Of a stretch of 64,000 nucleotides of DNA, positions 1 to 64,000 are shown one piece after another. The translations under genes and the position numbers were made by a program. The notes under the pieces are model-generated. The model saw only the letters and a program-made list of their open reading frames with translations, made no database searches and was not told the origin of the DNA. Origin of the DNA: an uncultured Clostridia bacterium (GTDB lineage Bacteria > Bacillota > Clostridia > TANB77 > CAG-508); contig CARPYP010000010.1 in the NCBI GenBank assembly GCA_949045875.1, positions 1,156 to 65,155 on the forward strand. Direction: 5' to 3'. Each line of letters opens with the position of its first letter. Positions within the stretch are counted from its first letter, which is position 1.

Positions 1-264
1 CTTGTCTAAGTCTATTCTTAGGTTATAAAAGATTTCTATGATATCACATGAATTTATATTATATGTATTATTTCCTTCGAATAATATGTAGTCTGCAAAA
101 CATAAGTATTGGGTGCCAGCAAGTAGTGCACTTTTTGGTTTTCTTGCACCTTTTGCTGCACACCCTATTTTTCCTAACCCTGGTGTTAATAGTGTTATCA
201 TTTTGTCTGAATCTCCCATATTACTTTCTACTAATACTATTCCTTTAGTTTTTATTATTCCCAT
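1..264 (-). CDS. recO: DNA repair protein RecO, N-terminal part; the gene runs off the window start
   Basis: Minus-strand translation from the ATG at 264 reads MGIIKTKGIVLVESNMGDSDKMITLLTPGLGKIGCAAKGARKPKSALLAG, a RecO N-terminal signature. The RBS is plausible and the gene follows era as in the conserved era-recO order. Confidence 0.6.
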   Translation of the reverse strand, partial: MGIIKTKGIVLVESNMGDSDKMITLLTPGLGKIGCAAKGARKPKSALLAGTQYLCFADYILFEGNNTYNINSCDIIEIFYNLRIDLDK

Positions 265-478
265 TTCCTATGATATTCCTTTCTAAAGACACAATTACTT
301 TTCAACCTTTTTACCTATATTTTGTTCTATATTCTGTATTCTTAGAAATTCTAAATATACGTCTATGTTTCCTGTCTTTTTAAAGGTGTTCCACGCTATT
401 TCTTTTAACATTGTAATCACTCTCCCTTTATTTTTATCTTTTGCTTTTTTTGTAGTTTTTATTCTGTTTATTTTTTTA

Positions 479-1393
479 TTATTTGTTTGGTTTGAATTTT
501 TTTATTATTGTGTCCGTGTCTTGCCAGTCTTCTTTTACTTTGACCCATGTTTTTAAGTTCACTTTCATTCCAAACATGTTTTCTAGGTCTTGTCTTGCAT
601 ATGTTCCTATCTTTTTTAACATTTGTCCGCCTTTTCCTATTATTATCCCTTTATGTGAGTTTCTTAAACAATATATTGTTGCTTCTATGTTGTAAAATGG
701 TTTGTTATCAATTTTAGCTTTTGACATTTTCATTTTTTCTATTTCTACATATATTCCATGTGGTATTTCTTCATCTAATAGTTTTAGTGCTTTTTCTCTT
801 ATTGTTTCTTCTACTAGTTGCCTCATGGTTTGGTCTGTATATTCTTCAGTATTATAATATGCTGGTCCAGTTTTAAGATTTTTTTCAATTTCTTCTAGTA
901 CTTTGTCTGTATTGTCTTGCTTTATTGCTGATATTGGTAATACTCCTACAAAGTTATATTCTTCTGAGTATAGTTTTATTAGTGATAATAGTTCTTCTTT
1001 TTTTACTAAGTCTATTTTGTTTATGATTAATATTGTCTTTTTCTTTGATTCTTTTATTTTTTCTAGTATTCTTCTATCACCTGGTCCTATTTCTTTGCTT
1101 GTTGCTTCTATTATGAATAAAATTATATCTACTTCTTCTGTTGTTTCAAATGCTGTGTCATTCATTGTTTCTCCTAGCTTTGTTTTGGGTTTGTGTATTC
1201 CAGGAGTGTCTATTATTATTATTTGCGAGTTTGGTCTGTTTATTATGGCTTTTATCGCTGTTCTTGTTGTTTGTGGTTTGTTTGTCATTATTGCTATTTT
1301 TTCTCCTACTAGTGAGTTGATTAGTGTTGATTTTCCTACATTTGTTCTTCCTATTATTGATACAAATCCTGATTTGAATTTTTCTTGTTCCAT
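479..1393 (-). CDS. era: GTPase Era
   Basis: 304 aa. G1 motif GRTNVGKST, G3 DTPG, G4 NKID and a C-terminal KH domain (GKGG) are present. Confidence 0.95.
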   Translation of the reverse strand: MEQEKFKSGFVSIIGRTNVGKSTLINSLVGEKIAIMTNKPQTTRTAIKAIINRPNSQIIIIDTPGIHKPKTKLGETMNDTAFETTEEVDIILFIIEATSKEIGPGDRRILEKIKESKKKTILIINKIDLVKKEELLSLIKLYSEEYNFVGVLPISAIKQDNTDKVLEEIEKNLKTGPAYYNTEEYTDQTMRQLVEETIREKALKLLDEEIPHGIYVEIEKMKMSKAKIDNKPFYNIEATIYCLRNSHKGIIIGKGGQMLKKIGTYARQDLENMFGMKVNLKTWVKVKEDWQDTDTIIKKFKPNK

Positions 1394-1454
1394 ATGTTCT
1401 CCTTTATTTAATATGCGATTATTATATCATGAAATATAGTCTTATACAAGATTG

Positions 1455-1473
1455 AGCACGAAATATCGTGCTC
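1455..1473. terminator. Hairpin GAGCACGA-AATA-TCGTGCTC between the DUF3048 gene and era, followed by a T tract on the plus strand
   Basis: Perfect 8-bp arms read directly. The arms GCACGA/TCGTGC are the same as those of the ICE operator palindromes. Confidence 0.4.
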
Positions 1474-1479
1474 TTGTTT

Positions 1480-2553
1480 TTATTCAAATGTTACTTTTGT
1501 GTCGATTGGTACTATTTGTATGTATGTGTTTCCATCGTTTACATCTATTTCTTTTCCGCTTTCGTCTTTGTATACTGTTTGTGCATTTCTTGACGCTTTT
1601 GAACATTTTATTTTTATTGCTTTTCCGTTTGTTATGTAATATCCTTCGAGAGTTCCTATATTTTCTATTTCTTGTCTTCCATATCCTGCGTCTTCATCTG
1701 TTGTATAGTTGTGCGCATATGTTATTATAATATTTTTTGTGATTCTTGTTTCTTTGCTTACCATGTCTTTTTCTACTTTTCCATTTACATATCTTTCATA
1801 TAGTTTTGTTTCTGGATTATATTTGAATGTTACTTTATGACTTGCTGTGTATGGCATGTTTACTGTGTTTGCTGTTTGACCATTTTCTAATTCTATTTCA
1901 TTTGGTACATATTTTAATACACTTTTTTGTGTTGATGTTGTTTTGTATTCTTTTTTTTCAGCATATTCCATTACTTTTTTCATGTTTGTTAATACATTGT
2001 GTGGCGCTTTTTTTTCTGATGTTCTCCAAAATGCTGATTCTGTTACTAACCCATTTACATTGTTGATTTTTAATTTTTCTATATCTCCTTCTGCTCTTTT
2101 ACTATATCCAAAGTGTACGAATATACTGTCATTTTCTAGTGCATAGTCTATGAATACTGGTCTTGCACTTCTTACTGGTCCTATTGTCTCTTCTCTGTTT
2201 TTTATGTCTTTATATACTGCTAGAAGCCTTGTAAGTCCTCCTTCTACTGTTATTTCATATACTATTGCTGCTTCGTTTAGACCTGCTTGTGGTTTTGCTT
2301 CTCCTACATTGTCTATCATTATTGCTACACTTCTTGAGTTTCCTGACCATGTTTTGATTCCTGTGTTTTTTGTTTCTTCTTCTTGTGTTGTGTTTTTTTG
2401 TTCGTCTGGATTTGCATTTGTTTTTTCATCTTTTTTTACAAGCTTTGTTCCTATTAGTATTCCTAATATTATTACTACTACTATTAATATTACTATTAGT
2501 CCTTTATTTTTCATTTTTTTCTTCCTTTCTTTGTAGGGTTGATTATTCATCAT
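1480..2553 (-). CDS. DUF3048-family membrane-anchored protein (YerB-like)
   Basis: 357 aa with an N-terminal TM/signal anchor and a low-complexity linker, followed by a conserved DUF3048-like region (AIMIDNVGEAKPQAGL...). Confidence 0.65.
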   Translation of the reverse strand: MMNNQPYKERKKKMKNKGLIVILIVVVIILGILIGTKLVKKDEKTNANPDEQKNTTQEEETKNTGIKTWSGNSRSVAIMIDNVGEAKPQAGLNEAAIVYEITVEGGLTRLLAVYKDIKNREETIGPVRSARPVFIDYALENDSIFVHFGYSKRAEGDIEKLKINNVNGLVTESAFWRTSEKKAPHNVLTNMKKVMEYAEKKEYKTTSTQKSVLKYVPNEIELENGQTANTVNMPYTASHKVTFKYNPETKLYERYVNGKVEKDMVSKETRITKNIIITYAHNYTTDEDAGYGRQEIENIGTLEGYYITNGKAIKIKCSKASRNAQTVYKDESGKEIDVNDGNTYIQIVPIDTKVTFE

Positions 2554-2660
2554 CCATTCTTCTAGCTTTTTCTTAAAATATTAATATTTGGAAATTTATT
2601 ATTTTATTTAAATATTTTGATATTTTTTTTGCTTTTGTAATGTTTTAAGCTTTTTTTCTG

Positions 2661-2691
2661 GAGTGTGGGCGATTATTAATCGCCCACACTC
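2661..2691. terminator. Perfect 15-bp inverted repeat GAGTGTGGGCGATTA/TAATCGCCCACACTC immediately 3' of ybeY
   Basis: A GC-rich palindrome in an AT-rich context, read directly. The U tract is only on the plus-strand side. Confidence 0.4.
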
Positions 2692-2699
2692 ATTAGATT

Positions 2700-3173
2700 T
2701 TATTCTAATATTTCTAATTTTGATAATATGTTTTCTTCTTTTTTTCTCATTTCTTTTTTATCTTGTTCTTCTATATGGTCATACCCCATTAGATGATAAA
2801 ATCCATGTACTACCATGTATGCTAACTCTCTTTCTATACTGTGCTCATATTCTTTTGCTTGTTTTTCAATTATTGGTATACAGATGATTATATCTCCTAA
2901 TACATCTGGTATACCTGTCTTTTCTTTTGGTATTTCTTCTTTTTCAAACATTGGAAATGATAGAACATCTGTTGACTTGTCTATGTTTCTTGTTTGCTTG
3001 TTTATTTTTTGTATATGTTCTTCGTTTGATAGTGTTATACTTAAATATAAGTCGGTTTTGTCTAATTTTTCTTCTTTGAAACATTTTTCTACTGTTTCTT
3101 GTATTAATTCTTCATATTCTTTATTTTTCTCTATTTGCTCATAGTTTATGTCTGTTAGTTGGTTCATTAGCAC
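2700..3173 (-). CDS. ybeY: rRNA maturation endoribonuclease YbeY
   Basis: 157 aa. It has the HGFYHLMGYDH zinc-binding motif and sits in the conserved ybeY-era neighbourhood. Confidence 0.9.
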   Translation of the reverse strand: MLMNQLTDINYEQIEKNKEYEELIQETVEKCFKEEKLDKTDLYLSITLSNEEHIQKINKQTRNIDKSTDVLSFPMFEKEEIPKEKTGIPDVLGDIIICIPIIEKQAKEYEHSIERELAYMVVHGFYHLMGYDHIEEQDKKEMRKKEENILSKLEILE

Positions 3174-3236
3174 CCCTTCTTATTTTGGATTTTTTAGATG
3201 TTTTTCTGATTTTGTCATTTCTACATTTTTCATAGA

Positions 3237-4496
3237 TTATCCACGTTTTGCTAATTTTTCATGGTTTTTGCCTTTTAGTTTTACGTTTGTGGTTTTTGCA
3301 TATGCATCTTTTAAGTGTTTCATTACTCCTAGTTCAACTAATTTCTTTTTATAGAATTTTACTACATGTTTTGATTGTAAGCCTGTTCCTTGTATTTTCT
3401 GTATATCACTTTTTATGTATAGTATTTGCTTTTGCTTTTCTTTTTGTTCTTCTGAACTTTTTGCTTTTTCTATTTCTTGATATTTATCCCAGAATTTTTG
3501 ATATTCTTCTTTTTCTGTTGGCTTTTCCCAATATATTTTTGTAGATAATAAGTTTATATTATAGTCTTCTAGTAGTGTTATTAATAGTTCATATGCCATG
3601 CTTTGTTTTTTGCTGTTTGGACTGCTTATTATTAAGTGTCTGTTGTCTTTTAATAGACTTTCATAACATTGTTCTGCTACTACTAATGGTAGACTGTGAG
3701 TGAATAGCTTTCTGCTTATTCCTAATAGTATCATTCTTTTTTCTATTATGTCTCTTTTGTCTAGTTTGCCTGTTAAAAATGAGTTGAATTTATCATATAG
3801 ATATACTATGTCTTTATATGCTGGTTCTGTTCCTTCTTCAATTTTGATTGGTAATATGTTTGTGGTGTATTTTTCTAAGTTTTCAAATATGTCATTATAT
3901 ATTTTTTCTTTGTTTTCTTCACTTTCACTTACTACTTTGTCTGCTAGTTGTACTGAGTAATTTTTTAATAAGCCTTTATATAGACTGTTCATTTTGTCTG
4001 CATAAAATGTTTTGTATTTTCCAAGGATTTTTTCCTTTTTGTTACCTTTTAGGCTTTCATAGTCTAATTCTAATAGGAATTCTTGCTTTTTGTATTTGTA
4101 TTCTACATATTGTGTTTCTTTTAGGTGTACTACATTATAGTATTTTGATAGCGCATTTTCTTCATATGTTGTGGCTATTTTGTTTTTTACTCTTTTATAT
4201 ACTGATTCCATTATATATTTGTCTAGTGCTTCTAAGTATAATACTACTGCGTTTTCATATTTTTTTTCTAAGTTTGCTTTACTTTCTTTACTTTTTTCAT
4301 TATGATTTACATATTCATGGTATGTTTTTACTACATTGCTTCTTTTCATGGATATTAACATTCCATTTATTCCTATTTTTGTTGGTATTAATAGTTTTGT
4401 TATTGTTGTGGTTATTTTAGAGAAAAATGCACCATCTGTCTTTGCTAGTCTTAGTCCTTTTTCTGCCATATTTAATATCATTCCTTTCTTTTGCAC
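3237..4496 (-). CDS. Hypothetical protein in the position usually occupied by phoH/yqfF
   Basis: 419-aa ORF. It is lysine-rich, has no Walker A motif and no TM segments, and carries no recognisable domain. Confidence 0.45.
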   Translation of the reverse strand: MQKKGMILNMAEKGLRLAKTDGAFFSKITTTITKLLIPTKIGINGMLISMKRSNVVKTYHEYVNHNEKSKESKANLEKKYENAVVLYLEALDKYIMESVYKRVKNKIATTYEENALSKYYNVVHLKETQYVEYKYKKQEFLLELDYESLKGNKKEKILGKYKTFYADKMNSLYKGLLKNYSVQLADKVVSESEENKEKIYNDIFENLEKYTTNILPIKIEEGTEPAYKDIVYLYDKFNSFLTGKLDKRDIIEKRMILLGISRKLFTHSLPLVVAEQCYESLLKDNRHLIISSPNSKKQSMAYELLITLLEDYNINLLSTKIYWEKPTEKEEYQKFWDKYQEIEKAKSSEEQKEKQKQILYIKSDIQKIQGTGLQSKHVVKFYKKKLVELGVMKHLKDAYAKTTNVKLKGKNHEKLAKRG

Positions 4497-5691
4497 TTAT
4501 TCTGCATTTATGTCTATCTTTTTTTCTTCTCCAATATTTTCCAATATTTCATATATTAATTGTACTTCTATTCCTCCATCTATTTCTTTTACATTTATTT
4601 GTTTATTTATTGGGTTTGTTTTGTCTTTTGTTTTTACGGATAGTTCTTCTTCGAGCTCTTTTACTAGTATATTTTTTAGTTCTTCATAGCTATATTCCTT
4701 TTCTATACTAGTGGTTTCCTGATATTCGTCTATCCCTAATTCTATCGGTAAATAGAAATCGGAAAATATCTTTAATTTTTTTCTTTCATTTATTGTATCA
4801 TATTTTTCAAATTTTGGAAGACTTTTATATAAATTTATTTGAAAATTATTTAATTTTATAAAATATCTTTTTTCGGAGTTTCCTGTAAAATTCTTTTCTT
4901 CTTGTTTATACGTCTTGCTTTTAGTGGCTTCATACCAAACTCTTGCTTCTATTTCCGCTTCACTATGTACATATCTTGTTCCTGTATATTTTCCATCCAT
5001 CCATCCGTCCTACAAGTATTGTATCTTTTGTAACAACGTCTCCAATTTTTACTACGGGTGTACCAGTTTTAGCGTTTATTTTTGTTATTACTCCCGATTT
5101 GTTTGCTACTATGTTACAATATTCATTTTTGTTTATTAGTTCTGGTTTTTCTGTGTTTTCTACTATTTTTATAATTGCATTTGTTCCGTTTAGATCTATA
5201 CTCATCCATGCTATGTCATCTCTTTTTAACCTTATTTGTCTTATTATTTCTTCTGTGTCTATTTTTGATTTTTGTGCTCCTATTGTTATTCCTTTTTCTT
5301 TTATTTGTTGTAATATTTCTTGTGTGTCTATCTTTTCATTCCCTATTATCTCAATGTTCCATATATATCTTGATGTAACTAATATACTAATTATTATTGC
5401 TAATAGTGCTAATACAAATATTTTCCTTTTTTTGTATCTATTTAGCATAAATGGTATTCCCTTTTTTTTGTTTATATTTATTCTGCATTTCGTTTTTTTA
5501 GCTACTTCTTTTATCTTTTTAAAATCTTTTATGCTGATATTTGTTTGCATATATGTAGATTTGTCCCTTTTTGTGTTCCATAGTAATATCCTTTTACTTA
5601 TACACATGTTTATAAATCTTTCTATAAAGTATCCTTCTACTGATATATTTACATATCCACAAATATAACTTAATAAGATTTTAAATATCAC
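4497..5691 (-). pseudogene. yqfD: Sporulation protein YqfD (stage IV sporulation), frame broken at ~4963-5000
   Basis: Two overlapping ORFs, 4963..5691 (N part) and 4497..5000 (C part, GKYTGTRYVHSEAEIEARVWYE). They are joined by deleting one C in GGACGGATGG at the GGATGGATGGATGG repeat. Confidence 0.75.
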
Positions 5692-6000
5692 TTACTTTTC
5701 CTCCATCTCTTCTTCATAGTTCTCAAATTCTATGCTGTCGATTTTTCCCGTAATTTTCATATCGTCTTGGTTCATTTGTATTAGATTTAAATTGAATCCG
5801 TTTACATTTATTACTCCTATGTGTGTATTTACTTTTATATATAAACTTTCATATTCTATTATGTTTTTATAGTTTTCTATTAACATTTCACCAAATCCAA
5901 GTATTGAGATTTTTGGTGTATTTGATACTACTTCTGCTGGCATTTCTAGGAATTCATTTATTTTGTTTATTCCTCTGGTGATTCTTTTTTTCTTTTTCAA
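5692..6000 (-). CDS. yqfC: Sporulation protein YqfC
   Basis: 102 aa, a YqfC-family protein lying immediately upstream of yqfD. Confidence 0.7.
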   Translation of the reverse strand: MKKKKRITRGINKINEFLEMPAEVVSNTPKISILGFGEMLIENYKNIIEYESLYIKVNTHIGVINVNGFNLNLIQMNQDDMKITGKIDSIEFENYEEEMEEK

Positions 6001-6143
6001 TGGCGCCTTCTCCTTTTTATATGTATTAAGTTTTAAGGTATTTTCTTTAATGGCGGGCTACTACATTTGCTTCGCAAATTTTTCACGATGCGTTCGCAAG
6101 AATATAAAAATATAAAATTAATTTTATATTTTTATATTCTTTC

Positions 6144-6527
6144 TCACTTTTCAAATTGTTCTATGCTTCTAAATTCATAACCCATATTTTTTATCTCTTT
6201 TATTACGTCTCCTAATATTTCTGAGTTGTCTTTTGAGGTTGAGTGCAGTAGTATTACTGCTCCTGGATGTATATTTGATATTATTTTTTCTTTTCCATAT
6301 TCTGTTCTTCCTTGTTTTGCTTCGTCCCAGTCATCATATGCTAGACTCCACATTACTGTTGTGTATCCTAAGTTGTTTGTTATTGCTAGCGTTCTTTCAC
6401 TATATTCCCCTTTTGGTGGTCTTATGTATCTCATTTCATATCCTGTTTTTTCATATACTGCTGTTTGCAGTTTTACTACTTCCTCTTTTATTTCTTCTTC
6501 TGATAAGTCTGGCATACTATGATGGTT
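6144..6527 (-). pseudogene. Polysaccharide deacetylase (NodB, PdaA/PdaB-like), C-terminal half, separated from its N-terminal half by the ICE
   Basis: The open frame continues upstream of the ATG at 6515 through HHSMPDLS (the GNH-x-HP-DLS region of NodB enzymes) up to the ICE junction at 6528. The C-terminal NodB motifs are present. Confidence 0.8.
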
Positions 6528-6528
6528 T
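6522..6528. repeat. attL crossover core ATGGTTT; the second copy is at 54586..54592
   Basis: Identical 7-mers at both element/host junctions. Both copies are in the same codon phase of the split pda ORF. Confidence 0.6.
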
Positions 6529-6615
6529 ACTGTATGTATTTAAGCTATACCGATGACGCTTTTTTGTATTACTTGCTATGATTATATTTCGACATTTTAT
6601 TCTTATAATTTATTA

Positions 6616-8224
6616 CTAAACCTGTGAAAAAGTTAATTCTACTGTGATTTTCTTGTTTTTATCAAACACAACTTTTTTTACTAACTTTTTTAGGATTTCA
6701 TTATCTGGATTTTCTATTTTTAAAAATTCATTTGCTAGTTTTTCCATTTTTTTATATTCACTATTTTTGCCTTTTATTCCTTTATTATTTTTCTTAATTT
6801 CTTCATTGAGCCTATCTATTTCTTGTTGTATTTTTCTCTTTCTTTCGCTCATTATCTCATATAGCTCTTTAAATTTATCTATTGTTATTTGTTTTGTTAC
6901 TTTCTTTTCATATAAGCATTTTATTTCATCTTCCACTTTATTAAGTTCTTTGCTTTTATTTGAAAGCTGGCTTTGAATTTCATTTACTGTGCTTTTTGCT
7001 TTTCTTTGTGCATTATTATATATTGCTTTTAATTCCTTTGAAGTATATTCTATTTTTTTGATTTCCTCCATTATTGTATTTCTTACTGCATTCATTAGTA
7101 TTTTTTCTCCAATAACAACATTATCACATAAACTTCTATAATCTGCTCTTTTCCCACATACTGCACAATTTCCCTCCCAACAAACCTTACCAGATTTTGT
7201 TTTGCTTTTATTGTGTTGAAATCTTGCTTTGTTTCCACACTCTCCACAATATACAAGCTCTTTTAGTGGGTATTCATATTTTTTTCTAGTATCTGTATTA
7301 TATGAGCTTAACTTTTCTTGTACCTTATTCCATAATTCTTTACTAATAATAGGCTCGTGCATATTTTCCTTTATTATATACTCTGATTTTTCTTTCATTT
7401 TTCCTTTTTTTATTTTAGGGCTTATTTGCTCTTTTTTTCCACTTACAACATTTCCTATATATACTTGATTTTTTAGCATACTACCTATTTGTGTCCTTAA
7501 CCATAAATACCTACCATCTGGATTTTTACTGTTTAGATTTTTTCTAGTGCTAGGCATTTTCATATAAATTCCCGGAGGCGTTATATTTCTATTATTTAAT
7601 TCATCTGCAATTTTTATTGTAGACATTCCTTTGTTTGCATACATATCAAATATCTCTTGTACTATATAACTTACATTCTCATCTATTACTAAATGATTTT
7701 TTATTTCTGTATCTTTTTTGTAGCCATAAGGTGCAATTCCTGCTTGATATTCTCCTGCTTTCATTTTCTTTTTCTTTACGCTCTTAATTTTATTTGAAAT
7801 ATCTTGTATATAGTAATCATTAAAGCTTAATTTGAAAGATAAAAATTGTAATCCTCTTGAATCTATTGTGTCTATTCCATCTCCGTATTGCTATATATCG
7901 TATATTCATTTTAGGTAAGTATCTCTCTAAATAATAGCCTGTATCTATATGATCTCTGCCAAATCTTGATAAGTCCTTTGTGATTATGCAATTTACTTTG
8001 CCATTTTCTATATCTTGTATCATTTGCTTAAATCTCGGTCTATCAAAATTTCCTCCTGTATATCCATCATCAACATATTCATCAAACACTTCTAACTCTG
8101 TATTTTTACTAATAAAATTATCAATTATATCTCTTTGATTTTCTACACTTTCACTTTCTTTTTTTCCTCTGTCTTCGTCTGATAGTCTTATATATTTAGC
8201 AACTTTGTACTTTGTTATAATCAT
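6616..8224 (-). pseudogene. Large serine recombinase 1 (resolvase catalytic domain, recombinase domain, Zn-ribbon, coiled-coil), one frameshift
   Basis: The N-terminal ORF 7820..8224 carries the catalytic Ser (YIRLSDED) and the C-terminal ORF is 6616..7764. They are joined by removing one C in ATACGGAGAT (~7875), which gives IAIGDGIDTI.. parallel to recombinase 2. Confidence 0.85.
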
Positions 8225-8226
8225 AT

Positions 8227-9850
8227 TTATACTGCTTTCTCATATTTTTCTTGTTCTTTTATATTTCCGAAAGTTAGTGTAACTGTAATATTTTTATTAC
8301 TATCAAATTCAATTTTTTTTATTAGTTTTGAATATATTTCTTTACTAGGATTTTTCATTTGTAACATATCTTTTGCTAATTTAATCATTTCTATATAGTT
8401 TTTTCCTGTATCTTCTTTTTGTAATTCCATCATTTCCGTTTCTATTTGATGAATCTGCATTAGTAGTTCTTTTTTTTCGCTTTGCAATTTATTATAAATC
8501 ATAGCAAAATCATCTGCTGTTATAAGTTTATGTATTTTATCTTGATATACCTCTTGTGTAGTTTGTTCATTTTCATCAATTTTGTTTTGTATAGCCACTT
8601 TTTGACTCCTTAATATATTAGTTTTACTGTGTACCTTTTCTTCAGCTTTTTTATAGACATTTATTATCTCATCTTCTGTATAAGATATTTGCTCTATTTC
8701 TTCTTTGATTACTTTTTTTACTTCATCTTGTATAAGTTCTTCTGTTATCGGTTTACAAGTGCAACTTTTATTTCTATTTTTATTAGAACATAAGAAAGTT
8801 CTTTGTTCCCATACTTTGCCACTTTTTCTTTCCCCTTTTCTTACTTTATAAGTTGCTTTTCCTCCACATTCTGCACAAAATATAAATTCTTTCAAAGGTA
8901 CTTCATATTTTTGAGTTAATGAATTTTTATGCTTGTTTAGTTTGTCTTGTGCCTTTCTCCAAGTTAGTTCATCAATTATAGGTTCGTGCATATTTTTCAC
9001 AATAATATATTCCTCTCTATGCGTACTTCGTACTTTCTCAACTTTATGGCTTATCTTTTGAAACTTTCTTCCAACTACACTCCCTATATATACTTCATTT
9101 TTCAACATTTTAGCTATTTGTTCACTATGCCATATATAGCCTTTTGGATCTTTACTTTTTCTATTCATACATACTGGTATTTTTAAATATATTGCAGGAG
9201 CTTCAATATTTCTTTCATTTAATTTATCTGCAATCTTTATTGTAGACATTCCATTATATAAATACATATCAAATATTTCTCTAACTATCTGTGCCGAATA
9301 TTCATCAATTACTAAATGATTTTTTATATTGTTGTCCTTTTTATAGCCATAAGGTGCTATTCCTCCTTGAAACTCCCCCTTTTCTATCTTTCTGTTTTTT
9401 ACACTTTTTATCTTATTAGAAATATCTTGTGCATAATAATCATTAAAACTTAATTTAAAAGTCAAAAATTGTAATCCATCTGGATTTATTGTATCAACAT
9501 TATCTCCTATTGCTATATATCTAATATTGTTTGTTGGCAAATATCTTTCTAAATAATAACCTGTGTCTATATGATCTCTACCAAATCTTGATAAGTCCTT
9601 TGTTATAATGCAATTTATTTTTCCATCTTCTATATCTTGCAACATCTTTTTAAATCCGTGGGCGATTAAAGTTTGTTCCAGTATAGCCATCATCAACATA
9701 TTCTTCTACTGATTCTAATTCTTCGTGTTCATTTATATAGCTATCTAATATATCTCTTTGATTTTCTATACTTTCACTTTCTCTATCATCTCCGTCATCT
9801 CTTGATAAACGCATATATTTCGCCACTTTATAATTATTTATTCTTAACAT
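8227..9850 (-). pseudogene. Large serine recombinase 2, one frameshift; its stop lies 2 nt from the start of recombinase 1
   Basis: The N-terminal ORF 9650..9850 (YMRLSRDD) and the C-terminal ORF 8227..9699 are joined by removing one C in CCACGGATTT (~9662). Confidence 0.85.
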
Positions 9851-10135
9851 TTTCCCTCCCTCCTAGAATAAATAACCTGTCTGCTATTTCATTTTACTTT
9901 TTTTATTTTTTTAAGTAAAATGTATAAATTCATTGTTTTTTTAATTTTTCTATATTTTCTATTTTTTCAATAAAAGTTTTCTCTAATAAATTCGTTAATA
10001 TTTCTTTTAGGTTTTCATTCCCATATATCTTTTTTACATTATCTTTTTCATTTTTTAAGTCCTCCATCTCCTCCTCCTTTTATATTAAAAGGTATTTTTG
10101 AATGTCCCATTTTATGAATAAAATTTGAAATAAAT

Positions 10136-10540
10136 CTATTCATTCAATAGCTCTGGAAAGACACTTTCTAAAATAGTTTCTGCCTCTTTCATTATATTTC
10201 TAGGGTGGTGCGAATGGATCATACTTAAAAATTCTTTGACAATTTTTTCATCTGTTATCTGCATTTCTCTATTTATTAGTACATTGAATATACAAATAGC
10301 ATAAGAAATAAAGTCATTTGCTGATAAAATCCAATTAAAATTTATTCTATTTAATAATTCAGTATTAACTCCTGTTATCTCAATACTATTAAGATTTTCT
10401 TGTGCTACTTCTACTATATCTTTCAATATATCTCCTAGTCCATTTTGATTTATATTCTGTTCATATTTTTTATAACCTAAAATATAATAGCTTACTGCCT
10501 CCTTAATAGCATACATTTTATTTCTTACATTCTTTTTCAT
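10136..10540 (-). CDS. Hypothetical protein
   Basis: 134-aa ORF with no recognisable motif. Confidence 0.35.
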   Translation of the reverse strand: MKKNVRNKMYAIKEAVSYYILGYKKYEQNINQNGLGDILKDIVEVAQENLNSIEITGVNTELLNRINFNWILSANDFISYAICIFNVLINREMQITDEKIVKEFLSMIHSHHPRNIMKEAETILESVFPELLNE

Positions 10541-10571
10541 TAAAATTTCCTCCTATACTAAAAAACAAGCC

Positions 10572-11114
10572 CTATCTGGACTTGTCATTTCGATTTTTTA
10601 ATTCTTTTCTCTTTATATCTCTAGCTAATTTTTCAAAGCCTAATTTTTTAAAAGTTTCTATATAATGATTTCTATCGATACACTCTCCATTAAGAGTAAC
10701 TATATCAATATTTCTCATAAAATTATTTTCAAACAAACTTGTTATTTTTGCCGGATTTCTAAATAATCTTGAAATATCTGTTACTACTATTTGCTTGATT
10801 TTTCCTGCTTTTATATCTTCTATAAGTTTATCTAGTGCCTCTCTGTCTTCAGATAGTCCACTTTTTCTAACATCTATATAATGTACTCTGTTTGTTATAT
10901 TGTGTTTTTTACAATATTCTTCTAGTCTATCTCTTTGAGAATAAATATCTGCATTTACCATATCTCCATCTACTCTATTTGTTCTCATATATAGTGCAAC
11001 AGCTTTTTTCTGCTTTTTGTTTTCTATCTTTTCATCAATATAATAGTCTAATTGCTCAATATTTCCAACTCTCATATACATACCAACATTTCCATTTTTA
11101 CTCACAATTTCCAT
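10572..11114 (-). CDS. Resolvase-domain-only protein (serine recombinase N-terminal fold, probably degenerate)
   Basis: 180 aa. It has the resolvase-like core (ALYMRTNR..QRDRL..VVTDISRLFRN) but a Thr where the catalytic Ser is expected, and no DNA-binding or recombinase domain. Confidence 0.5.
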   Translation of the reverse strand: MEIVSKNGNVGMYMRVGNIEQLDYYIDEKIENKKQKKAVALYMRTNRVDGDMVNADIYSQRDRLEEYCKKHNITNRVHYIDVRKSGLSEDREALDKLIEDIKAGKIKQIVVTDISRLFRNPAKITSLFENNFMRNIDIVTLNGECIDRNHYIETFKKLGFEKLARDIKRKELKNRNDKSR

Positions 11115-11475
11115 AACCGTTCCTTTCTCGTAAATCGGTGGCTATTTTTATAGCATTGTTTACAACTTCTACATATTTTTCTGGTAGTATATCTATTCGG
11201 TGTAATAATCTCTTTTTGTCTATTACTTTAATTTGTTCAGCCATTATTGTAGCCTCATACTTCATTTTACCAAATTTATTTATTCTTATATGGGTAGGAA
11301 TAGCAAATTGATTCTCTATTCTTTTAGTCATAGGAATAATTATTGTGGTTGTGCTATATTTGTTTCCTATATTATTTTGAATGATTAAAACAGGTCTTAT
11401 TCCCCTCTCCTCACTTCCTACTGTATTTCCTAAATTAGCAAGATATATTTCATTTCTTCTAATTTTATTTATCAT
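11098..11475 (-). CDS. mazF: MazF/PemK-family mRNA interferase toxin
   Basis: 125 aa. RNEIYLANLGNTVGSEERGIRPVLIIQNNIGNKYSTTTIIIPMT matches the MazF/PemK signature. Confidence 0.8.
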   Translation of the reverse strand: MINKIRRNEIYLANLGNTVGSEERGIRPVLIIQNNIGNKYSTTTIIIPMTKRIENQFAIPTHIRINKFGKMKYEATIMAEQIKVIDKKRLLHRIDILPEKYVEVVNNAIKIATDLRERNGYGNCE

Positions 11476-11632
11476 TGTTTTGCCTCCTGCAATTATTTTT
11501 TACTTGTTCCATCTGTTCTATATCTTCCATTTCTATTTCTTCAGCTGTTTTGCATTTACTTGCACCTAACAGTAATAAATACATAAAAATAGCAATTATA
11601 AACATATCTATTAGTAAAATTCTTAATATCAT
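11465..11632 (-). CDS. Small hydrophobic ORF overlapping the mazF start (putative cognate partner)
   Basis: 55 aa, MILRILLIDMFIIAIFMYLLLLGASKCKTAEEIEMEDIEQMEQVKNNCRRQNNDK. Its stop overlaps the mazF ATG, and an AGGAGG lies inside its 3' end. It is not MazE-like. Confidence 0.3.
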   Translation of the reverse strand: MILRILLIDMFIIAIFMYLLLLGASKCKTAEEIEMEDIEQMEQVKNNCRRQNNDK

Positions 11633-11661
11633 TGTTTGGTTTTCCTTTCTCGTATGTTAAA

Positions 11662-11735
11662 AAGAACTCTAAAATGTTTTGGAGGTATATTGATATTGCA
11701 TACCTTAATTTTAGAGTTCTTTTTGTTTATTTATT
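11662..11735. terminator. 14-bp perfect stem AAGAACTCTAAAAT/ATTTTAGAGTTCTT with a 32-nt loop, followed by a T run
   Basis: Read directly. It separates the mazF operon from the upstream sigma operon. Confidence 0.4.
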
Positions 11736-12111
11736 TTTATACCTTTATCATCATTCATTAGACAGATATTTTGCATATATCTTCATAGGTGTATTCGGCA
11801 TACCCCACCTGTATACAGGCTTGTCCTCAATGCGTGGGACGGTTTTTTCTCGCTCGTGCTATGACTGGACAAAAGTTTCTTTCCTTTTACACTCATCTTC
11901 GCCTTATTAGTTGCAAACTAATATTTAAGTAATATAAATATTACTAGCTCAAGTAATCAAAGGACTGTATCTAACGAATTGTTATTCACTTTTCAATGTG
12001 CTTTTTTACTCTCTTTTTAAGAAAAACAAGTAAGAGATTTTACCCTCTCATCTATAACAGCGATTGAAAAATGAAAAATAGGACATTTTCCTAAAATTTT
12101 TTTTATTTTTT

Positions 12112-12324
12112 TTATTTTGCTAATTTTTCTGCAAAATCTTTGTCTTTTATAATTCTTACTGCGTACTCAATTAAATAGCTTTTTAGCTCTTGATCTACTT
12201 CCTTATTTTCATTTTTAGAATATTTATCTATTAGAGGCATTATTTTATCTATTACAAAAATCAATGACACCTCATCTGTTCTAGCCTTTACTAATAATTT
12301 ATAAAATTTTGTTTTATTCTTCAT
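12112..12324 (-). CDS. Small helix-turn-helix protein paired with the sigma factor (Tn916 orf8-like position)
   Basis: 70 aa. It overlaps the upstream sigma gene by 11 nt. Confidence 0.45.
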   Translation of the reverse strand: MKNKTKFYKLLVKARTDEVSLIFVIDKIMPLIDKYSKNENKEVDQELKSYLIEYAVRIIKDKDFAEKLAK

Positions 12325-12751
12325 TCTTTACCTCCAAATAATTTCTTAATTTTTCAATAGCTCTATCTTTTAATTTTCTTACTGCACTCTCATCTTTGTT
12401 CATATCTTTTGCTATTTCTTTCAATTTCTTATTTTTGTAGTAATACTGTATGATTACCTTTCTCTGTTTTTCAGTTAGTTTCCTCATTGCTTTTGATAGT
12501 TGTTCATTTTTACAGTTTTTTTCACTCAAAAAGGAATAATCAAAATTGTCTGTATTATACAAATTTTCCCATTCCTCATTAGACATAGATATTTCTTTAT
12601 CTAGTAAATATTTCTTGTGTTTTAAATAATCAATTCTTTTATGTAATAAAGCTGTTCTTATATAACTTATATATCTAGCAAATACAATATCGTTTTTAAA
12701 TTCTATGTTTTCTTTAAATATATCTCTTTTTTCTTTCATCATTTCCTCCAT
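12314..12751 (-). CDS. Sigma-70 family (ECF-like, regions 2 and 4) RNA polymerase sigma factor of a conjugative element
   Basis: 145 aa. The C-terminal region-4 HTH (LTEKQRKVIIQYYYKNKKLKEIAKDMNKDESAVRKLKDRAIEKLR) is typical. Confidence 0.7.
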   Translation of the reverse strand: MEEMMKEKRDIFKENIEFKNDIVFARYISYIRTALLHKRIDYLKHKKYLLDKEISMSNEEWENLYNTDNFDYSFLSEKNCKNEQLSKAMRKLTEKQRKVIIQYYYKNKKLKEIAKDMNKDESAVRKLKDRAIEKLRNYLEVKNEE

Positions 12752-13201
12752 TCAATTTTGTTTTTTATTGAATGAAGGTGGACTATGACAGCCACAATTA
12801 AAAAGAAGAATAATTTTTATATGTAATATAAAAAAGAAGTCAAAATTACTCCCTGTAAATTTGACTTCTTTTTTTATGTAATTATTTAAAAAAACTTCTT
12901 CCTCTGTTTCCACTACCCATACTCCTTGCATAGCGTAGAGTATGTACTTTGAAATTATAGTAATAAGCAATAGAACAACACTACGCTAAAATATAATCTC
13001 GTTTCTCTTTTCTTTAGATAATCTGGTATTTAGGTAGCACATTTATTTGGATTATCTTTTAAAAATAACAAAAAACAAATATTATTTTTTTATAACTTGC
13101 TTTTTGAATCTATCTTTAATTTACAATCCGTTTTATCTCCTTCCCTTTTATACTATCTTTTGTGCTTATATTTCTTATATTAGCACTTTTTATTTTAAAA
13201 G

Positions 13202-13216
13202 TTTGTCGAAATGTGT
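13202..13216. promoter_or_regulatory. 15-nt motif TTTGTCGAAATGTGT (contains a Spo0A-box TGTCGAA), copy 1, upstream of the XRE gene at 13376
   Basis: Exact 15-mer repeated at 14492..14506. Read directly. Confidence 0.45.
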
Positions 13217-13295
13217 AATATAGTAAATATTTTTTACAAAAATTCCCATTTTATTTTGTATATTTACATTTTCTAATTTTTATAAATTGTTTTTA

Positions 13296-13310
13296 GCACG
13301 ATATTCGTGC
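13296..13310. promoter_or_regulatory. Operator palindrome GCACGATATTCGTGC, copy 1, in the XRE promoter region
   Basis: Perfect 15-bp palindrome, ~65 nt upstream of the ATG at 13376 and just upstream of a TATAAT-like box. Confidence 0.55.
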
Positions 13311-13375
13311 AAGGAAATGATTTTTTTATAATAAAATTGGGAAAAATGTATATAGAATGAAAGGAATGATGGTAT

Positions 13376-13633
13376 ATGAGAGCCAAAAGACTTAATTCAA
13401 AATCTAATATTATTGGCAAAAATGTAAAAAAATATAGAACTGCCAATAAATATACCCAAGAAGAATTATGCCAAAAGCTAGACTTGTTTGGTTTGAACTT
13501 ATATCATTCTGATATTTATCTTATTGAATATAATAAAAGAATTGTTAGAGATTATGAAGCTCTTGCTTTTGCTAAAGTCTTTAATATAAGTTTAGACGAA
13601 CTTTATTCTGGAACAGAAAAAGAACTTGAATAA
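13376..13633 (+). CDS. XRE-family HTH transcriptional regulator
   Basis: 85 aa. The HTH_3 region (YRTANKYTQEELCQKLDL) is present and the RBS is GGAATGATGG. Confidence 0.8.
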   Translation: MRAKRLNSKSNIIGKNVKKYRTANKYTQEELCQKLDLFGLNLYHSDIYLIEYNKRIVRDYEALAFAKVFNISLDELYSGTEKELE

Positions 13634-13637
13634 AAAA

Positions 13638-13668
13638 TTAAATCCAGTTTTCTCTGGATTTTTTATTA
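13638..13668. terminator. Bidirectional terminator hairpin AAATCCAG-TTTTCTC-CTGGATTT with flanking T/A runs
   Basis: Lies between the convergent genes at 13376..13633 (+) and 13666..14139 (-). Confidence 0.5.
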
Positions 13669-14139
13669 TTTTTTGAAAAAATTTACTATTTTCTTTAAAA
13701 CATTACTTTCTTCAGTTAGTTTACTCTCAATTGTTTCTTCTCTACTTTCTATTTCTGTAATTGATTCAATTTCATTAACTAACTTTTCTATATCTACTGG
13801 TTTATTATAGATATTTTTTACAGGCAAAGAATATAGTTTTTTCATTATATCTATACTTGCACCACCAGTAATAACAATAAACTCTGGTATCTTCTCAAAA
13901 TCTTTTACAATTTCTATAACTTCTATCCCTGTTTTTTTAGGCATTTCTATATCAGTGATTACAACATCTGGAGCAAATTGCATTATATGTTTCAATTCTT
14001 TTTCTCCGTCATTTGCAATTCCAACTACCTCTAGTTTATCACTTTCTTTTAATCCTTTTACAATATGTTCTAGTAAAACTTCGTTGTCATCTGCTACAAC
14101 TATTCTTATCATAGTTTTTCCCACCTTTCTTGATTGCAC
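13666..14139 (-). CDS. Stand-alone CheY-superfamily receiver protein resembling the Spo0A N-terminal receiver domain, with no output domain
   Basis: 157 aa. IRIVVADDNEVLLEHIVKGL...EVVGIANDGEKELKHIMQFAPDVVITDIEMPKKTGIEVIE...NKPVDIEKL parallels the Spo0A receiver (VADDN, phospho-Asp in VITDIEMP, KP). The C-terminal 40 aa are acidic and low-complexity. Confidence 0.75.
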   Translation of the reverse strand: MQSRKVGKTMIRIVVADDNEVLLEHIVKGLKESDKLEVVGIANDGEKELKHIMQFAPDVVITDIEMPKKTGIEVIEIVKDFEKIPEFIVITGGASIDIMKKLYSLPVKNIYNKPVDIEKLVNEIESITEIESREETIESKLTEESNVLKKIVNFFKK

Positions 14140-14153
14140 GATATTCGTGCAAT
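14133..14153. promoter_or_regulatory. Operator palindrome ATTGCACGATATTCGTGCAAT, copy 2, overlapping the -10/+1 region of the receiver/AbrB operon
   Basis: 21-bp perfect palindrome. On the minus strand TATAAT abuts it, and it lies ~20 nt upstream of the RBS AAGGTGGG. Confidence 0.55.
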
Positions 14154-14172
14154 TATAAATAAAAAAAATAAT

Positions 14173-14421
14173 TTACTTTGCTAATTTAGATATTTTTCCT
14201 ATACATTTATCACACACTAATTGTCCTTCAATTTTTGTTTGCACTTTTTTACTATTACAAAATACACAGTTTTCTAAATATTTTCTTAATATTATTTTTT
14301 CTCCGTCTACAAATATTTCTAAAGGATCTTGCTCACAAATTTTAAATTGACTTCTAATTTCTTTAGGAATTGTTATTCTTCCTAAATCATCAACTTTTCT
14401 TGTAATTCCTGTACTTTTCAT
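14173..14421 (-). CDS. AbrB/SpoVT-family transition-state regulator paralog with a Cys-rich C-terminus
   Basis: 82 aa. The N-terminal swapped-hairpin MKSTGITRKVDDLGRITIPKEIRSQFKI..DPLEIFVDGEKIILRKY closely parallels AbrB. The C-terminus carries CxxC...CxxC. Confidence 0.8.
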   Translation of the reverse strand: MKSTGITRKVDDLGRITIPKEIRSQFKICEQDPLEIFVDGEKIILRKYLENCVFCNSKKVQTKIEGQLVCDKCIGKISKLAK

Positions 14422-14458
14422 CTAATTATTCTCCTATCTTTATAAACTTTTTTCGTTC

Positions 14459-14506
14459 TTCGACATATTATACCATATCCTCTTTTATCTTTTTGTCGAA
14501 ATGTGT
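14459..14506. promoter_or_regulatory. Upstream region of the AbrB-like gene carrying an inverted (TTCGACA, 14459..14465) and a direct (TGTCGAA, 14494..14500) Spo0A-box, the latter inside the second 15-mer copy
   Basis: Read directly. The arrangement resembles the 0A boxes at B. subtilis abrB. Confidence 0.4.
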
Positions 14507-14662
14507 CATAAAAATAAAAAAACTTCACTCAAGTAAACTATTCTAAATTTTAACATACAAATTACTTTACTGCAATAAATTACTTCGCAAAAGTAAAGTT
14601 TTTTAAAAAACCTTTACTCGAGTAAATTATATTATGCTTGTATCTTGTTATAATTTTTTTGG

Positions 14663-14908
14663 GTGAGAAAAATGAAATTATCAGACGCTATAAGAAAAAG
14701 AATACAAAAATTATTAAAAGAAAAAAATATGAAACTGTGGAATTTATATAAAAGAACTGGTATACCTATGTCTACTCTTTCTACTTTTATGAATGCCAAA
14801 AGAGAATTACTTACTTTAAAAACATTATTACACATTTGTGAAGGCTTTGAAATTAGCCTATCAGAATTTTTCCACGATCCTTTATTTGATGATGTAGAAC
14901 AGGATTAA
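14663..14908 (+). CDS. XRE-family HTH transcriptional regulator
   Basis: 81 aa. The HTH is present. Upstream there are inverted repeats ACTTTAC...GTAAAGT (14564..14599) and direct repeats CTCAAGTAAA/CTCGAGTAAA. The start may be the internal Met at 14672. Confidence 0.7.
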   Translation: MRKMKLSDAIRKRIQKLLKEKNMKLWNLYKRTGIPMSTLSTFMNAKRELLTLKTLLHICEGFEISLSEFFHDPLFDDVEQD

Positions 14909-14909
14909 A

Positions 14910-14955
14910 AATAAAAACAATAGTTAAGAAATACTATTGTTTTTATTGTTTTTAT
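14910..14955 (+). terminator. Hairpin AAAAACAATAGT-TAAGAAAT-ACTATTGTTTTT followed by a T run
   Basis: Read directly. Confidence 0.55.
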
Positions 14956-14988
14956 TTTAACTATTAAATTGTAATTTTTTGCTATATT

Positions 14989-15411
14989 TTACTTTTCAAC
15001 ATCTTTAAGAAAAAATCTCAAAGACATAGTTGTTATAGCAAGTTTGTATTTATCTTCAACAGAAATTTTACTTTTCTTTGATGATAGAAATTTGTCTATT
15101 TCTTTTATATCTACTCCTGACATTTTTGAAATTGTCTTTTTTGATATATTATGATAAGACAATAATACTTTTAGAAAAGCATCTAATTTAACATCTTTTT
15201 CATCTATGGCACTACAATAAAGAAAACTTATTTTATTAAATAGATTAAATCTATATTCATTATCGTTTGGTAAAAAACTTATATTTCCATCAACTAATTG
15301 ATTTATCTGATTCTTATCTAATTCTAAATATTTAGATAATGTTTCTACATTAAAATCATAATCTTTAATTAAATTCTTTAATTGTTCTGTTATATCAATA
15401 TCTCTATCCAC
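14989..15411 (-). CDS. Hypothetical protein with a C-terminal HTH-like segment
   Basis: 140-aa ORF. Confidence 0.4.
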   Translation of the reverse strand: MDRDIDITEQLKNLIKDYDFNVETLSKYLELDKNQINQLVDGNISFLPNDNEYRFNLFNKISFLYCSAIDEKDVKLDAFLKVLLSYHNISKKTISKMSGVDIKEIDKFLSSKKSKISVEDKYKLAITTMSLRFFLKDVEK

Positions 15412-15443
15412 TTTTAACTCCTTATAAAATTGTAATTTGTATG

Positions 15444-16094
15444 TTACTTAACAACTTTCTCTATCCTAGTATATTCATCTTCAGTTACCTGATAAATACC
15501 ATTATAAGGTTGCTCAATATAATATTGATTGTCTTTTTTATAAATATAAGCTGATTTGTAATTTCCAGAATCATTTTTAAATTTGACAAAATATAATATA
15601 TCAGGGTTAACTGGAATATCATTTACACTTTCTATATGAGTTTTTTTATCTGCAAAAACCTCATAAATTTCTTCTATTGATTCTTCATCGTTGAACTCTT
15701 TTTCATTATCATATTGAGCTAAAGTATCTATTGTTATACTTGATATTTCTTTTAACTCAAATAAATTAATTACATATTCCTTATTTTTATTTAATTCTTC
15801 TTCAAATTCTTTTTCATATTTTTTCATTTCTTCTTCAAAGTCATTATAATCCATAAACCAAGTACCAATTTTAATGTCATCAAATCCTGCTAATGTATGA
15901 AAATCAATTACCTTATATCCTAAGCCAAAGTATTCTATTGTTCCTCCATCATTTATAATTCCTGCTGGATTTTGTATGCAGAAAATAGGTTTTTCTTGTT
16001 TTTGTACTCTAACATAATCTACTGCAAAAAATATTATTCCTAAAATAATTATAACTCCTAAAATAACTCCAATTACTTTTAAATATTTTTTCAT
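15444..16094 (-). CDS. Membrane-anchored hypothetical protein (cargo)
   Basis: The start is set at MKKYLKV, which has an RBS. It has an N-terminal TM segment. The longer ORF runs to 16211. Confidence 0.4.
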   Translation of the reverse strand: MKKYLKVIGVILGVIIILGIIFFAVDYVRVQKQEKPIFCIQNPAGIINDGGTIEYFGLGYKVIDFHTLAGFDDIKIGTWFMDYNDFEEEMKKYEKEFEEELNKNKEYVINLFELKEISSITIDTLAQYDNEKEFNDEESIEEIYEVFADKKTHIESVNDIPVNPDILYFVKFKNDSGNYKSAYIYKKDNQYYIEQPYNGIYQVTEDEYTRIEKVVK

Positions 16095-16265
16095 AACAAC
16101 CACCAGTTTACCTTTCCTTTTATAAATTAACCTCAACAAAAAATTACTATATTTTATTATGCTTATATTATCATAAATTGGAATACTTATCAATATAACT
16201 ATTCCCATCAAAATTTGTGTGTTAAATAAGGAACAGATATAAAATACCTGTTCCTTAATATTTCT

Positions 16266-16934
16266 CTACTCATTTTCTTTTAATGTATATTGACTAATAT
16301 CTGGTTCTGTAAAGACAGAATCATCTACCGTATTAAATTCATATTCTCTTTCATTTACTATATCTGCTTCTGTTGATTTTACAAATAGTCCTGTTTCTTT
16401 ATCTATATATGTTTCTGCACCTTCAGAAGTTAAAGATATTGATGACATAAATTCTTTTACAATATAGCATTCTTTTCCATTATAATCAACTGATTTTATT
16501 TTTGCATTTATGCATCCTAGAATTGTTTGCCACTTACTATCACTTTCTAAATGATTATAAATACCAACAGACATTATTGTTCCACTATTGAGTTGTGCAA
16601 TTTTTGAATCTTTTGTTTCTGTAAAAGTATCTGTTCTTTCTCCATTATTATACATTGATATTTTTGTTATTTCATTATTTACATTTCGTTCCATAAAAAC
16701 AACTTGCTTACCATCTTTTTTATAATAGTCCATTTTTACAATAGTTCCATTATTTTCAGTTGCAACTGATTTTATATGATAATTTGTGCTACCATTGTAT
16801 TCTGCAATCTTATTTTGCAAATCTGTAACAATTACATAATTTCTAATTGTATGAATAATAAGAATTACAAGCAAAATAGCAATCACTATTAAGGCTATTT
16901 TTAATACATTTTTTATTATTTTTTTCTTTTCCAT
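16266..16934 (-). CDS. Membrane-anchored hypothetical protein (cargo)
   Basis: The start is set at MEKKKIIK, which has the RBS AGAGGAGG. It has one N-terminal TM segment. Confidence 0.4.
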   Translation of the reverse strand: MEKKKIIKNVLKIALIVIAILLVILIIHTIRNYVIVTDLQNKIAEYNGSTNYHIKSVATENNGTIVKMDYYKKDGKQVVFMERNVNNEITKISMYNNGERTDTFTETKDSKIAQLNSGTIMSVGIYNHLESDSKWQTILGCINAKIKSVDYNGKECYIVKEFMSSISLTSEGAETYIDKETGLFVKSTEADIVNEREYEFNTVDDSVFTEPDISQYTLKENE

Positions 16935-17084
16935 ATATATTACCTCCTCTTTAGTGCAACCTAGCAATCATAAGCATTACTGCTTTTAGACCTATGGCTT
17001 TGCGTCATAAACTTTCGTTTATTTTGCTTTTTTACAATAATCTAACTATATTATAACATATTTGCTTATTTTTAGCAAATTTAT

Positions 17085-17822
17085 TCATTTTACAATATTT
17101 TTAAATATCTCTTTGGCATTCTTACTAGCCTCTTCTTTAGTTATTCCTTCTTGTTGATAAGGATAAATTATATAATCTCCTTTTTTTAGATAAATTCTCC
17201 AACTAGCAGAAAAATTTTTTCCACAGTAACTTACAAAATCATTTATATTTTTCATTGCCTTATCTAAATCCTCATAAGTATTTATTTTGATATATGTATC
17301 ATATTCCAAAATATCACCTGTTCTATTTTCATTTACTACAAAATTGCTTTTGGATTCATTTTCCCATTTATCAAAATAATATTTATGACAATTATCCATA
17401 TAATCTTCACTTAAATTTCCAAATCTTCTTATCGCTGTAAATTGAATTTCATTATTATCTGACATTTTAAAAGTATATCTGCCATTTTCTTTTTCATCTA
17501 TATCTTTATTTACTAAATCAATCTTTGTATTATACATACTTTCTATTGTCTTTTCTGGATTTACATTTGTTTTTGAATTAATGTTAGAAATAATAAGGTC
17601 AAAAATCAAAATAACAATTGCAATAACTATTATAGCAGTAATAATACCTCCGATTTTAATTGTTTTTCCTGCTATTTTCATTCCTTTTACCACAGTATTT
17701 ACACCCTTGTGTTCTTTATCTTTCTGTATTTCAGAAAAGTCTAATCTAAATTTTTCCTTTTGTTCTTGTTTCCTACTTTCTTCCCACTTTTCTAATTCTT
17801 CCCAATCTTCTTTGTTTCCCAT
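17085..17822 (-). CDS. Membrane-anchored hypothetical protein (cargo)
   Basis: The start is set at MGNKEDWEE, which has the RBS AGGAG. It has one TM segment. Confidence 0.4.
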   Translation of the reverse strand: MGNKEDWEELEKWEESRKQEQKEKFRLDFSEIQKDKEHKGVNTVVKGMKIAGKTIKIGGIITAIIVIAIVILIFDLIISNINSKTNVNPEKTIESMYNTKIDLVNKDIDEKENGRYTFKMSDNNEIQFTAIRRFGNLSEDYMDNCHKYYFDKWENESKSNFVVNENRTGDILEYDTYIKINTYEDLDKAMKNINDFVSYCGKNFSASWRIYLKKGDYIIYPYQQEGITKEEASKNAKEIFKNIVK

Positions 17823-17856
17823 ATTATATCTCCTAATCATCTTTACAAATTGTAAT

Positions 17857-18720
17857 TTATCTTTCATCTAAAAACTTGGTATTTGTTCTATTTCTTTCTT
17901 CTAATTGTCTTTGTTCATTTTCAGATTTTGTTTTAGTATTATCAAATGATTTGCTTTTCAAGTTTCTATTTCTATTTCTATTAGCAATAAGCTCGTTAAT
18001 TGCCATAACATATTGTTGTGGATTATTTATGCTAAAATCTCCATGATAATAATTAGGTAACACTTCAATTCTGCTTCCATTTATCTTTTTATGAATTATA
18101 CTTGCTGATTTTTTCATTATTGGTCTTTCTTTATCTCCTACAACTACTAAAACTTTCGATTTTGTGCTTGATAAAGAATCTTTAATTTCATATTTTGAGT
18201 TTGCTTCCATAAAAGCAATCATATCTTCCTTACTAATTTTACAAGTATCTCTATAATATTCACTAAATAAATCTTCTCTTATTTTTAAAGACTTAAATTG
18301 CATTTGTGAAAACCATTTCTTTGATATTAGCCCATAACTCATAGAAAAAGCTGGTCTAATCATTTTATATGTTGCTTTCATAGGAATTGCTAATGCACTC
18401 TCAATAATAGCACAATCACAAATATCATTTTTCCTTGATAAAATTTCTAAAAGAATCTGTCCTCCTAATGATAATCCTCCCATTAAGCGAATATGACCAT
18501 TATAATTATTAGTTATATAATCTATAATTTCTTGTGCATTATCTTCTATGCTTGTAAAACTTCTATCACTATCTGAATGTCCATCTAATATTGGAATAAC
18601 AATATGATAACTTTCTTGTAATTTTTCTGCTTCTTCTCTATAATTCCACCAAGAAAGACCACCACCATGTAATAACATTATTGTATCTTTATTATTATCT
18701 CCATATTCTTTAAAGTTCAT
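17857..18720 (-). CDS. Alpha/beta-fold hydrolase
   Basis: 287 aa. It has an HGGG oxyanion motif and a nucleophile elbow GGLSLGG. Confidence 0.7.
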   Translation of the reverse strand: MNFKEYGDNNKDTIMLLHGGGLSWWNYREEAEKLQESYHIVIPILDGHSDSDRSFTSIEDNAQEIIDYITNNYNGHIRLMGGLSLGGQILLEILSRKNDICDCAIIESALAIPMKATYKMIRPAFSMSYGLISKKWFSQMQFKSLKIREDLFSEYYRDTCKISKEDMIAFMEANSKYEIKDSLSSTKSKVLVVVGDKERPIMKKSASIIHKKINGSRIEVLPNYYHGDFSINNPQQYVMAINELIANRNRNRNLKSKSFDNTKTKSENEQRQLEERNRTNTKFLDER

Positions 18721-18761
18721 TTATTATTCCCCCATTCCTAGTGATATATTGTAATTTGTTT

Positions 18762-19280
18762 CTATCTATCTTTTATATAATTTAATATTTTAGTTGTTAA
18801 TGGCTTGAATATTAAAAATATTATATATCCAATAATTCCACCTAATACATTAGTTATTAAATCAGTTATATCTGATGACCTAGTACCATTTATTAAAGGT
18901 TGTAATAACTCTATACCTAAACTTAATAGAAAAGTATAGAAAACAATTTTTAATAGGCTAGTATTTCCCTTTTTTACTAAAGGCATTAAAAATCCAAAAG
19001 GAATTGTCATTATAATATTTAAACCTATCTGTCTAGCAAAATCTCCTCTGCCAAAAGTAACATCAATAAAAGGTACTAAATTCATTGGAGTATATGGGTG
19101 ATTAAATATAAATGGCAAAGATGTTATTATTGGCATTAAAGTAAAATATAATACAAAAGATAAGTATATATACATTGTAGTATTTACTAACAATACATCT
19201 CTACCTTTTTCTTTCCATTTTTTATAAAATTTCCAAAAATATATTATTATTAAAAATATAAAATCCACTAACTCTTTCAT
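18762..19280 (-). CDS. VanZ-family membrane protein
   Basis: 172 aa with the VanZ-like TM topology and conserved LIPF../GIELLQ-type segments. Confidence 0.7.
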   Translation of the reverse strand: MKELVDFIFLIIIYFWKFYKKWKEKGRDVLLVNTTMYIYLSFVLYFTLMPIITSLPFIFNHPYTPMNLVPFIDVTFGRGDFARQIGLNIIMTIPFGFLMPLVKKGNTSLLKIVFYTFLLSLGIELLQPLINGTRSSDITDLITNVLGGIIGYIIFLIFKPLTTKILNYIKDR

Positions 19281-19371
19281 ATTGCTTTCTCCCCGATAAA
19301 TTACTATTTGTATTTCAATTATATCATAAATTGAAATCGCTTTTCAATTTAATATTACTATCTTTTAAAAA

Positions 19372-19731
19372 TTACGCACATTTAAAAGCTAAATTTACTA
19401 CTTCACTTTTCATTAAATTTATACATTGAGATATTACTTCATTTATATTACTCAAAAAAAGAAATTTCGCTTTTAGTGTTGGCATTTTTATTACTCGTAT
19501 AATAGCAAAAAAGACTATTCTTTTACAATTTACATTGTATTCATTAGATATTCTTGTAAAACATTGTTCTAATGAATAATGTTTCTCTATTATATTGCCT
19601 ATTATTTCTGTAAAAATAGCTTTTTCAAAATCATTAAATTGTGCATAATGTTTCAAGTAATCTTTGGCAATACTTCTATAATGATCATCTAATTTTCCAT
19701 CTATTTTATCTATTATTTCCTTTTTCTTCAT
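19372..19731 (-). CDS. Hypothetical protein
   Basis: 119-aa ORF. Confidence 0.4.
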   Translation of the reverse strand: MKKKEIIDKIDGKLDDHYRSIAKDYLKHYAQFNDFEKAIFTEIIGNIIEKHYSLEQCFTRISNEYNVNCKRIVFFAIIRVIKMPTLKAKFLFLSNINEVISQCINLMKSEVVNLAFKCA

Positions 19732-19763
19732 TTGTTCCTCCTATATTAGTTTTAATTGACATA

Positions 19764-20021
19764 TTATATTTTTTCTCTGCAAAACTCATTTTCTATATAT
19801 TTTGCCTGTTCTTTTGTGATTCTTCCATTAACTATTGCTAATCTTAATAATGCTTTTATATTTTCCCATTTCATACATCTACATCTTCCCATTGCTGTTT
19901 GCTCTATATATTCTATTATTTCTTCAGCTATGTATTTTGGTACTATAAAATTGTCAATTTTTGTTTCCATTATTTGCCACTCCTGTTTTTCTATTATATT
20001 GGTTATATAACCAATAGTCAA
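19764..20021 (-). CDS. Hypothetical protein
   Basis: 85-aa ORF. Confidence 0.35.
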   Translation of the reverse strand: MTIGYITNIIEKQEWQIMETKIDNFIVPKYIAEEIIEYIEQTAMGRCRCMKWENIKALLRLAIVNGRITKEQAKYIENEFCREKI

Positions 20022-20069
20022 GTGGCATACTAAAATTATATAATTTTTAAGAAAATAGGTGATTTTAGT

Positions 20070-20306
20070 ATGTATAAAGTAAAATTAGAAAATGGCTATT
20101 ATCTCTTTAAATTACAAGATTTATTGAAAAGTAGGCATATTAGTATTAACAGATTTATGAAAGATACTGATACAGATTTCAAAGTAATTAAGCGAATAAT
20201 GAAAGGCGATCTAGTAAGATTTGATATTCTTGTACTTGCTCGATTTTGTGATTATCTTAATTGCACTTTAAATGATATAATTGAATATGTGCCAAACAAC
20301 AAATAA
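20070..20306 (+). CDS. XRE/Cro-like HTH regulator
   Basis: 78 aa with an HTH-like core. Confidence 0.6.
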   Translation: MYKVKLENGYYLFKLQDLLKSRHISINRFMKDTDTDFKVIKRIMKGDLVRFDILVLARFCDYLNCTLNDIIEYVPNNK

Positions 20307-20355
20307 AAAATATGAAGATTAAATAAGTTTTCTATCTTCATATTTTTTTGTGTAT

Positions 20356-20565
20356 TTAGTTTATAAGTGTATTTAAAATACCATAATATTGATTACTTAA
20401 TTTAGATATATCGCCATTTTTAGAGCTATGCGACATTATAAATTCTTCTATGTCCATCTCACATTTTCGCAATTCTTCTTTGCTATACTCCCTATCTTCT
20501 ACATTTACTCCTGCTACTTGCAATAACTCTATTTCTTCTTTCTTAAATTCTTTTTTTAAGTTCAT
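20356..20565 (-). CDS. Hypothetical protein
   Basis: 69-aa ORF. Confidence 0.3.
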   Translation of the reverse strand: MNLKKEFKKEEIELLQVAGVNVEDREYSKEELRKCEMDIEEFIMSHSSKNGDISKLSNQYYGILNTLIN

Positions 20566-20580
20566 CTTTGATCCCCTTTC

Positions 20581-20835
20581 TTATTCTTTTATTGCTACTA
20601 ATAATTCATTATCTTGTACTATTCTCTTTTGTTCTTTATATGTAAATTTTGTACCTGTGAAAAATACTCTATAATCTAAATTTTCTAATCTTGTTTTGCA
20701 TAAAGCTAAAAATTCATCTGTTTGCTCTTCAGTTAGGTTATGCTTTACTCTTAATTCATAAAATGTAAAAATAATTTCATTTTGATTTATATTCATTTTA
20801 CTATTTATAAGGCTTTCTACAAATTGCGTTGTCAT
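20581..20835 (-). CDS. Hypothetical protein
   Basis: 84-aa ORF. Confidence 0.35.
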   Translation of the reverse strand: MTTQFVESLINSKMNINQNEIIFTFYELRVKHNLTEEQTDEFLALCKTRLENLDYRVFFTGTKFTYKEQKRIVQDNELLVAIKE

Positions 20836-20950
20836 TGCTTTTCACTCCGTTTCCTTTTGAATTATAGCACTTATTTTTGATTTTGTCTTTAAAAATGACA
20901 AAAAAATAATAGGAATGGTACTCATTATTTCTAACAAATACCATTCCTAC

Positions 20951-21136
20951 TTATTTTTCAATTTCTTTTCTATAAATGATTTTATCTATTTCTTTTGAAA
21001 TAATTTCTTTTTTATTTATTGTTTCTCCTTTGTCATTTACTATCTCTGCATAATATCTTTTTCTTTTGTATATTTCTAAAATTACTGCTTTATTTTTGTT
21101 TTTCAACTCTACCACATCAAACTTTTTTATCTTCAT
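20951..21136 (-). CDS. Hypothetical protein
   Basis: 61-aa ORF. Confidence 0.3.
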   Translation of the reverse strand: MKIKKFDVVELKNKNKAVILEIYKRKRYYAEIVNDKGETINKKEIISKEIDKIIYRKEIEK

Positions 21137-21152
21137 AATTTATCACTTTCCT

Positions 21153-22769
21153 TTATTGATATGCTGGCGTTCCATAACCTAAAATAACACTACTGCCCAC
21201 ATCATATTGATTTTGTTTACACATATCTCCTGTTGTATTTCCCTCAATAGTATAAACCTTATTATTTTCTACTTTTTCTACAATTCCTGTATGATCTGCC
21301 TGTCCATCATTACTATCTGCCCAGTCAAAAAAGATTATATCTCCGTGCCTTTGGTGTATAACTTCCATCTTGCCATAATCCACGATTTTGAAACCAGACA
21401 ACTCCCTCACTCTGACAACCTGCATATTTTGGAACTATTCCTGCGTTTATATAACCGACATTGTTCGGCACACCACGAAACAAAACAAGCACACCACTCA
21501 ACCCTAGATTCAAAACCATACCAAGACCAATAAGGCTCTCCGTCCTATATTTCCTATTTGCGAAATAGCAACTTTTACAATATCACTATTTCCTCCTCCA
21601 TATATAAGACTTGACCAATTACTAGCATATTTTTCGTTCATTAGTTCATTTAATTGTTCCCTTTGAGCTTGATTAAGATTATATTGATTTGATATTTCTT
21701 CTATACTTTTTACTCTAACTGTTAGGTGTAGTGTTTCTTTAATTACTTCTATCTCTCTTTCTCCACCTCGCCCATCTGGAACTTTTACTTTTTCTTGTCT
21801 TTTATCTACTACCTCATTAAATTCGTTCATATCCCAGAATACTTTTTTTAATGTTTTTGCTCTGTTATCGTCCATAGTCATAACATCTACTTTATAATCT
21901 CCATTGCTTATCATTACTGTATAAACTGCTATTACATCTCGCCAATTTGCTCTTGCATATTTAATGTCATAATCTGCGTTAGGGTGTTGTCCTTTCTTTT
22001 TTTCTATTTCTTTTGAAAATTCTGTATTTAATTCTGCCATTACACTATTTACTGTCATTTCTCCGTCTTTCTTCTCATTTGCAAAAAAGATTCCAAAAAC
22101 AGAACTGCATATCATTGCAATTAAACATATTACAATAATTACTACTACTGCTACCCAACCACCTGCAATAATTGCTGAAACAAGTGCCTTTGTTGCTGCA
22201 ATTATTGCTTTAATTATTGCTATTGTTGTTTTAATTGCTACTTTTGTTGCTTGTATTGTAGTTTTTACAGCTTGTTTCGTCATCTGTGCCGTTCTTTGAG
22301 CTAGTTTTACACTATTTTTTGCTACTTGCTTTGTTGTTTTTATAGTTGTTTTCGCTGTTTTTTCTGTTGTTTTAACTGCATTTTTAGTTGATTTTACTGT
22401 GTTTTGAACTCTTTTTATATTTCTTTTTGCTTTGTTTATTGTGATTTTTCCTTTTCTTTTTACATTTTTTATTCCTTTTTGTGCTTTTTTTATCTGCACT
22501 TTTCCTTTTTCAATGTTCTGTATAGTTTTTTCAAAATTTTGCTTTCCTTTTCTATTTAATCGTGGTGTATAGTAAATAATATCGTGCATTGTGTTACTTA
22601 CTTTATTTTCTGCATACTCTTGTGCTGTGCTTTCGTTCTTTTTGTAATTTTCTTTCGTTTTATCTTTTACACTTATTATATTTGATTTTAGATTTTGCCC
22701 AACTATCTTTGCTCTATCAAGTTTCTTTATACTGACTTCTTGTTTTTTCTTTGTTTTTATATCTGTCAT
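21153..22769 (-). pseudogene. Conjugation-associated peptidoglycan hydrolase (N-terminal TM and coiled-coil, C-terminal CHAP/NlpC-P60-like domain), three frameshifts
   Basis: ORFs 21510..22844, 21325..21519 and 21153..21425 are joined by deleting a C at each of GGACGGAGAG, TGTCGGTTA and GCACGGAGAT. The merged product reads ..GNIGGEPYWSWYGFESRVEWCACFVSWCAEQCGYINAG.., a CHAP catalytic-Cys region. The start is set at MTDIKTKK, which has an RBS. Confidence 0.75.
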
Positions 22770-22771
22770 TG

Positions 22772-23527
22772 CTATTCCTCCAATTCTACCTTTATTTTCT
22801 TTGCTATAACTACTAATCGTCCGTTTTTGTTGGAATATTCGCAAGTTGATAATGTTATAAGTTTGTCGCCATATTGTGCTGTTTTTTCTATTTCATAAAA
22901 AGAAAGCTCTTTACATTTTTGTATAAATGTATCGAACTCCTGCTTTGAACTACTATTTACAAATTTATAATATTCAAAACCTGTATAAGCAACTGTTTTG
23001 AATACTGCTATTATTTCATAGTCTGCATTTTCGTATATGGTATTGAAATTTATTACTTTATGGTTATTGTAAAATTCTTTCTTTTTGTATTTTTCTAATT
23101 CTCCAAACATTTGATTATTCTTAATATGATGACCATATACAATAACATTATCACTTTTTTGCACATTGCAATATTCTGCAATGTAAGGTGTTCCTAATTG
23201 TGAACATTGTTTATAAAAGTTTTTCCTTAAATAGTAATCTTTTCTATTACTTTCTGTCTGCATAACAGGGTAGCTTATATTTGTATTTTCAATTTCTAGC
23301 CACCCCACAAAATCATTATTCAAATCATATAGTTTTTGTAAGTTTCTACTTTCTTCTTGCTGTTTTTCGTTTTGTTCCTCCTGGCATTCTGTGATAATGT
23401 TCTCTAATTCTTCAAAAACTTCATTTTGCTCTTTATCTTCTTTGTAATTTATTATTATATAGTTAATGCTAGTAACTAAACTAGCTACTAGCATTATAAC
23501 TAAAAATATATAGAACTTTTTATACAT
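22772..23527 (-). CDS. srtB: Class B sortase
   Basis: 251 aa with a TM anchor. YPVMQTESNRKDYYLRKNF, HH.., the TLSTCEY catalytic Cys and the Arg region are present. Confidence 0.7.
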   Translation of the reverse strand: MYKKFYIFLVIMLVASLVTSINYIIINYKEDKEQNEVFEELENIITECQEEQNEKQQEESRNLQKLYDLNNDFVGWLEIENTNISYPVMQTESNRKDYYLRKNFYKQCSQLGTPYIAEYCNVQKSDNVIVYGHHIKNNQMFGELEKYKKKEFYNNHKVINFNTIYENADYEIIAVFKTVAYTGFEYYKFVNSSSKQEFDTFIQKCKELSFYEIEKTAQYGDKLITLSTCEYSNKNGRLVVIAKKIKVELEE

Positions 23528-23541
23528 ATTGCTCCCTCTTT

Positions 23542-25870
23542 CTATATAATCTCATTTAATTTTGTTGTCATCAATTTATAAAGTTCGGTATCCTTTGGAA
23601 ATTTATTTACAAAAGGTATTAGTGAATTTCCTATTTTTAATAGTCCGTGTCCTGCCTCTACATTAGTTATAAAACTTAATTGTTGGTCTGATATATTTAA
23701 TAGTTTTGCAAGTTCTGCTCTGTCCGTGCTTGCTTGATTAAGCATTATAATCAATTCACTATTTGCAAGCATTGTTCTTGCTAAATCACTTCGTAATAAA
23801 TCTTCTACATTTTGTGTAATACCAGTACAACAAGCTCCATACTTTCTAACCCTTTTCCATAAAGTAAAAAGGAAGTTAGCTGAATATTCATATTGAAAAA
23901 GTAAATATATCTCGTCAATATAAATATATGTGCTTCTTCCTTTTTGTCTATTTGCTGTTATTCTATTGAAAATGCTATCAAGTATTACTAGCATTGCAAT
24001 AGGTTGTAGCTGTTTTTTTAGTTCTAATATATTATAACAAACTAACCTATTATGAATATTTACATTAGTTTGTTTTGCAAATGTGTTCAAACTACCATTA
24101 CTAAACAATTCTATTGCTAGTGCTACATCTTTTGCCTCTTTCTCATTTTGTTTTAGTAATTCTTCTCTAAAATCTTTTAGAGTTGGTGGCTCTCCCTCAT
24201 AGTCATTATCTTGATATTTTTTATATACATTTGCCGTACATCTATCAATTATTGACCTTTGTTGTGGCTCTAATGCTTTTCCCATAAGTTGCTCACATAG
24301 TGAAAGCACGAACTCCGATTTTAATACTATCGGATTCGCATTATCTCCATAAAATTTATTCATATCCATTGCGTTTATATGATTTTTACTTGTTGAAGAT
24401 ATTTCTACAAGCTCTCCTCCAAGTTCTTTTACAAGTCCTGCAAATTCATTTTCTGGATCAATAATTATTATATCTGCGTCTTTTTCTTTTAGCATTATTG
24501 AACTTATCTCTTGTTTTGCTGTAAAACTCTTTCCACTCCCAGAAACTCCAAGTATGAAACTGTTTCCGTTTAGCAACTGTTTTCTATCTAGCAATATCAT
24601 ATTTTTTGAAATTGCATTTTGTCCATAATATATTCCGTTTAGGGTGTTGTACCTCTTGCACTTTGAAAGGCATAAATACTGCTAAACTTTCTGTTGTTAG
24701 TGTTCTTAATGTTTCTATTGTTTCAATTCCAATAGGTAGTGTTGTGTTAAGTCCGTCTAGCTGTTGAAATCTTAATATACCAAACTGGCAAAGATTTTTT
24801 CTAGCTGTTGTTAATATTGCCTCTGTTATATTTTCTAGTTCTTTTTCTGTATCTGCTATAAATACAACTGTAATTAGTCCTAAAAACATACGCTGATCTC
24901 GTGTCATTAAATCATTTAAGAACTCTCTTGCCTCTTGTTCTTGTTGTTCCATATCAAAAGGAACTGACGCAAGGAAATTATTATTTTCACTTTGTTTCCT
25001 TATATAATTAGCTTTGTTTGTTTCTACTCCTAACAATATTCGTTCTGCGTCTTTTATTGCCTCGTCTGTTGCAACTGGCGATATATCTATTGTTAATGTT
25101 AAGTTTTTACTAATGTCTGTTAGCTCTGCTATCATACTATCTTTTATAAAAGACGCATACTCTTTTAAGAATATTACTCTACCGAATTTATCTCCCATTT
25201 TGAAATAGTCTTTTTTGAACTCAAAACTGTCTGGACATATATAGTCTTTGAAACTGTGTCCCTTTTGCATATTGTCTATCATATCAAAATTAAAACTACT
25301 TTCCTCTCCTATTCTATAAAAGTTGTGTAGCATTTTTAATCTTTCATTTGAATCTAACTCTATACAAGCTGAATTTAACTTTTTAAAGTGTTTATTTAAT
25401 TCTACTGCTATTCTTCTGAAAGCTGTTCGTGCCTCCTCCAAGTTTTTCTTTTTAATAGTTATTGTTATATACTTTTCTTGCACAATTCCATTGCTTGTTT
25501 TTGCTCCCTCATCTATTAGCCTATTATACTCACTTCTTAATCTATCAAGTTTGTCTTTTTCATTTTCTATTTTAATGTTATTCTCTATATTTTGTTCGTT
25601 CATTTTGCTATTTAATATACTAATTTTTACAAGCATTTCACACTCAAAAGAATTAAGTATTTGCATATAGTCTAAAAACATTGCCTCTTTGTCTTCCTCG
25701 CTTGCTACAATGTAGTTAATATCTGTGAATTTAAAAGTTTTGGAATATTTATTTTTACCTACTAAAAATACTCCATCTCTCCATATTCTTTTTACTGGTA
25801 TGACATCTTGCACACCCTTTGGAATTATATATTTTTCCTTATCTTTTTTGAATAACTCAATTATTTTCAT
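23542..25870 (-). pseudogene. VirB4-family conjugative transfer ATPase (Tn916 Orf16/TcpF-like), one frameshift
   Basis: ORFs 24584..25870 and 23542..24600 (Walker A GVSGSGKS) are joined by removing a C in AAACGGAAT (~24630). Confidence 0.85.
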
Positions 25871-25916
25871 AAATCCTACCTCCTTTTAAGAGGTAAAATC
25901 TCAATACTGTTTTTCT

Positions 25917-26336
25917 TTAATTTTGTTCATTATCTGTTTTTGTTTTCTTTCTGTTCTTTTTTTCTTTCTTATCTTGTTTTACTTTTTTAGCTTTCTTCTT
26001 GCTTTTTTCACATTGTCTATACATATCTAAATATAAGTTATTAGGTTTGAATACTAATTTTTTAGGTGTTAATATCTCTGACTTAACCCAAGCTATAAAA
26101 AACTTTTCTGCTGTCATTCCGTTGTATTTTACAAATCCTAGTAATGCAAAAGGAACTGCACCTGCCATACATAGCCACGATACAGTTCCTGTATTATTGA
26201 ATATTGGTTTTGTTATAAAATATATTCCGACTGCTACAATACAAGCTAATGCCGAACATACAAATTGCCTCATTGTCAGTCCAAAAAATATATTTTCTTT
26301 GTACTGCCTTATTTCCTTATTTATCTTAACTTCCAT
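25917..26336 (-). CDS. PrgI/VirB3-like small membrane protein of the T4SS
   Basis: 139 aa with two TM helices and a lysine-rich tail. It sits directly upstream of VirB4. Confidence 0.5.
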   Translation of the reverse strand: MEVKINKEIRQYKENIFFGLTMRQFVCSALACIVAVGIYFITKPIFNNTGTVSWLCMAGAVPFALLGFVKYNGMTAEKFFIAWVKSEILTPKKLVFKPNNLYLDMYRQCEKSKKKAKKVKQDKKEKKNRKKTKTDNEQN

Positions 26337-26342
26337 AAGCTA

Positions 26343-27425
26343 TCATCTCTCCTTTTCCTTTGATTTCTTTTGCTTTTTCATTACTTGCTCAATAAACTCT
26401 TTTTTGTTTTCTACTGTTTCTCTAACTTCGTCATTTTCGCTTGTTTGTAGTTTAAATGTATCTGCCAAATTTCCTCCTGCTTTTACTTTTTCAAAATCTT
26501 CTTTTGCTTTTTTTAAGTCATCTCCATAATAATAGCCATAGCCCCAGTTTACCTTTTTATCATCTACCTCATAATGAAAAGCTACAATATATTCTTTTGT
26601 TCCATCTTTAAATTGATGTTCTACAAGTGCTACTTTATCATTATTTCTTTTTCCTGTTTCAAGAATACACTTATTATCTTTTCCTAAATAACATAAATAT
26701 TCACTTTGTATAATTTCTCTATTATCTTCAAGCCATTCGCTCAAACTATCATAAGTGGATCTCCACGCATTTTTATAATAATCTGTTTCTATAAACTTAT
26801 TTGCTAAATAATTGCAAAAATCATATACATTATCACATTCGTTTTTTTCTGATTCGCTTAATTTATCATTTAACAAGTCATAGCCTAAACAAAATGCTAT
26901 ATAACTAATTTCACTTTCTTTTTGGTATTTTTCTTGTGGAAGTTGTACTTGCCCATTTTCTATTTTTATATAATCTGTTTTTTCATTGTAATACTGCATT
27001 ATATCTGCTAAATCTGTATTTAATTTTTCACAAATAGTTTTTTTATCAATTCCATTATCTTTACAGTATTTTAGATATTTTTGTAGTCCTAGTTTATGAG
27101 TAAATTCTTCTATACCTATATCCTCAACTTGATACCATATACCAGAATGAAATTCTAAACTCATAAATCCTATTTCGTATTCATTTTCTAAATGTGCAAA
27201 GACATCATCATCTATATTGTATGCCCAGTCTAATGCAGGATTTATTTCATTATCTTTTAATGTTACCTCATACAGCTCATTATTCTGGTCATTTATTACA
27301 GCAATAGAATGCTTTGTATTTTGTTTATTTACTAATACATACTCTATTTTCGCATTAGTGAAGTCTTTACTTCTTGCTAACTCATTAACTTCATACATTA
27401 TATTATCAACAATTTCTTTTTCCAT
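26343..27425 (-). CDS. Hypothetical protein (element-specific, within the T4SS block)
   Basis: The start is set at MEKEIVDN, which has the RBS GGAGG. It is Trp/Tyr-rich and has no known domain. Confidence 0.45.
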   Translation of the reverse strand: MEKEIVDNIMYEVNELARSKDFTNAKIEYVLVNKQNTKHSIAVINDQNNELYEVTLKDNEINPALDWAYNIDDDVFAHLENEYEIGFMSLEFHSGIWYQVEDIGIEEFTHKLGLQKYLKYCKDNGIDKKTICEKLNTDLADIMQYYNEKTDYIKIENGQVQLPQEKYQKESEISYIAFCLGYDLLNDKLSESEKNECDNVYDFCNYLANKFIETDYYKNAWRSTYDSLSEWLEDNREIIQSEYLCYLGKDNKCILETGKRNNDKVALVEHQFKDGTKEYIVAFHYEVDDKKVNWGYGYYYGDDLKKAKEDFEKVKAGGNLADTFKLQTSENDEVRETVENKKEFIEQVMKKQKKSKEKER

Positions 27426-27438
27426 TAGCTTTTTCCTC

Positions 27439-28278
27439 CTATCTCTCACATACTCTCTGTTTTTTCAATTCTTTTTTTACACTATCATAGATTTTATCTA
27501 AATATTCAAACATTGTTTGGCTACACCTTTTGTTGCTAGTAGCTTTAAAAAATCCCTTTTTGGTTTTAAAATTATAATCTGTAAGCCTATTATTGATAAA
27601 TCCCTGTGTTGCAAGTGGAATTTTTATATCATATTCTTTAGCTAAAAAAAGCACACAATTTTGTGTGTCTGGAGTAAATTTATATTCATTATCTTTATAA
27701 AATTTAAAATCAAATATTTTTATTGTTTCTCCTTTGTATATATTTTGTTTTATTTCTTTAAATTGCCTTTTAAATTCTGTATTTACTTGCTTTACTGTTT
27801 CTCTTTCCTGTTGTTTTCTTGCATTAAATGCCTCTTGGTCTATTCTTCTATTTTCTGCAATATATTCTTCTCTGCTATTTTTCGCCATATCATACATATC
27901 TGGAAAATGTTTAGAAATATATGCTAATTCACATTTATTGAAGTAGTTTTTTCTTTTGATTTTTCTCGTAAAAAACTCTTTTAAATCAAATGTAGATAAC
28001 TTTTCTATAACACGATCACAATAGTTTTTACTTTCTGTTAGCGTACTGTCTATACTAGCACTAATAAACTTTTTGAGCTCAATTCCTGCTATATTCATTT
28101 TCCAATATTCATTGTCTTTATCTTTAAATAAATACTCTTGCCCATAACTTCCTACTTCTGTTTTCAATACAGCTATTTCTGTTCCATTATAATTTACTTT
28201 TGCTACTCTCTTATTTGCCTTTTTTAACTCATTATCTTCTATAAGCCATACTGTTTCTATATTGGTTTGTTCTATCAT
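27439..28278 (-). CDS. Hypothetical protein
   Basis: 279-aa ORF. Confidence 0.45.
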   Translation of the reverse strand: MIEQTNIETVWLIEDNELKKANKRVAKVNYNGTEIAVLKTEVGSYGQEYLFKDKDNEYWKMNIAGIELKKFISASIDSTLTESKNYCDRVIEKLSTFDLKEFFTRKIKRKNYFNKCELAYISKHFPDMYDMAKNSREEYIAENRRIDQEAFNARKQQERETVKQVNTEFKRQFKEIKQNIYKGETIKIFDFKFYKDNEYKFTPDTQNCVLFLAKEYDIKIPLATQGFINNRLTDYNFKTKKGFFKATSNKRCSQTMFEYLDKIYDSVKKELKKQRVCER

Positions 28279-28293
28279 AATATTTCCTACCTC

Positions 28294-28851
28294 CTATCTG
28301 CCTCGCTCTAGCTTTTTATCTGCTTTCACTTTGTCATATACATACTCGCATAAGCCTTTGTCATCTAATTTTGCCATATTTCTTGCAATTTCATATACTT
28401 GTTTTTGAAAATCTGCTGTCATTAGACTTGTTCCATTTGCTCCTTTTATCATATTTTCGTAAAATTTATCATCTAGTAAATTATTTCTGCCACATTGTAA
28501 TAAAACATTTAATGCAAACGCATTTTGTGTTAAGTTTCTTTTATCAATTACTTTTTCATAGTTCTTCATATTTTTGCCTTTTCTCCTTTCCATTTCTTCT
28601 ATTTTTAATATTTTCAAATATTCTTGATTCAAAATATCTTTGCTTACTGGTGGAGATACAAAATCAAAGTACCATTCAATCTCCGACTTTATTTCTGCTA
28701 TGAATTGCTTTCTAGTTGTATTTTTAGGCATTGAACAAGTATCATCTTCAAATTTTATATTTCTTGCTATTTCGTGTAAGTCCTCATTTCCTTTTATATC
28801 TTTCATTAAAATATACTCTACTCCGTTAATCATTTCACTCATAGCTCTCAC
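28294..28851 (-). CDS. Hypothetical protein
   Basis: 185-aa ORF. Confidence 0.4.
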   Translation of the reverse strand: MRAMSEMINGVEYILMKDIKGNEDLHEIARNIKFEDDTCSMPKNTTRKQFIAEIKSEIEWYFDFVSPPVSKDILNQEYLKILKIEEMERRKGKNMKNYEKVIDKRNLTQNAFALNVLLQCGRNNLLDDKFYENMIKGANGTSLMTADFQKQVYEIARNMAKLDDKGLCEYVYDKVKADKKLERGR

Positions 28852-29194
28852 AACCTTTCTCTAGTCTGGCATTTCCATTTTTATTTAATGCTTTATACTT
28901 TTTTATGCCATCTAGTGTAATTTCATAAATTGCCACTTTTTTACCTGTATATTCACATATTTTCTTATTTACTGATTTTACTAACCCCATTTTTTCTAAC
29001 TCTGTAAGGCGTGGTGCTGTGTAATTTCTTTCTGCACTAGGTGTTAGTTTTAATTCAAACAATTCAACTGCTATTTCTTTTGCTGTTTTATTGCCTTTTA
29101 TAAGTCTATATAGTATTTGTTCATATCTCCTTTTCTTTTTTAACTGCATATCTTCAAAACTTAATTGTCTTGTTTGGTGTGTTATTGTACTCAT
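28835..29194 (-). CDS. Hypothetical protein, possibly a winged-helix DNA-binding protein
   Basis: 119-aa ORF with the pattern KTAKEIAVEL...LEKMGLV. Confidence 0.4.
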   Translation of the reverse strand: MSTITHQTRQLSFEDMQLKKKRRYEQILYRLIKGNKTAKEIAVELFELKLTPSAERNYTAPRLTELEKMGLVKSVNKKICEYTGKKVAIYEITLDGIKKYKALNKNGNARLEKGCESYE

Positions 29195-29213
29195 ATATTT
29201 CCCTACCTTTCAT

Positions 29214-30050
29214 CTATAATCCCATCATTTCACGCACAACTCTGTCGCTCATTTTTATAGTTCCTACAAGTACCAACATATTGAAAACTAGCTCTCCAAT
29301 ATAGCTCCATACTTGCGTTGCAACAGGTGCGTTCATATCAACTGCTGGTGGTGTGGACGCAAATAGTGAAAATATAATACAAGAAAGCACAATAATTGCT
29401 CCCTCCATACATACTGAAGTATAAGATTTTATAAAGCTCTTTGCCACGCTTTGTGATGGCTCTCCTGCCATTGCTGAAAGTGGAATTGGTGCTATTGCTG
29501 TGTATAAATAAAGTTTGAAAAACCTACCATAAACACTCATTATCATTACAAAAGAAAGTACAGTTATAAATAGTCCACCAATAATCGTAATCGCCCATAA
29601 TGGAATACTCTCGAAAAATCCGGCAACTTTCTATTGCTGAAATTATTTCTGGAGGTATAACTGTACTCGTGCTATTTCCAAAGCCTGCTGAACTCATTAT
29701 TGTAGAGCTTATGCCCTGTACTATCTTGAATATTGCAAGCATTAAGTCTAGTCCATAAACAACTATTGTATATGCTATTGCAAACCTTAAAAACAACTTA
29801 AAAGCGTGTTCTGGCTTTTTTACTTCTGAAAACGAATTACAAGTTTTGATAACTCCTGCTAAAAAGAAAATTACAAGCAATGCTAGTCCGTATTGCTTGT
29901 ACTGCTCCGTGTATATTAGTAATTACACTCCATATACCACCGACCTTTAAAATTTTCTGGTGTTTGTGAAACTAATTGCCATATCTCGCCTAGTTTCCCA
30001 TTCCAAGTATTGATTGCATTTTGTAGATTACCTACAATCCAATTATCACT
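29214..30050 (-). pseudogene. Polytopic membrane protein of the T4SS (VirB6/TrbL-like), three frameshifts
   Basis: ORFs 29524..29880 and 29214..29546, plus an upstream TTG-initiated segment, are joined by deleting a C at each of TGCCGGATT, ATACGGACT and GGTCGGTGG. It has multiple TM helices. Confidence 0.5.
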
Positions 30051-30117
30051 CAAATTTATCGCCTCCTATATTTTTTATAGGAGGGCAATATCTCTTTTAT
30101 TGTTTTTCTTCACTTTT

Positions 30118-30432
30118 CTAACCCAAAATTAGTTCTAGTATTTGTTTTGCAAAAGCTATAATTACTCCACCTGCAAGCGTCATAAATCCATTTGCTCTTT
30201 GTGATGGATCGTGTGATTTTATAGCCATACCAACTTGCACAATTCCCCATAACAAAAGAATTGCACCTATTGCACCTATAATTTGATACATAAAATTCTT
30301 TAGGTTATTGATAACAGCTAGTGGATCATCTGTTGCAAATACTGTATTGTTTCCAACTAATAATACAGCTCCAACTGTAAAAATTTTCATTCCTATACTT
30401 AATAATTTTTGTTTACTTATTTTCTTTTTCAT
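30118..30432 (-). CDS. Maff2-family small membrane protein (pilin-like T4SS component)
   Basis: 104 aa with a signal/TM segment and a second TM segment. Confidence 0.5.
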   Translation of the reverse strand: MKKKISKQKLLSIGMKIFTVGAVLLVGNNTVFATDDPLAVINNLKNFMYQIIGAIGAILLLWGIVQVGMAIKSHDPSQRANGFMTLAGGVIIAFAKQILELILG

Positions 30433-30489
30433 AAAAAATTCCTCTCTTTCCGAGAGGGCATATTTATCTTATTTTGTTTTTCTTCAAAA

Positions 30490-32364
30490 TTAGTTATCTT
30501 TTTTAGATTCTTTCATAAAGTATTCATCTATTTCTTCATCAATTAAGATTTCATAATTTCCTATATCTTTATACTCTTTACATTTAATATCACTTGTATC
30601 GGTATCTATTGATATAGTAGCAATAGCATTTTCTGTATTGCCGTGTATATAAGTTTTGTACCCTCCATCTTCTGTTAGTTTGATGTTTGGGTGTGCAAAT
30701 GTGTTATATTTTAAATCTATTATTGGTCTTTCTCCTCTTATAAACAATAAAGCATACTTATTGTCTAACATTCGGACTTCGTCTGGTGTCATTAGTTCTC
30801 TACCTGCTATCTGGTAGTTTGTGCTATAACTTCCAGAATGCCCTGTGCTTTTTCCGATAGGTATTGGTATCAATAGTTTCCTTTCCTAGAAGTTCGCTGA
30901 TATACTTATGTGTGGACTGCTCATTTCCGTCCGTAAGTACAAGAGCTCATCACAGTTACCAACTATGCTTTCCCATTGTTTTTCAAACAATGTTTTTAAT
31001 TGTGCAAGATTTTGTAATATTATTGAAACTGATACACCTCTCGAACGCATTGTGGCAAGTATTTTGTCAAAATCGTCCGGCAATGATACATTTGCGAACT
31101 CGTCCATTATAAAATGCACATTTACAGGCAATGCACCTTTGTATTTGTGGTCTGCTATATAAAATAATTGCTGAAATATTTGTGTATATAGCATTGAAAC
31201 AATAAAGTTAAATGATGTGTCATTATCTGGAATAAGTGCAAACAATGCTACTTTCTTTTCTCCAATACTTGCAAGCTCCATTTCGTCCTCCATTGTTAGA
31301 TTCGCTAAATCTCGCAAATTAAACTTTTCTAACCTAGAGGCTAATGTTATTTGAATTGATTTTAGTGTTTTTGCCGAACCAGAATGATAACTCCTATAAT
31401 ATTTTAATGCTATATGCTGTGGGTTTATTTCTTCTATCATTTTAAATAATTCGTCTAGTGGACTTTCGTATTCATCATCATCTTCCTTTACATCTCCTGC
31501 CCTCAATAGTTCTAATACCATATCAAAATTTTGCTCATACTCTGGAGCTTCATATTTTAATAGAAAAATTAAAGACATAAGTAACATTGAGGCTGATGTG
31601 TCCCAGAATGGATCGTTACTTTGACTTCCGTTTTGGTGTTGTACTCTTAAATAAATTCGTTACAAGTCTTTGAACATCATTGTCAGTTTTTAGGTATTTA
31701 AACGGATTATAACCATAACTTAAATTCATATTGATTAAGTCTAATACTTTTACTTCAAAACCTTTTTGTTCTAGCATATACCCTGTGTCCCTTAAAATTT
31801 CGCCTTTTGGATCTAAAATGATATATGAATTGTTAGAGGCTTGTAGTAAATTAGGTTTTGCATAAAACAATGTTTTACCTGCACCGACTTCCGACCAATT
31901 ACTAATGTATTAAGATTTCTTCTGTGTTTTTTAGCATTTAGTCCTAGTCTTATATCTTGTGTTAGTATTCTGTTTTCGCTTTCTGGTAGTTGTTTATATT
32001 TTTTATTGATTTCTCTTGTATTTCCCCATTTCGCTGATCCGTGTTCTTTACCTTTTTTATAATTCTTTCTAGTAGAAAAATATGCTCCTATTCCTATAAA
32101 ATAAGAAAATAAAAAAATAGCAACAGTTTTTGTGCTATTCTCTACAATACTTATTTTAAATGGTGTGTTTAGTGCTACTGGCAACTCATTTATTATTTTT
32201 GCAAGTCCTCCGTCTAATAATGGTGCTACTAAAAGTGCAAGCCATATAACAGGTATTATTCCAATAATAGTTAGTATTACATATATTCTATTATCTTGTT
32301 TCATCTCTATCTCCTTTTTTTCGGTGGAATATTCCCTTTTGCTTTTTAGATGGTGCTTTCGCAA
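30490..32364 (-). pseudogene. VirD4/TraG-family type IV coupling protein, disrupted
   Basis: Four ORF pieces. The Walker A reads VIGRKSVQV and becomes VIGGSGAGKT after deleting two C (GGTCGGAAGTCGGTG). A third C insertion lies at AAACGGAAG (~31604). An in-frame TAG stop lies at 30886..30888. The N-terminal TM segments and the C-terminal TraG-D_C domain are present. Confidence 0.8.
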
Positions 32365-32500
32365 CTTTTATAATAACTTTATCTATTAAGTCTGTTTCTT
32401 TTTCTTGCTGTCTTAATTCATTTTTCATACTTAATAGAGAATTTATTATAATTGCATAGACTATTCTGTCCATTTCAACTACTCTTTTTTCATCTTCCAT
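32291..32500 (-). CDS. Hypothetical small protein
   Basis: 69-aa ORF that overlaps the 5' end of virD4. Confidence 0.3.
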   Translation of the reverse strand: MEDEKRVVEMDRIVYAIIINSLLSMKNELRQQEKETDLIDKVIIKVAKAPSKKQKGIFHRKKGDRDETR

Positions 32501-32508
32501 AGAACTTC

Positions 32509-33399
32509 CTACCTTTCATATTCTCTATTAGTTTTGTTTCTGTTTTGCATTCCTACATCTCTGTCCATTCCCTCTGCTAGTATTTCAAAACATTCTCGTC
32601 CTTTTGCTAATTCTGCCTTTACTTCTTGTGGTGTCATCTGTTTTAGTTCTTCTGGTATTCTTTCAAAATTAAAGTCTTTCGTTGGAACTCCATATCTTTT
32701 ACATACCATATATGCAACACTTTCATTTTTAAAAGTATTTAGCTCTGAATCTGCAAAAGATAATGTGTGAATACTTGCAATTTCTCTTACTAACCCACTA
32801 ATTATTTGTTCTACTTCTGCTCTTTCTGCTACTTCTATAATTCTTTCATCTGCATTAAAATTAACTAACTTATTAGCATTTGAAGTATTTTGTACTGGTC
32901 TTACTTCAACTGGCGAAATAGATAATATTGATTTCATTATACTTTCCTTTGAAAATGGAACTGTATTTAGTTGCCTTTTTACTCTCATATCTGAAATATC
33001 ATATACATTTTTAGGATTATAGCTTTGTGCCTCTGTTCCGTCATCTCTTTCGTAAATATCGCCTTGCTCTAATATAATTATTTTGTTTGGCTTTCCTGCA
33101 AAATTTATATTATCTTTCTTCCACCCCTCTGCGTCTTTTAGTTGTGTAGCTTTTGGGTTTTGTGCTGTTACAAGTAAAGCATTTCCTACTGAATAAGTTG
33201 GAAATTTGCTTTGCACATTTAAGTAGGTTTTATAAAGTTCTCCACTTTCTGTTATTTTTGTTGCCATTTCATCTTGTGTATTATATGCAAATTCTCTGTC
33301 TTGTTGTTTTCCCTTTCCCCATTCTTCTTTGTTAAATTCTTCTTTGCTATTTTGCACATTATTGACTGCACTTTTTATAATATCGTTTATCATACTCAT
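32509..33399 (-). CDS. ArdC-like (ssDNA-binding, antirestriction-type) N-terminal domain protein
   Basis: 296 aa. The domain assignment rests on position and composition and is uncertain. Confidence 0.45.
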   Translation of the reverse strand: MSMINDIIKSAVNNVQNSKEEFNKEEWGKGKQQDREFAYNTQDEMATKITESGELYKTYLNVQSKFPTYSVGNALLVTAQNPKATQLKDAEGWKKDNINFAGKPNKIIILEQGDIYERDDGTEAQSYNPKNVYDISDMRVKRQLNTVPFSKESIMKSILSISPVEVRPVQNTSNANKLVNFNADERIIEVAERAEVEQIISGLVREIASIHTLSFADSELNTFKNESVAYMVCKRYGVPTKDFNFERIPEELKQMTPQEVKAELAKGRECFEILAEGMDRDVGMQNRNKTNREYER

Positions 33400-33403
33400 A
33401 AAC

Positions 33404-34216
33404 TTATTTGCTCCTTTCCTTTTTTCTATTTTTCTTTTTAGGCTGTTTGTGTTTTGTTTCGTTTGCTTTTTCTTGTTTTGGTGTTTCCTTTGTTTCTTCT
33501 TTTGCCTTTTGTTGTTCTTTTTCTTCTCTCTGCTTTTTTATTGTGTCTAGCTTTTCCATTATTGACGGCTTTTCTTCCTTTTTAGTCCCCTCCGTCTTTT
33601 CGTTTGCTTTCGATAAATTCTCTGATGGAACTTCTTTCTCCGTAACTGGAATGTTACTGGGGTTGGTGTTCTCATTTTCCTCCTTATTGTTTTCTTTTTT
33701 CATTAGTTTGTTTAGTAAATCTTGTGATGTATTTTTTTCTTGAATCTCTTTTTGAATTTCTGTTTTTTCTTTTGGTGCTTGTGTAGGATTTTCCTTTTCT
33801 GCTTTTTCTAATACTTCATCTAGTTTCGATTGTTCGACTGTTGTTAAGTTATAATTTGCAACTATTCTATTAACTAAAACTGCGTCATCTTCCTTAACTA
33901 CAATATCAATGATACCATCTTTATTTACATTGCCTTTTAGATATATTGCACTATACGGAATTTTGTATTTTTTAGCACCTTTTTTAAAATCTTCTAGGTT
34001 TTCCTTTTTAATACTAAATATCTTAAAACTGCCCTTGCTTTTTAACATTTTATTTAAGTTTACTTTACCTGTCTTGTGTTCGTTTCGTTCTTTTGACATA
34101 GCATATAACATTACTGCCATTTCTTTTGCCATACTTCCTGTTAGTTTTGCTACAACTTCAAATCCCTCTAAACTTAATCGTACCATTTCTTCGGCACTAT
34201 CACTTGATGTACTCAT
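33404..34216 (-). CDS. PcfB-family (DUF3801) conjugation protein
   Basis: The start is set at MSTSSDSAEEMVRLSLEG, which has the RBS AAAGGAG. The DUF3801 N-terminus is followed by a Lys/Glu-rich tail. Confidence 0.6.
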   Translation of the reverse strand: MSTSSDSAEEMVRLSLEGFEVVAKLTGSMAKEMAVMLYAMSKERNEHKTGKVNLNKMLKSKGSFKIFSIKKENLEDFKKGAKKYKIPYSAIYLKGNVNKDGIIDIVVKEDDAVLVNRIVANYNLTTVEQSKLDEVLEKAEKENPTQAPKEKTEIQKEIQEKNTSQDLLNKLMKKENNKEENENTNPSNIPVTEKEVPSENLSKANEKTEGTKKEEKPSIMEKLDTIKKQREEKEQQKAKEETKETPKQEKANETKHKQPKKKNRKKERSK

Positions 34217-35543
34217 AGTCCTTTTTCTCCTTTCCTTTCTGGATTTCTTCTTTCTCATCTAATTCTTTTAGATTTTGTTTTATCTTTGGTACTCTTGCCT
34301 CAATTTCCTTACACATTTTTATTTTGTGTTTTAGAAATTGAATTTTGCCTGCTATTTGAGAGAGTTTTGTATAATTCTCTTGTCTTTCTTCTTTCTTCAG
34401 CTTGGTGTTCTGATAGTAAAGTTTATCTCGCTCCTCCTCGAGATTTTTAAGTTCTTCATTTAAAGTATTCATATATAAAGAAAGCTCCTTTGTAGTCTTA
34501 ATATCATTACTACAAAGAAGTCTTGCCTCCTCTGATATTCTTTCCATTTTCTGCACATCTGCTTTAATGGAAATTGGTGTTTTGTGTTTCTTTTCTGTTT
34601 TAGGGTATATCTTTAATAAGTAACAATAATATAAATACAAAGCCTTAATTCCTTTTGCTTTTTTCTTGTTTCTTATCTGCCCTCTATAAATGTATATTTT
34701 ATTTAAACGCTTTTCTGGAAATGGTAGTTTTATTGCCTTTTCTGTTTTTATTCTTGCCTTTATTTGTTCTACTGTATAATCATCTCCAAACGCTCTTGCT
34801 ACTCTTATATTTTTTGTATATGGATCTCTCCTTATACTTAACTTACCTGCTCTATAAATAAGTTCATAGTCCATTGCTTTTAGTAAATTTTCAAATTCTT
34901 TATAGGTATTTGACTGTGTAATTGCATAATCAATATCTTGTTTTGTTTGTGTATGATAATTATTTTTTTGCACATACCCTTTATAAAATTGCGTATAGTC
35001 TACTTTATATTTTCCAGTAGGCTTTTCTTTTAAAACAGAAAGTCCATATTCTCTACACAAATTATCTGATGTTTGCCTCATTAGTGCATAAGTTTCTAAC
35101 TTATTATAGTATTTTAGTCCGTCAACAAACGATACAGAATTTAACAAAAAATGATTATGAATGTGATTAGTATTTAAGTGTGTAGTAACTACAACTTGAA
35201 ATCTATCTCCCCATAATTCCTCTGCAAGTTTTACTCCAATTTTATGAGCTATATCTGGTGTTACTTCGCCCTCTTTGAAAGACTGGAATGCGTGAAAAGC
35301 TAAAATGCCATCTTCTTTATCAAATAGCTTTTTTGTTTCCATCATTTCTTGCACAACATTATCTTCACTACAATTTATTGCTGTAACATATAATTGTTTT
35401 TCTGTTTTATATGAGGCTTTTACATATTCTGCAACTTTGTGTAAATTATAATAACTGTCTGCGTTAGTTTTCTTTTCATTTACTACATAATCAACTACAT
35501 TATCTAATCTTTTTTCTATCTTCCATATTTTAGTTGTTGCCAT
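34200..35543 (-). CDS. MobP/MobA-MobL-type relaxase
   Basis: 447 aa. It has the N-terminal relaxase fold with the His triad HLNTNHIHNHFLL. Confidence 0.8.
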   Translation of the reverse strand: MATTKIWKIEKRLDNVVDYVVNEKKTNADSYYNLHKVAEYVKASYKTEKQLYVTAINCSEDNVVQEMMETKKLFDKEDGILAFHAFQSFKEGEVTPDIAHKIGVKLAEELWGDRFQVVVTTHLNTNHIHNHFLLNSVSFVDGLKYYNKLETYALMRQTSDNLCREYGLSVLKEKPTGKYKVDYTQFYKGYVQKNNYHTQTKQDIDYAITQSNTYKEFENLLKAMDYELIYRAGKLSIRRDPYTKNIRVARAFGDDYTVEQIKARIKTEKAIKLPFPEKRLNKIYIYRGQIRNKKKAKGIKALYLYYCYLLKIYPKTEKKHKTPISIKADVQKMERISEEARLLCSNDIKTTKELSLYMNTLNEELKNLEEERDKLYYQNTKLKKEERQENYTKLSQIAGKIQFLKHKIKMCKEIEARVPKIKQNLKELDEKEEIQKGKEKKDYEYIK

Positions 35544-35556
35544 TATCTGACCTCCA

Positions 35557-35871
35557 TTATTTCAAATATTTTTCTACTATTCTTGATCTTAATTCATCAA
35601 TTCCATCTAGTGTTTTATACACTCTTTTTGTATCTAGTTCTTTTGTATATTTGCTTAAATCTTTTATTGTTTTTATTTCTTTTCTAAACTTCAATAATTC
35701 TTTCATTGTTTCGTAAAATTCCTGTGGTGGCTTTTCCTTTATTGTTGTTCCTGTTATCAATTTTCTTATAACTTGCACTTCGGTTTTTCCTGATAATTCA
35801 CTTAAATTTTTTAATGAATTATTTTCTGTTTCATCAAACCAAAAGTTCTTTTTTATTCTTCTTTTTCTCAT
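35557..35871 (-). CDS. MobC-like relaxosome accessory protein (ribbon-helix-helix)
   Basis: The start is set at MRKRRIKKNFWFD. It lies immediately upstream of the relaxase. Confidence 0.6.
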   Translation of the reverse strand: MRKRRIKKNFWFDETENNSLKNLSELSGKTEVQVIRKLITGTTIKEKPPQEFYETMKELLKFRKEIKTIKDLSKYTKELDTKRVYKTLDGIDELRSRIVEKYLK

Positions 35872-35904
35872 AACTTTTCCTTTCATTTATTATAATTTTA
35901 AAAT

Positions 35905-35935
35905 GGGGATTGGGGCATTGCCCCACAAAGTCGAA
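35905..35935. promoter_or_regulatory. Candidate oriT: GC-rich palindrome GGGGCATTGCCCC (35912..35924) upstream of mobC
   Basis: The only strongly GC-rich inverted repeat in the mob region. Read directly. Confidence 0.45.
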
Positions 35936-35965
35936 TTTTTCTAGGGAGGAAAAATTCATTGCTTG

Positions 35966-36352
35966 TTAGGACTCTAACTGGTGTATAATTTCGTCTATTG
36001 GTATATAGTTTTTACACTTATCACATACAACTCCTACATCTTCTTTTGGCAAATCATCTTCTATTTCTTCATTTCCTTTTTCATAAGTTTCTCTATCAAT
36101 TTTGCTAATAAAAAAACTATTTTCCTTTATAAAATTCTCTTTATCTTTTACATTTTCTTTTCCGTTTTCATCAATAATTTTTTCAATATATATAAATAAT
36201 TCTTTTCTATTTTCTAAATCTTCTGTAAAAAAGTTTTCATCTTTTTTTACTACTTTTTGTAACATTTTGAATAGTGCCTCTGAATGACTTTCTGCACTAA
36301 TTTGTATCTCTATTTCTTTTATTCTTTTAACTAAAAATTTATATTTTTTCAT
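35966..36352 (-). CDS. Hypothetical protein with a C-terminal CxxC
   Basis: 128-aa ORF. Confidence 0.4.
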   Translation of the reverse strand: MKKYKFLVKRIKEIEIQISAESHSEALFKMLQKVVKKDENFFTEDLENRKELFIYIEKIIDENGKENVKDKENFIKENSFFISKIDRETYEKGNEEIEDDLPKEDVGVVCDKCKNYIPIDEIIHQLES

Positions 36353-36355
36353 AAC

Positions 36356-37312
36356 TTATCGTGTCCTTTCTTTTTCAATTTTTTTAATACCTTTTTTCAA
36401 ACATAAGTATTCGTTTACATCTTTTCCATAAGCCATTGGTCTGTCAAAAACTTTATATTTTTTACTCAATACTTGCTGAAAAAAAGTGCTTGCATTTCTT
36501 CCTGCTAAATCTCTATCTAGGTGCAAATGTACTTCATTTACATTAGGATTTTTTTCTAAAAATTCTGTTAATGAAACTGGAATTTTTGTTTTTTCTAAAT
36601 CATATTTTGAAGAATAAATCCCACCTAATGAGAGTAAATTTTCTTCTCTCCAGTTTCTATTTTCTGAACTTAAAAGAGTAGCAAATGATAATAAATCAAT
36701 GCTACTTTCAAATAAATGAACTATATTATTTTCTTTCTCTGCTTTTATCTTAAACGAATATTTTTTGTTACTTCCTGTTGCCTCTCTCATAAATCTTTCT
36801 TGATTAGTTGCTCTGCAAAAAGCATAACTTGGAATTTTATTATTATCATAGCCAATAAACACTACATTGTTTGTTCTTTCTTCTTGATAAAGCAACTTAT
36901 TTTCAATGCAATATTGTATAATTTCTTTGTCTATTCCTCGACTCAATAAATAGTTTATTGCTCTAGCATTATTACTTGCTTTTACTGGTATTTTTAATCT
37001 TCTTTCGTGATTTTTTTCTTCCTGTTCATACTTAACAGGAGCTTGTATTTTCATATTTCCTAATACAGTTTGTACTGCATTTATAAATGATAAATTTTTT
37101 ACTATCATTAAATAATCTATTGCATTTTTTCCACCTACTCCTTTTGAAAACCAATACCACAAACCATTACTAATTTTTAAGCTATCGTGTTCCTTTGTTA
37201 CAAAAGTATTTCTGCATACTGGTACTAACTGACTAGGCTCATAATTTTTCAAATAAGTAAGTAGATCCACTTGTCTTGCTTGTGCAACTATTTCTGGTGC
37301 AATATATGGCAT
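36356..37312 (-). CDS. DUF3991/Toprim domain protein (primase-like) of conjugative elements
   Basis: 318 aa. A Toprim-like acidic motif (HLHLDRDLAGRNAS) is present. Confidence 0.6.
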   Translation of the reverse strand: MPYIAPEIVAQARQVDLLTYLKNYEPSQLVPVCRNTFVTKEHDSLKISNGLWYWFSKGVGGKNAIDYLMIVKNLSFINAVQTVLGNMKIQAPVKYEQEEKNHERRLKIPVKASNNARAINYLLSRGIDKEIIQYCIENKLLYQEERTNNVVFIGYDNNKIPSYAFCRATNQERFMREATGSNKKYSFKIKAEKENNIVHLFESSIDLLSFATLLSSENRNWREENLLSLGGIYSSKYDLEKTKIPVSLTEFLEKNPNVNEVHLHLDRDLAGRNASTFFQQVLSKKYKVFDRPMAYGKDVNEYLCLKKGIKKIEKERTR

Positions 37313-37320
37313 ATCTACAC

Positions 37321-37533
37321 CTACCTTTCCCTTTCTTTATGCTTTTTTTCTTTTATAACTTCGTCTTTGTATTCGCTAAATTCTGCCCCCATAAAGTTAT
37401 CTTCATTTAATATATATTCTTCATTTTTATATCTATCTCGTGCAATACTTATAGCGTCTTCTAATGAATCTGCTTTTATTTTAACAACTTTTTGTAAAGT
37501 TTCTTCTATTTCAATTTGATATACTTTTGACAT
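37321..37533 (-). CDS. Hypothetical protein
   Basis: 70-aa ORF. Confidence 0.35.
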   Translation of the reverse strand: MSKVYQIEIEETLQKVVKIKADSLEDAISIARDRYKNEEYILNEDNFMGAEFSEYKDEVIKEKKHKERER

Positions 37534-37538
37534 TGCTT

Positions 37539-37895
37539 TTACCTCTCTTTTTCTTTATTTTTATTTTTTAGTTGATTATATTCTTTGACAATATTTCCTA
37601 AACTATCTCCTACATTATCTTCTAAATATTCCCATATATTGCCGTCAGACTTCTCATATTTGTCATACAATTTTTCTAACAGATTATCGGTTTTTAGTAA
37701 TACTTGTATTTGCTCTTTACTAAAAATTATTCCATCAATAATATCTCTTATTTGCTGTTTGATATTTATTTTATATGCTTGCTCTATAATTTCTTCTGGT
37801 GTATAGTTTTTTATTAGATTTTGTTTATAATTAAATAATTCTTGGTCAATTTTTTTCATTAACATTTCTTTTAAATCATCGTAGCTCATACGCAT
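37539..37895 (-). CDS. Hypothetical protein
   Basis: 118-aa ORF. Confidence 0.4.
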   Translation of the reverse strand: MRMSYDDLKEMLMKKIDQELFNYKQNLIKNYTPEEIIEQAYKINIKQQIRDIIDGIIFSKEQIQVLLKTDNLLEKLYDKYEKSDGNIWEYLEDNVGDSLGNIVKEYNQLKNKNKEKER

Positions 37896-37904
37896 TTCTC
37901 CTTT

Positions 37905-38258
37905 CTAGTCATTATAAGGCAGTATATTTTTTTCCATATAACTTTTATATGGATCTTCTGAATTATAATAACTTTTTTCTTGTGAATAATATTCATTATT
38001 AACATCTGTATATTTTTTCATTGTTTCTTTTTCAATTTGTTTTATTTTCTTTTGCTTTTGAACTTCTTTACGATTTTCAAGATCTAACTCTTGTAATTCT
38101 AATTGTAATCCTGCTGATTCATTTTTATATTTCCTTATTTCTAATTTCTTTTTTTTGTATTTTAGTTCCAATTCTTCTAGCTCTTTGTTTGCTCTAGCAA
38201 TTTTTATATTTAATTTTCCAATTTTTTCTGTTATATCTGCTCTTTGCAAACTTATCAC
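37905..38258 (-). CDS. Hypothetical coiled-coil protein
   Basis: 117-aa ORF. Confidence 0.4.
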   Translation of the reverse strand: MISLQRADITEKIGKLNIKIARANKELEELELKYKKKKLEIRKYKNESAGLQLELQELDLENRKEVQKQKKIKQIEKETMKKYTDVNNEYYSQEKSYYNSEDPYKSYMEKNILPYND

Positions 38259-38315
38259 TTCCTTTTATTCTAAATAATAAAAAAGAAAATACTAATTTCT
38301 TAATATCTTCTTTTT

Positions 38316-39272
38316 CTATCTTACATCTCTGTTCCTTTTTACTTTTCTTGACTTTTCTTTATCAAATAAATTTTGACTTTCTGTTATTTTCTCTGTTTTT
38401 ATCAAATTACTTTTTTTATCAAAATAAACCATATCTTTAATTGTTCCATATTTTTGATGTTCTAAAATTTTATTATAAGTTTCTTTATCTTGTGTTCCTA
38501 TAAATACCCTAGTAGCTCCACTATTTCTTGCAATATTTTTAAAAAATCCATTTAGATTTTCTAATTTTTGATTAAACATTTTATTTGGAATATCTAATAC
38601 TAATCTAATATTACATTTACTATCAGTTAATATTGCTGTTGAATACTCTTTTTCATTTTGAATTTGTTTCAATAAAGCTACTAGCTCATCACGGCAAGAA
38701 ATTTTAATATTATATAATGTATTTTGCTTTAACTTTTCTTCCATATTTTCTAATGTATCTTTTTTTAAACTCTTTTCCTTTGGCATTAAAATTAAACCTT
38801 CTGAATTTTCTTCAATAATTGAATATTTATCTGTATTTCCTAACACAATGTGTCCTAAAAATCCCTCTACATTAGCAACAAAATTACGAGTTATTTCCAT
38901 ATCTTCTTGCGAGGGTTTAGCTGAATTAGAAGAATGATTATGTGCCAAATAATAACCATCTGCACCTAATCTCTGTATTCTATTATTCATTTTTTCATAG
39001 GTTTTTATTGGATTGCGTTCAAATTTTTTTCCATTAGAAAAAAGGATTACGGCGTCTGGTATTTTACTTGTAATAGCTTCTTGCCCTACTATTTTATTGT
39101 CTTTCATATAAAATACTCTAAATGTTTCATAACGAGAATCTCTAAATATATCACATATATTTACAATATCTTTTGTTTTCTGTATTTTTGAATCACTTAA
39201 ATCAATATACCCTCTATTATTAACAGTCATATTTTCTAATTTGTTATAAATTACTTTTACATTGCTATTCAC
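38316..39272 (-). CDS. RadC-like JAB/MPN domain protein
   Basis: 318 aa. The JAMM motif reads YYLAHNHSSNSAKPSQEDMEIT. Confidence 0.65.
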   Translation of the reverse strand: MNSNVKVIYNKLENMTVNNRGYIDLSDSKIQKTKDIVNICDIFRDSRYETFRVFYMKDNKIVGQEAITSKIPDAVILFSNGKKFERNPIKTYEKMNNRIQRLGADGYYLAHNHSSNSAKPSQEDMEITRNFVANVEGFLGHIVLGNTDKYSIIEENSEGLILMPKEKSLKKDTLENMEEKLKQNTLYNIKISCRDELVALLKQIQNEKEYSTAILTDSKCNIRLVLDIPNKMFNQKLENLNGFFKNIARNSGATRVFIGTQDKETYNKILEHQKYGTIKDMVYFDKKSNLIKTEKITESQNLFDKEKSRKVKRNRDVR

Positions 39273-39345
39273 TTTTTACTCCTTTCTAGCAAAATTTTAC
39301 AAAAATATAGAAGATACTAAAAACTTAATATCTTCTATACTATAA

Positions 39346-39993
39346 TTACAATAATCTCATCTGTTTTAGAAAAAGCAACATTTCTCTAGCTCCCAATTTA
39401 AAGTTTTCTATTGTTTCAATAGTATTTATATCTCCCTCTATTTCTAACATATCTAAAACAGCTTTTACTTCATCTTCTGTTAATTGTACTGCCTCTTTAT
39501 CTTCAAAAATTGCTCTTATATTTGGATTATCTGCTTTTACTTTTTCTCTTTTAACTTCTAGCTCTTTATATTCTGCATTTTCTTTTAACATTCTTACTCT
39601 ATTAGTATTTAAGTAATCGTAAAAATCATCTGAATATTCGTCAAAGAATACTGTTTTTGTTTCTATCTCTTTCTTTTCTTCTTTTACTTCTGTTTTTACT
39701 ACTTCACTCATTCTTGCACAGTCATAAGCTCCTAATTTGTAATACATTTTGTTCCAGAAGTCATCATCATCTCCAGTAGATAATTCATACTTATTAAGTA
39801 AGTCTAGTATTTCTTTTTGTTTTTCTTCATCTGTAACTATTTCTTTGATTTTTTCTGTTAGCTTTTCTTCAATGGCTAACGATCCTAGTTCTTTTTTCTG
39901 TTTTGACATCTCCTTTAAAATTTTGTCTGCAAACTCATCTCCTTTCAACTCATACATTTCGTCTAAAATGTTTCTTTTGAAAAAATTTTTCAT
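39346..39993 (-). CDS. Hypothetical acidic protein
   Basis: 215-aa ORF with the RBS AGGAGGTATAT. Confidence 0.45.
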   Translation of the reverse strand: MKNFFKRNILDEMYELKGDEFADKILKEMSKQKKELGSLAIEEKLTEKIKEIVTDEEKQKEILDLLNKYELSTGDDDDFWNKMYYKLGAYDCARMSEVVKTEVKEEKKEIETKTVFFDEYSDDFYDYLNTNRVRMLKENAEYKELEVKREKVKADNPNIRAIFEDKEAVQLTEDEVKAVLDMLEIEGDINTIETIENFKLGAREMLLFLKQMRLL

Positions 39994-40088
39994 AATATAT
40001 ATACCTCCTATGGATATATATTATGTTAAGTTTGTATATTAAGGAAATGTGTAATATAAGAAATTTTTTCGTTTTTATATCTTTGATT

Positions 40089-64000: not shown

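Follow-up and report, generated by a model that had tools for sequence, protein, structure and literature searches.

Introduction

In Bacillus subtilis, the Spo0A-activated sigma-A promoters of the spoIIG and spoIIE type contain a 0A box which overlaps the -35 region, with about 22 bp between their -35-like and -10 elements. This 22-bp spacing of the spoIIG type and the orientation of the box relative to transcription are known from B. subtilis, where tandem 0A boxes at 3-bp spacing are also a known Spo0A arrangement at abrB. The Spo0A of C. difficile binds a TGTCGAA core (PMC3485338). The phages phi29 and Nf embed host Spo0A sites (0A boxes) in their control regions, by which their life cycle is coupled to sporulation (PMC2731898), and DevI of the integrative conjugative element (ICE) ICEBs1 inhibits Spo0A-dependent development (PMC8032392); the manipulation of Spo0A by mobile genetic elements is thus not new in principle. 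Gut phages were found to carry effector-only Spo0A homologs as well as abrB homologs (PMC10294663). The elements skin, SPbeta, gin and yin encode large serine recombinases and split sporulation genes (PMC4191935, PMC5595907, PMC10747680). In Tn916, the genes of the element are driven by the promoter Porf7, which is located in front of a sigma-like gene (PMC11658703).

The region described here lies at 12.1-14.9 kb of the window, that is, of the whole 64-kb stretch of DNA analysed, inside an ICE of about 48 kb from a gut Clostridium. An earlier note on the same DNA had named it an ICE regulatory module, and this description holds. Taken as a whole, it may best be explained as the master regulatory switch of the element, a reading to which we give about an even chance.

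The element and its insertion site

The element was found to be inserted in the coding sequence of the sporulation gene pdaA (TIGR02884), which is split into two parts located at both sides of the element (Table 1), as the insertion in a sporulation gene proposed earlier would have it. To our knowledge, the targets of the known sporulation intervening elements are mother-cell genes. A sporulation gene split by a mobile element with serine recombinase(s) is shared with skin, SPbeta, gin and yin, whereas here a full ICE is present and the target is pdaA, which in C. difficile belongs to the forespore (sigma-G) genes (PMC3789822). The idea of the intervening element would be extended to a forespore-expressed gene, and it would need explaining how such an element is retained in the germ line.

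The conjugation module was found to contain a PF03432 relaxase (MOBP-type), a VirD4/TraG coupling protein, PrgI, a sortase and a SpaA adhesin. No histidine kinase gene and no Spo0A_C gene were found in the annotated parts of the ICE; Pfam gave zero support to the idea that Spo0A_C is hidden in the HTH_60 protein or in another ICE protein, and this idea was rejected. The search of the window at 11.0-16.5 kb against phage and plasmid collections (megablast) gave zero matches, and the search of 11.4-15.1 kb against Rfam gave a spurious sub-threshold miRNA match only. The same regulatory module was also found in elements integrated outside pdaA (loci L007, L089 and L091). The hosts of the element are uncultured and were represented by MAGs.

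Table 1. Genes, motifs and sites observed in the window, with their conservation; proteins named as acting at boxes or operators, and the action of the receiver, are putative
Feature	Position	Strand	Remark
pdaA part	6144..6515		TIGR02884 profile positions 102-222
PemK gene	11098..11475		
orf8-like gene, 70 aa, overlapping sigma gene	12112..12324	-	synteny, recombinase genes downstream
sigma-70 region-4 protein (orf7-like)	12314..12742	-	PF04545 48.5 bits, TIGR02937 55.7 bits
terminator-like hairpin in P2-sigma leader	12836..12868	-	hairpin then T-run, read from sequence
P2, putative promoter of sigma/orf8/PemK/recombinase operon	13177..13220	-	conserved composite
P2 parts	half-box TATTACA 13214-13220; TTCGACA 13204-13210; extended -10 TGCTAATAT 13177-13185	-	
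15-mer TTTGTCGAAATGTGT	13202-13216; 14492-14506	+	two exact copies
inverted repeat GCACGATATTCGTGC, copy 1	13296-13310 (with -10: 13296..13332)	+	overlaps putative HTH_3 -35 (TTCGTG); -10 TATAAT 13327-13332
HTH_3 XRE repressor, 85 aa	13376..13633	+	Pfam PF01381
bidirectional intrinsic terminator	13640..13661	.	common to receiver operon and HTH_3 gene
stand-alone receiver, 148 aa	13666..14112	-	Pfam PF00072, 63 bits
inverted repeat, copy 2, ATTGCACGA-TAT-TCGTGCAAT	14133..14153 (GCACGATATTCGTGC 14136-14150)	.	abrB-receiver intergenic, just 5' of receiver RBS
AbrB paralog, 82 aa	14173..14421	-	swapped-hairpin N-domain and CxxC-x15-CxxC tail
second TGTCGAA, overlapping P1 start site	14459..14465	-	close relatives only
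P1, putative promoter of abrB and receiver	14467..14510	-	box and -10 invariant in 7 loci
P1 parts	half-box TATGACA 14504-14510; TTCGACA 14494-14500; -10 TATAAT 14467-14472	-	
three operators TTTACT-N2/6-AGTAAA	14523-14537, 14580-14597, 14613-14626 (span 14523..14626)	.	conserved in alignment
HTH_26 (Cro/C1-type XRE) repressor, 78 aa	14672..14908	+	Pfam PF13443, 45.6 bits
pdaA part	54580..55002		TIGR02884 profile positions 2-95

Promoters P1 and P2

Judged by its position, the 15-mer is the putative activator box of two co-directional minus-strand promoters, P1 and P2, and not an operator of the XRE gene; the orientation and spacing of its first copy fit a minus-strand promoter toward the sigma gene. 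The earlier note had placed the 15-mer upstream of both the receiver operon and a divergent XRE gene. Its two exact copies stand and the link to the XRE gene does not, and the wiring scheme gives way to two parallel, putatively activator-dependent promoters marked by the 15-mer, with the inverted repeat most simply assigned to HTH_3 and a further operator set to HTH_26. The 15-mer with its 0A box had been part of the wiring proposed earlier, and its conservation indeed points to a functional element.

Both promoters were found to contain a degenerate half-box, 3 bp, TTCGACA, a 22-bp spacer counted from TTCGAC, and TAnnAT, with no -35. The consensus 0A box TGTCGAA is exact (7/7) at P1 and P2, and the upstream half-box, matching at 4-5/7, was found at the 3-bp spacing in most of their instances. 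Of the family loci which include the region, all but L093 have the P1 composite in front of the receiver operon, the abrB-less loci among them. The P2 composite was kept in nine loci, some 900 nt past the start of the receiver, and was also present in L183 and L185, with the TGn of its extended -10 conserved across loci. The composite TTCGACA-N20-22-TAnnnT recurs at both of these positions in 12 distinct elements, in which the box, the spacing and the (extended) -10 persist, the spacers diverge and the integrases differ (serine or tyrosine). The receivers of the composite-bearing elements are 56-100% identical as measured in 10 loci; in L183 the receiver reached 171 bits with the family profile, and L185 was identified via its HTH_3. 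The composite was absent from 80 unrelated loci (518 kb) and occurred 4 times in other loci totalling about 770 kb. The box was kept in loci without abrB, without HTH_26 or without a nearby HTH_3, so none of these is an obligate partner of the box.

The window contained seven TGTCGAA sites against 2.04 expected, and 0/100 dinucleotide shuffles reached seven; the earlier estimate of 5-6 expected sites, and with it the view that the motif is not enriched, is to be corrected. The leader upstream of abrB had been said to carry TTCGACA and TGTCGAA. Both are there, and the first is conserved as the P1 box; the second has no counterpart in L014, L015 and L016, where the sequence differs.

P1 and P2 would be promoters of the sigma-A type in which the -35 hexamer is missing and a consensus Spo0A box is centred near -40 instead, and both would be activated by host Spo0A~P. 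This control is plausible, and we rate its chances as roughly balanced. The consensus TGTCGAA core is shared with the promoters of the spoIIG and spoIIE type, and it is the core bound by Spo0A in C. difficile; a second box at 3-bp distance, as at abrB, and a box in the -35 region about 22 bp from the -10 are further common points. The difference from these promoters and from the abrB boxes is that P1 and P2 are located on a mobile element and contain a degenerate upstream box. As in phi29 and Nf, a mobile element carries Spo0A boxes in its own control regions (PMC2731898), whereas in the phages the promoters and replication are repressed by Spo0A and here the position of the box implies activation, in an ICE which also encodes a receiver and an AbrB. 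From the conserved Spo0A boxes at both main promoters, together with the receiver and AbrB, the element is probably timed by the host sporulation decision. A conventional reading of P1 as TCGACA-16-TATAGT, possible in 7/9 loci, would make an activator unnecessary.

A switch autonomous to the element has a low but appreciable probability. The TTACAnnnTTCGACA box would then be read by a factor of the element (the orf7 sigma-like protein with orf8, or another small protein) in a positive autoregulatory loop of the kind suggested for Porf7 of Tn916, the 0A match would be coincidental or convergent, and the receiver would be an internal relay fed by a host kinase unrelated to sporulation. In most loci P2 is followed immediately by the sigma region-4 gene, the conservation of the motif extends beyond its 7-bp core, and the HTH_3 relatives without the receiver (L179-L182) are also without the boxes; their receiver slot was found to contain unrelated two-component cargo, which indicates that the slot is plastic. 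Within one element, P1 and P2 often agree in the variant flanking the box (in several elements the same 3 nt, CAT or AGT, next to it), as would be expected from a binder specific to the element or from gene conversion. However, the -10 elements resemble those of sigma-A, TGn extensions included, and not those of ECF sigma factors, and no sigma factor is known whose -35 would fit the 22-bp gap from TTCGAC. Moreover, L185 keeps both boxes with ORFs of 51 and 98 aa where a recognisable sigma gene was expected, and the box is a perfect 7/7 match of which two chance occurrences are expected per 64 kb.

Activation by host Spo0A~P is favoured by the relative L183, in which the same P1 and P2 are present and a Spo0A paralog, of full length but diverged, is encoded next to P1. 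The recognition helix of this paralog is diverged, so it may not read canonical boxes, and the paralog gave zero matches to phages and plasmids in tblastn.

The sigma and recombinase operon

P2 would transcribe the sigma-like and orf8-like regulators, PemK and the serine recombinases, which would make it the entry point for excision and probably also, after circularisation, for transfer. By analogy, P2 appears to be the positional equivalent of Tn916 Porf7. The likeness to the regulation module of Tn916, which rests here on gene families and gene order, comprises a reverse XRE gene (HTH_3 at the orf9 position), a sigma region-4 gene, a small overlapping gene and recombination genes, and in both a single promoter before the sigma gene heads an operon leading to excision (PMC11658703). 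The 70-aa orf8-like protein gave zero family matches. A structured leader with a terminator-like hairpin is also shared; here it extends over about 400 nt between P2 and the sigma gene, and 12745-13165 folds with z = -7.1. The element differs from Tn916 in its conjugation module (the PF03432 relaxase, VirD4/TraG, PrgI, sortase and SpaA adhesin), in serine recombinases in place of Int/Xis, in abrB and the receiver which occupy the tetM slot, and in the 0A boxes of its promoters.

Should P1 and P2 indeed be driven by host Spo0A~P, no earlier ICE would have its master promoter wired directly to the sporulation master regulator, and a concrete, testable link of horizontal gene transfer to the sporulation decision would be at hand in gut Clostridia, bacteria which pass between hosts as spores.

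XRE repressors and their operators

The default off state would be set by two XRE repressors encoded by the element. The HTH_26 gene is divergent from P1, was called as a 78-aa gene in identical contigs, and its product is 74-96% identical in relatives. The TTTACT-N2/6-AGTAAA repeats between HTH_26 and P1 were found only in loci carrying HTH_26 and were absent in L091, itself without HTH_26; they are likely HTH_26 binding sites, and the repressor would act at these three operators adjoining P1.

HTH_3 varies less than the receiver, with 86-100% identity across loci against only 56-88% for the receivers of these loci, and it belongs to a large metagenomic family. The inverted repeat GCACGATATTCGTGC contains 6-bp arms around a 3-nt centre (GCACGA-N3-TCGTGC), extended to 9+3+9 in copy 2 only. 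By chance, 0.19 matches are expected with up to three mismatches, and 0/100 shuffles reached four. Described before as a perfect palindrome, it differs from its reverse complement at three positions, and it is not located at both promoters, as copy 2 lies inside the abrB-receiver transcript in 11/11 loci. Copy 1 and the TATAAT 17 bp downstream were found to be conserved upstream of HTH_3 (repeat exact in seven loci, variant in L015 and L016), and copy 2, exact or with one change, was found 16-24 nt upstream of the receiver ATG in 11/11 loci. The repeat tracks the HTH_3 gene and is most simply read as the operator of the HTH_3 repressor, which would act over its own -35 and directly 5' of the receiver RBS. 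Rfam gave zero evidence for the repeat as a known RNA element in 11.4-15.1 kb, and the position of copy 1, which is not part of any predicted transcript, speaks for an operator at the DNA level. An internal promoter before the receiver was rejected because the TATAAT beside copy 2 is not conserved.

The AbrB paralog

P1 would transcribe the AbrB paralog and the stand-alone phospho-receiver. The two genes are in tandem on the minus strand, 60 nt apart and with no predicted terminator between them, in agreement with the co-transcription suggested earlier. The 82-aa protein matched B. subtilis AbrB-N (2k1n/1z0r) with E 1e-15 and about two-thirds identity over 51-52 aa (hand count), scored 47.8 bits against TIGR01439 (cut-off 28.3), and was found to be 55-65% identical over 98-100% of its length to chromosomal AbrBs of about 80 aa from clostridia, Halanaerobium and Paenibacillus, all with the same CxxC..CxxC tail. 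These matches bear out the earlier assignment to the AbrB fold and identify the gene, as predicted from its sequence, as a true clostridial-type AbrB paralog. The gene was absent from L091, L095, L015 and L183, so AbrB is dispensable for the module.

It is very unlikely that the 82-aa protein is instead a MazE-type antitoxin for PemK and the receiver accessory cargo with no control role. MazE_antitoxin is the best Pfam name of the protein, PHROG 4681 is annotated as an antitoxin, a PemK gene is present (Table 1), and the slot beside HTH_3 holds cargo-type regulators in some relatives. Against this, the AbrB-N match and the full-length identity given above are to chromosomal transition-state regulators, PemK is 2.7 kb off behind another promoter and with its own small upstream ORF, and the receiver, its upstream inverted repeat, P1 and HTH_3 stay together across elements which differ in cargo and integrases.

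The stand-alone receiver

The receiver starts at ATG 14112 after the RBS AAAGGTGGG, its product is identical to the database protein P0001, and all its homologs begin with MI(R/K)IVVADDN; the ORF 13666..14139 given in the earlier note is only the maximal GTG ORF. The protein was found to contain a REC domain (1-118), a disordered linker and a basic amphipathic C-terminal helix. In the AF2 model (pLDDT 86.9 overall), residues 1-118 form a REC fold at pLDDT above 93, followed by a helix at 123-147. The acid pocket and phospho-sites D8, D9, D54, T82 and K104 are intact and invariant or nearly so in homologs. Thus the REC fold, the acceptor Asp, the Thr/Ser and the Lys of a stand-alone response regulator are present with no output domain. 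Only PF00072 was found, the Spo0A_C DNA-binding domain at the C-terminus of Spo0A is absent and the protein ends in a 30-aa helix, so the earlier statement that no effector domain is present was right. Gut phages carry the DNA-binding half of Spo0A, whereas the element has the complementary receiver-like half, which is only distantly Spo0A-like.

Among characterised proteins, the Spo0A REC ranked first in five comparisons, although its lead was in no case decisive and the identity is about 30%. It was the top PDB sequence match (E 1.6e-14), and TIGR02875 (Spo0A) was the best NCBIfam family with 67.1 bits against 53 for the next, below its 200-bit equivalog cut-off and over profile positions 3-140 only. 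Among 27 members of the receiver family, 25 matched Spo0A at 1e-13, against 14 for the next families. An exhaustive profile search ranked by whole-protein score was swamped by multi-receiver proteins and was re-scored locally per domain, where most Spo0A RECs scored 68-86 bits and others up to 75. In Foldseek, Spo0A was at rank 1, tied with DesR, which is more identical (35% vs 30%). Firmicute receivers are few in the curated libraries used, so the top rank of Spo0A may come from taxonomic bias. The HMM and structure comparisons proposed earlier thus place Spo0A first each time by small margins, and the claim that the receiver tracks the Spo0A N-terminal domain is kept as a best but weak match; all the motifs quoted for it except DDN are common to NarL- and CheB-type receivers. 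DDN, typical of Spo0A, is invariant in the family. Kinase specificity of receivers is usually set by helix-1 residues, and these have no visible match to Spo0A on inspection of the alignment; the switch position contains Ile, not an aromatic residue. A metagenome scan returned distant receivers only (up to 42% identity), which were used as negative control. An origin of the family from the L183 Spo0A paralog was rejected, the REC of that paralog scoring 43 bits against 74-86 for most genuine Spo0As. From its sequence, the receiver is best placed in a family apart, which comprises stand-alone receivers and has a C-terminal helix of its own.

As no histidine kinase was found in the annotated parts of the element, the receiver would have to be phosphorylated by a host kinase (or acetyl phosphate). 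The receiver and AbrB may then feed back on host transition-state and sporulation signalling, or act as internal relays to the regulators of the element. In a speculative and unlikely version of the former, the receiver would mimic the Spo0A receiver, draining phosphoryl groups from sporulation kinases or poisoning Spo0A dimers, and with the AbrB paralog would keep the host in the transition state during the activity of the element. The first rank of the Spo0A REC in every comparison, the invariant DDN, and the intact catalytic residues with no cognate kinase found in the annotated parts of the element argue for it, as do the direct phosphorylation of clostridial Spo0A by orphan kinases (PMC11210211) and the precedent of ICEBs1 DevI (PMC8032392), which is unrelated to the receiver in sequence. 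It is weakened by the small margins with the DesR tie, the possible library bias, the helix-1 residues and the Ile at the switch position, and by the conserved amphipathic C-terminal helix specific to the family, which suggests a partner or location of the receiver's own. Such a decoy is compatible with the switch driven by host Spo0A~P, as its downstream half.

We consider it improbable that all of the following hold jointly: that in a widespread ICE family of gut Clostridia host Spo0A~P directly triggers the master promoter, so that excision from pdaA and transfer are timed to the onset of sporulation; that from a second promoter, also dependent on Spo0A~P, the element expresses an AbrB paralog and a phosphate acceptor which resembles the Spo0A receiver and may be tethered to the membrane through its amphipathic tail, and that these two feed back to hold the host at stage 0 during movement of the element; and that some relatives acquired their own Spo0A paralog.

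The uncharacterised receiver family, a stand-alone REC with a basic amphipathic tail, would gain functional context from the module. The membrane-targeting sequences of MinD used here scored low on the hydrophobic moment, so their comparison with the receiver tail is uninformative; in the family itself, the C-terminal tail was found to have a hydrophobic moment of 0.6-0.99 in most members and a positive net charge.

The P1 and P2 promoters contain a conserved 0A box

The exact 15-mer holding a 0A box was found twice, as had been claimed, once in each of the minus-strand promoters P1 (abrB and receiver) and P2 (sigma/recombinase operon). The earlier note had taken TGTCGAA to be unenriched across the window, which proved wrong: seven copies were found against 2.04 expected, and none of 100 shuffles reached 7. 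The comparison set contained 12 distinct elements carrying the module, with serine or tyrosine integrases, differing cargo and receivers 56-100% identical (10 loci measured); L183 scored 171 bits against the receiver-family profile and L185 was located via its HTH_3 gene. The receiver strand was found to contain a conserved composite of TTCGACA, 20-22 nt and TAnnAT (22 nt counting from TTCGAC), in which TGn often preceded TAnnAT. The first composite was present upstream of abrB, or straight upstream of the receiver in loci lacking abrB, and the second stood in front of the sigma-like gene, about 900 nt past the receiver start. Across the relatives the box, the spacing and the -10 were conserved while the spacer sequences had drifted apart. 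In most instances another box, T(T/A)nnACA (4-5/7 match), was found 3 bp upstream of the main box. Of the two boxes proposed in the abrB leader, the second (14459) was not conserved. The 80 unrelated control loci (518 kb) contained no composite, with boxes at 0.06 per kb, and four composites were found in about 770 kb of other loci.

No -35 hexamer was found at normal distance in P2, and P1 could also be read as TCGACA-16-TATAGT in most loci. By their sequence both promoters look activator-dependent, and the candidate activator site agreed with the Spo0A box at every position. In B. subtilis, abrB has tandem boxes 3 bp apart, and at spoIIG and spoIIE a box overlaps the -35 region of sigma-A promoters whose spacers are over-long; the resemblance of P1 and P2 to these promoters is a lead. 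The box is also recognised by C. difficile Spo0A (PMC3485338). It was conserved in elements without abrB, without HTH_26 or without a nearby HTH_3 (the XRE genes of the putative repressors), and in L185 although the sigma gene was unrecognisable there, which argues for a host factor rather than the main rival, a binder encoded by the element, which we regard as possible but unlikely. In the favoured reading, to which an even chance is given, host Spo0A~P would activate P1 and P2, and the two XRE repressors would gate this activation. P2 occupies the same position in the regulatory module as Porf7 of Tn916, which drives regulatory and recombination genes and, once excised, the transfer genes (PMC11658703). 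The leader of about 400 nt between P2 and the sigma gene was strongly structured (z = -7.1) and contained a hairpin resembling a terminator, with a T-run after it, which suggests attenuation or antitermination by analogy with Tn916; it had no match in Rfam.

The element of loci L183 and L184 was found to retain P1, P2, the receiver, the inverted repeat and HTH_3, whereas its HTH_26 slot contained an XRE gene followed by a full-length Spo0A paralog of 239 aa. This paralog contained Spo0A_C at 44 bits (cut-off 25), was 24-28% identical to genuine Spo0As over its whole length and had a recognition helix diverged from theirs. Its presence beside P1 ties the module to Spo0A-type regulation, with the diverged recognition helix as a caveat. 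It had no match in phage or plasmid collections. Comparison of its REC domain rejected it as the ancestor of the stand-alone receivers. In L179-L182, loci with HTH_3 71-73% identical, the slot beside HTH_3 contained effector-only OmpR-type proteins (Trans_reg_C, 125-137 aa) and a separate 123-aa receiver, adjoining the van-like genes VanY, alanine racemase and acyltransferase; this slot thus repeatedly gathers split two-component parts.

Coordinates of the features (window positions unless a locus is named)
Feature	Position	Strand	Remark
P1	14467..14510	-	abrB and receiver
P2	13177..13220	-	sigma/recombinase operon
15-mer	13202-13216; 14492-14506		exact repeat
Inverted repeat	13296-13310; 14133-14153		copies 1 and 2
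Receiver	13666..14112	-	148 aa
C-terminal helix	13666..13740	-	residues 123-147
AbrB paralog	14173..14421	-	82 aa
HTH_3	13376..13633	+	XRE gene
HTH_26	14672..14908	+	XRE gene
Bidirectional terminator	13640-13661		closes receiver operon
P2 leader	12745..13165	-	structured
Leader hairpin	12836-12868		terminator-like
Spo0A paralog	L183 6509-7228 (also L184)		REC + Spo0A_C; same orientation as XRE gene, divergent from P1-type promoter
pdaA part	54580..55002		TIGR02884 profile positions 2-95, profile match
pdaA part	6144..6515		TIGR02884 profile positions 102-222, profile match
End boxes	6588-6594; 54383-54389	-; +	TGTCGAA
Recombinase region	6616..9699		serine recombinases
Small resolvase	10572..11114		180 aa
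PemK/MazF region	11098..11632		55-aa ORF at 11465..11632
Second HTH_26-like gene	20070..20306	+	78 aa

Inverted repeat and other operators

The repeat GCACGA-N3-TCGTGC, confirmed in two copies at the positions given, had been described as a perfect palindrome at both promoters; it was found to contain 6-bp arms about a 3-nt centre, and its second copy was placed between abrB and the receiver ribosome-binding site. Each receiver start was preceded by the repeat at 16-24 nt, and wherever HTH_3 occurs the repeat also overlapped the putative -35 of that gene's promoter (TTCGTG-17-TATAAT). As copy 1 was outside any predicted transcript, the simplest reading is a DNA operator, and the simplest candidate binder is HTH_3, which was 86-100% identical in loci whose receivers are down to 56%. 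Three TTTACT-N2/6-AGTAAA repeats were present between HTH_26 and P1, and only in loci with HTH_26.

The receiver family and the AbrB paralog

The receiver, previously read from GTG 14139, was found to start at ATG 14112. It contained a canonical REC domain with D8, D9, D54, T82 and K104 conserved family-wide (AlphaFold residues 1-118 confident, pLDDT above 93), followed by a disordered linker and a C-terminal helix undocked from the REC domain in the model. Among PDB sequences Spo0A came first at 1.6e-14, with DesR at 2.9e-11, and through TIGR02875 it also led the NCBIfam search (67 bits against 53 for the second-ranked family, and far under the 200-bit cut-off). Foldseek placed Spo0A at rank 1, with DesR tied and more identical. 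Against characterised receivers, 25 of the 27 family members matched Spo0A at 1e-13 (next families 14). In per-domain profile scoring most genuine Spo0A receivers reached 68-86 bits, two of Peptostreptococcaceae 57 and others at most 75. The proposed likeness to the Spo0A N-domain thus holds in that Spo0A's receiver ranked first among characterised proteins each time, but with small margins, about 30% identity and few other Firmicute receivers in the curated libraries. The protein belongs to a distinct family of stand-alone receivers of 147-165 aa, which includes some tandem-receiver versions. Its hallmark was the C-terminal helix, basic and amphipathic (hydrophobic moment 0.6-0.99 in most members, net charge +2 to +7), which could serve in membrane targeting or in binding a partner. 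This helix was present in all family members (P0049-P0130), for example as LFRKIKQFFNK.

Neither a histidine kinase nor a Spo0A_C domain was found among the annotated ICE genes. From its conserved residues the receiver is probably phosphorylatable, and the donor must be the host's. A decoy function would be compatible with P1 and P2 being activated by Spo0A~P, but is considered quite improbable. In Clostridia, orphan kinases phosphorylate Spo0A directly (PMC11210211), in DevI (PMC8032392) an ICE is already known to encode an inhibitor of development that depends on Spo0A, and a Spo0A-like acceptor made from a Spo0A-dependent promoter would form a neat negative feedback. However, the resemblance to Spo0A was modest, the helix-1 residues had no visible match to it, and the tail peculiar to the family points to a partner or location of its own; the module can also do without AbrB.

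The presence of an AbrB-family regulator beside the receiver was confirmed. Its N-domain matched B. subtilis AbrB-N at E 1e-15 with about two-thirds identity over 51-52 aa (hand count on the alignment), and at full length it was 55-65% identical to the chromosomal AbrBs of about 80 aa from Clostridia, Halanaerobium and Paenibacillus, with which it shared a CxxC..CxxC tail.

The conjugative element and its insertion site

The AT-rich window comes from an uncultured gut Clostridium, and segments identical to it were found in gut MAGs of mouse and human origin that carry the label Clostridia or Clostridiaceae. The ICE of about 48 kb (roughly 6.55 to 54.55 kb) was found to contain ParA/ParB, a SpaA-type adhesin, a PF03432 relaxase, a VirD4/TraG coupling protein, PrgI, a VirB4-like ATPase, a sortase, a CHAP hydrolase, variable cargo, the regulatory module, PemK and several serine recombinases. 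As had been noted, it interrupts a sporulation gene: pdaA (delta-lactam-biosynthetic de-N-acetylase), adjoining yqfC and yqfD, was split with its TIGR02884 halves on either side. The same insertion site was found in several MAGs (L001, L002, L004-L006). Intervening elements are otherwise known from mother-cell genes rather than forespore genes. In C. difficile, pdaA is a sigma-G-dependent forespore gene (PMC3789822).

XRE/sigma modules are known from Tn916-like elements, as are mobile elements exploiting 0A boxes (phi29/Nf, PMC2731898), carrying Spo0A fragments or abrB (PMC10294663) or splitting sporulation genes (PMC4191935, PMC5595907, PMC10747680). An ICE master promoter with a conserved 0A box at its core, combined with a dedicated family of stand-alone receivers, an AbrB paralog and a forespore-gene insertion, was not found described in the literature searched; we infer every functional step of this module, whose hosts are uncultured.

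TGTCGAA boxes were present near both ICE ends in inverted orientation, within a common GAATAAnnTGTCGAA motif, and could be recombinase arm sites or extra Spo0A sites; the end box 3′ of the last recombinase gene was conserved in all relatives, including L007, integrated at another site. The recombinase region contained a 490-aa large serine recombinase followed by a 134-aa resolvase N-domain ORF and a separate 382-aa recombinase/zinc-ribbon ORF, so the second serine recombinase is split or frameshifted; a small resolvase was also present. The 55-aa ORF overlapping and preceding the PemK/MazF toxin gene, which travels with it and the module in relatives, may be its antitoxin. The second HTH_26-like XRE gene was found at the border of conjugation genes and cargo, also in L002, L003, L005 and L008. 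The host flank past pdaA (55284..59711) contained a HipA-like kinase gene and an agr-type LytTR regulator with a GHKL histidine kinase, and two further TGTCGAA boxes were present at 57601 and 59824.
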